Assembly: GCA_002427545.1 (NCBI GenBank)
Contig: DIRM01000040.1
Coordinates: 1-59,918 of the forward strand
Reading direction: 5' to 3'
Source: Mageeibacillus sp. UBA5436
GTDB taxonomy: Bacteria > Bacillota > Clostridia > Saccharofermentanales > DTU023
Length of the DNA: 59,918 bases
In this document: positions 1 to 59,918 of the stretch, one piece after another
How positions within the stretch are numbered: the stretch's first letter is position 1
Layout: each line of letters opens with the position of its first letter
Position numbers and translations under genes: made by a program
The notes under the pieces: model-generated
Told to the model about the DNA's origin: nothing
Seen by the model: only the letters and a program-made list of their open reading frames with translations
The model's database searches: none

Positions 1-21
1 ATTAAACATTGAGGAGAAAAA

Positions 22-744
22 ATGGCAAATATTTTTTGGCAGGGTGTGAATTATAATATTCCTATCATTTATGAGGATAATCATTTGATTATTGTAGAAA
101 AACCTGTTGGTATGCTTTCACAGGGTGATAAAACTGGTGATGTCGATTTATTAAATCTTATTAAAGAATATATTCGAATTAAATACGAAAAACCCGGTGC
201 CGCTTGGCTCGGTTTAATACATCGTTTAGATAGACCAGTAGGAGGCTTAATGGTTTTCGCAAAAACTTCAAAAGCCGCATCCCGTTTATCTGAACAGATT
301 AGAGAACATACTTTTATCAGAAAATATTTAGCTGTTGTTCATGCGGAATTAAAACCGCAAAATGCAAGCTGGTCTGATCATATCAGTAAAAATAAAATCA
401 AAGGTAAATACATTGCCGATTCAAATTTAGATCCTCGTTATATAGATAAATATCAAGCTTGTTCTCTCAATTATCAAGTTCAAGCCTATTTGCCCAAAGA
501 AAACATCTCTTTGGTTGAAATCGAATTAAAAACAGGACGAAGTCATCAAATTCGAGCTCAAATGAAAGCCCATAATCACCCTTTGGTAGGTGATCGCCTT
601 TATGGCAAGCTCACCGATTTTGATCGTCAAGCTGAAGGCCCTGCTTTATATGCCTCTTTTTTGCAATTTAAACATCCTGTTAAAGATGAAATTATGATTT
701 ACAAAAATCGTCCCGAAAATTTTCCATTTGTTTTATTTAAATAA
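22..744 (+). CDS. RluA-family pseudouridine synthase (no S4 domain)
   Basis: 240-aa ORF with gaggag SD upstream. Motifs HRLDRPVGGLMVFAKT (catalytic Asp loop) and GRSHQIRAQM are typical of RluA/RluD-type synthases. Confidence 0.85.
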   Translation: MANIFWQGVNYNIPIIYEDNHLIIVEKPVGMLSQGDKTGDVDLLNLIKEYIRIKYEKPGAAWLGLIHRLDRPVGGLMVFAKTSKAASRLSEQIREHTFIRKYLAVVHAELKPQNASWSDHISKNKIKGKYIADSNLDPRYIDKYQACSLNYQVQAYLPKENISLVEIELKTGRSHQIRAQMKAHNHPLVGDRLYGKLTDFDRQAEGPALYASFLQFKHPVKDEIMIYKNRPENFPFVLFK

Positions 745-796
745 TAATTATTATAAATATTATATGAACCAATATTAATATTAGAAGGGGTTTAAC

Positions 797-1462
797 ATGA
801 TTAAAACAAAAGATCTTATCACCTATCAAAATACTTTGGTTGAAGCTTTATTAGCAGAAATCGAATATCCTTGGCAGGTATTGTCACAAATTCACGATTA
901 TATTTTAGAAATTGGACCTAAATTATCAATTGAAGATTTTAAACAAATAGATGATAATATTTGGATTCATAATTCAGTTAAAATTGCTAAGACTTCAACC
1001 ATTATTGGTCCAACCATTATTGATGAAAATACGGAAATTAGGCCGGGTGCATTTATCCGGGGAAATGTATTTATTGGTAAAAATTGTGTTGTAGGAAATT
1101 CTACAGAAATCAAAAATAGTTTATTAATAGAACATGTCGAAGTCCCACATTATAATTATGTTGGTGATTCAATTTTGGCTCCTTATAGTCATTTAGGCGC
1201 AGGTTCTATCACTTCGAATATTAAAGCAGATCGCCAAAATATTATTATCAACGTCAATGGCGAAAAAATTGAAACTGGTTTAAGAAAAATCGGAGCCATT
1301 TTAGGGGATCATGTCGAAATTGGCTGTAATGCTGTTTTAAACCCCGGTACAATCATTGGAAAAAACAGTCATGTTTATCCTTTATCTATGGTTCGAGGTT
1401 ATGTTCCGAGCAATCATATTTATAAAAATAAAAGCGAAATTGTTTTAATTGAAGATAAATAA
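797..1462 (+). CDS. Hexapeptide-repeat (left-handed beta-helix) protein resembling the GlmU C-terminal acetyltransferase domain; no nucleotidyltransferase domain
   Basis: 221-aa ORF. Repeated [LIV]-G-x-x-x-x hexads (IGKNCVVGNSTEIKNSLL, VGDSILAPYSHLGAGSITSN, IGCNAVLNPGTIIGKNSHV). SD aagggg upstream. Confidence 0.55.
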   Translation: MIKTKDLITYQNTLVEALLAEIEYPWQVLSQIHDYILEIGPKLSIEDFKQIDDNIWIHNSVKIAKTSTIIGPTIIDENTEIRPGAFIRGNVFIGKNCVVGNSTEIKNSLLIEHVEVPHYNYVGDSILAPYSHLGAGSITSNIKADRQNIIINVNGEKIETGLRKIGAILGDHVEIGCNAVLNPGTIIGKNSHVYPLSMVRGYVPSNHIYKNKSEIVLIEDK

Positions 1463-1526
1463 CTTTAATTTATTTTATAGAAGAGAAGACAACTTTTTTA
1501 TTTTAAATTTATCCAGGAGTATTTAA

Positions 1527-2849
1527 ATGAAGAATACTATTAAACGCTTGCAAGCAGCCATTCAAATTCCAACTTGTTCTCACCCAGAAGCTAAGGATAC
1601 AAATTGGTTATATTTTGATGAATTTATTAAATATCTAGAAAATTATTATCCAATCATTCATCAAAATTTAGAAAAAACAATTGTAAATAATTACGGTTTA
1701 ATATTTCATTGGCGAGGCCAATCTAACAAATCAAACGCTTCCCTACCTATTTTATTAACAGCCCATTATGATGTGGTCGCTGCTTCTGAAGAAGGCTGGC
1801 AACATCCACCTTTTTCTGGATATGATGATGGAGAATATATTTGGGGTCGTGGTACTTTGGATGATAAAAGTTCTTTAATTTGTATTTTAGAAGCCATTGA
1901 ACAATTATTATCTGAAAACTATATACCACCTTATGATATTTATTTTGCTTTTGGTTTTGATGAAGAACAAGGTGGAAATTTAGGTGCGCAAAAAATTGCG
2001 GATTATTTTTTAGAAAAACAAATTCATTTTCAATATGTGTTAGATGAAGGAGGAGCTATTGTCGGTGGCAAAACATTAGGTGTTAAACCAGATTTAGCCG
2101 TTGTTGGCATCGCAGAAAAAGGCAATAATAGCTTTCGACTAACATTTAAGGGTGAAGAGGGACATTCTTCTACACCGCCAAATCACACAGCAATAGGAAA
2201 AATGGCAGCTTTTATTCAACAAGTTGAAAATCATCCCATGCCTGTTCATTTAACAGAAACAGTAATTGAAATGTTAAAGGCTCTATCCGAACAAATGTCA
2301 GGAATCCAAAAATTCGCCTTAACATATCCTAAAACTTTTTTCCCCATTGTTAAAAAAATTCTTTTAAAGAATAAACAAACTGCAGCTATGCTCCGCACAA
2401 CTTTTGCTTTTACCATGACAAATTCTGGTTCTGGTCATAATGTTTTACCCAAAGAAGCTACTTGCGTCGTTAATGCTAGAATTTTACAAGGAGATAGTGT
2501 TCAATCTATCAAGGATTATTTTAATCATTTTGGTTTTGACTATAAAATTGAAAGCATTTTAGAAAATGAGCCAACTGCAATAAGTGATGTTCATTCCAAT
2601 GCCATGTCTTATCTTGCAGACCGCATTCAAACTACTTTTAACGGAACCATCGCTTTACCGTATTTAATGGTTGGCGGTACCGACAGCCGCTACTATGAAA
2701 AAGTTACAGATCAAACTTTCCGTTTTTTACCTTGTCGTTTAACTAATGACGAATTAGCGACGATGCATGCTACTAATGAAAGAATTTCACATGAGAATTT
2801 AGAAAAAATGATTCTTTTTTATAAGGAATTCTTAATAAATTTAGCTTAG
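1527..2849 (+). CDS. M20/M25/M40 family metallopeptidase (carboxypeptidase/dipeptidase-like)
   Basis: 440-aa ORF with metal-ligand motifs LTAHYDVV, GRGTLDDK, FGFDEEQGG, LDEGG and a C-terminal GGTDSRYY-type motif. Confidence 0.8.
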   Translation: MKNTIKRLQAAIQIPTCSHPEAKDTNWLYFDEFIKYLENYYPIIHQNLEKTIVNNYGLIFHWRGQSNKSNASLPILLTAHYDVVAASEEGWQHPPFSGYDDGEYIWGRGTLDDKSSLICILEAIEQLLSENYIPPYDIYFAFGFDEEQGGNLGAQKIADYFLEKQIHFQYVLDEGGAIVGGKTLGVKPDLAVVGIAEKGNNSFRLTFKGEEGHSSTPPNHTAIGKMAAFIQQVENHPMPVHLTETVIEMLKALSEQMSGIQKFALTYPKTFFPIVKKILLKNKQTAAMLRTTFAFTMTNSGSGHNVLPKEATCVVNARILQGDSVQSIKDYFNHFGFDYKIESILENEPTAISDVHSNAMSYLADRIQTTFNGTIALPYLMVGGTDSRYYEKVTDQTFRFLPCRLTNDELATMHATNERISHENLEKMILFYKEFLINLA

Positions 2850-2885
2850 GAAATGTAAAGTTATTTAAAAATTGAAGGAGGCAAT

Positions 2886-3611
2886 ATGAGCTTCAATTTA
2901 AATCATCCTATTTTATTCCTTTTTGCAGGTATTGTTATTGCCTTTGTTTTAGGTCAATCTTTTTTCTTTTTGATAAAAGCTTGGAAAAGAGCCAGAGAAC
3001 TTGGCATAGCTAAAAAAACCTTAAAAAATCTTTCCATCGGCAGTGCTCTCTTTTCCGTAGCACCTGCCATTAGCATTTTACTCGGTTTGATCAGTCTCTC
3101 TCGTTTTTTAGGCTTGCCTCTTCCATGGCTAAGACTCTCTGTGCTCGGTGCTTTAACTTATGAATTACCTGCAGCAGCTGCAGTCGCTAAAATATTAAAT
3201 TTGCCTTTAGATCAACCTATTATGAATGCTTCCATTTATATTGCTATATCTTGGGTCATGACTTTAGGTATTATGGCTGGAATCATTGTTATTTTATTTT
3301 TTCAAAAAAAGATGGAAAACAATCTCATCAAAATGAAAAAGAAAGATTCTAAATGGAGCAGTATTTTAATGGATTCTTTATTTGTCGGTATGATTGCTAC
3401 TTTTTTAGGTATGGTTTTTGCTGACATACACCTTGGTTTAGAAGGCTGGATACCTGTTTTCGTCATGCTATTTTCAGCCTTATTGATGTTAATAATGGGC
3501 TTGTTAATCAAAGTTTTTAAATGGCAATGGCTCGAAAATTATGCAATGCCTTTCAGTATGCTTGGTGCTATGGCATTTGCTATACCTTTAACTAATTGGA
3601 TTCAGGGTTAA
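2886..3611 (+). CDS. Polytopic membrane protein of unknown function (DUF5058-like, from memory only)
   Basis: 241-aa ORF with about 6 hydrophobic segments. Strong SD gaaggagg upstream. Sits 36 nt after the M20 peptidase gene. Confidence 0.5.
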   Translation: MSFNLNHPILFLFAGIVIAFVLGQSFFFLIKAWKRARELGIAKKTLKNLSIGSALFSVAPAISILLGLISLSRFLGLPLPWLRLSVLGALTYELPAAAAVAKILNLPLDQPIMNASIYIAISWVMTLGIMAGIIVILFFQKKMENNLIKMKKKDSKWSSILMDSLFVGMIATFLGMVFADIHLGLEGWIPVFVMLFSALLMLIMGLLIKVFKWQWLENYAMPFSMLGAMAFAIPLTNWIQG

Positions 3612-3622
3612 GGAGAAATGAA

Positions 3623-4291
3623 ATGAAAAATCAAATAACGAAAACTTATCGTGAACGCGTACATACTTGGGGTAGAACTTCCTTGGTTTTAGCCATTTTG
3701 TTCTTTATTTCTTATCCAATTATCACCAGTATTTATTTTCAAGAGAAACCAGACTTTCAAGTCATATTAAAAGGTCTATTAGCTGTAGCGCCTATCTATT
3801 GGACCGTTGGAATTATTGAGGCTTTAACCTTTGGTCCCATGTTAGGATCTGGAGGGGCTTATTTAGGATTTGTCACTGGCAATTTAACCGCTATGAAAGT
3901 GCCAGCTGCCATACGTGCCATGCAAATAGCTAAAGTAGAGCCTAACAGCGAAGAAGGCGAAGTGATATCAACAATCGCGATAGCAATCAGCTCTATTGTC
4001 ACTACTATTATCTTAATTATAGGTATGCTTCTATTAAATCAATTAACGCCTTTTTTAGAATCACCTACTTTAGCACCCGCTTTTGCCAATATCTTACCTG
4101 CACTCTTTGGCGGCTTGGCTGTTGTATTTTTATCTAAGAACAGTAAAATTGCAATTGCTCCAATTATATTGATGCTAATACTATTCTTAATCAAACCTTC
4201 TCTGTCTAGTTCGGTCAGTGTTTTAATTCCAATTAGCGTTTTAATCACTGTTGGTGTTGCTAGATTTATGTATAAAAAGAATTGGTTATAA
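3623..4291 (+). CDS. Polytopic membrane protein of unknown function
   Basis: The ORF track starts at 3596. I prefer the in-frame ATG at 3623 (MKNQITK...), which follows SD aaggag (3609-3614) by 8 nt. About 6 hydrophobic segments. Probably co-transcribed with the two preceding genes. Confidence 0.5.
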   Translation: MKNQITKTYRERVHTWGRTSLVLAILFFISYPIITSIYFQEKPDFQVILKGLLAVAPIYWTVGIIEALTFGPMLGSGGAYLGFVTGNLTAMKVPAAIRAMQIAKVEPNSEEGEVISTIAIAISSIVTTIILIIGMLLLNQLTPFLESPTLAPAFANILPALFGGLAVVFLSKNSKIAIAPIILMLILFLIKPSLSSSVSVLIPISVLITVGVARFMYKKNWL

Positions 4292-4292
4292 A

Positions 4293-4748
4293 TTACTTAT
4301 GATAGTTTTGATGATTGAGAATTTTATAAGCTCGAAACAATTGTTCTAAAATTATAATTCGGGCTAATAAATGCGGAAAAGTCATTTTTGAAAGGCTTAT
4401 AATTTGATTAGCACGCTGACGAACTCGATCATCAAAACCAATTGAGCCACCTATTATAATAGCTATATTTGATCCTGCATGATTTATCGTTTGAGCAAAT
4501 TGTAATGAGTCCATTTGTCTGGCTTTAACATCAAATAGAATTAAATATTCATTGTCTTTGACCGTTTTTAAGAGCCTCTCGCTTTCATCTTCGATGATAC
4601 GTTCTGCTTCAAAAGCTGGATTGGCTTCTTTTAATTCAATAATCTGACATTTATGAAAGTGCTGAATTCGTTTTAAATAATCCTGTTCAACAGATTTCAT
4701 CCCCTTGTCTTTCATTTTGCCAATACAGATAATCCGAATCATTGTCAT
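4293..4748 (-). CDS. rlmH: 23S rRNA (pseudouridine1915-N3)-methyltransferase RlmH (SPOUT family)
   Basis: 151 aa. The C-terminus IIGGSIGFDDRV...LSKMTFPHLLARIIILEQLFRAYKILNHQNYHK closely matches the RlmH family signature. Confidence 0.9.
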   Translation of the reverse strand: MTMIRIICIGKMKDKGMKSVEQDYLKRIQHFHKCQIIELKEANPAFEAERIIEDESERLLKTVKDNEYLILFDVKARQMDSLQFAQTINHAGSNIAIIIGGSIGFDDRVRQRANQIISLSKMTFPHLLARIIILEQLFRAYKILNHQNYHK

Positions 4749-4854
4749 TCATCACCTTTCTTTTATTCAAATGCTATTTTTAAGGATTTTCAAATAAAAA
4801 ACAAGAGTTCATTTTTTTAATTTCTTTCATATTAATAATATGTTTTTTTAAAAG

Positions 4855-4883
4855 TTGACGGCAATGCCCTTTATCATTAAAAT
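4855..4883 (+). promoter_or_regulatory. Sigma-A-type promoter for tRNA-Pro
   Basis: TTGACG (4855-4860), 17-nt spacer, TAAAAT (4878-4883). The tRNA starts 13 nt downstream. Confidence 0.6.
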
Positions 4884-4895
4884 GAAATTTGTTAT

Positions 4896-4972
4896 CGGGG
4901 TGTAGCTCAGGTGGCTAGAGTGCATGCTTGGGGTGCATGAGGTCGCAAGTTCAAGTCTTGTCACTCCGACCA
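4896..4972 (+). tRNA. tRNA-Pro (anticodon GGG), CCA encoded
   Basis: Hand-folded cloverleaf. Acceptor CGGGGTG/CACTCCG, D arm GCTC/GAGT, anticodon stem CATGC/GCATG with loop TTGGGGT (GGG, G37), T arm GCAAG-TTCAAGT-CTTGT, discriminator A plus CCA. Confidence 0.9.
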
Positions 4973-4976
4973 GTAA

Positions 4977-5013
4977 AAAGCACTGATTTAATTCTTTTCA
5001 GTGCTTTATTTTT
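4977..5013 (+). terminator. Rho-independent terminator after tRNA-Pro
   Basis: Stem AAAGCACTGA / TCAGTGCTTT (10 bp, 11-nt loop) followed by ATTTTT. Confidence 0.75.
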
Positions 5014-5097
5014 ATATAAATTTTCTGATATTCAGAAACATTTTGAACTAATCAACTATGGTTCAAAATATCCAATCGTTCAAGTGGAGATTAAAGT

Positions 5098-5595
5098 ATG
5101 ACGAAACGACAAGATTATATTTCATGGGATGAATATTTTATGGGTATTGCCTTATTATCCGCGCAAAGAAGCAAAGACCCTAATACACAAGTTGGTGCTT
5201 GTGTTGTTAATCAAGATAACAAAATTGTATCCGTTGGTTATAATGGAATGCCTCTGGGCGTTAATGATGACGATTTTCCTTGGGAACGTGAAGGAAATTT
5301 TTTAGATACAAAATATCCTTATGTTTGCCATGCTGAATTAAATGCCATTTTAAACAATCCTGGGATATCTTTAAAAGATTGTTCTATTTATGTTCCTTTA
5401 TTCCCTTGTAATGAATGTTGCAAAGCAATTATCCAATCTGGTATCAAAAAAGTTATTTATTTATCTGATAAATATGCTGAAACAGACGGCACCATTGCTT
5501 CTAAAAGAATGATGGATGCTGCCAAAGTAATCTATCAACCATTAAAAACAGATTTAGAAGAATTAACCATTTCATTTCGCGTTGCGGATGTTTAA
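5098..5595 (+). CDS. comEB: dCMP deaminase (ComEB family)
   Basis: 165 aa. Zinc-binding cytidine/deoxycytidylate deaminase motifs CHAELNAI and PCNECCKAI. SD ggagat upstream. Confidence 0.85.
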   Translation: MTKRQDYISWDEYFMGIALLSAQRSKDPNTQVGACVVNQDNKIVSVGYNGMPLGVNDDDFPWEREGNFLDTKYPYVCHAELNAILNNPGISLKDCSIYVPLFPCNECCKAIIQSGIKKVIYLSDKYAETDGTIASKRMMDAAKVIYQPLKTDLEELTISFRVADV

Positions 5596-5646
5596 ATTCA
5601 ATTTTTAATTGTAATAAACTTGTAAACCGAACATAGTTTTCCTTTC

Positions 5647-5694
5647 TTGACTCCGAACGTTTGTTTTGTTAAATTATAAAAGAACAAACGTTCG
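5647..5694 (+). promoter_or_regulatory. Promoter overlapped by two LexA-type (Cheo box, GAAC-N4-GTTC) operators
   Basis: TTGACT (5647-5652), 17 nt, TAAATT (5670-5675). Box cGAACgtttGTTTt (5654-5667) lies in the spacer. Box aGAACaaacGTTCg (5681-5694, perfect core) lies just downstream of the -10. A weaker half-site CGAACatagTTTT sits at 5628-5640. Confidence 0.5.
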
Positions 5695-5709
5695 AAAGAA
5701 GGAAAATTT

Positions 5710-6030
5710 ATGATTAATTTATTATTTTATATATCACTTTTAACATTAAGTTTATTTACTTATTTACGTTTAAGTAATGAAGATACTCTTATTTCATCTG
5801 AAGAACAAGAATATTTGAAAATTCAACATGAATTAAAAATTCTGCATCAAAGGAAACAAAACCTCAATAAGATGCAAGAAAATCTAAAATATCAAAAACA
5901 AAATCAAATTTATTCTAAAGATATCGATTTATTTGTTATCCAATCTCATAAAATTAATAGAGACAAAGATAAAATAGCAATCATCTCAAAAAATCAGAAA
6001 ACTCCACTATCTGATGATAAAATTGCTTAA
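5710..6030 (+). CDS. Small membrane-anchored coiled-coil protein, unknown function
   Basis: 106 aa. N-terminal hydrophobic helix MINLLFYISLLTLSLFTYL followed by a charged, heptad-like region. SD aaggaaa 7-8 nt before the ATG. Confidence 0.55.
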   Translation: MINLLFYISLLTLSLFTYLRLSNEDTLISSEEQEYLKIQHELKILHQRKQNLNKMQENLKYQKQNQIYSKDIDLFVIQSHKINRDKDKIAIISKNQKTPLSDDKIA

Positions 6031-6051
6031 TTGAATTTACTTCGCTATAAT
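6023..6051 (+). promoter_or_regulatory. Sigma-A-type promoter for tRNA-Ser
   Basis: TTGCTT (6023-6028), 17 nt, TATAAT (6046-6051). Overlaps the 3' end of the preceding ORF. Confidence 0.55.
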
Positions 6052-6078
6052 TCAAAGGCAAGTTTTAATATTTGTTTT

Positions 6079-6169
6079 GGAAGCGTAGCGAAGAGGCCGT
6101 AACGCGCCGCACTCGAAATGCGGTTGTCCAGTAATGGGCACGTGGGTTCGAATCCCACCGCTTCCGCCA
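6079..6169 (+). tRNA. tRNA-Ser (anticodon CGA), long variable arm, CCA encoded
   Basis: Acceptor GGAAGCG/CGCTTCC, anticodon stem CCGCA/TGCGG with loop CTCGAAA (CGA), variable arm TGTCC-AGTAAT-GGGCA, T arm GTGGG-TTCGAAT-CCCAC, discriminator G plus CCA. Confidence 0.9.
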
Positions 6170-6176
6170 ATCCACT

Positions 6177-6202
6177 AAAAGCCCTATTCTATGGGCTTTT
6201 TT
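6177..6202 (+). terminator. Rho-independent terminator after tRNA-Ser
   Basis: AAAAGCCC-tattctat-GGGCTTTT followed by TT. Confidence 0.75.
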
Positions 6203-6270
6203 AATATCTATGATACTATTATCATGCTTAAAAAATATTTATCGCGATTTAGGTTAAAAGGAGCTAAAAT

Positions 6271-6864
6271 ATGGAGAAGAAATTTTTCAAAAAAATATAC
6301 AGCCACAAAGACTTTTATAAAGCTCTTGTGCTTTCCTTTAGAAGTGCTAAATACCTTAGATTAAACCGTAAGAAAAACCTTATATCTCCCCAGTTTAAAG
6401 AAAGAATTATGTTAGCCGTTACTGAAGTCAATGGTTGTGAAGCATGTTCATATGCCCATACAAAATTCGCTTTAGAGGAAGGAATGGCTATAGGAGAAAT
6501 CAATGCTATCTTAAGCGGTGATACAAAAACTATTCCAGAAAACGAACTTATCGGTATTTTTTTCGCACAGTATTATACAGATAATAACGGAAAGGTTTCA
6601 CAAAAATCCTGGCAAAGCCTTGTGGATAAATATGGTGAAGAAAGCGCCATGATTATTTTAGCTATGATTCGAATGATGAATGTAGGTAATATATACGGTA
6701 TGGCATATAGTGCCCTTCGTGATCGTATCAAGGGTAAGCCTTCCGGTAAGACAAGTTTATTCTATGAAATTTCCATTATGCTATCGATTATTCTATATGT
6801 GCCCGCGGCAATCATCCACGCAATCTTTGATAACATCAGAAAGAAAACAATTTATCCTTTTTAA
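6271..6864 (+). CDS. Carboxymuconolactone decarboxylase (AhpD-like) family protein with C-terminal hydrophobic helix
   Basis: 197 aa. CxxC-containing motif EVNGCEACSYAHTKFALEEG is typical of CMD/AhpD-like domains. C-terminal segment ISIMLSIILYVPAAIIHAIF is hydrophobic. Confidence 0.6.
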   Translation: MEKKFFKKIYSHKDFYKALVLSFRSAKYLRLNRKKNLISPQFKERIMLAVTEVNGCEACSYAHTKFALEEGMAIGEINAILSGDTKTIPENELIGIFFAQYYTDNNGKVSQKSWQSLVDKYGEESAMIILAMIRMMNVGNIYGMAYSALRDRIKGKPSGKTSLFYEISIMLSIILYVPAAIIHAIFDNIRKKTIYPF

Positions 6865-7009
6865 AAGGATAAATCTGCCCTTTCACAATTTTATTGATAA
6901 TAGAAAAATTATATTATTATACTTTTTCCATTAATCAGAATATTTCCTAATAATTATTTGATGATAATCACGAAAATGCCGCTATTATAGACCTTTAAGC
7001 CAATTTAAG

Positions 7010-7038
7010 TTGACAAGGTTATAAAAAATCATCATAAT
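7010..7038 (+). promoter_or_regulatory. Sigma-A-type promoter for hup
   Basis: TTGACA (7010-7015), 17 nt, CATAAT (7033-7038). Confidence 0.6.
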
Positions 7039-7069
7039 AATTTTTGCATTATATTAAAGGAGGCTCCTC

Positions 7070-7345
7070 ATGAACAAAACTGAATTAGTTGCTGCTGTTG
7101 CAGAAGAAACTAAGTTGAGCAAAAAAGATAGCCAGAAAGCAGTTAATGCTGTTTTAGAAACAATTACTAATGAATTAGAAAAAGGCGAAAAAGTTACATT
7201 AGTTGGATTTGGTACATTTGAAGTTCGTAATCGTGCTGAACGTCAAGGTAGAAACCCTGCAACTAAAGAGACTATCACAATTCCCGCTTCTAAATCACCT
7301 GCATTCAAGGCTGGTAAGGGTTTAAAAGATCGTGTTAACAAGTAA
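7070..7345 (+). CDS. hup: HU-family nucleoid DNA-binding protein
   Basis: 91 aa. MNKTELV...[42 protein letters not shown] is a canonical HU sequence. Strong SD aaggagg. Confidence 0.95.
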
Positions 7346-7367
7346 TTTTTAACAATTATTTTATGCT

Positions 7368-7400
7368 AAAGGCTATCATTGATAGCCTTTTTCTTTTTTC
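7368..7400 (+). terminator. Rho-independent terminator after hup, shared with the convergent gene end
   Basis: AAAGGCTATC-att-GATAGCCTTT followed by a T-rich tract. The stop codon of the minus-strand ORF at 7376 lies inside the hairpin. Confidence 0.75.
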
Positions 7401-8035
7401 AATGATTTTTTTATTTCTTTAAACTCTTTTAAATCTTCTACTAAATTCTCTGCCTCATTAATTAATTTGTATATCGTAGATCGATTTCCTCTTGTTTTTA
7501 TATTCTCATCAAAAAAATAAGTTTTATTAATATTCTTTAATCTTTCTTTTTTCTCTTTTGCCTCTAGTTTTCTAAAAGCATAACGTACTGAATAACAAAC
7601 TTTATTGGGATCACTTTGAAATATTTCAGCAATTAAGGGATACAAATTATTAGAAAATGATACAAGTAATGATTTATCTAATAAGCAATGTATAATAATT
7701 TGATGAATAAATTTCGTTCCTATCAAGCTTTTGTCAAATTCATATTTATCAATCAAAAAATCAGCTGTTTTTTCTAATTTCTCTGTTTTTTGATTTTGTA
7801 GATTAAAGCGAGATTCCATCAATTGCATGGTCACCGTTTTCATGTTTTTATACGCGGTAGGAAAACCTTTTCTTCCATCAACAATATAATGTAGATTCCC
7901 TTGTAGATCCGGCAATCCGATTAGACCATTCTTTTTTAAAGCTTGCTCAAACTTCGAAAATAATTCTTTATTATTGCTGCATATAGAAAAATGCAAATCA
8001 GGTTTTTGATGAATTTGTATGAGATCTTTATTCAT
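7376..8035 (-). CDS. Spo0A C-terminal-domain-like DNA-binding protein with short atypical N-terminal domain
   Basis: The ORF track starts at a TTG (8050). I prefer the ATG at 8035 (MNKDLIQ...), preceded by GGAGG. The C-terminal part ([14 protein letters not shown]...[28 protein letters not shown]...[14 protein letters not shown]) follows the pattern of the B. subtilis Spo0A effector domain ([10 protein letters not shown]...[24 protein letters not shown]...PTNSEFIAMVADKL). Confidence 0.55.
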   Translation of the reverse strand: [219 protein letters not shown]

Positions 8036-8170
8036 TAAATTTACCTCCAAACAGATGTTAATAGATGGTAAATAAATGGAAATTAATGATTCTATTATAG
8101 CTATAATCTATAATTATGTAAATTATATCATAGCAATTAAAATAATTATCATTTTTAATAAATAATCGAC

Positions 8171-8617
8171 TTAATTCTTTGGCAGAATTTCTTCAATAAT
8201 GGGTTCTTCCGTTTCTGTTAAAGTTTTTGTAATTTCACTATTAATAATAATTTTTGTATTCGGTAAATATGATATGGAATATTCCGATTTAGAATCAATG
8301 GGATCATTTTTAAAGCCAGTAATATATGTTTTACCATCAATAATATAACGATGGTTTTTTACAATTATCTCATTACCAGAGATAGTTCGTTTCTTAGTGT
8401 TATTTTGAATTAGATTAATTGAATCTAAAAGTCTAGGAAAAGTATCAAAAAGAATGATCATTACAAATAAAAAAACTATAAAGACTGGTAACAGGTAACC
8501 AATTCCTTTTCGATTCTGCCCTGTCCAATTGATTTGTAAGCGTTGCCTTAAAGCTATAAATAGTGTTATAACTAAAATCAAGCTTACTATTAAAGCTATA
8601 ATAAAATATACTATCAT
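8171..8617 (-). CDS. Membrane protein, unknown function (2 N-terminal TM helices)
   Basis: 148-aa ORF with hydrophobic segments at residues 1-22 and about 38-60, and a soluble C-terminal part. Confidence 0.45.
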   Translation of the reverse strand: MIVYFIIALIVSLILVITLFIALRQRLQINWTGQNRKGIGYLLPVFIVFLFVMIILFDTFPRLLDSINLIQNNTKKRTISGNEIIVKNHRYIIDGKTYITGFKNDPIDSKSEYSISYLPNTKIIINSEITKTLTETEEPIIEEILPKN

Positions 8618-8638
8618 ACAAAAGTCCTATCTCGAAAA

Positions 8639-10690
8639 TTATTCTATCATATTAAGAAAATCTTGTTCGCTTAAGATCTTAATGTTTAAAGATTCCGCTT
8701 TTGTCAATTTACTTCCAGCATTTTCACCAGCAACAAGATAATCTGTTTTAGAGGAAACGGCTGAAGTTACTTTACCACCATTTTTTTCAATGATTTCTTT
8801 AATTTGTTGTCTATTAAAATTAATTAAAGTGCCTGTAACAACAAAAGTCTTATTTTCTAAAACCAATGGTTTATCTGATTCGATTTTTTCTTCATGTAAA
8901 TTTAATCCTAATTTTTTAAAGTCTGCTATTATTTTTTGATTTTCTATTTGATCAAAGAATTCAATAATCGAATGTGCAGCATTTGGTCCAACATCAGGAA
9001 CTTGCTGTAATTCTTCTTCTGAAGCCTGCATGATTAAATCAATATCATTAAATTCAGCTACAAGATTTTTTGCTGTTTGAGGACCTATATGAGTAATACC
9101 CAAAGCAGCTATAAAGCGGTCAAAACTACGTTTTTTTGAATCTTCAATGGCAGCTAAAAGATTATCTACTCTTTTTTCTCTGCCAATTACACCATCTGTG
9201 ATTAATTCTTCGCGATACTCATGCAAATGATAAATATCCGTCAGATGCTTGAGATAATTTTTTTGCCATAATTTCTGTACTGATGATTCCCCTAAACCAA
9301 CAATATCCATTGCTTCTTTGGAAGCAAAATATTCAATTTTACGTGTCATTTGAGCAGGACAGTCAAGCCCTGTGCAATAGAGATTAGAACCATCATCAAT
9401 ATATTCTGTTTTAGCACCACATATCGGACAATATTCTGGTAGCTTAAACTTTGGAATATCTGCTTCGCGTTTAGAATAATCAACCGCAACTACGGCTGGG
9501 ATAATATCTCCACCTTTATGTATCGTAACGGTATCATTTAAACGAATATCTAAAGTGTCAACATAATCTTGATTATGTAAAGTTGCCCTAGAAACCGTAC
9601 TACCTGCAATAACAACAGGTTCCAAAATTGCCATAGGTGTAATTCTACCCGTTCGTCCAACTTGAGCAATCAAATCTATGACTTTTGTCTCTTGCTGTTC
9701 TGGTAAATATTTATAAGCTACAGCCCAACGAGGTACCTTTGAACTATTTCCTAAAGCTTCGCGCATGGCCAATGAATCTACTTTAATGACAGCACCATCA
9801 ATACCATAAGGTAGAGAGGCTCTCTTTGTGTTAATATCTTCAATGGCTGCTAAAATTTCTTCATTGCTTTGGCATAGATAATAGTCTGGACTTACAGGAA
9901 ATCCTAAATTTTTTAAGAACTCCAAGCTTTCATGATGTGTTTCGAAAGTTTTATCAGCATAAGCTTGTAAGTTAAAAATAAATAAACTTAAACCTCTTTC
10001 TCTTACAATTTCAGGATCAAGTTGTCTTAATGTACCAGCTGCAGAATTTCGTGGATTGGCAAAGATCTTTAAACCTTTAGCTTCTTGTTCTTTATTGATA
10101 TCTTCAAAACGTTGTTTATTCATATAAACTTCACCACGTATTAAGAGATCAGAAATTGAGGATGGCAAAACCCTTGGTACCGTATTTATTTGTTTAATAT
10201 TCTCGGTCACAATTTCGCCATTGTTAATTCCATCTCCACGTGTTAAAGCTTGATTTAATAGGCCATTTTTATACTCTAAACTAATTGATAAGCCATCAAT
10301 TTTTTGTTCAACTACAAAACGAACATCTGGAAAGCGTTGACGAACATTGTTAACATAATCGATGACTTCATTTTTAGAAAAAACGTCCGTTAAGCTCAGC
10401 ATAGGAATGCGATGAGGCGCCGTTTCAAAACGACTTGCTACAGTTCCTCCAACATGCATAGTTGGTGAATGTTCTTTTTTTAAATCTGGATATTTTTCTT
10501 CTAATACTTTTAAACGATTTAATAATAAGTCATATTCTGAATCATCAACCAAAGGTGCATCATGGTCATAATAAGCTGTATTTAATTTTTCTAATTCGGT
10601 AGCTAAGCGATTCATCTCCTCGGATATCGCTTTTAGATGCTCTGTCTTTTCTGCCAATTGCTCATCTGACTTATGCATAATAATTCTCAT
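8639..10690 (-). CDS. ligA: NAD-dependent DNA ligase LigA
   Basis: 683 aa. Adenylation motif KIDGLS, Zn-finger cysteines (CPICGA...CTGLDCPAQ), HhH region and a C-terminal BRCT (FVVTGTL...SAVSSKTDYLVAGENAGSKL). The exact start (10690 or 10677) is uncertain. Confidence 0.95.
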   Translation of the reverse strand: MRIIMHKSDEQLAEKTEHLKAISEEMNRLATELEKLNTAYYDHDAPLVDDSEYDLLLNRLKVLEEKYPDLKKEHSPTMHVGGTVASRFETAPHRIPMLSLTDVFSKNEVIDYVNNVRQRFPDVRFVVEQKIDGLSISLEYKNGLLNQALTRGDGINNGEIVTENIKQINTVPRVLPSSISDLLIRGEVYMNKQRFEDINKEQEAKGLKIFANPRNSAAGTLRQLDPEIVRERGLSLFIFNLQAYADKTFETHHESLEFLKNLGFPVSPDYYLCQSNEEILAAIEDINTKRASLPYGIDGAVIKVDSLAMREALGNSSKVPRWAVAYKYLPEQQETKVIDLIAQVGRTGRITPMAILEPVVIAGSTVSRATLHNQDYVDTLDIRLNDTVTIHKGGDIIPAVVAVDYSKREADIPKFKLPEYCPICGAKTEYIDDGSNLYCTGLDCPAQMTRKIEYFASKEAMDIVGLGESSVQKLWQKNYLKHLTDIYHLHEYREELITDGVIGREKRVDNLLAAIEDSKKRSFDRFIAALGITHIGPQTAKNLVAEFNDIDLIMQASEEELQQVPDVGPNAAHSIIEFFDQIENQKIIADFKKLGLNLHEEKIESDKPLVLENKTFVVTGTLINFNRQQIKEIIEKNGGKVTSAVSSKTDYLVAGENAGSKLTKAESLNIKILSEQDFLNMIE

Positions 10691-10866
10691 TTCTAGATTA
10701 ATATTTATATTTTACCAAATGTCTAGCTTAAAGTTAAACATGTTTCTAGGTTTCTTATCCAAATGACAAATTAGCATAAATAAAATCAGAAGAAAAAACA
10801 AGTAAATATATTAGTTTATAAATTATTTCTAAAAACTATTTACATGTTAAAATAAAACAAAGCAAA

Positions 10867-11613
10867 ATGAGAGTGAGTTACTTAATAGATATGGAACGTA
10901 TTGATAAAATTTTAGCACAATCAGGATATGGCAGTCGTAAAGAAATAAAGCAAATGATCAAAGCTGGGCGAATTCAAGTGGCGGATCAAGTTATTGATGA
11001 CTTGGGCTATAAGATTGATTTAATTGATTTGCCTTTATTAACCATTGATGGACAAAATGTAAAAATCTATGATTCTTTAATTTTTATGTTGAACAAACCC
11101 TCAGGCTACATTACTGCCTTAAATGATGATCATCATCGAACAATTGCTGAATTCATTCCTGAAAAATGGCAGAATAAAGGACTCTTTCCAATCGGCAGAT
11201 TAGATAAAGATACTGAAGGACTTTTACTCATTAGCAATGATGGCCAATTATCACATCGTATTTGTTCACCAAAATGGGAAATCAAAAAAACATATTGGTT
11301 AATCATTGAAGGTAAGCCTTTTCAACAAGATGATATAGAAAAATTTTCACAAGGCTTTAAAACTTTAGATGGTTCAATATTTTTACCATCCGAATTAAAA
11401 ATTATTGATGGTTATGAAGCCGAATTGACGGTTTATGAAGGCCAGTATCATCAAGTGAAACGCATGATGAAATCTACTGGACGAGAAGTAAAATTATTAA
11501 GACGCATTCAGATTGCTCATTTAGAATTAGATCCAAAATTAGAATCTGGAGAAATGCGTCTGTTAACTGATAATGAAAAAGCCGATTTGTATCATACTTG
11601 TCAATTAGACTGA
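10867..11613 (+). CDS. RsuA/RluB-family pseudouridine synthase with N-terminal S4 domain
   Basis: S4-like MERIDKILAQSGYGSRKE, catalytic GRLDKDTEGLLL, and YHQVKRM. An alternative start at the ATG at 10891 (MERID...) is plausible. Confidence 0.85.
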   Translation: MRVSYLIDMERIDKILAQSGYGSRKEIKQMIKAGRIQVADQVIDDLGYKIDLIDLPLLTIDGQNVKIYDSLIFMLNKPSGYITALNDDHHRTIAEFIPEKWQNKGLFPIGRLDKDTEGLLLISNDGQLSHRICSPKWEIKKTYWLIIEGKPFQQDDIEKFSQGFKTLDGSIFLPSELKIIDGYEAELTVYEGQYHQVKRMMKSTGREVKLLRRIQIAHLELDPKLESGEMRLLTDNEKADLYHTCQLD

Positions 11614-11638
11614 AGATATAATCAGGTGGATGCGTTTA

Positions 11639-13153
11639 TTATGCATCGGACCTGGCAAAGGCATTGCTCATATTATTTGAAGCTTCAAATAAGACTTTAT
11701 CTAATAAATTATCTGTTTCAATTTTTAACATTTTTGCTAATTTTTCATTTGCTTCTTCGCATAACTTTTTAGCTTCATTTACATTTTCGATTATCAATTG
11801 ATCATATTCTTTAATAATTTTTCTAGCTTCAACTACCGTTTTTATTTGATAGCGTTCAATATAGCTGCCACATAGATGAAAATTTGAATCGGCCAAAGCA
11901 GCAATGATTCTATTCGCCCAATAAAAATTATCCGTTGATATTTTTTCACTGGTATTCGCCAAATAATCTGGAGTTTTATCAATATTGGTATAAAAAGGAA
12001 TGAGCGTATTAAAAACATTGCATCCATATGTTACCCATTCGAGCGCCATACATTCAGCTGGCAAATCTGGTCGAATCTGCACAAGACCAAGCGTTGAGGT
12101 GCGATTGATACCAATGGATCGATAAGAATTTTTCAATTTCAGATCTGCTCGTTTGCTATAAGCATCATACGGGGTTTCTTGAAAATGATTGGAAAGTGCA
12201 TATTTCACTTCTTCTGAGGTAATTTTCTTATCAGGTTTGCGTGACCAAGGGATATCATTAGAGAGGGGTGTGTAATCTGCATTAGGTCCATCCCAGACAT
12301 TCGAATTTTGATTAAAGAATCTTTGTAAAACCCAAGCTCTTGGCGTATTGTACAGATGATCTGAATCCGTAGCTGTACCAAAAATTAATCTTGGATTAAT
12401 CAATTCATCAAAAGCCGGATTGAGATGATTTTCCGTCATAAATTCATGTAAATCTTTTGAACATATATGATTCTCTTTTTTGCCAAAGGCATCTTCTAAA
12501 TCAAAATTATCCACGCCTAATTGATTCGGCATAATGACATAATGATCGTCTGGTACTCTTTTGGCATACCAATGATGTCCTCCGATTGTTTCCAACCACC
12601 AAATCTCATTGACGTCTTGAAAAGCAATACCGCTCATTTCGTAGGTACCATATTCCTCTAACAATGAACCTAAATGCATAACTCCTTCTCTTGCCGATTT
12701 GATATAAGGCAAAACAAGAGTCACAAAGTCTTCTTCGCCAATACCACCAGCTTGTTCTGCTTGATAATCAGGCGAATCCTTTTCACCTATTGCCTTTTTA
12801 TATTCAACTAAAGGATCAGCCGCTAATAATCGTTCATTTGCCGTCAGAGTTTCGGTTGCCGTCATCGAAACGTTTGCTGTATTAACACCATAGGCACCCC
12901 ATATACCCTCATCGTTGATAGCATTCGGTGTATAGGTATATTGCATAGGATTATCCGGTAAATCTATTTCAACTTTTGATATAACGGATTTATATTGTCT
13001 TGGTTGTTCTGAAGCTTTCATTACTAAAAATTTTTTAGGGCAAAAACTTCCTGATCCCGTATCTTCATTACGAGCTACCATAGTGGAACCATCATAGGAG
13101 GCTTTTTTCCCGACTAAAATTGTTGTACATGCCATATTATTGACCTCTTTCAT
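11639..13153 (-). CDS. pepD: C69-family dipeptidase (PepD-like)
   Basis: 504 aa. N-terminal nucleophile context MACTTILVGKKASYDGSTMVARNED is typical of peptidase family C69. Confidence 0.85.
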   Translation of the reverse strand: MKEVNNMACTTILVGKKASYDGSTMVARNEDTGSGSFCPKKFLVMKASEQPRQYKSVISKVEIDLPDNPMQYTYTPNAINDEGIWGAYGVNTANVSMTATETLTANERLLAADPLVEYKKAIGEKDSPDYQAEQAGGIGEEDFVTLVLPYIKSAREGVMHLGSLLEEYGTYEMSGIAFQDVNEIWWLETIGGHHWYAKRVPDDHYVIMPNQLGVDNFDLEDAFGKKENHICSKDLHEFMTENHLNPAFDELINPRLIFGTATDSDHLYNTPRAWVLQRFFNQNSNVWDGPNADYTPLSNDIPWSRKPDKKITSEEVKYALSNHFQETPYDAYSKRADLKLKNSYRSIGINRTSTLGLVQIRPDLPAECMALEWVTYGCNVFNTLIPFYTNIDKTPDYLANTSEKISTDNFYWANRIIAALADSNFHLCGSYIERYQIKTVVEARKIIKEYDQLIIENVNEAKKLCEEANEKLAKMLKIETDNLLDKVLFEASNNMSNAFARSDA

Positions 13154-13196
13154 ATCTTATACTCGTATAATTGTAGCACTTCAGAAAAAGAGTTTT

Positions 13197-13240
13197 AAAA
13201 AAATTAACCCCCTAATCTTGGATTTTTTCAAGATTAGAGG
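13197..13240 (-). terminator. Probable rho-independent terminator after the SDR gene
   Basis: Minus strand: CCTCTAATCTTG-aaaaaatc-CAAGATTAGGGG followed by TTAATTTTTTT. Confidence 0.6.
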
Positions 13241-13279
13241 ATTGTAAGATGAGTTTATATCTTTAGTTAATATATTTTT

Positions 13280-14056
13280 TTATTTTTGTGTTAAACCAAA
13301 GTCAGAAACTAATACATGACCATTAATATTTCTTGCTTTATCTGAGATTAAAAATACAAGATTATCTGCAATCTCATCAGCTGATGCCATCATTTTTTTC
13401 ATCGATGCTCCAGTGCCTATTACACCCAAACCAGCTTGGCTCATTTCTGCCATTTGCGCTGATATTCCTTGTGTCATAGGAGTGTCAATACCACCTGGTG
13501 CAACTGCATTTACTCTGATACCTGTATCGGCATACATGCATGCTGTATTGCGTACCATCCCAATGACTGCATGCTTGGATACCGTATAAGCAACACCTGC
13601 TTTACCACCACGAATACCAGCGATTGATGTTGTTACAACAATGCTACCATTCTCGTTCATAACTGGTATGGCTGCTTGGAAAAGATAAAAGTTGCCTTTT
13701 ACATTAATATCCATTATCCAATCAAAATCATCTTCTGAAATTTCAGTAATTGGTGCAAATTTATCCATAACCGCTGCATTCGAAACTAATGCATCAAGAC
13801 CACCTTCATTGTTTTTAACCGTCTCAAACAATTTTTCAACTTGATCTTTTTTTGATACGTCACAAGACATTGTGATCAGCTTTCCTGGAAAGCCCTGTGC
13901 ATCCATATCACTTTGAAGAATATCCAATTTGGATTGACGGCGAGCTACACCATATACAGTAGCACCTTCACACATTAATTTTTGAACGCATTCTCTACCA
14001 ACACCTTCAGATGCGCCTGTAACGACAATAACTTTGTCTTTAAACTCCATATTCAT
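13280..14056 (-). CDS. Short-chain dehydrogenase/reductase (SDR) family oxidoreductase
   Basis: 258 aa. TGASEGVG cofactor motif, NAAV, and the catalytic YTVSKHAV (YxxxK). Confidence 0.85.
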   Translation of the reverse strand: MNMEFKDKVIVVTGASEGVGRECVQKLMCEGATVYGVARRQSKLDILQSDMDAQGFPGKLITMSCDVSKKDQVEKLFETVKNNEGGLDALVSNAAVMDKFAPITEISEDDFDWIMDINVKGNFYLFQAAIPVMNENGSIVVTTSIAGIRGGKAGVAYTVSKHAVIGMVRNTACMYADTGIRVNAVAPGGIDTPMTQGISAQMAEMSQAGLGVIGTGASMKKMMASADEIADNLVFLISDKARNINGHVLVSDFGLTQK

Positions 14057-14320
14057 TACTCCTTCTTTTTATATCATTAATGAGATTTTTTCTCTTTTTA
14101 ATAATTAAGAGAGGAAGAGAGTATCTCATTTTTCTGTTTTATATTAACATGACAGGTAAAAAGAAGAAAGACTTAAGTAAAGCAAAATAGAGAAAACAAA
14201 TATAAGGCTATTCTCATTAAATTTTTTGATTTTTGATTCAAGTAATTTTCAGGTTATTTCCCTGAATTAAAAATTTGCATTATAATCAGTCAATACGAAA
14301 AATTCTATGAGGAGATTAAA

Positions 14321-15007
14321 GTGGAAAAGCAAAAAGATTTATTTAAAAAAGCACTTGAATTAAGTTTACCTATTTTAGCAGGCTATCTATTTCTTGGTAT
14401 TTCTTTTGCTATTTTAGCTATATCAAATGGTTTTGTTTGGTGGCTACCCATTATTATGAGTGTCTTTATGTATGCTGGTTCTATGCAATATGCTGCTGTT
14501 CCATTGCTTATTGCACCTTTCAATCCAGGACAAGCTATGCTTTTAGCCCTTTTCATTAATGCTCGACATATTTTTTACGGTATTAGTTTATTAGAGCCCT
14601 ATTCAAAAATTAAATCTCATCGTAATTATATGATATTTGCTTTAACAGATGAAACATTCTCTTTAGTTTCTAGCCTTCATCTATCTAATCATGAATATCC
14701 TGAAAAAATATATTTTTATATTTCTTTGCTCGATCATCTTTATTGGATTTCAGGCACCATGATTGGTGTATTTATTGGGACAATTATTCCTTTTAATTCA
14801 CAAGGTATTGATTTTATCTTAACAGCTTTATTCTTTGTTATTTTCTTAAATCAATGGCTAGAACAAGAAGATCATACAAGCTCTTTAATCGGTTTAATTA
14901 GTTCTATTGCTTGTTTATTACTTTTTGGCGAACAATATTTTATTATTCCAACCATGTTTTTGATTATTATCATCTTTGCTTTTCTTTATCAGAAAGAAGA
15001 GGCCTAA
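14321..15007 (+). CDS. azlC: AzlC-family branched-chain amino acid transport protein
   Basis: 228-aa polytopic membrane protein, GTG start after gaggag. Immediately followed by a small AzlD-like partner. AzlC-like sequence pattern (GISFAILA..., FINARHIFYG). Confidence 0.7.
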   Translation: MEKQKDLFKKALELSLPILAGYLFLGISFAILAISNGFVWWLPIIMSVFMYAGSMQYAAVPLLIAPFNPGQAMLLALFINARHIFYGISLLEPYSKIKSHRNYMIFALTDETFSLVSSLHLSNHEYPEKIYFYISLLDHLYWISGTMIGVFIGTIIPFNSQGIDFILTALFFVIFLNQWLEQEDHTSSLIGLISSIACLLLFGEQYFIIPTMFLIIIIFAFLYQKEEA

Positions 15008-15010
15008 ACA

Positions 15011-15340
15011 ATGCAAACAAAAATTCAAATATTTATAACGATTGCTTTAATTGTCTTGATGACAATGTTAACCCGATTTTTACCTTTTTTGATCTTTTCA
15101 AACAAACGAAAAGTTCCTAAATTTGTCAATTTCTTGGGAAAATACTTACCAACAGCTTCCATTTCTTTACTCGTTGTTTATGCTCTTCGAAATGTTAGCT
15201 TCATAAATAAGCCTTATGGCCTGCCTGAATTAATTAGTCTTTTGGCTATTACCTTTATTCATGTTAAATGGCGTAATACTTTTTTAAGTATAGGAATTGG
15301 CACTGTTCTTTATATGATTCTAGTACAAATAGTTTTTTAA
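15011..15340 (+). CDS. azlD: AzlD-family branched-chain amino acid transport protein
   Basis: 109 aa with about 4 TM segments. Starts 4 nt after the azlC stop. Motif TRFLPFLIF is typical of AzlD. Confidence 0.7.
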   Translation: MQTKIQIFITIALIVLMTMLTRFLPFLIFSNKRKVPKFVNFLGKYLPTASISLLVVYALRNVSFINKPYGLPELISLLAITFIHVKWRNTFLSIGIGTVLYMILVQIVF

Positions 15341-15429
15341 TTATTTTTAGCCATTTAAAAGGAGCCGTCTCTTTTTATACCCTTTCAGATATATTGAAAC
15401 AGCTCCTTTTATACTTCTATAAAAGAATA

Positions 15430-16566
15430 TTATTCCTCACATGTCGTCACACCATAGCAACCTAATACCTCGAAATATTCGGTAGTTGCAGCTGCTTGTC
15501 GTAAAGCAGAAAGTACGCGCTTATCGTTAATATTTCCTTGTATTTCTGCAAAGAAACGATATTTATCTGCAGAAACTGGTCGAGACTCTATGCGCATTAA
15601 ATTAAGACCATCTGCCATGAACGGCATTAATGCTTCACATAATGCACCGCTACGATGCTGAGTCGAAAAAGTGACTGAAATGAGATTACTTTGCTCATCA
15701 TATTCAGGTTGGCGTGAAATCACGACAAATGAAGTTCTATTATCAGCGGAATCCATAATATTGGGTTCAATCACTTCTAAACCATATAGTTCAGCTGCAT
15801 GGCGGGAAGCAATAGCGGCCTTCTTTTTTTCGCCTGCTTGAACGACCTGTTTTACTGCTACTGCAGTATTTCGGCAAGCAGTTTGATCCCAAGCTTTTCC
15901 ATATAAATAACGGCTACATTGTTTTAATCCTTCGGGATGACTAAGCACCTCTCGAATATCAGTAATTTTTGTTTCTGGTAAACCAACTAAATTTTGTTGA
16001 ATAGATATCCACATGCGCCCAACAATATAACAACCATATTTGCGCAAAAGGTCATAAATTTCACCTATAGCACCTGTTTTAGAGTTTTCGATGGGGACAA
16101 CACCATAATCTACCTCACCGTTTTTTACAGCAGTAAATACATCAACAAAATGCTCCACTGGGCGACGCTCTGCTTCTGGATACAAGCATGATACCGCTTG
16201 TTCGCCCCATGCACCAGGTACGCCTTGATAAGCACAAGTTACTAATCCAGTTACCGGTTTAACAGCTGGCGGCAAAATAGGGGTAGCACCAGAAAATTGT
16301 TGACGCCGTTGATATTCTCTCGAGAGACCCATAATGGTACGCATCAGCAGGTCTGTTTCACTTTTAATATCATCTTCAACATAATTCAAGGCTTTTTCAA
16401 CAATTTGATTTTCACGAATTTCATCTTCGACTGCTAGATTATGTTCACATTTTACAGCTGCTACCCTTTTAGAAATATCCATCCGCTTTTGGAAAAGAGG
16501 AATCAATGCCTCATCTATATTATCTACTTCGGTTCTTAATTCAGCTAATTGTTCTTTCCATTCCAT
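15430..16566 (-). CDS. pheA: Bifunctional chorismate mutase / prephenate dehydratase (P-protein) with ACT domain
   Basis: 378 aa. N-terminal CM helix (LRTEVDNIDEALIPLFQKRMDIS), PDT core (YQGVPGAWGEQA...ENSKTGAIGE...TSFVV) and a C-terminal ACT (SGALCEALMPF...NLMRIESRP). Confidence 0.9.
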   Translation of the reverse strand: MEWKEQLAELRTEVDNIDEALIPLFQKRMDISKRVAAVKCEHNLAVEDEIRENQIVEKALNYVEDDIKSETDLLMRTIMGLSREYQRRQQFSGATPILPPAVKPVTGLVTCAYQGVPGAWGEQAVSCLYPEAERRPVEHFVDVFTAVKNGEVDYGVVPIENSKTGAIGEIYDLLRKYGCYIVGRMWISIQQNLVGLPETKITDIREVLSHPEGLKQCSRYLYGKAWDQTACRNTAVAVKQVVQAGEKKKAAIASRHAAELYGLEVIEPNIMDSADNRTSFVVISRQPEYDEQSNLISVTFSTQHRSGALCEALMPFMADGLNLMRIESRPVSADKYRFFAEIQGNINDKRVLSALRQAAATTEYFEVLGCYGVTTCEE

Positions 16567-17585
16567 TATTTTTCTCCATTTCCGCGCACTAACGCTTGTA
16601 TTTGATTTACTTTCCCCATAATCTGATGGAAAAGAGCTGGGGTAACAGATTGTTGTCCATCACTCAGCGCCTTTTGAGGTTGATTATGAACTTCTATCAT
16701 CAAACCATCGGCTCCGGAAGCCGCTGCTGCTAATGCCATTGGTTCTACCAGTTCCCAATGTCCAGTGCCATGTGAAGGGTCTACAATCACAGGCAGATGG
16801 CTTTTCTGCTTTAATACAGGTACAGCAGATAAATCTAATGTATTGCGGGTAGCTGTTTCAAAAGTACGAATGCCACGTTCACATAGTATGACTTCGCTTT
16901 TACCACCAATCAAAATATAATCAGCTGCTTGCAACATTTCTTCTAAGGTACAAGACGCACCACGTTTAAGTAATACAGGTTTACCCAATTTGCCCAAATC
17001 ACGCAATAGAGGGAAATTTTGCATATTTCTTGCCCCTACTTGAATCACATCGACATCTCGCTGAAAAACTTCCAACATATCCTGAGACATAATTTCGGTA
17101 ACGATTGGTAATCCAGTCTTCTCTCTTGCAATTTTCATAAATTCAAGGCCTTCTAAACCTAAACCTTGAAAGCTATATGGACTGCTACGAGGTTTGAAAA
17201 CTCCACCTCTTAAAAAAGTAGCTCCTGAAAGCTTTACTTCACGAGCGACCGTTAGAATCTGCTCTTCGCTTTCTACGCTACAAGGGCCAGCCATCACCGC
17301 AAAATCTTTACCACCAATTTTAGTACCATTTACGTCTATTATCGTATCTGTAGGATGAAATTTACGGCTAGAAAGTTTATAAGGTTCACTTACCTTAATA
17401 ATTCTTTCTATCAAATCATTCCGTCCTAGTGTTTCGGGATCCAGCATAGTGACATCCCCTACTAATCCCAACATACGGGTATGTTCACCTATGATGTCCT
17501 GTGTAATCAAACCACGTGCTTGCAATTCTTTTTCAAGTGCAGCGGTTTGTTCCGATGTAACCTCTGTTCGTAAAACCAATATCAT
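16566..17585 (-). CDS. aroF: 3-deoxy-7-phosphoheptulonate (DAHP) synthase, type I-beta with N-terminal regulatory domain
   Basis: 339 aa. KDO8P/DAHP synthase core ([34 protein letters not shown]) preceded by an ~80-aa ferredoxin-like extension, as in the Thermotoga-type enzymes. Confidence 0.85.
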
Positions 17586-18847
17586 ATTGCTATCTCCTTC
17601 TCAAAATCTTCCCAAAAATCAGGATAAGATTTATTAACATGCTGCCAACCGGTAAGGGTAACAGGATTTTTACAACGAATAGCTGCAACCGCCATAGCCA
17701 TAGCTATGCGATGATCTCCATGTGCATCTACCGCTCCCCCCTCAAGCCATGGTGTTCCAGTAATTTCAAGGCTGTCAAGCCCTTCGGTCACCTTTGCGCC
17801 CAACTTCGTCAATTCAGTACTCATTGCATGAAGACGATCACTCTCTTTCATACGCAAACGTCCGGCCCCTGTGATATGACTCGTTCCTTCGGCAATACTA
17901 CATAGCACTGCAAGTACTGGCACAAGATCTGGAATTTCAGACACATTTATATCTATAGCAGAAAGTTTTTTACTGCTTGCTGTCAGGATGCCATCCTGCC
18001 AAGTAATCTCAGCTCCCATTTTTTCAAGCAAAGAAATAATAGCAGCATCGCCTTGATGACTTTCAGTTTGCATGTCAGCACAGCTGACCGAACATCCCAA
18101 AGCGCCTGCCGCTAAAAAGAAAGCTGCTTGAGAGTAGTCACCTTCTACCTGATATTTTTTAGCTTTATAATGCTGTCCACCAGGAATAAAATAATTTTCT
18201 GAATTAGTATTGAGTATATTCACATCAAAATGTCGCATGACATCAAGAGTCAATTTTACATAGGCTGCAGACTCCAATGGAGTATCAAGAATAATCTGGC
18301 TATCCATATCTAATAATGGTAATGCTAGCAATAAACCAGAAACAAACTGAGAACTGACATTGCCAGCTAATCGGAATTCTCCTGCAGTCAAAGGCCCTTT
18401 TACACTCAATTTATGATCGTGTTTTTCATAAAATACATTTTTTTGGGTGAACAATCGTTCATAGATTTCTAATGGTCGCTTCATGAGACGGCCATGACCT
18501 ATAAAATCAAAAGATTTATCCTGCAATGCTGCAATAGGTAATAAAAATCTTAAAGTGGAGCCAGATTCGCCGCAATCCATTATTAACGTTGTTGCATTAG
18601 AAGGTTTTATATTTTTACGCACAAGCGTCTCATCGCCTTTGTTTGCAAATTGCGCACCTAGAGTTTCCATACAGCTCAATGTCGCACGGATATCCTCGCT
18701 GTCACCTAATTGATTCAAATGACTTTGACCATCGCCGCCAATAGCGGCTAATCCAGCGCAGATGACCGCACGATGGCTCAAACTTTTTGAGGCCGGAATA
18801 CGCACTATACCAGAAGGAAAATGATTGATGGTTTTTGGGTTATTCAT
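17582..18847 (-). CDS. aroA: 3-phosphoshikimate 1-carboxyvinyltransferase (EPSP synthase)
   Basis: 421 aa. Motifs PASKSLSHRA, GESGSTLRFLLP, RMKESDRL and DHRIAMA. 4-nt overlap with aroF. Confidence 0.95.
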   Translation of the reverse strand: MNNPKTINHFPSGIVRIPASKSLSHRAVICAGLAAIGGDGQSHLNQLGDSEDIRATLSCMETLGAQFANKGDETLVRKNIKPSNATTLIMDCGESGSTLRFLLPIAALQDKSFDFIGHGRLMKRPLEIYERLFTQKNVFYEKHDHKLSVKGPLTAGEFRLAGNVSSQFVSGLLLALPLLDMDSQIILDTPLESAAYVKLTLDVMRHFDVNILNTNSENYFIPGGQHYKAKKYQVEGDYSQAAFFLAAGALGCSVSCADMQTESHQGDAAIISLLEKMGAEITWQDGILTASSKKLSAIDINVSEIPDLVPVLAVLCSIAEGTSHITGAGRLRMKESDRLHAMSTELTKLGAKVTEGLDSLEITGTPWLEGGAVDAHGDHRIAMAMAVAAIRCKNPVTLTGWQHVNKSYPDFWEDFEKEIAI

Positions 18848-19910
18848 TGCCCAGCACCTCTATTAATAAGGCCTGTAATTCTGCCGCCGATTTCCAAACG
18901 ATACTTGCCTTACCAATATCTTCTAATAGAATTAATTCTATTCCGCCATCGTGTGCCTTTTTATCCATCATCATCGCTTGTAGCATTTCATTTGCAGAAA
19001 AGGGGCAATTTATTGGTAGACCATGAGCCGTTAATACTTTCTCTAATTGAGACTTACAATTAGATTCAAGTTTTGTTATCCCTATTCGTTCGCCTACAGT
19101 TGCCGCCAACATCATACCAATTGCTACCGCTTCGCCATGATTAAACTGCTCAAAATCACCTAATTTTTCAACAGCATGGCCAAAAGTATGACCATAATTT
19201 AATAACATGCGTTGTCCATTATCTCGTTCATCTGCCTGTACCGTATCGCTTTTTAAATAACAACATATTTCTATCAGCTCAGGCAGCCTATCTGTATTTT
19301 CCATTGAGGCCAACTCTTCAAATAATGATGGTGAAAATAATGCCCCGTATTTTATCATTTCGGACAAACCACAACGCCATTCTCGTTCAGGTAAAGTTTT
19401 TAATAAACTCGTGTCTGCAATGACCAATGATGGCTGCCAAAAAGTACCAACTAAATTTTTCCCTGCATTTAAATTCACTGCGGTTTTACCACCTACACTG
19501 GAATCTACCATGGCTAAAAGAGTCGTTGGTATCTGAATATAACGTACACCTCGCATCCAAATCGAAGCGGCAAAGCCTGCAAGATCTCCTATCACACCAC
19601 CACCAAAAGCTATAACAAGACCGTCTCGCCCAAGTCCATTTCCCGCGAAAAAATTTAATATTTTTTCTAATTCAGACAAAGATTTGCTTTTTTCTCCTGC
19701 TGGTACAAGTACCGTATTAAAAGTGATACTAGCAGCATTTAAAGAGCTTTCAAGAGCTGTTCCATGCAATTGCCAGACTGTCTCATCGCTTATTACTATG
19801 ACTTTGCCGTATGATCCTTGCAGGGCATTAGATAAAGTTTCTGCTAACAAATGAGGTCCAATCAAAATATCATATGATCTGTCCTCTAAAGGTACTATTA
19901 CTTTTTTCAT
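18840..19910 (-). CDS. aroB: 3-dehydroquinate synthase
   Basis: 356 aa. GGGVIGDLAGFAAS, PTTLLAMVDSSVGGKTAVN and HTFGHAVE...HGEAVAIGM. 8-nt overlap with aroA. Confidence 0.95.
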   Translation of the reverse strand: MKKVIVPLEDRSYDILIGPHLLAETLSNALQGSYGKVIVISDETVWQLHGTALESSLNAASITFNTVLVPAGEKSKSLSELEKILNFFAGNGLGRDGLVIAFGGGVIGDLAGFAASIWMRGVRYIQIPTTLLAMVDSSVGGKTAVNLNAGKNLVGTFWQPSLVIADTSLLKTLPEREWRCGLSEMIKYGALFSPSLFEELASMENTDRLPELIEICCYLKSDTVQADERDNGQRMLLNYGHTFGHAVEKLGDFEQFNHGEAVAIGMMLAATVGERIGITKLESNCKSQLEKVLTAHGLPINCPFSANEMLQAMMMDKKAHDGGIELILLEDIGKASIVWKSAAELQALLIEVLGNE

Positions 19911-20752
19911 CTTGTTAATATCTCCCGTTTATTATGTCCTGCAGTATTAAGCAAAGCAGTCAAAGTTACTTCGTCTTTTTCTAGAACCGCTATCCGTATC
20001 TGTTGCAAATCTTCAATATAAACATCCAAACAATCAAGCACATTTTTTTGATTTTCAAACAACATTTCAGTCCAGGCTTCTGCATTAATATCTGCAATGC
20101 GTGTGGCATCTTTAAAAGCTCCTGCCGTAAAAGCTAAATTCATATCTGGATGAAAATGAATACAAAGGCCAGCAGAAGCAATATGAATCAAATCGCTAGT
20201 GTAAGCAATAATGGCATCATGCAGTTCACAAGATACTTGTTGTATGCGGCTACAGCCAATATATTTCGCTATTTCTTCCATTAAATTAATAGCTTCTGAT
20301 GTTGAGGCAGGTGTAGGACAGATAAGCATACTACTATTTTGATAAAGCGATGCAGTTGCATTCTCAATACCATCTCGCTCTTTACCTGCCATAGGATGAA
20401 TTCCTACATAGGCAGCATCTTCTGGTAAAACAGGCATTATTTTTGCATATAAATCCTGTTTTACACCACAAATATCCGTAATAATAACACCAGGTTTTAA
20501 GCTTGCAATGCAACTTTTTAATAATTTGGGAATATGTTTTGCATATACAGAAAAAATAACAAGATCAGCATCTGTTACTCCTTCCAAAATATCATCAGTA
20601 GCATTGTCTACCATTCCTTCAGTTAATGATTTTTCTAATACGGCAGAATCTACATCTACCCCAGTGATATAGGATTCTTTAAAACCTTTCAAAGCCTGAG
20701 CTAATGATGCACCCATTAAACCTAAACCCACAATAGTTATTTTTACTTTCAT
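19907..20752 (-). CDS. tyrA: Prephenate dehydrogenase
   Basis: The ORF track starts at a TTG (20764). I prefer the ATG at 20752 (MKVKITIVGLGLMGASLA, a Rossmann GxGxxG), preceded by GGAG. HPMAG motif present. 4-nt overlap with aroB. Confidence 0.85.
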   Translation of the reverse strand: MKVKITIVGLGLMGASLAQALKGFKESYITGVDVDSAVLEKSLTEGMVDNATDDILEGVTDADLVIFSVYAKHIPKLLKSCIASLKPGVIITDICGVKQDLYAKIMPVLPEDAAYVGIHPMAGKERDGIENATASLYQNSSMLICPTPASTSEAINLMEEIAKYIGCSRIQQVSCELHDAIIAYTSDLIHIASAGLCIHFHPDMNLAFTAGAFKDATRIADINAEAWTEMLFENQKNVLDCLDVYIEDLQQIRIAVLEKDEVTLTALLNTAGHNKREILTR

Positions 20753-20762
20753 AGCTTTCTCC

Positions 20763-20796
20763 AAAAAAAAGGAAGGTTCATTTTCATGAACCTTCC
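20763..20796 (-). terminator. Intrinsic terminator in the aro operon leader (candidate attenuator)
   Basis: Minus strand: GGAAGGTTCAT-gaaa-ATGAACCTTCC (perfect 11-bp stem) followed by TTTTTTTT, then GGAG and the tyrA ATG. Confidence 0.8.
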
Positions 20797-20839
20797 GCTG
20801 ATAGTCTTAAGGTATTACTTACTATTATGTAAGCATAGG

Positions 20840-20947
20840 TCACATGAAACAATTTTGTTTTTCATAGCAAAAATAACGATAGCTAAATAAATAACTAAAG
20901 ATAAAGTCAAAAAAGAAATATGCTTTTTGCAAAAACAAAGATTTCAT
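20840..20947 (-). CDS. Candidate 35-aa Phe/Tyr-rich leader peptide of the aro operon
   Basis: Hand translation gives MKSLFLQKAYFFFDFIFSYLFSYRYFCYEKQNCFM, then TGA. SD gaaagg lies 6-7 nt before the ATG. The ORF sits between the promoter (21015-20987) and the terminator (20796-20763). It is too short to appear in the ORF track. Confidence 0.6.
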   Translation of the reverse strand: MKSLFLQKAYFFFDFIFSYLFSYRYFCYEKQNCFM

Positions 20948-20986
20948 GTATTACCTTTCTACTTTTAAATTTTTTAATTATTTGGG

Positions 20987-21015
20987 ATTATATATTGATA
21001 TGGGAAAAAATGCAA
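20987..21015 (-). promoter_or_regulatory. Sigma-A-type promoter of the aro leader/operon
   Basis: Minus strand: TTGCAT (21015-21010), 17 nt, TATAAT (20992-20987). Confidence 0.65.
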
Positions 21016-21044
21016 CAACAATATTTTTTATCTTCTTGTAATTA

Positions 21045-21084
21045 AAAAGACTGGGGGTCACTCTATTTAACCTCAGTCTTTTAA
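21045..21084 (-). terminator. Rho-independent terminator after lysS
   Basis: Inverted repeat AAAAGACTGGGG ... CCTCAGTCTTTT with flanking T/A runs, located 18 nt past the lysS stop. Confidence 0.7.
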
Positions 21085-21101
21085 TTCATATGTTCTTTAG
21101 T

Positions 21102-23051
21102 TTAATACAATTTTGCGCCAGCTGGTATTCGATCAGATACCATTAATAAGTTTAAAGCTTCCTCACCATCGTATTCATGTACAGCGGATATTATCATGCC
21201 GCATGAATCAATGCCCATCATTTTTCTGGGTGGTAAATTTACAATAGCTACTAAGGTTTTACCTATTAATTCTTCTGTTGAATAATACGTTTTTATCCCA
21301 CTAAGAATAACTCGATCTTCGCCAGAACCATCATCTAAAGTAAATTTCAGTAATTTTTTAGATTTTGGCACTTCTTCACAATTTAGTACTTTAACGACTC
21401 TAAAATCTGATTTTGAGAAGGTTTCAAAATCGACCATATCTTCAAATAATGGTTCAATTTTAATTTTAGATAAGTCAATTTTTTCTAATTCTACCTCGTC
21501 TTCATCTACGATATTATTATCGCTACTTTGTATGTTTTCTCCCCCTAAAGGTTTCATTGTCGGGAATAATAAAACATCACGAATGGTAGCAGAGTTAGTA
21601 AGGAGCATGACCAAACGGTCAATACCGATTCCCAGCCCACCTGTTGGCGGCATTGCATACTCCAAAGCTTCAACAAAGTCTTGATCTGGTAAAGCAGCCT
21701 CTTCATCGCCACTTTCACGTTTTTTCAATTGCTCAGTAAAACGTTCAGCCTGATCGCGTGGATCATTTAATTCTGAGTAGGCATTTCCGTATTCTGAACC
21801 ATTAATAAATATTTCAAAACGTTCTGTTAAACGCGGATCTGATTTTTTCTTTTTGGTAAGAGGCGAAATCTCAATAGGATAATCATAAATAAAAGTTGGT
21901 TGAATTAATTTTTCTTCACAAAATTCTTCAAAGAATAAATTAATAATTTCGCCGCGTACTTTACCTATTGCCAAATTTTCCAAGCCTTTTTCTTTAGCAA
22001 TTGCTAAGGCTTCTTCATCTGTATTTATTTGATCAAAGTCTACATCAGTAAATTTCTTAATAGCTTCAATCATACTCATTCTAGCAAAAGGTGGCGTTAA
22101 ATTAATTTCATGTTCATCAAAATTTATTTCAAGCGTATCATTTACTGCCAGACATGCGGACGAAATTAAATCTTCTGAAATTTCCATCATACCATGATAA
22201 TCCGTATAAGCTTGATACAATTCAATCATCGTAAATTCTGGATTATGTTTAGTGGACATGCCTTCATTACGGAAATTTCTACCAATTTCATAAACTCTTT
22301 CAAAACCACCTACAATCAAACGTTTTAAATAAAGTTCTGGTGAAATTCTTAAAAACAAATCCAAATTTAATGAATTATGATGCGTAATAAATGGTCTGGC
22401 TGAAGCACCGCCTGCAATTTGATTTAAGAGAGGAGTTTCCACTTCAATAAAATCTAGTTTTTCTAATTCATGTCGAATCGTAGAAATAATTTTGCTACGC
22501 TTTTCAAAGTTTACCTTTATTTCCGGATTCATAATCAAGTCTAAATATCGTTTACGATATCTTGTATCTGTATCCGTTAAGCCATGAAATTTTTCAGGAA
22601 GAGGTCGCAAACATTTACTTAAAAGACGATAACCCTCATTTCTTATTGAAATTTCACCTTTTTGAGTTGTAAAAACAATCCCATGAACTTCGACGATATC
22701 TCCTAAATCAAGATTTTGCCAAGCTTTATAATCAGATCCCTCTAAAGCATCAATTTTCGTAAAAATTTGGATTTTACCTTGACGATCAGCTAAATCAACA
22801 AAGCTAACTTTACCCATTCCACGTTTTGCCATTATTCGACCTGAAACATAAACTTCTTGATTTTCAAGTTCATTATAATGATCCAAAATTTCTTGAGTAT
22901 GATGACTTTGTTTTGCTGTTGTAATCCAAAAAGGATTATTATCCTTTTCTGCTAACTCTTCCAATTTATTGATGCGATTTAGAACCTGTTCTTGTATTTC
23001 GCCTTGCTCTTGAGGCTGTTTATTATGAGGTTTTCTGTCCTCTTGTATCAT
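21102..23051 (-). CDS. lysS: Lysyl-tRNA synthetase (class II) with appended C-terminal Trbp111/EMAPII-type tRNA-binding domain
   Basis: 649 aa. The LysRS core runs up to ...[11 protein letters not shown] (class II motifs [26 protein letters not shown]). A ~40-aa acidic linker follows, then about 108 aa ([27 protein letters not shown]...[21 protein letters not shown]) matching the MetRS C-terminal/CsaA tRNA_bind fold. Confidence 0.9.
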
Positions 23052-23136
23052 TATTTTCCCCTATTCTCTCTACTCTTCTATTTTCTCTATTAACAATCTT
23101 TTCGAATTAAGGATTCAAATTCAAAAGATAATCTAA

Positions 23137-23613
23137 TTATTTTTTAATTTCCAAAATTTCATATTGTATTTCACCAGATGGTGAACGAACGGTTACTGTT
23201 TGGCCAACTTCTTGCCCCATAATAGCAGAACCTACTGGTGATTCATTTGATATTTTGCTTTTAAAAATATCTTCTTCTTGTGGACCTACAATGGTATAGG
23301 TCATTTCTTCGTTTAATTCGAGATCTTTTAATTTAACAATCGAACCCAAAGTTACTTTTTTACTTGAGATAGATGTCTCGTCGATAATTTTAGCATGTTT
23401 TAAAATAACTTCAATTTCTGCAATTCGGCCTTCATTTTTGGCTTGCGCCTCTTTTGCATCATCATATTCTGAGTTTTCAGAAAGATCACCCAAGGCTCTA
23501 GCTTCTTTTAGACGTTCGGCAATTTCTATTGATAATTCTGTCTTACGTTTTTCAAGTTCATTTTGTAATTCTTTAACACCTTCATAGGTCATTTCATAAA
23601 CTTTTGCTGACAT
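23137..23613 (-). CDS. greA: Transcription elongation factor GreA
   Basis: 158 aa. N-terminal coiled coil with GDLSENSEYDDAKEAQ and a C-terminal FKBP-like domain (ISNESPVGSAIMG). Confidence 0.95.
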   Translation of the reverse strand: MSAKVYEMTYEGVKELQNELEKRKTELSIEIAERLKEARALGDLSENSEYDDAKEAQAKNEGRIAEIEVILKHAKIIDETSISSKKVTLGSIVKLKDLELNEEMTYTIVGPQEEDIFKSKISNESPVGSAIMGQEVGQTVTVRSPSGEIQYEILEIKK

Positions 23614-23701
23614 TGTTTTATCCTTTCTGATTATGATTTCATTTTTTTAAATGAAATTTAGAAATTTCATATTTCATAATCATCTATATTAGATCAAAAG
23701 A

Positions 23702-25210
23702 TTATATATTATAATCACTATCTTTTCTAATAACATCATGTGCACCACCTTCTACAATACTAGTAGGTGAAACAACAACTAAACGAGCTTTTTCTTTAAA
23801 CTCTTCTAAAGTAATCGAACCACAAGCACACATCGTCGCTTTAATTTTATTGGTCGAGCTTTCCACATTGTCTTTTAATTTTCCAGCATATGGTACATAA
23901 GAATCAACGCCTTCTTCAAATACCATTTTGCCTGAATGTTGTCCATCATCGTAGCGTTGCCAATTTCTGGCACGATTTGAACCTTCACCCCAATATTCTT
24001 TAACATAATTTCCATTAACCATTATGCGTTTAGTTGGGCTTTCATCAAATCTAGCAAAATAACGACCGAGCATCATGAAATCTGATCCCATCGCTAAAGC
24101 TAATGCCATATGATAATCATAGACAATTCCACCATCTGAACAAATAGGAACGTATACACCTGTTTCTTTAAAATAGCGATCACGTTCTTGAGCTACGGCA
24201 ATGACTGCTGACGCTTGACCACGACCAATCCCCTTTTGTTCTCTCGTAATACAAATTGAACCACCGCCAATACCAACTTTTATAAAATCAGCACCTGCAT
24301 TGACTAAAAAGCGGAAACCTTCTGCATCGACGACATTACCAGCACCAACATAAATATCGTCACCATATTTTTCTTTAATCCAAGTCAAGGTATCTTTTTG
24401 CCAATCTGAAAAACCATCTGATGAATCAATACATAAAACATCTGCACCAGCGTCAATTAAAACAGGAACTCTTTCTAAATAATCTCTCGTATTGATACCA
24501 GCACCAACTAGTAATCGTTTGTCTTTATCTAACATTTCATTTGGATTGGCTTTATGATTTTCATAATCCTTACGGAAAACTAAACTCGTTAATTTACCTT
24601 CTTTATCAACAACTGGCAATTGATTTAATTTATTTTCCCAGATAATATCATTGGCTTCAGAAAGAGTAATACCTTCTTCACCATAAATCATATTTTCAAT
24701 AGGGGTCATAAAATCTTTTACTTTTTCATCACCTTTAATTCTGGAAACACGATAATCTCTACTAGTTACAATACCTAGTAATTTACCTGTTGATGTTCCA
24801 TCAGAAGTGATCGGTACGGTTGAATGGCCTGTTTTTTCTTTTAATTTAATGACATCAGTTACTGTTGCTTCTGGTGGTAAATTAGTATCGCTAGGTACAA
24901 AACCTGCTTTGTATTTTTTCACCTTTCGAATCATTTCAGCTTGCGAATTGATTGGTTGCGAACTAAATATGAAAGACATACCACCTGATCTGGCTAAAGC
25001 AATTGCTAAATCATCATTTGAAACAGATTGCATAATAGCAGATGTAAAAGGGATATTTAAACTGATTGGTGATTCTTCCTCACCTTTGCGGTATTTAATT
25101 AATGGTGCTTTTAAAGACACATTATCTGGAATACATTCCTTTGAAGTTAAATTTGGGATGAGAAGATATTCACTAAAGGTACGTGATAATTCTGATTGAA
25201 TTGAAGCCAT
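23702..25210 (-). CDS. guaB: IMP dehydrogenase family protein with CBS pair
   Basis: 502 aa. TIM-barrel motifs [12 protein letters not shown] (catalytic Cys loop) and CSDGGI, with an inserted CBS region. The N-terminal region is somewhat atypical (MQSVS instead of MDTVT). Confidence 0.75.
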
Positions 25211-25219
25211 ATTTTCCTC

Positions 25220-26869
25220 CTATTGATTCTTTTTATTTTTATTATATAGCATAGCGGCTTCTATAAAAGCTGCAAAGATTGGATGCGGTCTAACAGGTCT
25301 TGATTTAAATTCGGGATGCGAAATCATACCAATGTAAAATGGATGTTCTGGATATTCTACAGCTTCAATTAATTTACCATCTGGAGAAGTTCCCGAAAAA
25401 ACAAGACCAGCCTGTAATAAAGGCCCTTGCCATGCAGGATTAAATTCACGGCGATGATGATGTCTTTCTGAAGCATCTGTCCTTTTATATATTTTTGCTA
25501 AGCGGGTATCTGCCTGAATACTCATTGGATATGCACCCAATCGCATGGGTTGTTCTGTTAAAGGTATATTTTCAAGATTTTCTTTTTCCTCTTCTGTTAA
25601 ATCAGCATAATAAAATATGTCTGAACAATCTCTTTCGCATTCATCTGAATGTGCATCTTTAATACCTGCAACATTTCTAGCAATTTCAACAACACTCATT
25701 TGCATGCCAAGTCCCAAGCCTAAAAATGGAATTCTATTTTCTCTAGCATATTTTGCAGCAACTATCATACCTTCCATGCCTCTAGGTCCAAAACCACCAG
25801 GAATTAAAATGGCATCTGCTTCTGCAAAAATAATATCTAATTCCTCTTGAGTTTTATCTTCTAAAGTGTCGCTATCAATCCAAATGATTTCAGAATCACT
25901 ACCATGTTTGATGGATGCATGTAAAATAGCTTCTACACAAGATAAATAAGCATCTTGCATCTCGACATATTTGCCGACTAAAGCAATCTTAATTTTTTTG
26001 GTCATATATTGAATCTGTTCATTTAACAATTTCCAAGAACTCAAATCAGGTTCAACAAATTGCGCAATTTGTAATTGTTTGCATACCGCATTGGCAAATC
26101 CCTGTTTTTCAAAATATAAGGGCAATGCATAAACTGTAGGCATATCTAAATTTTCAATAACATTTTCAAGTTTAACATTACAAAAATTTGCAACTTTTCG
26201 ACGAACCGAATCATTGATAGGATGCTCTGATCGTAAAACCAAAATATCTGGTTGCACACCGTAAGATAACATTTTTTGAACACTATGTTGTGTAGGTTTC
26301 GTTTTCAATTCGCCTGGATTATTTAAATAAGGTAAAAGAGTAACGTGAATAAACAAACAATTTTCACGACCAACTTTATAACTAATTTGCCGTAAGGCTT
26401 CAATAAAAGGTGTACTTTCCATATCACCAATCGTGCCACCTACTTCGACAATGACTACATCAGTTGGTTGTTCACGGGCAACTTTAAACATATGCTCTTT
26501 TATCTCATTTATTATATGAGGTACAACTTGAACCGTACCACCATTATAATAACCTTCTCGTTCTCTTTGGATTACTTCTTGATATATCATGCCCGAAGTA
26601 ATATCAGATTCAGCTGAAAGGTTAACATCTGTAAATCTTTCATAATGACCTATATCAAGGTCTGTCTCTGCGCCATCTTCTGTAATAAATTTTTCACCAT
26701 GTTGAATAGGGCTCATCAAAGCCGTATCAACATTAATATACGGATCAAATTTTTGCGTCACTACACTTAATCCGCGAGCCTTTAATAAGGCACCTAAAGC
26801 AGCTGCTGTAATACCCTTTCCTAAACCAGAAACAACACCTCCAGTTACAAAAATATACTTTGTTGACAT
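25220..26869 (-). CDS. pyrG: CTP synthase
   Basis: 549 aa. MSTKYIFVTGGVVSGLGKGITAA N-terminus and a GATase domain with GLGLGMQ and HRHRRE-like HHHRREFN. Confidence 0.95.
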   Translation of the reverse strand: MSTKYIFVTGGVVSGLGKGITAAALGALLKARGLSVVTQKFDPYINVDTALMSPIQHGEKFITEDGAETDLDIGHYERFTDVNLSAESDITSGMIYQEVIQREREGYYNGGTVQVVPHIINEIKEHMFKVAREQPTDVVIVEVGGTIGDMESTPFIEALRQISYKVGRENCLFIHVTLLPYLNNPGELKTKPTQHSVQKMLSYGVQPDILVLRSEHPINDSVRRKVANFCNVKLENVIENLDMPTVYALPLYFEKQGFANAVCKQLQIAQFVEPDLSSWKLLNEQIQYMTKKIKIALVGKYVEMQDAYLSCVEAILHASIKHGSDSEIIWIDSDTLEDKTQEELDIIFAEADAILIPGGFGPRGMEGMIVAAKYARENRIPFLGLGLGMQMSVVEIARNVAGIKDAHSDECERDCSDIFYYADLTEEEKENLENIPLTEQPMRLGAYPMSIQADTRLAKIYKRTDASERHHHRREFNPAWQGPLLQAGLVFSGTSPDGKLIEAVEYPEHPFYIGMISHPEFKSRPVRPHPIFAAFIEAAMLYNKNKKNQ

Positions 26870-27043
26870 AGACTCTCCTCGTTCTAATAATAAGTTTTAA
26901 TGTATCTATTCATAATAGGATATAAATATATGTGAGATATAAACTTAATCTTAATTTAACTCATTTAATCATTCTAATTATTGCCATCTTCGATGTCAAT
27001 TTGTATTATTAATACATAACTTTTTAATCTTTAGGGGGCTATT

Positions 27044-28588
27044 ATGCATATTATCTTAAGCAATATCACTTTCTCCATGTTCGAAATGCTGTTTATTGTG
27101 ATAATTCCAATTCTATTAATTATCGCTGGCATTATTTATATAGCTTTGAGCCAAAAACAAATGAATCTCTTCCAAAAGGCTCTTCATAATGTCATTAATG
27201 ATATCAAAGATACAGAAGAATATTCTATAGAAAATACAATTTTATTAAAAGAAGCTGTAGATGATTCTGATTATCCATTATTAAGTGACGCTATCAATCA
27301 GACAATTGAAAATGGCAATAAAAAATATCAAGGAAAGTGGTTGCCAGAATTATCCGAAAGATTAAACACTGGTTTTTTAAGCTCTAAACAATTAAAAAGC
27401 TCCTTGAGTGATACGCCTGCCTTATTGATATTTTCTTGCGGCTTTATTGCTTCTCTAATCATGATTATTTTACCTTACATTAATCCTAATGTTTATAGCC
27501 AAAATTTAATTTTTTCTACATTGCCATTATTGGTTGCTGCCTTAATTTCTCTCTTTCTATTGAATCATAAAAATGTTTTATCTAAGAATATGAATATTGA
27601 AATCGATGATTTAAAGAAAAGCATTGAACAAATTATTCCTGTTTATTCAGATAAAGCTGGTCTTTCTTTATTGGTAAATGAAATGACAGAACATGAAAAT
27701 AAGATTGATGCTTCTTTGACAGAATTTAATCATCAATTAGATGAATTTGTTTCTGAAGATTTTCAAAATTCTTTAAATGATTCCATTCGTGAAATCATGG
27801 AAAAAGAAATTGCTCCACCAATCAACAAAGCTTCAGAAACATTATCCGATCTTGCTACTTCTTTAGCTGAGCAACAAGATCAAGGCATGTCGGAACTGGC
27901 TGAAAGTTTTTCAGAAAAATTAAATATTTCACTAAAAAATAATTTTGCTTCAATTACCAATGAATTGAGCTCTTTTAATGTATTAATGGAAGATACTACG
28001 AATTTCATTCATGATTCGATTGCCATACTAGAGAATTCACGTCAACAAAATATTCTTTTAAATCGTGAAGTGAGTGATTCAATTGAACTAATGACAGTAG
28101 CTAAAAATGATATTGCAAATGAAATGGCCAAAATGTCTGATTATTTAGAAGTGATAGCCAATGTTACTGAAAAGATGACTTCCGTTTATGCCGGTGAAGA
28201 CGCCAATTTAAAACAACAAATTGGCAGCTTGGAATTAGCTTTAAATAGTTCCTTAAATACAATTAATGAGAGTATTTATCAATCACAATCTACTATGTCT
28301 TTAAGTTCACAGTTAAAAGAAGAGCAACAAGCACAATATTCAGATATGATAGAAAAGATGAATTCTTTATTAGTAAATTTGAATACTGTCAATCAGTCCA
28401 TTCACGATACAACTGATAATTTTGCAATTGAATCAGGCAAATTGGTAAAAACAAGTCTTAATAATTATGAAAAAGCCTTATCTGATATTGTTGAAAGATT
28501 GATTTATACCACAGCTGAAATTAAAGACGCTGTTGAAGCCTTGCCTTTAGCTATCAATGCAAAATCAGATTATTTTGAGAAGAAATAA
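27044..28588 (+). CDS. Membrane protein: TM1, ~87-aa loop, TM2-TM3 hairpin, ~340-aa alpha-helical tail; unknown function
   Basis: 514 aa. SD aggggg lies 7 nt before the ATG. Hydrophobic segments at residues about 14-35, 124-146 and 155-176. The rest is Ser/Asn/Glu/Leu-rich with heptad-like periodicity. I recognise no catalytic motif. Confidence 0.45.
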   Translation: MHIILSNITFSMFEMLFIVIIPILLIIAGIIYIALSQKQMNLFQKALHNVINDIKDTEEYSIENTILLKEAVDDSDYPLLSDAINQTIENGNKKYQGKWLPELSERLNTGFLSSKQLKSSLSDTPALLIFSCGFIASLIMIILPYINPNVYSQNLIFSTLPLLVAALISLFLLNHKNVLSKNMNIEIDDLKKSIEQIIPVYSDKAGLSLLVNEMTEHENKIDASLTEFNHQLDEFVSEDFQNSLNDSIREIMEKEIAPPINKASETLSDLATSLAEQQDQGMSELAESFSEKLNISLKNNFASITNELSSFNVLMEDTTNFIHDSIAILENSRQQNILLNREVSDSIELMTVAKNDIANEMAKMSDYLEVIANVTEKMTSVYAGEDANLKQQIGSLELALNSSLNTINESIYQSQSTMSLSSQLKEEQQAQYSDMIEKMNSLLVNLNTVNQSIHDTTDNFAIESGKLVKTSLNNYEKALSDIVERLIYTTAEIKDAVEALPLAINAKSDYFEKK

Positions 28589-28598
28589 TTAATACAAT

Positions 28599-29531
28599 AT
28601 GGATATTCGAAAATCAAATTTAAGTTTTACAAAGAATGATAATTCTGATAATAAAGCGTTAGATAGTAACGTTGATAAAAATAATTCTCTTCAAAATGAT
28701 GTTTCAAAGATTTATGAAGATGAAAATTTTGAGGAGAATATTTCTATTAGAAAAGCTCCAAAGATTGAAGTTAATGAAATTGATTTATCTCCTGATCATT
28801 TAAAAAGGATTAGTAATGCCAATATGGAAGAATTGGTTGAATTAGCAAAAGAAGTGCATCCTTTACCACGAGAATTTCAAATGGAAATCAAAAAAACACA
28901 TCGTAATTATTTCATTTCAAAATTAAGGAAAATTAATACAGAAAATGAATTAGTTGATTTTGCTTTTCAATTAACACATAGAGAATTAGCATTACTTTTT
29001 CCTGTTTTAGCTACGAGTAATAGATTAAGTATTAATGAAAAAATAAAAAAAATAATTACCTTACGATCTAGTAAAGTTTTATATGCACATGGCTGGGTCA
29101 CTTTGCAATATATTTATCCTGATAATCGATTTGCCAAAAATATTAGTAATTTGTGCCGAGACTTAGAAAATGAAAATTTTCACTTTCAAAAATTAATGGA
29201 AACATCTGCAAAAGAGGAAAAAATAGCTATCAAATCTTTACCTTATCCTCATTTTGATTGGTCTAATATCCGCCTAATTACAGAGATATCAGCACCAGAT
29301 AATCGTCGTTTTATGAATTCTATCACGAATTATATTTTAGAAAATGAACTTTCACTAAAAGAGTTTTTCTATCAATTTGGTATTTATGATGATTTGGCTC
29401 TAGGTTTAGCTATTCAGAAAAATTATGATGTTGAGAAATTAGAAAAATCTATTGGTTTTAATGATAATAATAGAACATCTTGGCGTGAGTTATTTCAAAT
29501 GGACAAAGATGATTCGGATGAACTTTATTAA
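28599..29531 (+). CDS. Soluble protein of unknown function, probably co-transcribed with the 27044 gene
   Basis: 310-aa ORF beginning 10 nt after the upstream stop. No TM segment and no motif I can name. The SD is weak. Confidence 0.4.
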   Translation: MDIRKSNLSFTKNDNSDNKALDSNVDKNNSLQNDVSKIYEDENFEENISIRKAPKIEVNEIDLSPDHLKRISNANMEELVELAKEVHPLPREFQMEIKKTHRNYFISKLRKINTENELVDFAFQLTHRELALLFPVLATSNRLSINEKIKKIITLRSSKVLYAHGWVTLQYIYPDNRFAKNISNLCRDLENENFHFQKLMETSAKEEKIAIKSLPYPHFDWSNIRLITEISAPDNRRFMNSITNYILENELSLKEFFYQFGIYDDLALGLAIQKNYDVEKLEKSIGFNDNNRTSWRELFQMDKDDSDELY

Positions 29532-29543
29532 TGTTTGATAATA

Positions 29544-29978
29544 TTAATAAGTAATGACCAAATCTGCTGAAAATAAAGTAGCATTAATCTGATGGATTGA
29601 CATTTTTACGGTAGATTTATTTAATTTATCATCTGCGGCTAAAAATTGCGAAATAGAATCTGTGCTTATACCTATTATTACTTCATGTTGATACAAAAAG
29701 TTTAAGGTTGATTCAATGGGACTATCCTTCCTGGCAAGGACAACAGTATCATTCATAAAAATAACATGACTTGGCAAGATTTCTTGAAACACTAAATCAT
29801 TAATTAATTTAATCGTTTGTTCTCTATTACGTTTGTCATTATTATTTGCAAACTGATTGATTAAAAGTACTATTTTTTTCTTTTTTTCTTTTTTGGTATC
29901 TATTAATTCTGTTTGTATTAAATCATCTTGCCAAATATTTATTTCTGTTTTTTTCTGTAAATCTATCTTATCCTTCAT
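29544..29978 (-). CDS. Small protein resembling the DsrE-like C-terminal domain of long YedF-type proteins, cysteines absent
   Basis: 144 aa. The pattern ...VIFMNDTVVLARKDSPIESTLNFLYQHEVIIGISTDSISQF...MSIHQINATLFSADLVITY parallels my recollection of the YedF C-domain (IIFLNSGVKL...GVEILSCGTCLNYY...MYTIVE...). It has GISTDS where CGTC is expected. Confidence 0.35.
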   Translation of the reverse strand: MKDKIDLQKKTEINIWQDDLIQTELIDTKKEKKKKIVLLINQFANNNDKRNREQTIKLINDLVFQEILPSHVIFMNDTVVLARKDSPIESTLNFLYQHEVIIGISTDSISQFLAADDKLNKSTVKMSIHQINATLFSADLVITY

Positions 29979-29996
29979 GCAACACCCATAATTGTT

Positions 29997-30833
29997 CTAT
30001 TCTGTTTCTGTATAAAAGTCCTGTACACTATAATTATCTGGTATAGAAAAAAGCTCAAGATAATTAGTGAGATCATTACTTAATACAGAAATAATCATTT
30101 CAGTATTAAGTGTACCTTGACTATCAAAAACACGATATCCTACAATTTCATTGTCAAGAAAATAATAGCGAATAAAATTACGATTATCTGTAGTGTATTC
30201 TTCAAAAGAAACATCTTTATTTAAAAATTCAGCTTTTCCTTCACCTAAATAATAAATGTTTTTAAAACCTTTTAAAATTTGATTCATCTCTTCTTGAAAA
30301 GATGTAAATTCGGTATTATCTTGTATTGAAATTGCTGTTTTATTTTCCGAATTCAATAGATAACTTTCACCATTTTTTAAGGCTAAACTTTCTTGAATAT
30401 AATTCTCTGTAATAATTTTTGAATATTGAAAGCCTTCTTCTGTGAATGCCATGATGTATTGATTATTTTCATTTTCAATAAAGTCTTCAATTTGATAAGA
30501 AAAAACTAGATTATTCTGGTTTAATATTTCAAAAAACTTTTCTGTTTTTCTTGTTTGAATGCCTTGTTCAGCTTCAATTAAATTGATATTTTGTAATGGC
30601 ACAGAAGGTTCTTCTTTTTGATTAATATCATTTTCTACATTAGTATTTGTCTCAAGATTGTTATTCGTGCTTTTTTCTATTGTTTCAATTGTTTTTCTTG
30701 GTTTTGTTTCATCTTGAATTGATTCTTTAATCATACTATTTGTAGTCTCTTGTTTTTCTTTTTTATTACCACAAGATACATTCAAAAACACAAGCAATAT
30801 TAGCAGATAAACAATTATTTTATTGAATTTCAT
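29997..30833 (-). CDS. Lipoprotein, unknown function
   Basis: 278 aa. Signal peptide MKFNKIIVYLLILLVFLNVSC with a lipobox-like VSC. The mature part is Asn/Glu-rich and beta-rich. Confidence 0.55.
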   Translation of the reverse strand: MKFNKIIVYLLILLVFLNVSCGNKKEKQETTNSMIKESIQDETKPRKTIETIEKSTNNNLETNTNVENDINQKEEPSVPLQNINLIEAEQGIQTRKTEKFFEILNQNNLVFSYQIEDFIENENNQYIMAFTEEGFQYSKIITENYIQESLALKNGESYLLNSENKTAISIQDNTEFTSFQEEMNQILKGFKNIYYLGEGKAEFLNKDVSFEEYTTDNRNFIRYYFLDNEIVGYRVFDSQGTLNTEMIISVLSNDLTNYLELFSIPDNYSVQDFYTETE

Positions 30834-30893
30834 AAATAACTTAACCCCTAAAACTAAGTTTGCTATTCATCTCGATTTGTCACGATAGCATCA

Positions 30894-32978
30894 TTAATCA
30901 CTTGCATTTAAGCGAATTGCTTCAGGCACAGAATAAGGGCCATTAGAATAAATATTCTGAAAAATTTCTCCAGAGGAATCAACAGCCTCATTAAAGCCTA
31001 AGAGATGTGTGTCGAAGAAAGTCGTGGCTAAAACTAAATTTCTTTGATTTTGATCATAAGAAATAAACCAACTATTCTGTTTTACTAATCCATTAATTTC
31101 ATCATAACCCGATTCTGCTGTACCTGTTTTACCCGCTAATTTCATATTGCTATAATTAACGCTTGGATATGTATTGGTGACAACTAAACGCAAAGCATTA
31201 TCTATTGTTTGTATGTCTGCTGTTGAAGCAATATTATCTGTAATAATTTGAACCTCTGTATCTAATAGCAAACGCGGACGATACCAAACACCATTTTGTG
31301 AAACTGCCCCATATATTGAGGCTATATGAGTTGGTGAAATTAATAATTCGCCCTGACCATAACCAGCATCTGCTAATAATACAGTATCTTGTACATCTCC
31401 ATTATTTGTCAATTGTGCTATACCAAATGGATAATCCGCAGCAATATTCTCACCAAATTGTAAGTTAGCCATTTGTTCATTAAAGGCCTGCAAACCCATA
31501 TCTAATGCTACTCTAGCAAAATAAATATTATCAGAATTATAAATGGCTGAATTATAATCAATATCACCATCAACTACTGTATATCGAATAACTTGATGAT
31601 TGCCCCAACTGCCATCATAAGTCCAACCTTTTCCTTGAATATTATAAATTGTATTCTTAGTTAAAGTTCCAGCATTAAAAGCAGCAATAGACGTCAAAAT
31701 TTTCTCAGTTGAACCAGGTGTCATCGCATCAGCAAATTTATTATATAAGGGAATATTAGGATCATCAATTAAATTATCATAATCGGTCTGATTAATGCCA
31801 AGAACAAAATCATGAGGATTATAAGAAGGTGTACTAATTAAGGCTAAAATATCTCCATTACGAGGATCTATCGCTGTAAATGTCGCATTATTATCTGCAT
31901 TCAAATCATAAATTCTTTTTTGTAAATCAGAATCAATTGTCAAATAAATATCCGAACCATTTTTAGCTTCTTTTTCTAGCAGAACCTGCTGATAATCTCC
32001 AGTGACAATGACTTTAAAGCCGCTTTCTCCTCTTAAGCGATCTTCATATATGGCTTCAAGACCTGCTTTCCCAATATAATCTTCAGCAGTTAAGTCTGAA
32101 TTTTCTTCTTTTTCTAAATCTTCTACAGTAGGTTTACCCACATAACCAATTAAATGTGCTGCAGCTTCTGCTAAAGGATAAGATCTTGTAGTAACTTGTT
32201 CAACAGTGAGATGAAAATTATCAATGGTATTCTTTTGTTCATCACTAAGTTCAACTATTGTTTTAATAGGAACAAAAGTATTATCTTTTACCCAATCTAA
32301 TTCCAATTGCTCATTTATGAAACCTTCAGATAAATCAAAAGCAGCTTCAATCGCTGGAATGTCACTTTCTAATAAAGAAGACGGAACAAAACCGACTCGA
32401 TTAATATAAGCTCTTATGGCTAAGGGATTACCACTACGATCATAAATATTTCCTCGTTGCGCAGGTAAAGGTAGAATTTGCACCAAACCTTTATCATGTA
32501 ATCCTGGTAATATAACACTAGGTGTCCAATTTAATTGCCAACGACCTGCTTTAGGATGATAAATAAAATTAAAAGTATTTTGTTTTTTTATCGTGCCATA
32601 TTCTGTTTCATAAATTGCCGTGCCTTGATAGGCTAATCTTCCATCTTTTTCTGTATTAATAGGAGTAAAATCTTGCAGTTCAATACTATTTAATCCAATA
32701 CTATTGTGAATTTTTTCATTTCTTTCAACAATTTGTTCGCGTCCATATTTTTCTAAGGCATTTGGATAAATCCATTCAATTAATGCCTCTGTATTATCTG
32801 ATTCTATTAAATCTAAAATTCGCGAAATTTGTAAATCAGCATTTTCAACTGTCTCTATCGTACTTTCTGTACTTTCTTCTGGCTCATTAAAGATACTATT
32901 TGAGCTAAAAATACTCTCACAGGAAACCAAAAAGAACAAGCTACATATTAAACAAATCAAAAATATTTTGGACTTCAA
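30894..32978 (-). CDS. Class B penicillin-binding protein with NTF2-like MecA_N domain (PbpC/PBP5/PBP2a-type), probable lipoprotein
   Basis: SxxK (GSTEK), SxN (SDN) and KTG (KTGTA) motifs. The N-terminal region ends in ...GRWQLNWTPSVILPGL, as in MecA_N domains. The ORF track starts at TTG 32993. I prefer TTG 32978 (MKSKIFLICLICSLFFLVSC, lipobox LVSC), 7 nt after GGAGGA. Confidence 0.8.
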   Translation of the reverse strand: MKSKIFLICLICSLFFLVSCESIFSSNSIFNEPEESTESTIETVENADLQISRILDLIESDNTEALIEWIYPNALEKYGREQIVERNEKIHNSIGLNSIELQDFTPINTEKDGRLAYQGTAIYETEYGTIKKQNTFNFIYHPKAGRWQLNWTPSVILPGLHDKGLVQILPLPAQRGNIYDRSGNPLAIRAYINRVGFVPSSLLESDIPAIEAAFDLSEGFINEQLELDWVKDNTFVPIKTIVELSDEQKNTIDNFHLTVEQVTTRSYPLAEAAAHLIGYVGKPTVEDLEKEENSDLTAEDYIGKAGLEAIYEDRLRGESGFKVIVTGDYQQVLLEKEAKNGSDIYLTIDSDLQKRIYDLNADNNATFTAIDPRNGDILALISTPSYNPHDFVLGINQTDYDNLIDDPNIPLYNKFADAMTPGSTEKILTSIAAFNAGTLTKNTIYNIQGKGWTYDGSWGNHQVIRYTVVDGDIDYNSAIYNSDNIYFARVALDMGLQAFNEQMANLQFGENIAADYPFGIAQLTNNGDVQDTVLLADAGYGQGELLISPTHIASIYGAVSQNGVWYRPRLLLDTEVQIITDNIASTADIQTIDNALRLVVTNTYPSVNYSNMKLAGKTGTAESGYDEINGLVKQNSWFISYDQNQRNLVLATTFFDTHLLGFNEAVDSSGEIFQNIYSNGPYSVPEAIRLNASD

Positions 32979-33097
32979 AATCAAATCCTCCAAAGAAAAC
33001 TTATTCTAGAATATTATCTATCCTGTCTTTCAAATATATCAATAAAAAACAAGTTATTAAATCAGATACAAATATCAAGCATCGTTTTTATTATATA

Positions 33098-34174
33098 CTA
33101 GTTTATAGCTGATAATAATAAAGTTTTAATTAACTTTGATTGATCATAGCCAGAATTTTGAAGTAATTTCGGATACATACTGATCGCAGTAAAACCTGGT
33201 AAAGTATTAATTTCATTTAATAAGACTTTCCCTGTAGATTTTTCAATAAAGAAATCTGCTCTACATAATCCTTTACCGTCAACAACATTAAAAGCTCTTT
33301 GAGCATATGAACATAAGGTTTTTTCCTCTAATTCTGTTAATTCTGCTGGAACAATCAGCTCAGATTCATTTGAAAGATATTTTGACTCATAATCATAAAA
33401 ATCACGATCGGGAATTATTTCACCAGCTACTGAAACAAAGATAGATTCAGGTAAACTAGGATCCTCAATCACGGCTAATTCAATTTCTCGGCCATCAATT
33501 CCCTTTTCTATTACTACCTTTGAATCATGTTCAAAAGCCAAATCTAGTGCCTTTTCAAGATCATCTCGATTATACGCCTTGCTAATACCTACAGAAGAAC
33601 CCGCATTTGCAGGTTTTGCAAAAACTGGATAGGGCAATTTAGCTTCAACTTTTTGCATCGACGAAATTTTATCAGATAAATATTTTGATTTATTTAGCCA
33701 AGTCCAATCAGCTTGTGGAATATTTTCTTGATCAAATAACATACGTGAAATTACTTTATCCATACTAACGGCACTCGCTAAAACTCCACAACCAACAAAT
33801 TTAGCATTTAGCATTTCAAATAAACCTTGGATTGTGCCGTCTTCACCCATTTTCCCATGTAATACTGGAAAGAAAATATCTACTTGATGCCATCGCTGAT
33901 CATCTGCAGTAAAAAAACCCTGACCATCTTTTCCAAGCTTAAACAATACAGTTTGATTATCAGGATCATTTAACCAATCACCATTTTCAATATCATTAAA
34001 ATCACCAGTAAATAAAAAGCATTCTCCTTTTTTACTAATTCCTAATTGATAAATTTTTTGAATTTTTGCTTCTCTTAATGATTTAATGATATAGGCGGCA
34101 GATTGAGAAGAAATTTCATGCTCACTGTTTTGTCCACCAAAAATAACACAGATACTTAAGTCTTCTAATTTCAT
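33098..34174 (-). CDS. ddl: D-alanine--D-alanine ligase
   Basis: 358 aa. ATP-grasp with N-terminal FGGQNSEHEIS, PVLHGKMGEDGTIQG, KPANAGSSVGI and EINTLPGFT. Confidence 0.9.
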   Translation of the reverse strand: MKLEDLSICVIFGGQNSEHEISSQSAAYIIKSLREAKIQKIYQLGISKKGECFLFTGDFNDIENGDWLNDPDNQTVLFKLGKDGQGFFTADDQRWHQVDIFFPVLHGKMGEDGTIQGLFEMLNAKFVGCGVLASAVSMDKVISRMLFDQENIPQADWTWLNKSKYLSDKISSMQKVEAKLPYPVFAKPANAGSSVGISKAYNRDDLEKALDLAFEHDSKVVIEKGIDGREIELAVIEDPSLPESIFVSVAGEIIPDRDFYDYESKYLSNESELIVPAELTELEEKTLCSYAQRAFNVVDGKGLCRADFFIEKSTGKVLLNEINTLPGFTAISMYPKLLQNSGYDQSKLIKTLLLSAIN

Positions 34175-34201
34175 TGATATATCTTACTTTCTTTAATGCA
34201 A

Positions 34202-34744
34202 TTATAAATCTAGATCTTTTTTATTTTTTTGAATAAACATTAACATCTCAGTTAATTGATCTTCTAAATCATCAAGGTTATTTTTAACATAATCCATCGT
34301 ACTTGCTTGAATTTGTCTGCTTTTTGTATTTGCATTATCGATGATTCTTTGAGCTTCAATTTTTGCTTGTTGTGTAATTTCATGTTCATCAATCATACGC
34401 GCCATCTTGATTTCAGCATCATTAAGAATTGACTCCGCTTCTTTACGACTTTCAGCAATTAATTGTTTATTATGTTGTAACAACCACTTAGCTTGCCTTA
34501 ATTCCTCTGGTAATTTTTCTCTTACCATATCAATTAAGAATAAGAATTCCTCTCGATCAACCATACATTGATCTGATAAAGGAACTTTTCTTGCGAGATG
34601 TAAAGTTTCTTCTATTTGAATCAAGATATCATCAACTTTTTCATCAATTTCAGACTGTTTGCCTAATGTATGCTTTTTGCCATTCATTGATTTATTTGAA
34701 TTATTTATTTGATTATCTTGTTGATTGTAATCATCATTATCCAT
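34202..34744 (-). CDS. Conserved coiled-coil protein (ATP-synthase b/H-like helical region), unknown function
   Basis: 180 aa. Asn/Gln-rich N-terminus followed by a long charged helix (AESRKEAESILNDAEIKMARMIDEHEITQQAKIEAQRII). Confidence 0.35.
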   Translation of the reverse strand: MDNDDYNQQDNQINNSNKSMNGKKHTLGKQSEIDEKVDDILIQIEETLHLARKVPLSDQCMVDREEFLFLIDMVREKLPEELRQAKWLLQHNKQLIAESRKEAESILNDAEIKMARMIDEHEITQQAKIEAQRIIDNANTKSRQIQASTMDYVKNNLDDLEDQLTEMLMFIQKNKKDLDL

Positions 34745-34811
34745 TTTGCCTCCAAAGTCCCAAATATTTATTATATCTGATTCGAATATTTTTATTTTAG
34801 TATTTCTAAAT

Positions 34812-35324
34812 TTATTTATTATTTCTTAACTTTTCAAATTTTTTTTCTACTTTTTCCAGATTACATTTGGGCACCATCTGTAAAAAATTATTATTCAAAT
34901 GTCCTAATTCACGCACATTTGAACTACTGACATGAACTAAGTCTTTACGAGCCAATAAAAAAATTGTCTCAATATCTGAGTTCAATTCATGATTAATAAT
35001 TGCCATCGGCGTCTCATATAGTAAATCATTTGTATTTCTTAAACCGCGCACAATAGCACTTGCAGATATTTTTTCATAGGTATCTGACAATAAACCGTTG
35101 AATTTTATCACTTCGATATTATCATAGCTAGCGGTTGCAAGTAAAACCATTTCTAACCTTTCTTCAATTGAAAATATGGTTTTAGAGTCTTCAGAATCTA
35201 ATACTGCAATCACTAATTGATCACATCGTTTTGCTGCCCTTACAGCTATATCTAAATGTCCAATTGTAAACGGATCAAAAGTACCACTGTATAACCATTT
35301 TTTTGATTTTGACATATCATTCAC
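34812..35324 (-). CDS. coaD: Phosphopantetheine adenylyltransferase
   Basis: 170 aa. GTFDPFTIGHLDI nucleotidyltransferase motif, VRGLRN and ISSSNVRE-like VSSSNVRE. Confidence 0.9.
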   Translation of the reverse strand: MNDMSKSKKWLYSGTFDPFTIGHLDIAVRAAKRCDQLVIAVLDSEDSKTIFSIEERLEMVLLATASYDNIEVIKFNGLLSDTYEKISASAIVRGLRNTNDLLYETPMAIINHELNSDIETIFLLARKDLVHVSSSNVRELGHLNNNFLQMVPKCNLEKVEKKFEKLRNNK

Positions 35325-35335
35325 CTTTAAAAATT

Positions 35336-35893
35336 CTATTTTCGACTTAAAATCGTCAAAATACTAAGGCCGTATTTTTTTTCTTTATCTATTCGCCATT
35401 TTGTTTCATTTATTAATAATGCTAATTTTCGAGAATGTTCTATTAAAATTTTACCATTTTGACTTAATAGTTTTTGAATATTCTCTTCCAGTTCCTGCCA
35501 ATTTTCATTTAAAGACATCCAAGGTGGATCAAAATAAATAATATCAAAATCTTTCTCTTGCTTAATCAATTGCCTAATTGCTCTATCTGCAGTTAATGAC
35601 AAAATTTCAGCTTTCAATTTTGTTTTTTCTAGATTTTTTTGAATGGTTATTTTTGCTTGTCTGTTTTGTTCAATAAAAACGACATTTGGAACACCTCGGC
35701 TTAAAGCTTCAATTCCCATTTGTCCCGAACCAGCAAATAAATCTAAAAATGAGATGATGGCTCCTTGTTGAATATCATTTTGTAAGCTTGCAAATACGGC
35801 TTCTTTCATGCGATCAGTAGTTGGTCTCATCAGCTCTTCTTGATTGGTATATAATTTAATTCCACCAGCTTTACCGGCAATTACTCTTGGCAT
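35336..35893 (-). CDS. rsmD: 16S rRNA (guanine966-N2)-methyltransferase RsmD
   Basis: 185 aa. RPTTDRMKEAVF, DLFAGSGQMGIEALSRG and a DPPW motif. Confidence 0.9.
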   Translation of the reverse strand: MPRVIAGKAGGIKLYTNQEELMRPTTDRMKEAVFASLQNDIQQGAIISFLDLFAGSGQMGIEALSRGVPNVVFIEQNRQAKITIQKNLEKTKLKAEILSLTADRAIRQLIKQEKDFDIIYFDPPWMSLNENWQELEENIQKLLSQNGKILIEHSRKLALLINETKWRIDKEKKYGLSILTILSRK

Positions 35894-36012
35894 TGTTTAT
35901 ATTCACCTTAAATTCATCATGTTTCTATATTGTTATTTTTTATTTTTCATTTTGCAATCTATTATATTCATGATTTTAAGTATTTATAATTGAATTTCTA
36001 TTGATTAGAATA

Positions 36013-38109
36013 TCACAAGATAATTCCAGATAATAATTCCGGGTACCTTTGTTGAATAGCTTTAGTTATATTACGATTTTCTTGATTTTTTAAAGCAGGA
36101 TCTTTGGTTATAATTTGACTAAAATAATAATCAACAGATTGAATTACATTTTGATCTTCATATAGATTAATTAATTTAAATTGTGGCAAACCATGTTGTT
36201 TTGTACCAAAGAAATCACCTGGACCTCTTAAACGCAAATCTTCCTCTGCTAAAGCAAATCCATCATCATTTTTACATAATGTTTTTAATCGAGTTAAAGC
36301 AATCTCATCTTCTGTATCACTTAATAGAATACATATTGATTCCAAATCACTCCGTCCAATTCTTCCTCTTAATTGATGTAATTGAGCTAGACCAAAACGT
36401 TCTGCATTACGTATTAGCATGAATGATGCTCTAGGGTTATCAACTCCAACTTCAATGACAGTTGTACTTACTAAAATATTAATTTTATTATCCAAAAAAT
36501 CTTGCATTATGGAATTTTTGAGATCTGCTTTTAAACCACCATGCATTAAACCAACCTTTAAATCCGGAAAAATTTTCTCAGAAAATTTTTTGTAAACTGA
36601 TTCAACTGAATCCACATCTAATTCTTCTGAATCTTCAATTAATGGACATACGACATAAACTTGTTCATCTCTGGAAACTGCTTGTCGTATTAATTTATAT
36701 ATTCGTTTTTCATCCTTAGAATTAGCTGTATATGTTTGAATTTTTTTGCGACCTTTGGGTAATTCACGCATCAATGTTAAATCTAAATCCCCATATAGAA
36801 TAAGTCCAAGCGTTCTGGGTATTGGTGTAGCAGATATGACTAATCGATGTGGTGTATAATCATTCTCATTAACATTTGCAATGGCTGCTCTTTGCTCTAC
36901 TCCAAAACGATGTTGTTCATCTGTTATTGTAAGAACAAGATTTTTCATTTTTAAATCTTTTTCTAAAACAGCATGTGTACCAATAATTAAATCAATTTTC
37001 CCACTATACGCATTTTCCAAAATTTCTTTTCGCTCCTTTGCCTTTGTTTGCCCTGTCAAGAGACGAATTTCAAAATTTTGATCCGAAAAAAAAGAAGTTA
37101 ATGTTTGATAATGCTGTTTTGCTAAAATTGATGTTGGCGCCATAAATATACATTGTCCTTGGCAAAAAATAGCATAAGCTATTGCAAAAGCAGCAACTAA
37201 TGTTTTTCCCGAGCCAACATCACCTTGCAATAAGCGATTCATTGGTTTAGATTTTTTGAGATCATTTAATAAATCATTGATAGCCAACATTTGTGCTTTT
37301 GTTAATTCAAAGGGCAAATCATCTCTCAAATGATTCATTTTCTTTAATATTTTCTTATTTTCAATATCATCGGCAGCAATTAATGGATAGGCTTTTTCAG
37401 ATTCTGTTCTTTTCCATTTTAATAAATATAAAGCTGTTCGTACTAAAAATAATTCTTCAAACGCCAATCTTTCTCTAGCAATCAAGCATTCTTGTTTATC
37501 ATCTGGAATATGAATCTTTTCTAAAGCATATTCTAAGGTTGAAAGCTTGGCTTCTCTTCTAATTTCATCCGGAATTGGATCATAAAGAGATTGATCATAT
37601 AAATCCAAAGTTTGTTTGACAGCGAAACGTATCAATTTTTGATTTAATCCATTAGTTAAAGGATATATGGCTTGAATTTTATTTTGTTCATATTCTGTAT
37701 CATCTAGAATTTGTGGATTTTGAATAGAAAAACTGCGACCTTGATTTTGGATTTTACCATAAAAATAAAAAGTATAACCTACTTTAATTTTTTGTATTAA
37801 CCAAGGCTGATTAAACCAAATAGCAGAAATCATAGTAACATTGTCTGTTAAAACGGTTTTAATCCAAGATAATTTACCTCGTCTTTGTAATGTTGGTGCC
37901 TTAATAATTTTGGCTCGTATAGTTGCCATTTCGCCATTTACAACTAAATGTAATGGTTTTATTTCACTTAAATCTTGATAATCACGAGGAAAAAAGAAAA
38001 GTAAATCTTGTAAATTATTGATATTTAGCTTGCTAAATAACTTTGCTCTTTTTTCTGATATTTGCTTTAATTCTGTTAATTTTTTTTCCTGAAAGGACAT
38101 TAAAAACAT
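36013..38109 (-). CDS. recG: ATP-dependent DNA helicase RecG
   Basis: 698 aa. Wedge/OB N-terminus, Walker A GDVGSGKT, DEQHRFG and QLRGRIGR. The alternative ATG at 38100 overlaps the nth stop (TAATG). Confidence 0.95.
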   Translation of the reverse strand: MFLMSFQEKKLTELKQISEKRAKLFSKLNINNLQDLLFFFPRDYQDLSEIKPLHLVVNGEMATIRAKIIKAPTLQRRGKLSWIKTVLTDNVTMISAIWFNQPWLIQKIKVGYTFYFYGKIQNQGRSFSIQNPQILDDTEYEQNKIQAIYPLTNGLNQKLIRFAVKQTLDLYDQSLYDPIPDEIRREAKLSTLEYALEKIHIPDDKQECLIARERLAFEELFLVRTALYLLKWKRTESEKAYPLIAADDIENKKILKKMNHLRDDLPFELTKAQMLAINDLLNDLKKSKPMNRLLQGDVGSGKTLVAAFAIAYAIFCQGQCIFMAPTSILAKQHYQTLTSFFSDQNFEIRLLTGQTKAKERKEILENAYSGKIDLIIGTHAVLEKDLKMKNLVLTITDEQHRFGVEQRAAIANVNENDYTPHRLVISATPIPRTLGLILYGDLDLTLMRELPKGRKKIQTYTANSKDEKRIYKLIRQAVSRDEQVYVVCPLIEDSEELDVDSVESVYKKFSEKIFPDLKVGLMHGGLKADLKNSIMQDFLDNKINILVSTTVIEVGVDNPRASFMLIRNAERFGLAQLHQLRGRIGRSDLESICILLSDTEDEIALTRLKTLCKNDDGFALAEEDLRLRGPGDFFGTKQHGLPQFKLINLYEDQNVIQSVDYYFSQIITKDPALKNQENRNITKAIQQRYPELLSGIIL

Positions 38110-38807
38110 CCATCTTCTAATTGCTGCTCTTTAGCTTCTGTTATTTTCTTTTGAATAGATTTTTTATTAGCATAATGACAACAATCATTCAAAGGACAAG
38201 CTAAGCAATTTCGGCATCGAGCCTTACAATATTTTCTACCATGTAGAACTAGATAATGACCCCAATTAATCCAGGTTTCCTCAGGCAGAATTTTCATTAA
38301 ATCTTTTTCTATTATTGTTGGATTTTGACTATTTGAAAGTCCTAATAATTGACTGATACGGCCACAATGTGTATCAACAACGATAGCAGGGATGCCATAA
38401 TAATCTCCACGAACTAGACTTGCAACTTTTGGTCCGACACCAGGTAAACTCATTAAAGCTTCACGCTCCGTTGGAATTTTGCCATCAAAATCTTTCAAGA
38501 TTTTTTGGGCAGATCCAATTAATGCTTTTGCTTTATTTCGGTATAGGCCAATGCTGTTTATTTCTTGCATCATATTTTCAAATGATGAATTAGCAAAATC
38601 TTCAATATTAGGGTATTTTTTAAACAAAACTGCCGTAACACGATTAACTTGTTCATCTGTTGTCTGTGCACCTAAGATACCGCCCACTAGGAGTTCCCAA
38701 GCATTAGAATAATCTAAGGTCATCTCCTGCTTGACATATAGTTTTTCTAATTCTACATAAGCTTCTTCTGCTATGCTTTTTTTCTTAGTTAAAGAAAGAT
38801 TTGCCAT
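38100..38807 (-). CDS. nth: Endonuclease III (DNA-(apurinic/apyrimidinic site) lyase)
   Basis: 235 aa. HhH-GPD (LPGVGPKVASLV, VDTHCGR) and a 4Fe-4S cluster loop of the form C-x6-C-x2-C-x5-C (CKARCRNCLACPLNDCC). Confidence 0.9.
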   Translation of the reverse strand: MANLSLTKKKSIAEEAYVELEKLYVKQEMTLDYSNAWELLVGGILGAQTTDEQVNRVTAVLFKKYPNIEDFANSSFENMMQEINSIGLYRNKAKALIGSAQKILKDFDGKIPTEREALMSLPGVGPKVASLVRGDYYGIPAIVVDTHCGRISQLLGLSNSQNPTIIEKDLMKILPEETWINWGHYLVLHGRKYCKARCRNCLACPLNDCCHYANKKSIQKKITEAKEQQLEDGCF

Positions 38808-38828
38808 AAAATCACTTTCTAAAATTTT

Positions 38829-40079
38829 TTAATCAAAATACAATGTTTTGATTATCGTTTCTGATGTTCTCGGACGATAAATTTGAATTTCAACAGCATC
38901 CCCTGGAAGATGCATGTTAATGATTTCTAAATAATCATCTACACTATCAAGTAATTTACCATCTATAGCAATCATGATGTCGCCTTTTCGGACATCACTA
39001 ACATAGGCTTGGCCATTGGCTAAAACTTTAGTGACATAGAGGCCCTGAGGTAAGTTTAATGTGCTTTGCATCTTTTCATAATCATAATCCGACATAAAAA
39101 CTAAGCCCAATTTTGCTGGTGCTTCAGTACTTTGTTCAGATAACATGGCGTTGACGCTTTCTTTGATTTGATCAACTGGATAAACAATGGTATAGCGATC
39201 ATTAAAAGAACTATTTTCATCAGCACCCGATATACCCACCGCCTGTCCTGCTGCATTCACTATCAAGCCGCCTTTTGAACTATTGGGAATAATCGCAGAA
39301 CTCTTGATTTTTTGCATATGAAAATTTTGTTCTGATATTTCAGATACACTTATCTCCATCAAAAATCCAGGATAGATACTGCCCTCACTTGCTAATAGTT
39401 CTGGAAAACCAATACCGATTAAAGCCTCACCAACAATATATTCAGCATCATTAAACAATTCAACAAAAGGGGTTTCTGTTAGGCCGATACTATTTAAATC
39501 AGCTTTTAATAAAACCAAATCTGCCTTTGTATCAATATTAATTACAGATAAATCCAAGATTTGCAAACTATAATTTGTTAATAATTTCAAAGAAATATCT
39601 GATTTAACCTTATTCGTAGCCGTATCAAAAACATCATTAATATGATGATAAGTTGTTAAAAAATACCCGTCGGGTGAAATAAAAAAACCATTACTTATCA
39701 TTGAATAATCCGAATTTTGATTTGGGATAATTTTCGAACTATAAATTGCAGCAACTCTATTAATATAATCTGCATGAATTTCTGCTAAAGATTTTTCACT
39801 ATATGTTTCAAAGGAAAAACCTGTTACGGTTTGAAAGGGGAAATTTTGTATATTCTCTAGATAATCTAATCCTGGTAAGTCTGTTTGGATTTCATCTGTT
39901 ATTTCTACGGAATCGGCGTCCATTGTTTCTATGTTTTCTGGCTCCGTATTTTCTATGTTTTCCGTTTCCGTATTTTCAATTTCTTCAGCATTAATATTGA
40001 CGGAAAAAATAATTATAAAAAACAGACCTATTAAGATAATACTTATTATTCTAAGATATCGATAGCTATATTTGACCAT
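38829..40079 (-). CDS. HtrA-like trypsin-fold protease with C-terminal PDZ domain; variant active-site motif
   Basis: 416 aa with an N-terminal signal-anchor. His region GYFLTTYHHIND and Asp region ADLVLLKA. The Ser region reads PNSSKGGLIVNAAGQAVGI instead of the canonical GNSGGPLVN. The PDZ-like C-terminus is GLYVTKVLANGQAYVSDVRKGDIMIAIDG. Confidence 0.6.
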   Translation of the reverse strand: MVKYSYRYLRIISIILIGLFFIIIFSVNINAEEIENTETENIENTEPENIETMDADSVEITDEIQTDLPGLDYLENIQNFPFQTVTGFSFETYSEKSLAEIHADYINRVAAIYSSKIIPNQNSDYSMISNGFFISPDGYFLTTYHHINDVFDTATNKVKSDISLKLLTNYSLQILDLSVINIDTKADLVLLKADLNSIGLTETPFVELFNDAEYIVGEALIGIGFPELLASEGSIYPGFLMEISVSEISEQNFHMQKIKSSAIIPNSSKGGLIVNAAGQAVGISGADENSSFNDRYTIVYPVDQIKESVNAMLSEQSTEAPAKLGLVFMSDYDYEKMQSTLNLPQGLYVTKVLANGQAYVSDVRKGDIMIAIDGKLLDSVDDYLEIINMHLPGDAVEIQIYRPRTSETIIKTLYFD

Positions 40080-40128
40080 AATTACCCCCCTTAGCCTTAC
40101 ACTCGTTTTAACTACAAAAATATGTCAA

Positions 40129-41673
40129 TTATATTTTTCTTCCTGTCGGTCTAGCTAATGTGAATGTAAAACGAGTTCCACCTAATGAACTATCACTAAC
40201 ATAAATACCTTGACCATGTAAAGATAGTAATGTTCTCGCAATATAAAGACCCATACCAGATCCTTCTGAATTACGACTTTTATTTACCTTGTAAAACCGA
40301 TTAAAAATATTTTGTCTATCCTCTTTGTTAATACCTTGTCCATTATCTTCTATAGAAACAGCTATTTTATCCTCACCTTTGAGAATAATTTCAACCCGGA
40401 TAAAACCAGATTCAGGTGTGAATTTCACAGCATTGCTCAATATATTATAAACGACACGATGAATTGCATCACGATCGCCTAGAACACTTACTTCCTCATC
40501 TGTTAAGCGAGAATCCATATTGATATGTATGGATTTTTGACTAATTATTGGGTCAAGACTTGTGATTATTTCTTGCATTAAAATTTCAATATCAAAAACC
40601 CCAAGATTTAACTCTCTTTGTTGATCAACCGTAATCGTTACAAATAAATTTTCAATTAATTTTTGTAAGCGTTCAACCTCATTATAGACAATATCAAGAT
40701 AATGACTTTGCTTTTCAACTGGAATAGTTCCATCTTTGATAGCACCCAAAAAACCTTTAATTGATGTTAAAGGTGTTCGCAAGTCATGCGAAATAGAAGA
40801 CATAAAATCATCACGTTCGATTTCTTGTTTTTCCCATTTTGAAATCATCGTATTCATGGTTCGTACTAAAATCATTAAATCATCTTCATGATATTCAGAT
40901 GATTCATGTATATACAAAGGTTCTTCATCTTTTAATATGACACGCATTTTTAAATTACCATGATAAACTTCATCTGCCGCTTTAACAATTTTCGAAATAG
41001 GTTTGGTAATATTACGTGAAAGTAAAATAATAACAATAACTGCGACAATAAAAGCTATAAGAAAAGAAATCCATAAACTTTTTTCATGTTTAATAAAAGA
41101 ATATTCATTTGCTCCTAAAGAATAGTGCAAAATAATCTCACCACAATAACCATAATCACTATTAAGCGGATAAGAAACACTAAGCCATTCTTCTTTTTCA
41201 GGCAAAAGTTCATAGAAATCACCCTTAATAGCCTTACCTTTACTTGATACTGCTCCAGAATTAAGCATTTCAGGTTTTAAATAAAGAATCCCATCTTTAT
41301 TTTCTAAAGCTTGTCGACTTCTATTTGGCAAAGAAGAATAATATATAATTCCGCCTTCACTGTTAATCAGCCAAATGATACTGCCTGTTGATTTTGCAGT
41401 AAAAGCCAAATATCCTTTTTCTTCAGAAGAAATCAAATTTAAATATTCAGCATCCATACGATTTTCAACCCGTTCAGCTGATGCTTGAGCTGAGCTCAAT
41501 AATTGTCCTTGCAATTGATCGACCCTAACTCGTGAATAAAGTAAAGAATAAACCGCTGCTAAAACAAATAAAATAAATAATATTGTCAAAATCATCCAAA
41601 ATAAAGTACGCCAATAAATACTTAATTTACGAACAGAATTTGTCTTCTTTTTATTAGATTCTTCATTGACCAT
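40129..41673 (-). CDS. Sensor histidine kinase (2 TM, extracytoplasmic domain, HAMP, HisKA, HATPase_c)
   Basis: 514 aa. H-box SHDLRTPLTSIKGF, N-box NILSNAVKFT, G-boxes DNGQGI and GSGMGLYI. Confidence 0.9.
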   Translation of the reverse strand: MVNEESNKKKTNSVRKLSIYWRTLFWMILTILFILFVLAAVYSLLYSRVRVDQLQGQLLSSAQASAERVENRMDAEYLNLISSEEKGYLAFTAKSTGSIIWLINSEGGIIYYSSLPNRSRQALENKDGILYLKPEMLNSGAVSSKGKAIKGDFYELLPEKEEWLSVSYPLNSDYGYCGEIILHYSLGANEYSFIKHEKSLWISFLIAFIVAVIVIILLSRNITKPISKIVKAADEVYHGNLKMRVILKDEEPLYIHESSEYHEDDLMILVRTMNTMISKWEKQEIERDDFMSSISHDLRTPLTSIKGFLGAIKDGTIPVEKQSHYLDIVYNEVERLQKLIENLFVTITVDQQRELNLGVFDIEILMQEIITSLDPIISQKSIHINMDSRLTDEEVSVLGDRDAIHRVVYNILSNAVKFTPESGFIRVEIILKGEDKIAVSIEDNGQGINKEDRQNIFNRFYKVNKSRNSEGSGMGLYIARTLLSLHGQGIYVSDSSLGGTRFTFTLARPTGRKI

Positions 41674-41709
41674 ATATAGATGCTTTGTTACTCAAGGATG
41701 ATAGATAAT

Positions 41710-42411
41710 TTATTGATCATAAACTTCAAATTTATAACCAACACTCCAAACTGTTACTAAATTCCAAGCAGGATGTTCTGATTGATCTAATTTTTCGCGT
41801 AATCTTTTGACATGAACATCAACAGTTCTCGATTCTCCGTAATAATCAAACCCCCAAATATTTTCTAATAATTGTTCACGATTATAAACATAATTTGGAT
41901 TAGATGCTAAAAAATAAAGTAATTCTAATTCTTTTGGAGGTAAAGAATAAATTGTATCACCAATTTGTAAAGTATAATTATTTTTATCTAAAATAAAATC
42001 AGGATAAACAATTCTATTATCATCTGTACTAATCGGTTTCTTTTTTTCTGTATTGACGCGCCTTAAAATAGCTTTAACTCTAGCAATGAGTTCTTGTGGT
42101 TCAAATGGTTTTGTAACATAATCATCCGCTCCCAATTCTAATCCCACAACTTGATCTAATGTATCACCTCTAGCTGTTAGCATAATAACAGGAACATCTG
42201 AATTTTTACGTATTTCACGCAAAATATCAAAGCCGTTCATTCCAGGGAGCATCAAATCCAATATTAAAATATCTGGTTTCTCTTTTTTAAAAATCTCTAT
42301 TGATTTAGCACCATCCAAACAAGATATCGTTTCAAAGCCGTCAGCCTCAAAATAGAGTTTTACCAATTCATTAATATTTGGATCATCATCAACTATTAGT
42401 ACTTTTGTCAT
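41710..42411 (-). CDS. OmpR-family response regulator
   Basis: 233 aa. Receiver motifs (VDDD, ILDLMLPGMNG, TARG, KPF) and a winged-helix C-terminus (VDVHVKRLREKL...VWSVGYKF). Confidence 0.9.
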   Translation of the reverse strand: MTKVLIVDDDPNINELVKLYFEADGFETISCLDGAKSIEIFKKEKPDILILDLMLPGMNGFDILREIRKNSDVPVIMLTARGDTLDQVVGLELGADDYVTKPFEPQELIARVKAILRRVNTEKKKPISTDDNRIVYPDFILDKNNYTLQIGDTIYSLPPKELELLYFLASNPNYVYNREQLLENIWGFDYYGESRTVDVHVKRLREKLDQSEHPAWNLVTVWSVGYKFEVYDQ

Positions 42412-42433
42412 AACATTCCTTTATCTACATTTT

Positions 42434-42931
42434 TTATTCATCATCAGAAAAATCTGTTTCTATTTTTTCAAAATCTGGTTTAACGTCAACCATTGATTGT
42501 AATTCTTTCGTAAAAGATTGTAGATCTTCAAATTCTTTATAGACAGAGGCAAAACGAATATAGGCAACTTGATCAATATCTTTGAGGCGTGCCATAACTT
42601 GTTCACCAATTTCTTTTGAAGGAACTTCTTTGCGCGGTGTATTATTATTTAATATCTCAATTTGTGTAACAAGGTTTTCTATTTGTTCAATTGCAACAGG
42701 TCTTTTTATGCAACTTTTTAAAATTCCTTTAATTAATTTATCCCGATCAAATTGTTGTCTACTACCATCTTTTTTAATAACAACAAAATTTGCTTTTTCT
42801 ACTTTTTCATAAGTTGTAAATCTTTGTTTACAATGCAAGCATTCTCGCCTTCTACGTATGGTTTCGCCATCATCAATTTGTCTAGAATCACTAACACGAT
42901 CTTCTGTATGACCGCAATAAGGACATTTCAT
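42434..42931 (-). CDS. nrdR: Transcriptional repressor NrdR
   Basis: The preferred start is the ATG at 42931 (MKCPYCGH...), 7 nt after GGAG. Zn-ribbon CPYC...CLHC followed by an ATP-cone. The ORF track extends 6 codons upstream. Confidence 0.9.
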   Translation of the reverse strand: MKCPYCGHTEDRVSDSRQIDDGETIRRRRECLHCKQRFTTYEKVEKANFVVIKKDGSRQQFDRDKLIKGILKSCIKRPVAIEQIENLVTQIEILNNNTPRKEVPSKEIGEQVMARLKDIDQVAYIRFASVYKEFEDLQSFTKELQSMVDVKPDFEKIETDFSDDE

Positions 42932-43085
42932 AACAGCACTCCATTTCATTTAAATAAAATATTCTTTTTTGAGAAATCTGATATGCATAAATTAATTTTT
43001 TTAAAAATAAACAAATCAGAACTAATAAAATTATACCATTAATAATATCAATGAGACAAAAATTTATATCATATAAAAAGCAAAC

Positions 43086-43126
43086 AAAAAAAGTCGATTA
43101 CTAACGATTAGCAATCAACTTTTTTA
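43086..43126 (-). terminator. Probable bidirectional-looking terminator after ftsZ
   Basis: Imperfect hairpin GTCGATTACTAACG / ATTAGCAATCAAC flanked by an A-run on one side and a T-run on the other. Confidence 0.5.
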
Positions 43127-43222
43127 TTTATTTTATTATTTTAATTTATCAAATTACTATTTCAATAGATAATTTGAAAGCTCTTCTTTTAAAACAAAGA
43201 ACACAGATAATTTAACTATAGA

Positions 43223-44638
43223 TTATTCGTCAAAATCATCATCATCCTGTAAAATCCAAGGTAAAATTCTACCTGGACGTGTTGATTTTTCTTTGCTTCC
43301 TTTTTGAGAGCTAGAATTTAAATCATCATCTAAAGATTCTGTTTTAGTTTCTGGTTTTCTTGTATCTTCAGAAACTCGATGCACAATATTAGCAACTTCT
43401 CTATCCGAAGATCTCGGCATATCTTCTACATAATCAAGGGAATCATCTCTTGTATGATGTTTATCTGGGGATACGCTAGGTAAGCCAAAACCACCATCTA
43501 CTCTATTGTCTTGCTTTGATTGAGCTCTATTTCGATTTAATTGATCTTTACGTTCTGAGGTTTTCAAAAAATCAAAACCATCGCTATTTGAACCATTTTG
43601 ATTCATATTCTGTTTATCTCTGCGACGATCATAACCAGCATAATTTACCTGAGTATTACGTGATTGTGATGTAGTAGCTTGATCAAAACCACTCGCAATA
43701 ACTGTAATCATCAATTCGTCTTTTAAATTTTCATCAATAACTGCACCAAAGATTATGTCAGCATCAGGTGAAGCAGAATCTCTAACTTGTGAAACGGCTT
43801 CGTCAATTTCTTTGATTTTCATATCCATGCCACCAGTAACATTGACAATAACACCATTTGCACCATCAATTGTAGTATCTAAAAGTGGACTGTTAATCGC
43901 TTGTCTAATTGCTGTTGCTGCACGACTTTCACCAGAAGCTGTACCAATACCCATATGACAAATACCAGCATTTGTCATAACACGGCGTACGTCCGCCAAG
44001 TCTAAGTTGATTAAACCAGGAACTGCAATTAAATCAGAAATACCTGTTACTCCAAAACGTAAAACTCTATCTGCTAAACTAAAAGCTTCATTCATTGTCG
44101 TATCTTCATTCGCTATTTCAAGTAATTTATCATTTGGTACAATAACTAATGAATCGACATATTGTTCTAATTCACGAATTCCGCGTTCCGCATTTTGAGA
44201 ACGTCTAGCACCTTCAAAACGGAAAGGACGGGTCACAACACCAACGGTAAGAATACCCAATTTTTTGGCTATTTGAGCTACAACTGGAGCAGCACCTGTA
44301 CCAGTTCCACCACCCATACCAGCAGTCACAAATAACATATCTGAGCCCACAATGGCTTGCTCAATCTCTTCCGCCGATTCCTCGCCTGCCTTTTGTCCCA
44401 TTTCTGGATTAGCGCCAGCACCTAGACCTCGAGTTACTTTTTCACCAATTTGTATGACGACTTGGGCTTTTGATGCTTGTAAAGCTTGAATATCTGTATT
44501 CACAGAAATAAACTCAATACCTTGAACTGCATTATCTATCATTCTATTAACAGCATTACAACCGCCACCACCAATACCTATTACTCTAATAATAGCGCCT
44601 TGATGCTCATCCATTCCAAAACTCATATTATAATCCAT
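43223..44638 (-). CDS. ftsZ: Cell division GTPase FtsZ with long C-terminal linker
   Basis: 471 aa. Tubulin signature [11 protein letters not shown] and NTD motif. The core ends at VIASGF (about residue 318). A ~135-aa charged linker follows, then the terminal [16 protein letters not shown]. Confidence 0.95.
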
Positions 44639-44934
44639 TTAGATCATAGCTCCTTTCGCACTTTTAACACGTTATGACAAGCTTACCTCATATTTAAATT
44701 TTTACTTTTTATTAATATATATTTACTTATCCCTAAGATAATATTATTAATTTTACACTATTAAAATCACTACAACAACCTAAATTATATCTTTTATCTT
44801 GCTGTCATTACAACTTTATTATCATATCATTACAAGATTCTTTTATTCAACTCGCTATATTTTTAAATTTTTAGGCAACCTGACCACTAAAAATTTATTA
44901 AATTATCAATAATATTTTTTCAGATTTTATTATT

Positions 44935-46002
44935 TCAATTTTCTTCATTAATTTCTTGACTTTCAGGATCGTATAATTCGTTTAATTCATTGAATTCGTA
45001 TGAATCATTGAATTCGTATATTTCATTGAATTCGTATGAATTATTGAATTCGTACATTTCATTGAATTCGTTTGTTTCATCGAATTCATTTGTTTCGTTT
45101 AATTCATTTGATTCATTTGTTTCATTTGTTTCTTCTGAATCCTTCGTATTTTTATTTTTTTTATTATTTTCTCGAAAAAATTTATTTTCACCCCTTAAGT
45201 CAATTATTCCAGATTCCTTATTAGATAAAACTTTTTCATTAAGCATTTGTTTTAGCCAAGTAAGATCTTCTACCAAATCATGTGTTTTAATACATTGAAC
45301 CAAAAAATCTTTTTGATCAAATTTTAAAATTAACAAAATTTCGTCATTAATAGTAGGTTCTATTTTTTCAATACTATTAATTAATTTTTCTCCTTCTAAT
45401 TGAAAATCGACCTCAATCAATGCAGACATCGCATACATTGCATTGGCTAAATAATTCTTTTGCTTTACTTCTAACGGTTGACCAATTGTTGCATTAATTA
45501 CTGTTATTCCTTCAATAATTGGTAAATCCTCTGGTAATGTATCAATTAATGCAACTACTTCACCATTACTATCAATCGTACAATATCCATCTGGAATTTT
45601 TATAAAACCAATTTCTATTTTTTCTTCTACTTCAAATATCACTTTGCTTGGGAAAGAAAAATAAATATTAGCTGACTTAATTTCTGGTATTTTATTTAAA
45701 AGTTGCTGTTCAGCATTTATATATTCTCCTGAAAAAAAAGATTTTATATCATTTCCCATACCCGATAAAAAATGTTGATTTTGTTGGATGCCAGAAGCAT
45801 CAATAAGTGTATCATCAGGAATAAGATTATCACCTTGTATTTCTATTTCTAGTATGTGGAAGACTGGTAAAGCAAATAATAAAGTTATAGACAACAAAAT
45901 AGTGGTAAAGACTATGGGTATAACAATACCAGTTTTCTTCGTTTTTATTTTTTTCTTCTCTTTTTTTTCATTCTTTAATGCCAAAACAATAAACTCCATC
46001 AA
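44935..46002 (-). CDS. divIB: Cell division protein DivIB/FtsQ-like (TM + POTRA-like) with repetitive acidic C-terminal tail
   Basis: 355 aa. Basic N-terminus, one TM (IVIPIVFTTILLSITLLFALPVF), and a POTRA-like LEIEIQGDNLIPDDTLIDASGI. Located between murG and ftsZ. 4-nt overlap with murG. Confidence 0.7.
   Translation of the reverse strand: MMEFIVLALKNEKKEKKKIKTKKTGIVIPIVFTTILLSITLLFALPVFHILEIEIQGDNLIPDDTLIDASGIQQNQHFLSGMGNDIKSFFSGEYINAEQQLLNKIPEIKSANIYFSFPSKVIFEVEEKIEIGFIKIPDGYCTIDSNGEVVALIDTLPEDLPIIEGITVINATIGQPLEVKQKNYLANAMYAMSALIEVDFQLEGEKLINSIEKIEPTINDEILLILKFDQKDFLVQCIKTHDLVEDLTWLKQMLNEKVLSNKESGIIDLRGENKFFRENNKKNKNTKDSEETNETNESNELNETNEFDETNEFNEMYEFNNSYEFNEIYEFNDSYEFNELNELYDPESQEINEEN
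44971..45131 (-). repeat. About 9 tandem copies of an 18-bp unit inside the divIB 3' end
   Basis: Plus-strand units CATTGAATTCGTATGAAT / CATTGAATTCGTATATTT / ... degenerate toward 45131. They encode the hexapeptide-periodic tail ...ETNEFDETNEFNEMYEFNNSYEFNEIYEFNDSYEFNELNELY. Several copies contain GAATTC. Confidence 0.85.
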
Positions 46003-47111
46003 AGTACATATTTAAATAAAACGTCAACTATTTGTGATGCTGAGTTAGGCATCGCATTCGCCTTTGCTTTTTTTTGCATATCAAAGAGAATAGATCGATT
46101 TTCAATTAAAAAGCGTATTTGATCCAAGAGAATTTTGCCATTAAAATCACGATCTTCCATTAAAATGGCGGCATTATTTGTACTAAACGCTTTTGCATTA
46201 TAATATTGATGATTATCTGCTGCATATGGATAAGGTAAAAAAATAGTTGCTGTACCTGTTGCTGCTGATTCAAAAGCCGATGACGCACCTGCTCTACCAA
46301 CATATAGATCTGAAGCAGGTAACCATAAAGTACTATCCAAATATTTTTCTATATGAACATCCGTTAAATCATATTCCGATAGATCATTCTTAATATCCTG
46401 ATAATTTCTAGGACCGGTACTAATGGCCAGCATTAATTCAGGATATTTTATTTTCATTTTTTGCCAGAGATTATCTTTGAAGATTTCAATAATTGCTTTA
46501 TTGATTGGCATAGCACCTAAGCTACCGCCCATGATTAAAACCAAAAATTTCTCTGATGGAATATTTAATGCTTCTCTTGCCTTTTCAGAAGTCATTTCAA
46601 AAAATATCTTTTTTATGGGATTACCAGTATAAAAAACATGATTATTTTGTTCAAAATACTCTCTAGACGATTCAAAAGAAATGCATACAGCAGATGCTTT
46701 TTTAGAAAAAAAGCGATTGGCACGACCAGGAAATGCATTTTGTTCATGAATTAAATAAGGAACTTTTCGTTTTGAAGCAGCTAATAGTAAAGGACCACAT
46801 ACAAAACCACCAGTGCCAATAACTGCATCAGGCTTATATTTTTCTATTGCACGTATACAGGTTTTATAGCCAGAAAGTGAAGAATGTCCAAATTTTAAGG
46901 CTTGACCTATCCCTTTAGGCAAACGATCTGCCTCCATAATGATTTGTTCAAATCCAGCCTTCTTAGTCATCTCATTTTCAACACCATTTTTTGTTACAAA
47001 AAAAACGATTCGACTATCTGCTTCTCTTTCTTTAATTGCTTCTGCTATAGCAAGAGCTGGATTAACATGACCAGCTGTACCACCACCTGCAATAAAATAC
47101 ACTTTACTCAT
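45999..47111 (-). CDS. murG: UDP-GlcNAc--lipid I N-acetylglucosaminyltransferase MurG
   Basis: 370 aa. GGGTAGHVNPALAIAE N-terminus and GGSLGA motif. Confidence 0.95.
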   Translation of the reverse strand: MSKVYFIAGGGTAGHVNPALAIAEAIKEREADSRIVFFVTKNGVENEMTKKAGFEQIIMEADRLPKGIGQALKFGHSSLSGYKTCIRAIEKYKPDAVIGTGGFVCGPLLLAASKRKVPYLIHEQNAFPGRANRFFSKKASAVCISFESSREYFEQNNHVFYTGNPIKKIFFEMTSEKAREALNIPSEKFLVLIMGGSLGAMPINKAIIEIFKDNLWQKMKIKYPELMLAISTGPRNYQDIKNDLSEYDLTDVHIEKYLDSTLWLPASDLYVGRAGASSAFESAATGTATIFLPYPYAADNHQYYNAKAFSTNNAAILMEDRDFNGKILLDQIRFLIENRSILFDMQKKAKANAMPNSASQIVDVLFKYVL

Positions 47112-48520
47112 CGTGTGGTTACTCCTATATTTTTTGATTTGTTTTGATCTCCTTGTCGATCGAAACTCTTTTTTAATGTTTTATTTTCGAGTTGCCCCGA
47201 TTTTGATACACATAGTATCATGCCTATTTCAATAATAAATATGATATTGGAAGTTCCTCCATAACTAAAGAAAGGTAAAGTTATTCCTGTTGTCGGAATA
47301 ATCTTAACAGAGACTCCAACATTTAAAATAACTTGCAAGATTATTAAGAAAGAATAGCCCCAAGCAATCAAGCCTGAAAATAAATTATTTGCTTTTATTG
47401 CTATTCGTACACCTAAAATAAATTGAATAACAAATAATATCAATACTGTCATTGTGCCAATGTAGCCAAGTTCTTCTGCTATAGCAGGAAAAATATAATC
47501 ATTATAAATTTGAGGCAAATAATTGTATTTTTGTTTTCCTTTACCAAGACCAACTCCAGTTAAACCTCCCGTACCCATGGTGATTTCTGCTTGTCTTGTC
47601 TGATAGGATTGATCTTCAGAAACTTCATCTTCATCAGAAAAGGTTTCGATTCTTTGTTTAGAATGTGCAAATCGCTCATTAACAAAATCAAATAAAGTTT
47701 GGCCATCTTTAAATAGCGGAAAAACAATTGCTACAATTAATAGAAGTGCAACAATAATGGGTATCAATTGTAAAATACCGCTCAGCCAAGCTTTCCATGG
47801 AATTCTTGCTGCAACAAAAACCATAAAACATATGGCACCAAAAATTAAGGCTCCAGACAAATGTGGCTGTAAGACAATTAGGAACAACCAAAGACCCATT
47901 AATAAAGCTGGATATAAAACTAGAATTCTTCCATCTAACCAAAATTGTTGATGAGAATCTTTAGCCCGATATTTTCCAATAATTCGATTTTTTCTAATTT
48001 CAGAAAAATAACCAGCTAAAAAATACACGGCTACAAATTTTGCTATCTCTGAGGGTTGAAATTGAATACCAAAAATGGTAATCCAGCGTTGTGCTCCCAT
48101 TTGATTTGACCCAAATAAAAGAACAGCTGCTAAAGCTATCGTTGTAATAAAATAAATTAATTTATAAAAAGCTTTTCTTTGAAAGAATTTAATAGGGACA
48201 AAATTTGCTATTGATATAGCAATCATTAAACCGATACTCGAAAAGATTGTCTGTCTAACAAAATAATATTTTGTATTGTCTCGTTGGGTTGCAAAGCTTG
48301 TACTCATGCTTGCAGAAAATAGAATAATTAGGCCAAAACAAATGAGAACAAGACTTATCAAAAATAAAGGATAATCAATTCTGCGAAACGTTGCCATTTC
48401 TTTCATAAAATCTTGATCAAAATCAGTGTTTTCGACTTTTTTTTGATTTTGACTAGAATCAACGGTTAAATTGTATTGATTATTGTTGTTTCTATATATT
48501 TTATTCATTTTTATACCCAA
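47108..48520 (-). CDS. ftsW: SEDS-family peptidoglycan glycosyltransferase FtsW
   Basis: 470 aa, about 10 TM segments. QPSEIAKF and PFFSYGGTS motifs. Sits in the dcw cluster. Has an ~45-aa Asn/Gln-rich N-terminal extension, and the start is uncertain. Confidence 0.85.
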   Translation of the reverse strand: MGIKMNKIYRNNNNQYNLTVDSSQNQKKVENTDFDQDFMKEMATFRRIDYPLFLISLVLICFGLIILFSASMSTSFATQRDNTKYYFVRQTIFSSIGLMIAISIANFVPIKFFQRKAFYKLIYFITTIALAAVLLFGSNQMGAQRWITIFGIQFQPSEIAKFVAVYFLAGYFSEIRKNRIIGKYRAKDSHQQFWLDGRILVLYPALLMGLWLFLIVLQPHLSGALIFGAICFMVFVAARIPWKAWLSGILQLIPIIVALLLIVAIVFPLFKDGQTLFDFVNERFAHSKQRIETFSDEDEVSEDQSYQTRQAEITMGTGGLTGVGLGKGKQKYNYLPQIYNDYIFPAIAEELGYIGTMTVLILFVIQFILGVRIAIKANNLFSGLIAWGYSFLIILQVILNVGVSVKIIPTTGITLPFFSYGGTSNIIFIIEIGMILCVSKSGQLENKTLKKSFDRQGDQNKSKNIGVTTR

Positions 48521-48547
48521 GTAACATAATCTAACTTCATTGTTTAA

Positions 48548-49543
48548 TTACAATAAAGTTATTAACAAACTCAAAATCCCAATAACAATGGTAAATATAG
48601 AGTAATTTAATACGATTTTCTTTTCTGACCAACCACTTAATTCATAATGATGATGTAGCGGAGCCATTTTAAATAAACGCTTACCTTTTGTTGCTTTAAA
48701 ATAGAACACTTGCAGAAGTGTTGAAAATGCTTCTAAAATATAAATTAAACCTAAAGGAATCATAATCCAAGGAATTCCAGCTATGAGTGCAATGGCTCCA
48801 AAACATGCGCCTAATGCTTGTGAACCTGTATCTCCCATAAAAACTTTTGCCGGGTGTTTATTAAAAGGCAAGAAACCCAAAGATGCTGCTGTCAAAGCTA
48901 AACAAGCAGCTATCAAATATGGCATCTCTATTTTATTTGAAAGAGCAAAATATAGAAAAACTCCTAATAATACGCTAGTTATCGTCATTAAAGTAGAAAC
49001 CAAACCATCTACTCCATCTGTAATATTAACTGCATTTGACATAAAAAATAAATATAAAACAATAAAAACGAGGTATAAATATTTCCATTTGCCTGTAATT
49101 AAAATAGGTTTTTCTAAAAATGTGAAAATTAAAACTGTATCAATACCGGAAAACCATAAATACCAAACGGCAAATAAAATACAAACTATTAGTAAAGCAA
49201 TTGTTTTTTGAATAACTGATAAGCCTTCTTTGTTGATTCGCACTTTAATGTAATCATCAATAAAACCAACAAGTCCAAAAGCTAATGTTAAAAACATGGT
49301 AATACTATAAATAAGCCAATTAGAATTAATAATAGGTAATATAATTGCAGATAATGCAATTGGTATCAAAAAAAATAATCCCCCAAAAGTTGGAGTTCCT
49401 GTCTTTTTAAAATGAGTTTTAGGTCCATCTGAACGAACAGTTTGTCCTAAATGTAATCGCTTAATAATAGGTAAACCAATTTTTCCACAAAGTAAAGTTA
49501 AACCAAAAATGATGAGAGCATTTATCCAAATCAAAGAACTCAA
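48548..49543 (-). CDS. mraY: Phospho-N-acetylmuramoyl-pentapeptide transferase MraY
   Basis: 331 aa. KTGTPTFGG, NITDGVDGL, MGDTGSQALG and PLHHHYE motifs. Confidence 0.95.
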   Translation of the reverse strand: MSSLIWINALIIFGLTLLCGKIGLPIIKRLHLGQTVRSDGPKTHFKKTGTPTFGGLFFLIPIALSAIILPIINSNWLIYSITMFLTLAFGLVGFIDDYIKVRINKEGLSVIQKTIALLIVCILFAVWYLWFSGIDTVLIFTFLEKPILITGKWKYLYLVFIVLYLFFMSNAVNITDGVDGLVSTLMTITSVLLGVFLYFALSNKIEMPYLIAACLALTAASLGFLPFNKHPAKVFMGDTGSQALGACFGAIALIAGIPWIMIPLGLIYILEAFSTLLQVFYFKATKGKRLFKMAPLHHHYELSGWSEKKIVLNYSIFTIVIGILSLLITLL

Positions 49544-49545
49544 AA

Positions 49546-51009
49546 TTACACCTTGCTTTCAATTCTTTTTGAAATATTTTCCATATTATAAATACGAGAG
49601 CCTTTTACTAATATACAATCGCCTTCTCTTATTTCATTAATAATATCATTTGCTACTTCTTCAGAAGTCTCAAAACTTTTTATTGTTATTTCAGGATTAA
49701 TTTGCTTAACAGCCGCTGAAATCCATTGACTTTCCGGACCAACTAAATATAACAGATTAATATTTAAATCAGCAATTTTATATCCTATATTCGTATGTAA
49801 GTCCTCAGCATACTTTCCTAGTTCGCGCATGCCACTAATGCAAGCAATTTTTCTGCGATCACCAGCTAACATCGATAAAGTATCCAAAGCTGCCGTAACA
49901 GATTCTGGAGAGGAATTATATGAATCATCTATCATAATGTATTTTTTATTAATTACCATTCTTTGACGATTCCCTGTATTTGAAAAGTCTTGTGTCCCTT
50001 TTACTGCCACATCCATGTCTAAGCCTAAAGCATAAGCCGAAGCCAATCCAAACAAAGCTGCGCGAATTAAATACCTACCAGGCGTATTTATTTTTACAGG
50101 CCAAGCTACTTGTGGGTCAAGGCTTGTTTTAGCAATAAATGATGTTCCATCTATACCGATTTTAATATTTTCCGCCCAAAAAGCAGGAAAATTTTCATAA
50201 TCTTCACCAATATCCGTATATTCATTACAGATACGCCAAACAGTTGTACTTTTTTTGAATTTTAATGCCCATGCATTTAGATGAGTATCTTGACCATTAA
50301 TCAAAACAATACCATTACTTTTCATACCTGCGGTAATATCAGTTTTTTCTTTAAGGATTACCTCTCTACTTCCCAGATATTCTGCATGACTATAACCCAC
50401 ACTTGTAATAATCGCTATGTCTGGTCTTGCCACATTACTTAAAATTTTAATTTCACCACGATGATCCATACCCATTTCAGCAATAATAACTTCATCTTCA
50501 TCATCTGCTGAAAGCAAGGTTAAAGGTAAACCAATTTGATTGTTTTCATTTTTTGCTGTTTGATGTAATTTTAATTGAGTTTTTAAAATTGCAGCAATCA
50601 TACGTCTAGTCGTTGTTTTGCCCACACTCCCTGTAATACCAATAACAGGTGCTAAAAGGGTTGATCGATAACCTTCTGCAATTTTCTGATAGGCTTTTAA
50701 AGTATTCGATACAAGCAACAAGTCAGGAACGTTTTTTCCATGCATAATATCGTTATATAAGCTCATCGCTTTCTCACTTTTTTCGTTTAGCACAAGCATT
50801 TTAGCGCCTTTTTCTATGGCTAAATCAACAAAATCATGACCATCAAAATTTTCACCCGTCAAGGCCAAAAAAGCTTCACCCGAACGCAAAGAACGTGTAT
50901 CTGTTGAAATACCACGATAAAATCTTTCGCTATGTTGTTCCGCTTCTGGAGTTTGTATCAGCAAGCCTTGTGTCCAAGTTTGTAATTGTGCAGGTATTAA
51001 TCTTGGCAT
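49546..51009 (-). CDS. murF: UDP-MurNAc-tripeptide--D-alanyl-D-alanine ligase MurF
   Basis: 487 aa. ISTDTRSL..GEAFLALTGENFDGHDF and the P-loop GITGSVGKTTT are MurF-type (MurE has GTNGKTT). DDSYNSSP motif present. Confidence 0.85.
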   Translation of the reverse strand: MPRLIPAQLQTWTQGLLIQTPEAEQHSERFYRGISTDTRSLRSGEAFLALTGENFDGHDFVDLAIEKGAKMLVLNEKSEKAMSLYNDIMHGKNVPDLLLVSNTLKAYQKIAEGYRSTLLAPVIGITGSVGKTTTRRMIAAILKTQLKLHQTAKNENNQIGLPLTLLSADDEDEVIIAEMGMDHRGEIKILSNVARPDIAIITSVGYSHAEYLGSREVILKEKTDITAGMKSNGIVLINGQDTHLNAWALKFKKSTTVWRICNEYTDIGEDYENFPAFWAENIKIGIDGTSFIAKTSLDPQVAWPVKINTPGRYLIRAALFGLASAYALGLDMDVAVKGTQDFSNTGNRQRMVINKKYIMIDDSYNSSPESVTAALDTLSMLAGDRRKIACISGMRELGKYAEDLHTNIGYKIADLNINLLYLVGPESQWISAAVKQINPEITIKSFETSEEVANDIINEIREGDCILVKGSRIYNMENISKRIESKV

Positions 51010-51037
51010 ATGTTCCCCCTCAAATAATTATCATTTT

Positions 51038-53638
51038 TTAATCAGCGGAAACCGATTCTAAAACAATATTTATTGTACTCCCTCTTTGTACTAAAGATAA
51101 ATCATTATCTATATCTGTTGTTTCATTATCTATACTTACTTGATTGTCTTCCGTTTGATCATCATTAATAGTGATAACGGAATAATCATACAATATTGAT
51201 TGCGAAACGGCTAAACCAGACATATCTCCTTCAAATATACATGTGACGCCTGCACTATTTGCAGCAATCATACATTCATTAAAATTTTTACCTGTAAAGT
51301 CAGGTACCGAAACGAGATCTTGTTCAATGTTTAAATTCGGGTAAACATAAACATTTGATCCATAATGTACTTCTGTCCCTGCTGCAGGTATCATTGAAAT
51401 AATAGTATCTTCCAATTTCATATTATCAACGCCAGATACTAAATTAATCGATTGATAGTTTAAAGCATTCATTGCTTCTTCCAAACTAAAGCCATTTAAT
51501 TCAGGTAAAGCTACTTTTTCTTCCATTGTTTCTAACTGTTCATCTGTGTAATTTCTCTCAACATTAAGATGATCTAAGGTGAAATCCATTATACTTGATA
51601 CATTACTAATTAAAGAATCACTGCCAACATCAGGAGCATCTGAATCAAGTGCCACAATTAATACCATTATCTCTGGATCATTAATTGGAGCAAAGCTAGC
51701 ATAAGATATTGTTAAAGCATCCGTTGCCTCATTTACAGAAGTTGATGTTTTTCCGCCTAATTCATAACCGCCTGAAACACGGTTATAACCTTGCAAACTA
51801 TCGTTTCTAGCAAGTAATTTATTAACTCGTTCCGAAGTTTTTTCAGAGATAACCCTTCTTTCAATTTGTGTTTCAGAGCTCTCAATGATTGCATTTTGAT
51901 CATTACTTATTTGTTTAATGATGGTTGGTTTAATTAAATTTCCACCGTTAACGATAGCGGACAATGCTTTTGAATAACTCATTAAATTCATACTAGATTG
52001 TTCTCCAAAAGCCAAAGTTGCTAAATCAATTTCTGTTGGGTTTTCATGAAAAATATTATCAATTTCGCCCGGAAGTTCGACACCTGATTGTTGTTTTAAC
52101 CCTAGAGCCTCCACATAACTATAAAAAGTATCAATACCGAGATCTAGAGCAACTTGTACAAATGGTGGATTAAGTGAATATAAAAAAGCATCTTGCAAAG
52201 TTAATTCACCAAATAAATTATCATCGGTCCAACTTTTAATGGTATAGTCTAAAACTTGAATCGGTTGATCACTATAAATTTTTTCTTCTGAAGCAATATT
52301 TTCTTCTAGCCCCATAGATAATGTTATCGTTTTAAAAGTTGATCCTACTTCATATAAATAAGAAATAACCTTATTTGTCCAATAATTTTTCATCAATAAA
52401 TCAATCGTGTCTTGTGTCTCTGGTTTAAAAGGGCTTTCATCATCCCAGTCATCTGGTTTTGCTGTAGGGTCTGAACTACTAAAATAGGGATAGGATGCCA
52501 TGGCTAAAACTTCACCAGTTTTAACATTTAATACAATACCCATCCCGCCATCTCTAGCTCCCAAAGATCCAGCTGCACTTTGAACATGTTCTTGTAATTC
52601 TTTACTAATATCATAATCAATCGTTAAGTAAACATTATTGCCATTTTCTGTATCTAATTCTGTTGATTGTGTAAAAGGAAGAGTTCCTGAATTCAAATAA
52701 TTATCTTTTGCCGCAAAGAGATAGCCGGTTTTACCACTTAAAACATCGTCTAATTGATATTCTATCCCCAGACGTCCCTGTAATCCATTTTCATCCGAAC
52801 TAGCAAAACCTATTACTTGACTGGCTACATCATCATTGTAATACACTCTTTGTGGTTCAGCATCTAAACGCACACCGCCTATATTATTAATTTCTAAATA
52901 TTGATCTAAAAGGCTAGCCTGCTCTTGTGAGATTTTATTTGCTATTTGGATATAACTTTCATCGGTTTTTGCAAGTTCTTCTTTCAGTTCATCTTCATTT
53001 ATTTTCAATATGCTTGCCATCGTATTTGCTATTTCATCTTTAGATTGAGATTCATAACTAGAATAAACATGTTTTGGTGTAATACCAATTCTAAAAACAT
53101 TCGTGGTTGTTGCAAGCAATTTGCCATTACGATCATAAATATCGCCACGTTTAGAAGGCAAAGATGTCTTACTATAATATTGACTATTTGCTTTTTCTGT
53201 CATTTCATTTGATTTAAGCACTTGTGCATCAAATAAAGCGATAGCATAATAAACAAATAGCCCTAATATCATGACAGAAATAATGATAACTCCAGGATTA
53301 TTAAATCTAATATTCTTTCTTTTTTCAGGTTTTCTCTTCTTTTTATATGCTGTCTTTACATCGTTATGTATATTCTTGTTTGAGTTGAAAAAAAAGTTTT
53401 TATTATTTTGATTATTAGATTGCTTGTGAAGTTGTTTACTTTGAGATCTTTGACTATTATTATCGTTCTGTTTTATATTTTTCGAAACAGAATTGCGGTT
53501 AATATGATTAGAATTTCGATTTGATCTTTGAGATTCATTCTGACGCGAAGAAACAAGAGACTCATTTTTTGAATAAGTTTCTCTTGTTTGTGGTCTTTTT
53601 TTATTTAGATTTTTTTTATTATCTCTTCGATCAGTCAT
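51038..53638 (-). CDS. ftsI: Class B penicillin-binding protein (PBP2B/FtsI-type) with two C-terminal PASTA domains
   Basis: 866 aa. ~110-aa basic Asn/Ser/Lys-rich N-terminus, then a TM segment. SxxK (GSTFK), SxN (SLN) and KTS (GGKTSTS) motifs. PASTA-like repeats (LPELNGFSLEEAMNAL, VPDFTGKNFNECMIAA). Confidence 0.85.
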   Translation of the reverse strand: MTDRRDNKKNLNKKRPQTRETYSKNESLVSSRQNESQRSNRNSNHINRNSVSKNIKQNDNNSQRSQSKQLHKQSNNQNNKNFFFNSNKNIHNDVKTAYKKKRKPEKRKNIRFNNPGVIIISVMILGLFVYYAIALFDAQVLKSNEMTEKANSQYYSKTSLPSKRGDIYDRNGKLLATTTNVFRIGITPKHVYSSYESQSKDEIANTMASILKINEDELKEELAKTDESYIQIANKISQEQASLLDQYLEINNIGGVRLDAEPQRVYYNDDVASQVIGFASSDENGLQGRLGIEYQLDDVLSGKTGYLFAAKDNYLNSGTLPFTQSTELDTENGNNVYLTIDYDISKELQEHVQSAAGSLGARDGGMGIVLNVKTGEVLAMASYPYFSSSDPTAKPDDWDDESPFKPETQDTIDLLMKNYWTNKVISYLYEVGSTFKTITLSMGLEENIASEEKIYSDQPIQVLDYTIKSWTDDNLFGELTLQDAFLYSLNPPFVQVALDLGIDTFYSYVEALGLKQQSGVELPGEIDNIFHENPTEIDLATLAFGEQSSMNLMSYSKALSAIVNGGNLIKPTIIKQISNDQNAIIESSETQIERRVISEKTSERVNKLLARNDSLQGYNRVSGGYELGGKTSTSVNEATDALTISYASFAPINDPEIMVLIVALDSDAPDVGSDSLISNVSSIMDFTLDHLNVERNYTDEQLETMEEKVALPELNGFSLEEAMNALNYQSINLVSGVDNMKLEDTIISMIPAAGTEVHYGSNVYVYPNLNIEQDLVSVPDFTGKNFNECMIAANSAGVTCIFEGDMSGLAVSQSILYDYSVITINDDQTEDNQVSIDNETTDIDNDLSLVQRGSTINIVLESVSAD

Positions 53639-53646
53639 TCTACCAT

Positions 53647-54291
53647 TTAATCCTGCTTTCTCAATTTGTTCATATAGAGCTCAATTTGAGCAGCATCATA
53701 GATATTTTCATTAGTAGTTTTATTTGCGTCTGCATCACTATCTAATGTATTTTTATTCGAATTATAAGTAATGACTCTATCTACCTCTGGTATGCTTACA
53801 TGAATTTTTTGGGATTGTGCAGGTTTACGTAACCCATATAATTTAAATGCTTCTGCCTCTATCTCGGTCAAATTTATTTGAGAAAGCATATTTTCATATT
53901 GATCAGAATTAGATTTTTTAATATCGCTTATTTCATTTTTAATTCTTGTATTTTGAAAATTTTGTTCAACAATTTTTGATTGGCGTAACATTAAAAAAGC
54001 AAACATACAAGCAATCATAGTGATGCCTACAATACAATACGTTACTGTTTTAAAATGTTCTTTACCAACATTGCGATGGATACGCCTAATAGCAATATCC
54101 CTTGCAGCTTCTTGTCTTTCAATTCTTCGTTTTTCACGCTCAATTTCTGCTTCGCGTTTTTGAGGAAATTCTGGTAGTTCATAAGGAATCTCTGGTAAAG
54201 CTGAAGAACGCAAAGAATCGGCTGAAAAAAAATCTTGTTCTTTTTCATCCGATATTTTATAGGCAAGATTACCATCTACTCTATATTTCAT
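53647..54291 (-). CDS. ftsL: FtsL-like division protein (cytoplasmic extension, single TM, extracellular coiled coil)
   Basis: 214 aa. TM segment TYCIVGITMIACMFAFLML followed by a heptad region and ...AEAFKLYGLRKPAQSQ. Sits between rsmH and the division PBP. Confidence 0.6.
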   Translation of the reverse strand: MKYRVDGNLAYKISDEKEQDFFSADSLRSSALPEIPYELPEFPQKREAEIEREKRRIERQEAARDIAIRRIHRNVGKEHFKTVTYCIVGITMIACMFAFLMLRQSKIVEQNFQNTRIKNEISDIKKSNSDQYENMLSQINLTEIEAEAFKLYGLRKPAQSQKIHVSIPEVDRVITYNSNKNTLDSDADANKTTNENIYDAAQIELYMNKLRKQD

Positions 54292-54308
54292 ATTTTTCCT
54301 CTTTCAAT

Positions 54309-55259
54309 TTAATTCATTTTAAAGACTCTTAATCTAGCACTTCTCGATCTTTGATTCTGTTGAATTTCTTCATTTTGTGCGACAATGCCCTTCCGTTTTA
54401 AAATTTTTCCAATTGGTTTTTTTCCACATACACAAATCGGAAAATCGGGTGGACAAGTACAAGGGTTTTCCCATTTTTGAAAAATATGTTTGACGATACG
54501 ATCTTCAAGAGAATGAAAAGTAATAATATCAATAACACCATTTTCAGCCATACAATCAGGTAAATCATTTAATAATTTTTCAATTTCATCCAATTCTTGA
54601 TTAACATAAATGCGAATTGCTTGAAATGTTCTTTTTGCTGGATGCTGTTCTCTTTTGCTCTTAGCTGGCATCACCTGTTTAATAATTTCTACTAATTCAA
54701 AAGTTGTTTGAATTGGTTTTAATGCCCTCTTAGAAACAATATTTCGCGCAATACGATCTGCAAATTTTTCTTCACCATACACATGAATGACTTCTGCAAG
54801 TTTTTCTTGAGATGCATTATTAACAAAATCGTATGCATTCATCCCGCTTTCAGAATTCATTCGCATATCTAAATCTCCATCTTTTTGAAAAGAAAAACCG
54901 CGCGAAGCGGTATCAATCTGATGCGAAGAAACTCCCAAATCTGCTAAAACCCCATCAATACGAGTAATATTTAATTTGGTTAAAATTTCTTTGATATTAG
55001 AAAATTTATCTTGTACCAAAATATATTGAGCCTTTAACTCATTTAAGCTTTCAAGTTTCTTGTTTGTTTCAAGGAGAGCTTCAGAATCTTGATCTATTGC
55101 AATCAAAATTCCTTTTTCATTTAATTGTTTTATTATTCCTGAGCTATGACCACCGCCGCCTGCAGTACAGTCAACATATACGCCTTCGGGTTTAATCGAA
55201 AGCGTTTCGAGTACCTCATTATACAGGACTGGTAAATGATAATTAGAGTCCTTGTACAT
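54309..55259 (-). CDS. rsmH: 16S rRNA (cytosine1402-N4)-methyltransferase RsmH (MraW)
   Basis: 316 aa. HLPVL, DCTAGGGGHS, DLGVSSHQID and SFHSLEDR-like TFHSLEDRIVK. Confidence 0.95.
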   Translation of the reverse strand: MYKDSNYHLPVLYNEVLETLSIKPEGVYVDCTAGGGGHSSGIIKQLNEKGILIAIDQDSEALLETNKKLESLNELKAQYILVQDKFSNIKEILTKLNITRIDGVLADLGVSSHQIDTASRGFSFQKDGDLDMRMNSESGMNAYDFVNNASQEKLAEVIHVYGEEKFADRIARNIVSKRALKPIQTTFELVEIIKQVMPAKSKREQHPAKRTFQAIRIYVNQELDEIEKLLNDLPDCMAENGVIDIITFHSLEDRIVKHIFQKWENPCTCPPDFPICVCGKKPIGKILKRKGIVAQNEEIQQNQRSRSARLRVFKMN

Positions 55260-55683
55260 TGAATCTGGTCAAATCTAAATCGCTTAAAGAACCAATTTTC
55301 TCCAATGAGTTTTCATAGAATTCTTTAGAACAAATATCTAATTTATCATACATATCTATAAAACAAATTTCTTCACCTGCTTTAACACCAATCCAATTTA
55401 AAAGGTTCTCACTTAAGCTGATACGACCTTGTGAATCAAAAGAACATTCTATTGCTTCACCAATAATCGCTCTTTTTAACAGCCGTACTTCTGGATCAGT
55501 ACCTGACAAGGCAGAAAGTTGTTCTCTAATTAATTTAAATTGCTCAGGAGTATATGCCGATAAAAAATTATCATCCAAACTTAAAGTCACAAATAGTACA
55601 CCATCAAGATTTTCTCTTAATCTTGCAGGTACAATTACGCGACCTTTTTTATCGATTGTATGCGTGTAACGTGCCATCGGCAA
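55243..55683 (-). CDS. mraZ: Transcriptional regulator MraZ
   Basis: 146 aa. Two SpoVT/AbrB-like halves (HTIDKKGRVIVPARLR and FDSQGRISLSENL). Start is TTG 55683 or ATG 55677. 17-nt overlap with rsmH. Confidence 0.9.
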   Translation of the reverse strand: MPMARYTHTIDKKGRVIVPARLRENLDGVLFVTLSLDDNFLSAYTPEQFKLIREQLSALSGTDPEVRLLKRAIIGEAIECSFDSQGRISLSENLLNWIGVKAGEEICFIDMYDKLDICSKEFYENSLEKIGSLSDLDLTRFNVQGL

Positions 55684-55702
55684 TTATTTCATAGCAAATT
55701 TA

Positions 55703-55749
55703 CCACTTTCCACCACTTAATGTGATTCATCTGCTACTTCCCTCCACTT
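55703..55749 (-). promoter_or_regulatory. Phased AAGT(G/A)G direct-repeat array (candidate MraZ operator)
   Basis: Minus strand, read in 10-nt blocks: TAAGTGGAGG GAAGTAGCAG ATGAATCACA TTAAGTGGTG GAAAGTGGTA. Four of five blocks carry AAGT(G/A)G at about 10-bp phasing. The array starts right after the predicted -10. Confidence 0.55.
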
Positions 55750-55756
55750 AAATTGC

Positions 55757-55785
55757 ATTTTAGACTATTTTGCTCCCTTCTGCAA
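55757..55785 (-). promoter_or_regulatory. Sigma-A-type promoter of the mraZ/dcw operon
   Basis: Minus strand: TTGCAG (55785-55780), 17 nt, TAAAAT (55762-55757). Confidence 0.55.
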
Positions 55786-55863
55786 CCCAAAAAGCTGAAA
55801 ATCAATAATAATCATCTTAGAATTTATCAATAATCTTTATTAGAATAACGAATTCATGTATTC

Positions 55864-55898
55864 AAAAAAAGAGTTGAAAATAAATGATTTTCAACTCT
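55864..55898 (-). terminator. Rho-independent terminator after the YARHG-domain gene
   Basis: Minus strand: AGAGTTGAAAA-tcattta-TTTTCAACTCT (11-bp stem) followed by TTTTTTT. Confidence 0.8.
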
Positions 55899-55968
55899 TA
55901 AATATTTCGTTTTTTTGTTTATTTTTTCTTTATTTCTCGAGACGATAGGAATCCCTTTAATCCATTAT

Positions 55969-57594
55969 TTAATTATACCTTGCGTTTCTTTCTATGGATA
56001 AACGGTCAATATTTGTTGATTCTATAGCATTAAAAACACCTGGATCAAACAAATCTCCTGGTACCGCCGCAACATACCATTCATATTGATTGTAATAATT
56101 TACCGTATCTGCTGATTGAAAAATAAATCCATGTCTAGCATAAATTTCGTTTATTGCATATTTTATTTCATCATCAGTAAGATTTTCTATGATTGATTCA
56201 TCAATCAATGATTCAGAACTAAAAGGAAAGATAATGCCTGGTTGTCCATATTCTACTTCATAATAAGTTGGTTCTACTTCAATTGGTTCTTCAGTCGGTA
56301 TTTCTGTAGGTATTTCAGTTGTTGTTTGAGTCGTTGTTGCAGGATCCTCTTCTAGCCCTTCTACAACAAATGTTTTATTTTCATAAGCTAATTTGACACC
56401 CAGATTGCTTAATAAAGATTGATTAATATCTCCGTTTTTACTTTCCACTGTTACTTCAATCACATCATCATTTTTTAAATTTTGCTCTGGAGAATAAGTA
56501 AATATGATATCTTCAGGCAAATTATAATTAGTTTTCTTTGTATATTCGACAATTCCTTGGCCATTATAACCTGAGAAAACAACATCTATTTGTTCAAAAA
56601 CATCAATAACATCCGCCTCTAAAAGATTTTCTACTGTTTGTTCTAAATCTTTATATTGAAGTTGAACTTGCCATTTTTCTTTTGCCTTTTCTTCATCGGC
56701 AATAAGTTTTAATTCAATTTGATCTCCATTTGATAAATGATTTGATTTATTAAATTCATATTTAATAATATCATCAAAGAAGTCTTGACCAATTCTATCA
56801 TCGATTGTTTGAGATTTATCTAAAAATAAATTTTGAATCTTTTGTAAATATTTTGATGTGTTTTTTAAATCATATTCATAATTTTTCTGCAATAGTAAGC
56901 CATAATCTTTTGATAATTTTTGATAATCAATTTGTAGATTTGCTTCAGCCGCAGAATTATATCCTTCTATGTCAATTGAAATATAATCATTAATATTGAT
57001 AGTTTGTTGAGTTGTTGGCATAAACAAGAATGTCAAAAAAACTATTAATATAATAATTATTATACCAAGAGTGATGGAAAGACCTTTTTTTGTTTTTTTC
57101 TTTTTTATGACTTTTTGATCTGCTTCAGAAGTTGATGTATGGGGCAGTTGGGATTCTGAAATATCATTATTAGAAACATTTTGAGTTGATTCATTTATTG
57201 CATCATCCAATGATTCATCAGCAGGAATTTGAGATGCCTCAGGATTTACATTTTGAATATCATGAATGGAATTCTCTTTTATTTCAAACGCTGAATCGTA
57301 TTCATTCTCGTTTACTAAATCTTTTGTCGAATCAGGAGATATTTCCTCAAGATTTTTATAATCAGTATCCTGAACATGTTCTAAAGCTTGTTGTTGAGAT
57401 TCATCTTTTTCAATTCTTTCATCATCTATTATTTCTTGATCTTGGTCTTGATGCAGTTTTTCATTTTCATCTGCTATCTCTTCCTGATCTTCATTACTAT
57501 TTTCAAAATTCACATAGTGTTTATTCTCAAAACCACAATAAGGACAAAATTTTTCTCTATTTGAAATGAGCCTACCACAATTTAAACAATACAT
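55969..57594 (-). CDS. Zinc-ribbon / single-TM / extracellular protein with C-terminal YARHG domain
   Basis: 541 aa. N-terminal CLNCG...CPYCG zinc ribbon, an acidic low-complexity region, and a TM segment (GLSITLGIIIIILIVFLTFLF). The C-terminal IYARHGFIF matches the YARHG domain signature. Confidence 0.7.
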   Translation of the reverse strand: MYCLNCGRLISNREKFCPYCGFENKHYVNFENSNEDQEEIADENEKLHQDQDQEIIDDERIEKDESQQQALEHVQDTDYKNLEEISPDSTKDLVNENEYDSAFEIKENSIHDIQNVNPEASQIPADESLDDAINESTQNVSNNDISESQLPHTSTSEADQKVIKKKKTKKGLSITLGIIIIILIVFLTFLFMPTTQQTININDYISIDIEGYNSAAEANLQIDYQKLSKDYGLLLQKNYEYDLKNTSKYLQKIQNLFLDKSQTIDDRIGQDFFDDIIKYEFNKSNHLSNGDQIELKLIADEEKAKEKWQVQLQYKDLEQTVENLLEADVIDVFEQIDVVFSGYNGQGIVEYTKKTNYNLPEDIIFTYSPEQNLKNDDVIEVTVESKNGDINQSLLSNLGVKLAYENKTFVVEGLEEDPATTTQTTTEIPTEIPTEEPIEVEPTYYEVEYGQPGIIFPFSSESLIDESIIENLTDDEIKYAINEIYARHGFIFQSADTVNYYNQYEWYVAAVPGDLFDPGVFNAIESTNIDRLSIERNARYN

Positions 57595-57603
57595 ACTGCC
57601 TCC

Positions 57604-58527
57604 TCAAAAGCCAAAAAAATCATCTATTCCATTTGCAATGCCTTTTACAATTTTTTCTTGATATTCCGATTCTGCTAATCGCAAATCTTCTGCCGAATTT
57701 GACATATAACCTATTTCAACTATAGTTACAGGTACATTTGACCAATTAATACCACTCATTATATCTGTTTTCCAAACATATTGTTTTACTGCATCAGTTA
57801 ATTCTACCATAGCATCTAAAATAAAATTAGATAACAATTCACAATCTGAAGCTATGTTTGCATTAAAGGGGTTATTCTCTGTCTGACAAATTGTCATCAT
57901 GCCTTGAACACTTGAATCATTTGAACCATTTGCATGAATTCTAATAAAAGCATCTGCTTCCATTTGATTTGCCATTTCTGCTCTTTCAATATTAGAAATA
58001 TTAACTTCATTCTCACGTCTTGTCATTTCCACTTGATAACCACGCTTTAATAATTCTTTTTCTAATTTTAAAGAAACTTCTAAATTTAATTGATATTCCG
58101 GTATGCCAGTTACAATACCTTGTGTACCAGAAGACATTTTCAATTTTAATTCATTAGAGGCTGGACCTATTGGTTCTACATCAGTATTAATAATTGATTG
58201 ATGACCAGGATCTATCATAACAAGTTTTTGACTTTGAGGAAGTTCTTCTTGATTTATTAATTTTGTTTGTTCAATTTCATTTTTTGTATTATTTGATAAA
58301 GTTTTATTTTCAATTTTTGATGTATTTTCATTAATAGTTTCGTTTATAGTTTTGTCTATAACTACAGAATTTGATTCTATAACTATAGAATTATTATTTA
58401 TCTGAGGTTTTTGACTGAATTGAGACGAATTTGTATCAGAATGCTGACAAGCTATTAGGAAGCAAAAACTAAAAATCATAAAAAAAGGTATTAAAAATAT
58501 TATTTTTTTGAAGTTAAAATGACGCAT
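57604..58527 (-). CDS. N-acetylmuramoyl-L-alanine amidase (Amidase_3 family), probable lipoprotein
   Basis: The preferred start is ATG 58527 (MRHFNFKK...), 5 nt after GGAAG. Lipobox-like FLIAC. Amidase_3 motifs MIDPGHQS, IRIHANG and VEIGYMSN. Confidence 0.8.
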   Translation of the reverse strand: MRHFNFKKIIFLIPFFMIFSFCFLIACQHSDTNSSQFSQKPQINNNSIVIESNSVVIDKTINETINENTSKIENKTLSNNTKNEIEQTKLINQEELPQSQKLVMIDPGHQSIINTDVEPIGPASNELKLKMSSGTQGIVTGIPEYQLNLEVSLKLEKELLKRGYQVEMTRRENEVNISNIERAEMANQMEADAFIRIHANGSNDSSVQGMMTICQTENNPFNANIASDCELLSNFILDAMVELTDAVKQYVWKTDIMSGINWSNVPVTIVEIGYMSNSAEDLRLAESEYQEKIVKGIANGIDDFFGF

Positions 58528-58570
58528 ATCAACTTCCTTCTTTGATCCTTTTATCATCTATTTACCCTAT

Positions 58571-59740
58571 TTAAAATTTTCTTTGTTGAAGTAATTTATA
58601 ATTGATAGAAATATTTAGCATCAATCCTAACATAAAGAAATTGACTACCATCGAACTACCTCCGCTACTTATAAAAGGCAAAGGTATCCCGGTAATCGGT
58701 AATACACCCACATTCATACCAATATTTTCAACAAAATGAAATCCTTGAACAGCAACTAAACCCATCATAAGATAAGAGCTAGCAGCATCATATTGCATTA
58801 CCTTATAAGCAATATAAATAGCCCTTATCAAAAATATAATGATTAAAACAATTAATAAAGTTGTACCTACAAAGCCCATATATTCTGAAATAGCTGAAAA
58901 TATAAAGTCAGACTCTTTAACTGGAACTGGGATGTCTTCTGTGGTAGTTTTCCCAAAAAGGCCACCAGCTGATACCGCCTTTAAAGCTTGTGTAATATGA
59001 TAATCAGAGTCTATGTTATGTCCAGGAAAAAGGAAAGTCATGATTCGATTTTTTTGATATGTATCCAAAAATAATTTCCAAGCAACAGGAATTCCTATTA
59101 ATGCTGCAATAATGGCACCAATAATATAAATCCAATTTATACCATAAACAAAAATCATTGAGCAAATCATAATAAAGATAACAAAGAAAGTTCCGAAATC
59201 AGGTTCACGCATGATTAAAAACATCGGTATTCCACAGATTAAAGCAGATATTCCAATACCACGCCAAATTTCAATTTCTTTATTTTTCATACGACTTAGC
59301 AAATCACTAAAGACAAGTGCAATGCCAACTTTTGCTAATTCAGAAGGTTGAAATGTACCAAAAATAGGAAAACGAATCCAGCTATCTGCACCTGTTGACT
59401 CCGCTAATGAATAGCCATCTATGTGAACAACTATCAATAATATTATACTCACAAAATAGGTAGCATAACCGACCAAGCGTAAAGCAGTCTGATCTATAAA
59501 AGACAGACCAACTGCTAGCAATAAGCCAATCATAACTGCACCAAGTTGTTTGACTAAATTCATGGGATAAGTACCAGAGCCATATCCGCTTTGGAATACT
59601 TGACTTAAGACATAAATACCTATCAATGTCATCAAAAGCACTGGAATTAACAACCAATAATCTAATATTTCAAAATAAGATTCTGATTTCGAGTTGATTT
59701 GTGTTTTTCTATCCATCTTTATTTGATTTTTCCAGGTCAC
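58571..59740 (-). CDS. rodA: SEDS-family peptidoglycan glycosyltransferase RodA/FtsW-type
   Basis: 389 aa, about 10 TM segments. QPSELAKV and LPFISSGGSS motifs. Start is uncertain (GTG 59740 or ATG 59716). Confidence 0.8.
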   Translation of the reverse strand: MTWKNQIKMDRKTQINSKSESYFEILDYWLLIPVLLMTLIGIYVLSQVFQSGYGSGTYPMNLVKQLGAVMIGLLLAVGLSFIDQTALRLVGYATYFVSIILLIVVHIDGYSLAESTGADSWIRFPIFGTFQPSELAKVGIALVFSDLLSRMKNKEIEIWRGIGISALICGIPMFLIMREPDFGTFFVIFIMICSMIFVYGINWIYIIGAIIAALIGIPVAWKLFLDTYQKNRIMTFLFPGHNIDSDYHITQALKAVSAGGLFGKTTTEDIPVPVKESDFIFSAISEYMGFVGTTLLIVLIIIFLIRAIYIAYKVMQYDAASSYLMMGLVAVQGFHFVENIGMNVGVLPITGIPLPFISSGGSSMVVNFFMLGLMLNISINYKLLQQRKF

Positions 59741-59761
59741 ATTTTATTTATATTTCTTCTT

Positions 59762-59918
59762 CTATTCATCTATTTTTGTATCGGATTCTGAAGACTCTGA
59801 ATTTTTTTCGATATTTTCAGTTTCTCCCAAAATATTTTCTTCAGGTTCTTTGATAATATCTTGAGACGATTTATCGCCCATTTCTTCTGCTGCAGTATCT
59901 TCTTCTGTTGTATCTTCT
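59762..59918 (-). CDS. 3' end of an upstream gene (acidic C-terminal tail only; truncated by the window edge)
   Basis: Open minus-strand frame from the window edge to TAG at 59764-59762. It translates to ...EDTTEEDTAAEEMGDKSSQDIIKEPEENILGETENIEKNSESSESDTKIDE. Confidence 0.4.
   Translation of the reverse strand, partial: EDTTEEDTAAEEMGDKSSQDIIKEPEENILGETENIEKNSESSESDTKIDE

Follow-up and report, generated by a model that had tools for sequence, protein, structure and literature searches.

A putative Phe/Tyr leader-peptide attenuator upstream of the tyrA-aroB-aroA-aroF-pheA operon, conserved in related Clostridia

How is an aromatic amino acid operon controlled in a bacterium of the Bacillota, where textbook accounts of such regulation rest on T-boxes, TRAP and proteins? 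The question is raised by a contig of Mageeibacillus sp. UBA5436 (DIRM01000040.1; the whole stretch analysed, 59,918 nt, is called the window here), in which tyrA, aroB, aroA, aroF and pheA are preceded by a short open reading frame (ORF) rich in Phe and Tyr codons and by an intrinsic terminator. An initial annotation of this DNA read the arrangement as a Phe/Tyr leader-peptide attenuator, and the conserved ORF, the Phe/Tyr (F/Y) substitutions and the conserved antiterminator strand described below point, at the level of sequence, in the same direction. In our judgement the element is probably a ribosome-mediated attenuator through which the supply of charged tRNA-Phe and tRNA-Tyr gates read-through into the operon.

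Layout of the leader and its operon

The features of the locus are collected in Table 1. The gene order tyrA, aroB, aroA, aroF, pheA is borne out by NCBIfam, with pheA encoding a chorismate mutase/prephenate dehydratase (CM/PDT). On re-reading, the 35-codon ORF, its Shine-Dalgarno (SD) sequence, the position of its stop and the composition of the peptide MKSLFLQKAYFFFDFIFSYLFSYRYFCYEKQNCFM (9 Phe, 5 Tyr, no Trp) agreed with the initial annotation, as did the places of the hairpin with its T8 tract, the 43-nt spacer, the GGAG and the tyrA start codon. The count of aromatic residues at peptide positions 10-28 had to be corrected, from 13 to 12. The terminator has an 11-bp stem with a dG of -18 kcal/mol, and its hairpin pattern matches once in the window, that is, as a single copy. 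The gap between its end and the tyrA start is about 10 nt, too short for a promoter; the operon would be expressed only via terminator read-through, because no promoter fits between the U tract and tyrA.

Table 1. Features of the leader and operon in the window
Feature	Position	Strand	Details	Basis
Promoter, sigma-70-type	21015-21010 (TTGCAT); 20992-20987 (TATAAT)	-	17-nt spacer	read from sequence
SD of leader ORF	20959-20954	-	GAAAGG, 6 nt 5' of ATG	
P1 5' arm (region 1)	20924..20957	-	SD, start codon, codons 2-8	MFE structure
Leader ORF	20840..20947	-	35 codons + TGA; ATG 20947, TGA 20842-20840	
Small apical hairpin in F/Y run	20880..20897	-	UAGUUA-uuuauu-UAGCUA	fold
P1 3' arm	20841..20873	-	last ORF codons, ends in region 2	MFE structure
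Region 2 core	20838..20847	-	UCAUGUGACC; common to P1 and antiterminator, includes the window TGA	single window match
Spacer, ORF stop to terminator hairpin		-	43 nt	
Spacer hairpin	20816..20835	-	GCUUACA-uaauag-UAAGU...	fold
Terminator hairpin (regions 3+4)	20771..20796	-	GGAAGGTTCAT-GAAA-ATGAACCTTCC; as RNA GGAAGGUUCAU-GAAA-AUGAACCUUCC	
U8 tract (T8 in DNA)	20763..20770	-	of terminator	
SD of tyrA	20762-20759	-	GGAG	
Operon tyrA-aroB-aroA-aroF-pheA	15430..20752	-		NCBIfam matches + ORF map
tyrA	20752-19907	-		NCBIfam
pheA	16566-15430	-	CM/PDT	NCBIfam

The promoter that had been proposed for the leader holds as to its hexamers and spacer, and TTGnnn-17/18-TAnnnT is present at the equivalent place in every relative among the leader sequences compared. 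Its -35 hexamer is weak, agreeing with TTGACA at 3 of 6 positions, and for this reason the promoter scan did not list TTGCAT/TATAAT.

The leader as a whole is strongly structured (folding z = -4.9 in the window), as would also be expected if the RNA were a structured switch that responds to, for instance, a protein, a small ligand or uncharged tRNA and the ORF were incidental to a U-rich element. We consider such a switch improbable. An Rfam search gave no match to a T-box or any other family in the window or in 14 related loci. T-box (RF00230) was rejected specifically, as it matched the window neither at its gathering score nor at E <= 10 and had no match in those 14 loci, and a riboswitch identity was rejected for the leader in the same way, the Rfam families being without a match. 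A TRAP leader was rejected as well: an array of 9-11 (G/U)AG triplets with 2-3 nt between them is expected, and the window leader has 2-3 UAG and no GAG. The Rfam Phe_leader family (RF01859) has a gathering score of 55 and reached 15.8 bits here (E = 6.4), in the terminator region only.

Related loci and their Phe/Tyr codons

The leader unit, consisting of the ORF, region 2 and the terminator, occurs in 13 further distinct loci, which makes 14 with the window. Three independent routes led to relatives: TyrA homologs, 5 of 6 of which at 54-67% identity carry the unit (L006, L007, L017, L019 and L020); the hairpin pattern, which gave L009-L012; and a leader-peptide HMM, which gave L013-L016. The exact hairpin pattern had one genome match and three metagenome matches, and it skips loop and stem variants (L014, L015, L017, L020), hence 14 loci are a lower bound. 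A TyrA protein search of genome contigs gave no confirmed relative, and the species is not near any GTDB representative. Host GC across the loci runs from 32% to 66%, and the hosts are metagenome-assembled genomes labelled Clostridiaceae, Oscillospiraceae and Anaerovoracaceae. The strain-level copies L001-L005 are nearly identical and therefore carry no information on conservation, with two SNPs, both outside the ORF. One of these SNPs sits in the loop of the spacer hairpin. The sequence of that hairpin is not kept among relatives, the spacer being the diverged part of the alignment.

In every locus (14/14) the gene 3' of the leader is tyrA, aroB or aroF, and the 5' neighbours vary by locus (lysS, GmrSD, acetyltransferase, ABC transporter, GH25, CheW). 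All 14 leaders have an SD-like purine run 6-10 nt 5' of the start codon, a start codon and an open ORF of 35-44 codons (38-44 outside the window) with 10-15 F/Y codons, and the frame stays unbroken throughout despite indels. The terminators of the relatives reach -18 to -27 kcal/mol. None of the relatives has lost the ORF while keeping the hairpin: all 13 hairpin-bearing ones retain an F/Y ORF, and when related aro leaders are aligned, the ORF, its F/Y identity and the hairpin are conserved together. An RNA switch with an incidental ORF would not explain an SD, a start codon and an intact frame of 35-44 codons in 14 of 14 loci.

A conserved ORF could also be the gene of a genuine small hydrophobic protein, followed by a terminator of its own, the aro operon then being constitutive via leaky read-through and unregulated. 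The product is indeed hydrophobic, conserved and 35-44 amino acids long, and gene callers sometimes call it: leader homologs were called as proteins P0121-P0125 in five loci, found independently. We nevertheless judge this very unlikely. All 14 loci are tied to aromatic biosynthesis operons while their upstream neighbours vary, the terminator is placed directly on the tyrA ribosome-binding site (RBS) region, and a complement of the terminator arm is conserved inside the ORF. Moreover, the residues change freely save for F/Y identity, and the window copy is cut by a stop codon without loss of an RNA element.

Phe and Tyr account for 40% of the leader ORF in the window (14/35 codons) against 8% in the window's long ORFs, and the ORF frame holds 14 F/Y codons where the two alternative frames have 4 and 8. 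The initial annotation had cautioned that part of this enrichment could be compositional in AT-rich DNA. It exceeds chance: shuffles of the ORF's own bases average 8.0 F/Y codons (p = 0.003), and same-base shuffles give p <= 0.013 in all 11 members tested, with the other two frames poorer. The caveat is removed because relatives with 52-66% GC keep the same F/Y-rich ORF.

The codons of the F/Y core all begin with T; they vary between U and A (Phe and Tyr) at their second position and between U and C at their third. These U<->A and U<->C substitutions are uncompensated as RNA, yet F/Y identity is kept, which argues against the RNA switch. The same can be said of the sole Phe-only leader (L009; 12 F, 0 Y), which is paired with an aroF-pheA operon without tyrA.

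Region 2, P1 and the alternative folds

The sequence UCAUGnnACC of region 2 is present in 14/14 leaders, 85-100 nt past the start codon and separated from the terminator by 50-63 nt, and is complementary to GGUUCAUG, the terminator 5' arm (region 3). In the window the antiterminator pairs UUUCAUG-U-GACC with GGUU-CAUGAAA. Thus, the pairing of the ORF end with the terminator 5' arm and loop, as first put forward, stands, and its size is amended from 7 + 3 to 7 + 4 bp with one bulged nucleotide. In the 11 members tested, the region 2:3 duplex has an energy of -11 to -16 kcal/mol, and no more than 4.4% of shuffles are as good. The terminator, at -18 to -27 kcal/mol, is the stronger of the two, and the attenuation model therefore needs kinetic control. 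Both antiterminator strands are invariant, so that compensatory covariation is absent, the only changes being compatible A/G ones, and a test of own versus swapped arms is uninformative for this duplex.

The stop codon had been placed within the antiterminator strand. This is correct for the window and an exception in the family, whose ORFs otherwise run 10-25 nt beyond that point before they stop. In 10 of 14 members, 10-16 nt separate the end of region 2 from the stop codon. The window ORF is a copy shortened by a stop codon, with the RNA elements kept. We rejected an alternative genetic code as the explanation of the in-frame TGA, since TGA terminates 9 of the 42 long ORFs in the window.

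Peptide similarity is high for a leader, with FSFSYFFSYGYFC...MQPA found in many members, and a Pro codon lies close to the ORF end. Both features would suit a nascent peptide acting as the sensor itself in the manner of TnaC or SpeFL, where an F/Y-rich ...MQP peptide arrests the ribosome on free Phe or Tyr. We give this explanation very little weight, as region 2 is held as nucleotides. L007 reads identical bases (TTTCATGCAACC) in another frame after a frameshift. The codon after the region-2 AUG is CAA, AAA, AGA, AUA or UGA across members, so the 'Q' of MQP can be Q, K, R, I or a stop, and the residue before is F, L, V or I, whereas UCAUGnnACC is fixed. In that codon, base 1 (the bulge) is free, base 3 is an invariant A, and base 2 is a purine able to pair with U in 13 of 14 members, L019 having U. 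The core of L009 differs (FSLGFFSLGFF), with compensating RNA pairs. In addition, a biosynthetic operon is expected to be induced by lack of Phe and Tyr, not by their presence.

A third structure, absent from the initial annotation, is the long helix P1. RNAalifold on a MAFFT alignment recovered the terminator and the small apical hairpin and not P1, as the arms of P1 shift register; covariation was therefore judged from how well the two arms native to a locus pair, set against arms exchanged among the loci. Own arms reach -29.1 kcal/mol and swapped arms -20.2 kcal/mol, a difference attained in 0 of 50,000 permutations, with p < 2e-5 for the inner part of P1 and p = 2e-4 for the SD-zone part. 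P1 covaries and, according to the folding model, is an anti-antiterminator. Support for the small apical hairpin is modest, with compensation at 2 of 7 pairs (A-U replaced by G-C in L009 and L016). About 8 nt downstream of it lies a U5 tract (UAUUUUUGC), and the two together are a possible RNA polymerase pause element.

These results also bear on the RNA switch. Covariation at the RNA level is seen in P1 and in the small hairpin, RNA pairing accounts for part of the peptide conservation, and hosts of 32-66% GC share an unchanged region 2 and terminator 5' arm, all of which would suit such a switch. The invariant blocks can, however, be explained by a chain of complementarity that starts from the leader's SD and AUG.

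RNA folding bears out the mutually exclusive terminator and antiterminator that had been proposed and adds P1 to them. The MFE structure consists of P1 and the terminator when all regions are free. With the ORF masked to codon 26 and region 4 absent, the antiterminator is the MFE structure in 8/8 members. When a 29-nt footprint only is masked, RNAfold closes P1 around the ribosome, and most members do not switch for mid-run stalls; given this result, steric exclusion, queued ribosomes or occupancy of the RBS would have to account for the step from a stalled ribosome to a free region 2.

Proposed mechanism and its relation to known systems

For the ribosome-mediated attenuator, we infer that the ORF is translated, that the leader responds to Phe and Tyr, and that a stalled ribosome separates region 1 from region 2. 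Transcription would start about 32 nt before the 35-codon ORF, in which codons 10-28 are mostly Phe/Tyr, and the transcript could adopt three mutually exclusive folds: P1 (1:2), the antiterminator (2:3, region 2 with GGUUCAUG(AAA)) and the terminator (3:4 plus U8). When Phe and Tyr are plentiful, the ribosome would pass region 2 to the stop codon; the terminating ribosome would mask region 2, or P1 would recapture it behind the ribosome, so that the terminator forms and the operon is off. Without any translation, P1 would form and lead to termination as well. When Phe-tRNA or Tyr-tRNA is scarce, ribosomes would stall in the F/Y run at the top of P1 and keep it open, region 2 would be free as region 3 emerges, the antiterminator would form first, and the polymerase would enter tyrA. 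It counts against this model that Bacillota are ranked as a 'runaway transcription' phylum in which ribosomes trail the polymerase (PMC13323073). A further point against it is that the FSY repeats, a part of the peptide conservation, are accounted for by pairing in an RNA hairpin and not by the sensing of codons.

The leader combines an ORF with its SD and start codon, codon enrichment, an intrinsic terminator and the 2:3 and 1:2 alternatives, and the mechanism is most likely classical ribosome-mediated attenuation, with E. coli pheL, C. glutamicum aroR and the Acholeplasma uORFC-13-1 motif as the closest precedents. T-box and TRAP leaders resemble it in their 5' position, in having a terminator and an antiterminator and in read-through upon amino acid shortage; they differ in sensing uncharged tRNA, or Trp via a protein. 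Another leader-peptide attenuator in Bacillota is the leu/phe leader of Lactococcus. Like the His leaders of this phylum, it is a predicted classical attenuator that takes the place of a T-box; these leaders sense other amino acids, their sequences are unrelated, and the Rfam leader families are without a match here. His leader-peptide attenuators have been predicted in the Bacillus cereus group, Peptostreptococcaceae and Erysipelotrichales, with examples in the B. cereus group and C. difficile (PMC9413887, PMC2965389). The suggestion that this type of control is unusual for the phylum is thus right in that T-box and TRAP control are usual there, and is limited by precedents in the His leaders, the Acholeplasma aroF uORF and C. 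glutamicum aroR.

In the E. coli pheL/pheA and pheST leaders, stalling at Phe codons gives read-through (PMC3082878, PMC11802643). The leader described here shares with pheL a Phe-rich short ORF, hairpins 1:2, 2:3 and 3:4 and an intrinsic terminator before a Phe-pathway gene, without sequence or structure homology. It differs in its length (35-44 codons vs 15), in mixing Phe and Tyr over a 19-codon stretch and in preceding an operon that holds tyrA and common-pathway genes. Furthermore, region 1 is here the leader's RBS and first codons, not the regulatory codons.

The C. glutamicum aroR leader (Neshat et al. 2014), as described in PMC11802643, has been shown experimentally to attenuate the aroF operon. 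Similar to our leader, it has mixed Phe/Tyr codons (Phe-Tyr-Phe) and serves a common aromatic pathway operon; by that description, it belongs to Actinobacteria, has only three aromatic codons and is unrelated in sequence, and Tyr supply was reportedly without effect (PMC11802643).

The uORFC-13-1 motif (Brewer et al. 2021), also proposed as ribosome-mediated attenuation, has been reported ahead of aroF only, from Acholeplasma and unknown organisms only, and contains 'at least one' Phe codon (PMC8632094). Rfam 15 either lacks this motif or gives no match to it here. The likeness consists in a Phe-codon uORF by an intrinsic terminator, a shikimate-pathway gene and an extra base-paired element, the two being set side by side from the published description alone (PMC8632094). 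Unless it coincides with uORFC-13-1, the conserved leader family reported here is apparently undescribed.

A bolder reading, which we regard as doubtful yet worth stating, takes all the parts jointly as a distinct attenuation architecture suited to a phylum where the polymerase outruns the ribosomes. The leader's own RBS would be the anti-antiterminator, region 2 would be an 'anti-RBS' (CAU...CCU), and the terminator arm GGAAGGUUCAUG would mimic the RBS. The RBS would close once region 2 is made, such that only co-transcriptionally loaded ribosomes would vote. The pause-like hairpin and U5 in the codon run would synchronise polymerase and ribosome. The F/Y run is unusually long, its 19 codons spanning about two footprints, and would give room to queued ribosomes that cover the RBS arm. 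Finally, the complementarity chain anchored at the SD and AUG would account for the invariance of regions 2-4 from 32% to 66% GC.

How Clostridia regulate the synthesis of aromatic amino acids is for the most part not annotated. The leader would be a well-conserved addition to the few leader-peptide attenuators known in Bacillota, and a natural test of whether ribosomes keep pace with RNA polymerase under predicted runaway transcription (PMC13323073). The match between codon content and operon content, with Phe-only codons before aroF-pheA and Phe plus Tyr codons before tyrA operons, could be used to predict which pathway is regulated. A possible analogue in Synergistaceae may have Tyr, Trp and Phe leader codons. 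The 14-sequence alignment suffices to seed a covariance model for Rfam-style annotation, and the leader gives an annotation for the recurrent 'hypothetical small ORF plus terminator' before tyrA, aroB or aroF in gut and digester Clostridia.

The aromatic leader in the window

The leader lies on the minus strand between a lysyl-tRNA synthetase gene (lysS) and five genes assigned by NCBIfam to prephenate dehydrogenase, 3-dehydroquinate synthase, EPSP synthase, DAHP synthase and chorismate mutase/prephenate dehydratase. Its elements, from the promoter to the tyrA ATG, read as the initial annotation had described them. The promoter is present, but its -35 box matches the consensus at just 3 of 6 positions, which is why it was absent from the promoter scan. 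The U tract stops 10 nt short of the tyrA start, so the operon can be transcribed only through read-through of the terminator. The lysS gene possesses a terminator-like hairpin of its own, GACTGAGG...CCCCAGTC-T5.

Features of the leader region
Feature	Position	Strand	Product or basis
lysS	23051-21102	-	lysyl-tRNA synthetase, 5' neighbour of leader
Promoter	TTGCAT 21015-21010, 17 nt, TATAAT 20992-20987	-	sequence
SD GAAAGG	20959-20954	-	sequence
Leader ORF MKSLFLQKAYFFFDFIFSYLFSYRYFCYEKQNCFM, 35 codons	ATG 20947, TGA 20842-20840	-	sequence
Spacer, 43 nt	leader ORF stop to terminator hairpin	-	sequence
Terminator hairpin, 11 bp, GGAAGGTTCAT-GAAA-ATGAACCTTCC	20796-20771	-	sequence
T8 tract	20770-20763	-	sequence
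GGAG, then tyrA ATG	tyrA ATG at 20752	-	sequence

Phenylalanine and tyrosine account for 40% of the leader ORF; in the long ORFs of the window, their share of codons is 8%. Their codons number 14 in frame, compared with 4 and 8 in the two alternative frames and with a mean of 8.0 in shuffles of the ORF's own bases (p = 0.003). The aromatic-rich run reported for residues 10-28 is genuine, although it holds 12 aromatic residues and not 13. TGA terminates 9 of the 42 long ORFs in the window and is thus an ordinary stop codon in the source genome. The folding energy of the leader RNA is -52 kcal/mol, compared with -34.6 +/- 3.5 kcal/mol for shuffles (z = -4.9). Against Rfam it gave no match and no T-box, and its Phe_leader score was 15.8 bits (threshold 55). 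Membership of the Phe_leader, T-box and TRAP classes was rejected for this leader in all three cases.

Several other features of the region were recorded. The lysS product has 649 aa and carries a C-terminal tRNA-binding domain (CsaA/MetG C-terminal type, PF01588), while the usual bacterial LysS is shorter, at about 500 aa. A second small frame (AUG AAA AUG AAC CUU CCU UUU UUU UGG AGA AAG CUA UGA; 20750-20786, minus strand) starts in the terminator loop, and its stop overlaps the start codon of tyrA as ATGA; this overlap is probably incidental, as judged from locus L006, which lacks it. In the strain assembly ERZ4239850 (L004:3843-4923), aroB is split into two called ORFs (144 and 223 aa) in place of one of 356 aa, which is a frameshift or assembly error within the regulated operon. 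Rfam matched nothing in the window apart from two plus-strand tRNA genes (4896-4969 and 6079-6166).

Related leaders and their codon pattern

The window derives from an uncultured bacterium, and its 90% protein cluster includes a member labelled 'Clostridiaceae bacterium' MAG. Strain-level copies in other assemblies are near-identical, with 2 SNPs, both outside the ORF. Distant loci were found by three independent routes. Among TyrA homologs of 54-67% identity, the leader was present in L006, L007, L017 (an Anaerovoracaceae MAG), L019 and L020. A search for the exact hairpin pattern added L009 (an Oscillospiraceae MAG) and L010-L012, and a leader-peptide profile run against predicted proteins returned five already called ORFs (P0121-P0125), leading to L013-L016. 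In total, 14 distinct leaders were collected from loci of 32% to 66% GC. The genes 5' of them differ everywhere, the 3' gene is always tyrA, aroB or aroF, and none of the related loci has an Rfam match. At L008 (TyrA 60% identical, locus GC 60%), the 370-nt region (2341-2709) upstream of a tyrA-aroB-aroA-aroC operon holds no leader ORF, antiterminator segment (region 2) or family hairpin and has no Rfam match.

Each of the 14 leaders combines an SD-like run with an ATG or GTG, and its open frame, 35-44 codons long, holds 10-15 Phe/Tyr codons and no Trp. In the 11 leaders tested, this enrichment exceeds own-base shuffles (p <= 0.013) and is frame-specific; since it holds in hosts of 52-64% GC, the earlier concern that AT-richness might account for it is removed. 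In the codon alignment, the aromatic columns keep an invariant first-position T and vary only between U and A at position 2 (Phe to Tyr) and between U and C at position 3. Such a pattern is what selection for "a Phe or Tyr codon" would produce, and not what would be expected were the RNA sequence or the peptide itself fixed. The single Phe-only leader (L009; 12 Phe, 0 Tyr) precedes aroF-pheA, an operon without tyrA. Separately, in the leaders of the GC-rich hosts L011-L015, 86-100% of Phe codons are UUU, against 31-55% in long ORFs of the same loci; this excess could reflect selection for a wobble-read codon or for U-rich RNA.

Alternative pairings and the proposed switch

Region 2 (UCAUGnnACC) occurs in all 14 leaders, 85-100 nt past the start codon and 50-63 nt ahead of the terminator, and is complementary to GGUU-CAUG(AAA), the 5' arm (region 3) and loop of the terminator. 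This antiterminator pairing had been proposed as 7+3 bp; the pairing stands, with a size of 7 + 4 bp and one bulged base. Conservation of region 2 is at the level of nucleotides and not of amino acids. L007 keeps TTTCATGCAACC in a shifted frame. The codon 5' of the region 2 AUG is UUC, CUC, GUC or AUC, and the one 3' is CAA, AAA, AGA or AUA, or UGA in the window. In that following codon, the first base (bulged) varies, the second is a purine able to pair with U in 13 of 14, and the third is A throughout.

A long helix, P1, absent from the initial annotation, pairs the SD zone, start codon and codons 2-9 (region 1) with the last ORF codons, region 2 and the bases just 3'. P1 covaries: the leaders' own 5' and 3' segments pair at -29.1 kcal/mol, against -20.2 kcal/mol with segments of other leaders (0 of 50,000 permutations), and the signal holds for the inner part alone (p < 2e-5) and for the SD zone against AACCUG... 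(p = 2e-4). The invariance of regions 2-4 across very different genomes could be explained if region 2 has to pair with the functionally fixed SD and AUG, region 3 with region 2, and region 4 (the terminator 3' arm) with region 3. A small hairpin within the aromatic run (UAGCUA...UAGCUA), followed by U5, has modest support, with compensatory changes in 2 of 7 pairs; it accounts for the conservation of Ser and Gly codons in the "FSY" repeats and may, together with U5, act as a pause element.

These pairings would form a classical scheme in which 1:2 is the anti-antiterminator, 2:3 the antiterminator and 3:4 the terminator, with ribosome position selecting among the three. With everything free, the minimum free energy (MFE) structure is P1 plus terminator; with the ORF masked to codon 26 and region 4 not yet transcribed, 8 of 8 leaders give the antiterminator instead. 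The 2:3 duplexes (-11 to -16 kcal/mol in 11 members tested, equalled by at most 4.4% of shuffles) are weaker than the terminators (-18 to -27 kcal/mol). A similar imbalance exists in the E. coli trp leader, where the antiterminator wins by forming first.

The family stop codon lies 10-25 nt past region 2 and 21-34 nt ahead of the hairpin, so a ribosome terminating there shields no more than the 3' half of region 2, which is probably recaptured by P1 refolding behind the ribosome. The window is atypical: its leader ORF is shortened by a TGA inside region 2, shared by all five strain copies, and an in-frame TAA five codons further, 28 nt before the hairpin, occupies the usual stop position (both within 20825-20842, minus strand). 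In most members, P1 still forms around the ribosome in RNAfold when nothing but a 29-nt footprint is masked; how a stall holds the ribosome-binding-site arm off region 2 is therefore inferred. Any one of three things could do so: steric exclusion, a second stalled ribosome, or a ribosome initiating at that site. Comparative evidence supports the leader-peptide reading first put forward, and from these sequences we consider ribosome-mediated Phe/Tyr attenuation of the aro operon likely.

Relation to known attenuators

At the sequence level, the window leader belongs with the attenuator class, and it is proposed to work in the same way as E. coli pheL/pheA and pheST. The use of the leader's own ribosome-binding site as anti-antiterminator is an unusual layout. 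As PMC11802643 summarises, aroR of Corynebacterium glutamicum is an experimentally known mixed leader (Phe-Tyr-Phe) 5' of aroF (Neshat et al. 2014) and controls a common-pathway operon. Histidine leader-peptide attenuators have been predicted in Bacillota (PMC9413887, PMC2965389). A Phe-codon uORF adjoining a terminator 5' of aroF is described from Acholeplasma as motif uORFC-13-1 (PMC8632094), and it may or may not belong to the same family. Literature searches on this question yielded no account of the Clostridial Phe/Tyr family, and Rfam 15 has no matching model.

A different leader precedes tyrA-aroB-aroA-aroC in a Synergistaceae MAG (GCA_031289775.1, L021:2190-2470; TyrA 53% identical to the window's) and is apparently unrelated. 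A promoter-like TTGACA/TTATAAA and an SD are followed by an ORF (MKSYRADCGPVYSYTAWFSFISTDPALRGMCACRVSGG) in which Tyr, Trp and Phe cluster as Y-S-Y-T-A-W-F-S-F. The RNA 3' of the ORF is strongly structured (z = -5.8) and closes with the terminator CCGGGGUCCGC-GAGC-GGAUCCCGG-U7; the ORF holds GGAUCCCGC, a copy of the terminator 3' arm. These features suggest that leader-peptide control of tyrA-aroB-aroA-type operons may have arisen more than once.

The phylum of Clostridia has been classed as showing runaway transcription, to which the 53-54% purine fraction of B. subtilis genes is linked (PMC13323073). Across the 34 long ORFs of the window, the purine fraction on the sense strand is 0.534; this is near that value and bears on whether ribosomes can follow polymerase in the source organism. 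The Clostridial family is a conserved, apparently new example of a well-known kind of regulator, and it extends amino-acid-sensing leader peptides to the aromatic operons of Clostridia.

Follow-up and report, generated by a model that had tools for sequence, protein, structure and literature searches.

The question raised by the stretch of DNA analysed here, a window of 59,918 nucleotides from Mageeibacillus sp. UBA5436, is what two genes on the plus strand, set within a long run of housekeeping genes on the minus strand, may encode and do. These genes, referred to as gene 1 (514 amino acids) and gene 2 (310 amino acids), are the only plus-strand open reading frames of at least 200 amino acids between positions 15430 and 59740, and the location and size given to them by the original prediction, which placed them, with a gap of 10 nt, between pyrG and a cell-wall gene set, were confirmed. 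The features of the locus are collected in Table 1.

Table 1. Features of the two-gene locus, with positions counted from the first nucleotide of the window.
Feature	Position	Strand	Basis or remark
pyrG	25220..26869	-	Upstream neighbour of gene 1
Sigma-70-like promoter candidate, TTGCCA-17-TATTAT	26981..27009	+	Consensus scan, 10/12 matches; pattern match only
Shine-Dalgarno-like TAGGGGG	27033..27039	+	Read from the sequence; 4 nt ahead of the gene 1 ATG
Gene 1, divergent ZorA-like protein	27044..28588	+	Open reading frame; three transmembrane (TM) segments, membrane-proximal cytoplasmic domain, long helical tail
TM1, residues ~14-35	27083..27148	+	Hydropathy; AF2 helix 12-55
Membrane-proximal cytoplasmic domain, residues 36-123	27149..27412	+	Alignments; aligns with the ZorA domain of the same name
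TM2-TM3 hairpin, residues 124-176	27413..27571	+	Hydropathy, alignments, hhalign
Cytoplasmic helical tail, residues 177-514	27572..28585	+	AF2, periodicity; collinear with the ZorA tail in hhalign
Tail block best conserved within the genus, residues 318-385	27995..28198	+	FIxDSIAILENSRQQNILLNRE...VYAGED; invariant alignment columns
C-terminal tip motif, VERLIYTTAEIKDAVEALP	28490..28546	+	PADLOC ZorA1 alignment, family consensus, hhalign
Intergenic spacer	28589..28598	+	10 nt, TTAATACAAT; without a Shine-Dalgarno sequence
Gene 2, soluble ZorC-like protein, N-terminal half of ZorC only	28599..29531	+	hhalign, tblastn, partner profile
Low-complexity N-terminal extension of gene 2, residues 1-66	28599..28796	+	Rich in N/D/S/K; AF2 pLDDT about 30
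Conserved core of gene 2, all-alpha, residues 67-285	28797..29453	+	Alignments, hhalign; counterpart of the initial ~200 residues of ZorC

The flanks of the pair are housekeeping genes, with a 144-amino acid reading frame, a 278-amino acid lipoprotein and a penicillin-binding protein (PBP) lying downstream of gene 2. The promoter candidate sits in the 174-nt divergent intergenic region that separates pyrG from gene 1. Translational coupling or a shared transcript is probable for the two genes, and contigs from RNA-type runs span their junction, including one from run X1 that covers positions 26990 to 29179, although this evidence is weak, as contigs alone cannot prove co-transcription. The pair is not a chance arrangement of reading frames, given that the three-TM topology of gene 1 is retained in all 12 of the diverse homologues examined by hydropathy, and that the two genes are adjacent in 49 of 61 related genomes.

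In the hydropathy profile of gene 1, TM1 falls within residues 1-39, TM2 spans residues 123-148, and TM3 residues 152-175, while the AF2 model places helices at 12-55, 124-146 and 160-197, with a pLDDT of about 85. The N-terminus would lie outside the cell according to the positive-inside rule, with a lysine-rich stretch following TM1. The membrane-proximal domain carries a conserved KY.GKWLP motif, in which W99 is invariant throughout the family. The tail is rich in serine (11.8%), leucine (10.9%), glutamate (10.7%) and asparagine (9.8%), contains only four prolines and five glycines, and is modelled at low confidence (pLDDT ~50) as helices 205-234, 238-378 and 386-498. Its hydrophobic period of 3.58 residues compares with 3.56-3.58 in genuine ZorA proteins. 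The block that is best conserved within the genus may, to judge from its invariant columns, represent a protein-binding surface, whereas the tip motif is common to the C-terminus of the ZorA1 profiles and to genuine ZorA proteins (SEIKESVDELP), and the PADLOC ZorA1 alignment to gene 1 extends to profile position 660 of 663.

Zorya is understood to be an obligate machine of four parts, in which ZorC and ZorD are recruited through the anchoring of ZorB and the ion-driven rotation of ZorA, and phage DNA is cut as a result. Gene 1 is genuinely homologous to ZorA, although it has diverged very far from it. The curated models for ZorA and ZorC remain below their thresholds on gene 1 and gene 2, and the scans of both proteins against Pfam and NCBIfam returned nothing significant, with no match to PF01618 (MotA_ExbB) in gene 1 at E<=1, a score of 19.1 bits for NCBIfam NF033914 against a cut-off of 190 bits, and a PADLOC ZorA1 match confined to the tail (E 2.9e-7, 27 bits). 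Neither ZorA nor ZorC was found by the sequence-profile searches of the PDB with the gene 1, gene 2 and partner alignments. Searches by word-indexed homology under-report the family (15 and 6 matches, and only two for the partner profile A8), and its extent was obtained from whole-genome and exhaustive HMM searches.

The homology itself is recovered by structure and by family profiles. In Foldseek, the N-terminal domain of the AF2 model matched ZorA best (8qyk, 8qyd and 8qyy), followed by ExbB and TolQ, the best PDB match being 8qyk_A (E 4.4e-4, TM-score of 0.57-0.60 normalised to the target). A profile built on residues 1-268 recovered only 142 clusters among 1.84 billion proteins, and 41 of the 42 lower-tier matches of the N-domain profile were ZorA according to PADLOC (best E 7e-36). 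One of these, P0133, was found at E 1.7e-7 and has an N-domain of the ZorA1 type (E 8e-33). When the gene 1 family was compared by hhalign with type I ZorA proteins taken from complete zorABCD loci, the probability was 99.4% (E 4.9e-21) over 475 columns, in a match that is collinear from TM1 to the tip motif. The topology of the MotA, ExbB and ZorA type and the ZorA-like tail that had been predicted for gene 1 are both borne out by these searches.

Gene 1 and the type I ZorA proteins (from Escherichia coli NCTC 9026, 8QYD/8QYK/8QYY, and Shewanella ANA-3, 8VVN) are alike in the N-out topology, the cytoplasmic domain between TM1 and TM2, the long helical tail with its period of ~3.58 residues, the juxtamembrane and tail-start motifs LPV, I.PP and Q.EGM..LA..F, and the tip motif ..EI.D/ESV.ELP. 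They differ in the tail, which is ~310 residues long in gene 1 and ~500 in ZorA, in the lack of a ZorB partner, and in the status of gene 1 as a core, vertically inherited gene, whereas type I ZorA is island-borne. The TM segments and the membrane-proximal fold also resemble those of ExbB, TolQ and MotA (Foldseek matches to 6ye4, 5sv0, 8odt and others), from which gene 1 is set apart by the lack of a PF01618 match, of the conserved TM set of Thr, Glu and Pro, and of a B subunit, and by the addition of the long tail.

The principal divergence lies in the TM2-TM3 hairpin. The residues of the ion pathway in TM2 and TM3 of E. coli ZorA are taken here to be Thr147 and Ser184. The corresponding motifs, GxLGTF, or G(I/V)LGTF, in TM2 and AF.TS in TM3, are present in genuine ZorA proteins (L044, L050 and L052) and absent from the clade of the window, where the outer, periplasmic loop of the hairpin is also 12-14 residues shorter. 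The G133-x3-S137 pair is kept, and 13 of 14 members of the gene 1 family have Ser or Thr at the TM2 position that aligns with the filter Thr of ZorA, so that some residual channel-like function is possible. The degradation of the ion-pathway motifs nevertheless makes a working stator unlikely.

The partner had been described as novel. To judge from its sequence, however, gene 2 is a truncated relative of ZorC that corresponds to the N-terminal half of this protein only. The gene 2 family aligns with genuine ZorC in hhalign (95.5%, E 1.4e-8, residues 101-275 against ZorC 39-190), the partner profile matches the ZorC of complete Zorya loci at approximately 1e-28 to 1e-30 (1e-30 and 2.6e-28), and a genuine ZorC used as a tblastn query has gene 2 as its sole match in the genome (E 3e-4). 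Both PADLOC and Pfam return no ZorC match for gene 2, and PADLOC is likewise silent on all the ZorB-less partners. Gene 2 stops at a point that corresponds to residue ~200 of ZorC, whereas the PADLOC matches in genuine ZorC span residues 224-389, and it has neither the EH-signature region, with its Glu400/His443 network, nor the globular domain at the C-terminus. The DNA binding of E. coli ZorC requires the Asp/Arg/Trp network, the signature Glu and His, and the C-terminal globular domain (PMC11946911), all of which belong to the half that gene 2 lacks. Hydropathy revealed no TM segment in gene 2, nor in any of 12 diverse orthologues. The N-terminal extension, which is absent from type I ZorC, varies in length among orthologues and is probably disordered, while the core carries the motifs LPRE, LFP.LA, R..S..LY.HGW.T.Q..YP and F..YGIYDDL.LG. 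Gene 2 and type I ZorC (EH-signature, PF15611, PADLOC ZorC1) have in common the motifs A.SL..EL, R....LY..W..Q..Y and F....I...S.L, and a position after a ZorA or ZorA-like gene on the same strand. The AF2 model of gene 2 (pLDDT 49.7) was too poor for a fold search.

Of the zorABCD set, only an A-like gene and half of a C-like gene are found here. Profile searches and searches with genuine sequences recovered no PF01618, MotB_plug, OmpA, ExbD, ZorB or ZorD in the genome, which is 93% complete. A lone ExbD-like match (C27:25309-25470) scored 17.7 bits, below the cut-off, and contains an in-frame stop. A hidden B subunit was considered, and was rejected after the searches with MotB_plug, OmpA, ExbD and genuine ZorB. 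No ZorB-like or other single-TM gene adjoins the pair in any locus examined, and neither ZorD nor any other nuclease lies inside or next to it. In Zorya, every component is essential, as are the ZorB Asp and the binding of peptidoglycan (PMC11946911, PMC11890865), and these systems are reported to be under-represented among single-membrane bacteria (PMC11946911). The pair is not a canonical type I Zorya defence system. The absence of ZorB and of a nuclease was first noted from the letters of the window, and for a B subunit and ZorD it extends to the genome as a whole.

The distribution of the pair is that of a core locus. Each of the 37 genomes sampled from the family to which the window belongs contains gene 1, and the pair occurs in all the sampled genomes of the sister families f3 and f4. 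Of the 61 related genomes sampled, 49 have the two genes side by side on one strand, a count that includes duplicated long paralogues, and the genes also co-occur at another locus, which settles in the affirmative the question of whether they occur together beyond this genome. No other order contained the pair among 300 sampled Clostridia. Within the genus, it is syntenic between pyrG and the PBP gene, and the patchy, accessory distribution typical of defence systems was not seen. The two genes form a single-copy core pair of three Saccharofermentanales families, transmitted by vertical descent. The identity of gene 1 (53-55%) and gene 2 (42-53%) is lower than that of the flanking PyrG and IMPDH (76-85%), and this faster evolution is also compatible with a role in an arms race.

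Outside the order, the nearest relatives are ZorB-less pairs of ZorA-like and ZorC-like genes in the type IV pilus clusters of Bacillota, in seven independent loci (L042, L043 and L045-L049), amid genes for pilin, PilB, PilT, PilC, PilM and PilD. Like the pair of the window, these are tightly coupled units without ZorB or ZorD, in which the stator motifs are lost and the loop shortened. They differ in their longer tails (proteins of 646-917 amino acids), their two-domain partner of 379-436 amino acids, and their site between pilin and pilB/pilT, whereas in the pair of the window the tail is short and the partner of half length, and the genome has no pilus genes. The clade of the window is separate from the pilus-cluster pairs in the tree (support 100/99). 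Neither the pair nor the ZorB-less pairs of the pilus clusters were found to be described in the literature searched.

Given these relationships, a number of other explanations must be weighed. The likeness of gene 1 to ZorA might reflect composition and generic helical topology in an unrelated coiled-coil membrane scaffold of the EzrA, MCP or apolipoprotein type, as the silence of the Pfam, NCBIfam and PDB sequence searches, the initial tail-only PADLOC match, and the weak scores of the JetC and LmuB coiled-coil models on one homologue might suggest. This reading has next to no likelihood left, and is effectively refuted by the ZorA and ZorC profile matches, since a profile of the N-domain alone finds ZorA, the hhalign match is collinear over the full length, and homology to ZorC, whose gene comes after zorAB in Zorya I, was established for the partner independently. 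Assignment to an EzrA-like or MCP-like family, which had been raised as a possible outcome of the profile searches, was likewise rejected, with no match in Pfam (EzrA, PF06160) at E<=1 or in the PDB profile searches. The pair might alternatively work as an ion-driven motor of the 5:2 type, with a B subunit that is unrecognisable or encoded elsewhere, and the ZorA, ExbB and TolQ-like fold, the G-x3-S/T of TM2 at the filter position, and a conserved Pro in TM3 are consistent with this. It can be regarded as highly improbable, however, as the genome contains no relative of the known B subunits and the loci examined no adjoining single-TM gene, while TM2 and TM3, the most conserved parts of stators, are the least conserved parts of gene 1, and the lost GTF and TS motifs are accompanied by the loss of part of the periplasmic loop that packs against ZorB.

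The pilus-cluster relatives raise the possibility that the pair is left over from a type IV pilus or filament machine, as an accessory that still partners the distant T2SSE-like ATPase and the 510-amino acid T2SSF-like protein that persist on contig C7. A remnant of this kind appears decidedly unlikely, as the genome has no PilC, PilD, PilM or pilin homologue, pilus neighbours are absent from all the loci of the order, and there is no co-occurrence with T2SSF within it, family f3 having the pair without T2SSF, and f2 PilC without the pair. On the grounds of the missing pilus genes, neighbours and co-occurrence, the pilus link was rejected for this genome. A defence role would make the pair a minimal form of Zorya, an anti-phage or anti-MGE sensor whose stalk detects perturbation of the envelope without ZorB and whose ZorC-like partner either passes a signal to an effector encoded at another site or brings this effector in. 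In favour of this, the origin of both proteins lies in a defence system, they evolve faster than the neighbouring enzymes, and the tip motif, which Zorya needs for the recruitment of its effector, is kept in gene 1 (PMC11946911). Such a sensor nonetheless seems unlikely, given a single-copy pair that no sampled genome of the family lacks, at a housekeeping locus that is syntenic within the genus, where defence systems are patchy and island-borne, the lack of a nuclease beside it, the missing DNA-binding EH half of ZorC, and the dependence of Zorya on its full set of components (PMC11946911, PMC11890865).

On balance, the module is probably a reduced derivative of type I Zorya that acts as a membrane-tethered, non-rotating scaffold with a housekeeping, non-defence role. 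By analogy with ZorA, gene 1 would form a pentamer with its TM2-TM3 hairpins in the membrane, and its C-terminal ~310 residues would bundle into a cytoplasmic stalk approximately 45 nm long. Gene 2, probably translated from the gene 1 transcript, would most likely dock on this stalk, either at its conserved central block or at the tip motif of the ZorA type; as its model is unusable, this docking is inferred solely from the known relationship between the ZorA tail and ZorC in Zorya (PMC11946911). The complex cannot be a proton-driven, rotary sensor that recruits a nuclease, because there is no ZorB axle or anchor, the ion-pathway motifs are degraded, and both ZorD and the EH half of ZorC are missing, and it may instead be a scaffold that is either static or signals by conformational change. 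A housekeeping role, rather than one in defence, is suggested by the maintenance of the pair as a single-copy core through vertical descent. The pair may descend from the ZorB-less pairs of the pilus clusters, or be sister to them, and would work here without pili.

Parts of Zorya thus appear to serve a purpose here that differs from the known defence by rotation and DNA cutting. It is conceivable, if doubtful, that the pairs of ZorA and ZorC without ZorB and ZorD represent a separate, non-defence branch of the Zorya protein families in monoderm Bacillota, with a membrane-anchored cytoplasmic stalk and an adaptor that served type IV pili at first, and then became an indispensable core device of the cell envelope or the cell cycle in the Saccharofermentanales, without rotation, DNA binding or pili, or else the ancestral state from which Zorya arose by the gain of ZorB and ZorD. 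If either were true, the retained half of ZorC would define an autonomous module for binding the ZorA tail. The components of a defence system may be found, then, in a housekeeping setting, where they are now left as “hypothetical” by annotation pipelines. In this order, the stalk of ZorA and the N-terminal half of ZorC persist together over the long term as a core pair, although the motor axle, the nuclease and the DNA-binding half are all missing, and, as a consequence, the ZorA-type stalk would have a function that is independent of rotation, and the ZorA tail would probably be recognised by the N-terminal half of ZorC.

The two open reading frames (ORFs) lie exactly where the original prediction had placed them, the 10-nt gap between them (TTAATACAAT), which follows the TAA stop codon, was confirmed, and they are the only plus-strand ORFs of at least 200 aa within positions 15430-59740. 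Upstream, on the minus strand, are IMPDH and pyrG, and downstream of gene 2 are a 144-aa ORF, a 278-aa lipoprotein, and a class B PBP. The 174-nt intergenic region ahead of gene 1 contains a promoter-like site and a GGGGG ribosome-binding site, and the Shine-Dalgarno sequence is absent before gene 2. The locus is present, at ≥99% identity, in RNA-type libraries from biogas and compost samples. In one RNA-type run (X1), a single contig (26990-29179) extends from the promoter-like site through the gene 1/gene 2 junction, and pyrG is found on a separate contig, which ends at 26984. Two divergent transcripts would fit this break (26984-26990), which falls within the divergent promoter region, although the evidence of expression is weak, given that the RNA-type data are contigs, which may include DNA.

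Coordinates of the pair, its promoter-like site, and the related pairs found in other genomes
Feature	Location	Strand	Description
Gene 1	27044..28588	+	ORF, 514 aa
Gene 2	28599..29531	+	ORF, 310 aa
Promoter-like site	26981-27009	+	TTGCCA-17-TATTAT, within the 174-nt intergenic region
Pilus-cluster pair	L042:124-3395		
Pilus-cluster pair	L043:398-4096		
Pilus-cluster pair	L045:1040-4116		
Pilus-cluster pair	L046:6001-9668		
Pilus-cluster pair	L047:8785-12293		
Pilus-cluster pair	L048:7517-10860		
Pilus-cluster pair	L049:6906-10884		
Long paralogous pair	L033:4109-8564 (G039:C1)		Also in G042:C49, G048:C1, G057:C169, G060:C1

The 144-aa ORF (29544-29978, minus strand), just downstream of gene 2 and convergent with it, has a weak match to TIGR03527 (C-terminal part, YedF-type selenium-metabolism proteins; E 1.4e-5, far below the cut-off), with a 150-aa counterpart in the related loci L004 and L005, and none in L002.

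Hydropathy supports the predicted topology of gene 1, with three transmembrane (TM) segments (within residues 1-39, 123-148, and 152-175) followed by a tail (residues 177-514) rich in Ser, Leu, Glu, and Asn, with four Pro and five Gly. Scans of Pfam and NCBIfam returned no significant match to either protein of the pair. In PADLOC, residues 210-501 of gene 1 match the last 300 positions of the ZorA1 model (E 2.9e-7). The AF2 model has a pLDDT of ~85 over residues 1-200 and ~50 in the tail, and the Foldseek search of the PDB ranks ZorA chains at the top (8qyk_A, E 4.4e-4; TM-score of 0.57-0.60, normalized to the target), followed by ExbB/TolQ, which make up nearly all of the top 40. A profile of the N-terminal 268 residues only, built from 14 diverse members, matched only 142 clusters in an exhaustive search of 1.84 billion representatives. 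The upper tier is the gene-1 family itself, and in the lower tier (E 1e-14 to 1e-4), where the alignment spans the whole N-domain, 41 of the 42 proteins are ZorA by PADLOC (best E 7e-36); one protein of this tier, P0133, has a membrane domain of the ZorA1 type (residues 19-357, aligned with profile positions 24-364; E 8e-33). The hhalign comparison of the gene-1 family with ZorA from complete zorA-zorB-zorC-zorD loci (99.4% probability, E 4.9e-21) shows collinearity along 475 columns, starting at TM1 and ending in a C-terminal motif that reads AEIKDAVEALP in gene 1 and SEIKESVDELP in genuine ZorA. The hydrophobic period of the tail (3.58 residues, against 3.56-3.58 in genuine ZorA) differs from the 3.50 of a heptad repeat, and agrees with the atypical bundle that PMC11946911 describes for ZorA. 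Gene 1 is a ZorA homolog.

Gene 2 has no TM segment, as predicted, and no match in PADLOC. Longer counterparts (408-641 aa), with an additional C-terminal domain, occur in f3 and f4, the sister families, and the closest outgroup ZorA-like proteins (P0103, P0104, P0105, and P0110) are each followed by a protein of 379-433 aa that is homologous to these longer partners across both domains (hhalign 99%, E 7.8e-18). A phylum-wide search with the partner profile recovered three loci (L050-L052) in the order ZorA1 (E 1e-33), ZorB1 (5e-88, motif YWQSYSDLMAALLLMF), partner homolog, and ZorD1 (E 0), which are canonical type I Zorya; here, the partner homologs are identified by PADLOC as ZorC1 “EH signature” (2e-7 and 1.7e-15), and match the partner profile at ~1e-28 to 1e-30. 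The gene-2 family aligns with these ZorC proteins (hhalign 95.5%, E 1.4e-8), with residues 101-275 of gene 2 corresponding to residues 39-190 of 392, and gene 2 is the sole match of genuine ZorC in a tblastn search of the whole genome (28% identity over 170 aa, E 3e-4). In the joint alignment, gene 2 and its orthologs in the window's family (f1) end directly after the F..YGIYDDL.LG block, and therefore lack the half bearing the Trp/Arg network and the signature Glu (VVVEF), to which the PADLOC matches of genuine ZorC also map. DNA binding by EcZorC depends on both the EH motif and the C-terminal domain (PMC11946911). Gene 2 is thus a truncated relative of ZorC.

The remaining Zorya components were sought in the 92.7%-complete genome, which contains no PF01618, MotB plug, or OmpA domain, no ExbD above the cut-off, and no relative of genuine ZorB or ZorD. 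A weak ExbD-like match in the genome (contig C27:25309-25470) covers the TM region of the model, but was taken as noise (67-aa frame interrupted by an in-frame TAG; 17.7 bits, which is below the cut-off). Genuine ZorA has G(I/V)LGTF in TM2, AF.TS in TM3, and a long loop between them, whereas the window's clade and the pilus-associated clade have lost both motifs, with a loop 12-14 residues shorter. TM2 and TM3 rank among the regions of lowest conservation in the gene-1 family, and the invariant positions (W99, P199, and P258) are cytoplasmic. The one reservation here is the retention of Ser/Thr, in 13 of 14 members, at the position aligned by hhalign with the filter Thr of ZorA.

For the two proteins, only 15 and six relatives came out of a word-indexed search of 5.8 billion proteins, mostly from fermenter MAGs labeled “Clostridiaceae bacterium”. 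The close relatives are syntenic (GreA, IMPDH, pyrG / gene 1, gene 2 / lipoprotein, PBP, Ddl). A 34%-identical homolog of gene 1 lies elsewhere, between ATP synthase and M20 peptidase genes and an RlmD-like methyltransferase, and here too the next gene encodes a protein whose last 200 residues match gene 2 (E 5e-30), so the pair co-occurs independently of its surroundings. Whole-genome searches detected gene 1 in 53 of 61 related genomes (37/37 in f1, all those sampled from f3 and f4, and none in f2), and gene 2 in 49, always directly downstream on the same strand. The gene-2 profile missed the partner in four f3 genomes, and the two that were checked each have a downstream ORF, which is homologous to gene 2 in G038 and has no match to the profile in G041. 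The f4 genomes have a second, longer pair (865-1061 aa and ~410 aa; 1057 aa and 408 aa, for example), which indicates that the two genes were duplicated together; the long paralogs form their own clade (100/99). Downstream of the long pair in L033 come a 337-aa unknown protein and then a LytR_cpsA_psr protein. When 300 genomes (178 genera) were drawn evenly from the class, members of the family appeared only in the order Saccharofermentanales. Relative to two congeners, gene 1 is 53-55% identical and gene 2 42-53%, against 76-85% for PyrG and IMPDH, 60-64% for the PBP, and 30-33% for the lipoprotein. In three families, these two closely linked genes belong to the core and have been inherited vertically.

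ZorB-less pairs were also found in at least seven independent type IV pilus clusters (GC 39% to 63%), between the pilin and pilB/pilT, with pilC, pilM, and pilD nearby, and consist of a ZorA-like protein of 646-917 aa and a two-domain ZorC-like protein of 379-436 aa. At L053:9843-10193, in G657, a congener of one of the genomes with such a cluster (G445), the pair has decayed, with the ZorA-like gene gone and only a 116-aa ZorC-like fragment left, beside pilT/pilB/pilD. In an unrooted tree of the N-terminal 300 residues, the order's proteins group together (100/99), as do the genuine Zorya ZorA proteins (97/94), and the pilus-linked proteins form a grade between these two clades. At L044:6001-8957, a ZorA with intact stator motifs (GVLGTF and AFSTC; precomputed Pfam PF28082 ‘ZorA-like_t1’) lies just 210 nt ahead of a ZorC-like gene, too close for ZorB to fit between them, although the contig ends soon after, and ZorB and ZorD may thus lie elsewhere in that genome.

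Both proteins are, then, Zorya-family homologs; the module lacks the axle/anchor, the nuclease, and the DNA-binding half, and its stator motifs are degraded. Gene 1 may assemble into a pentamer like that of ZorA, with a stalk ~45 nm long (310 residues, ~0.15 nm per residue), on which gene 2 would dock through the retained half of ZorC, and the complex would be a non-rotating, membrane-tethered scaffold or signaling device with a non-defense role. The alternative with the best odds is a minimal defense sensor with a remote effector; for Zorya itself, both structural studies regard ZorA and ZorB as the universal core, and all of the components as required (PMC11946911, PMC11890865). Next in probability is an accessory left over from a type IV filament system. 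PilC, PilD, PilM, and pilin are absent from the window's genome, no pilus neighbors occur at any of the order's loci, and the pair does not track T2SSF across the order, with f3 having the pair without T2SSF, and f2, PilC without the pair. A T2SSE-like ATPase does adjoin a 510-aa protein with a weak T2SSF domain in the window's genome (C7:9373-11405), and T2SSF-like ORFs of 500-570 aa occur in nearly all f1 genomes and some f2 genomes; the C7 genes may be a remnant of a Tad-like or another type IV filament system. Less probable still is a motor with an unrecognized B subunit, and no single-TM gene lies beside the pair in any related locus examined. A chance resemblance to ZorA comes last, and is effectively excluded.

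No description of ZorB-less ZorA/ZorC pairs was found in the literature searched. The window's pair represents the most reduced form, with a short tail, a half-length partner, and no pili, and has core status across the whole order. The half-length gene 2 implies that ZorC has, in its N-terminal half, a self-sufficient module.
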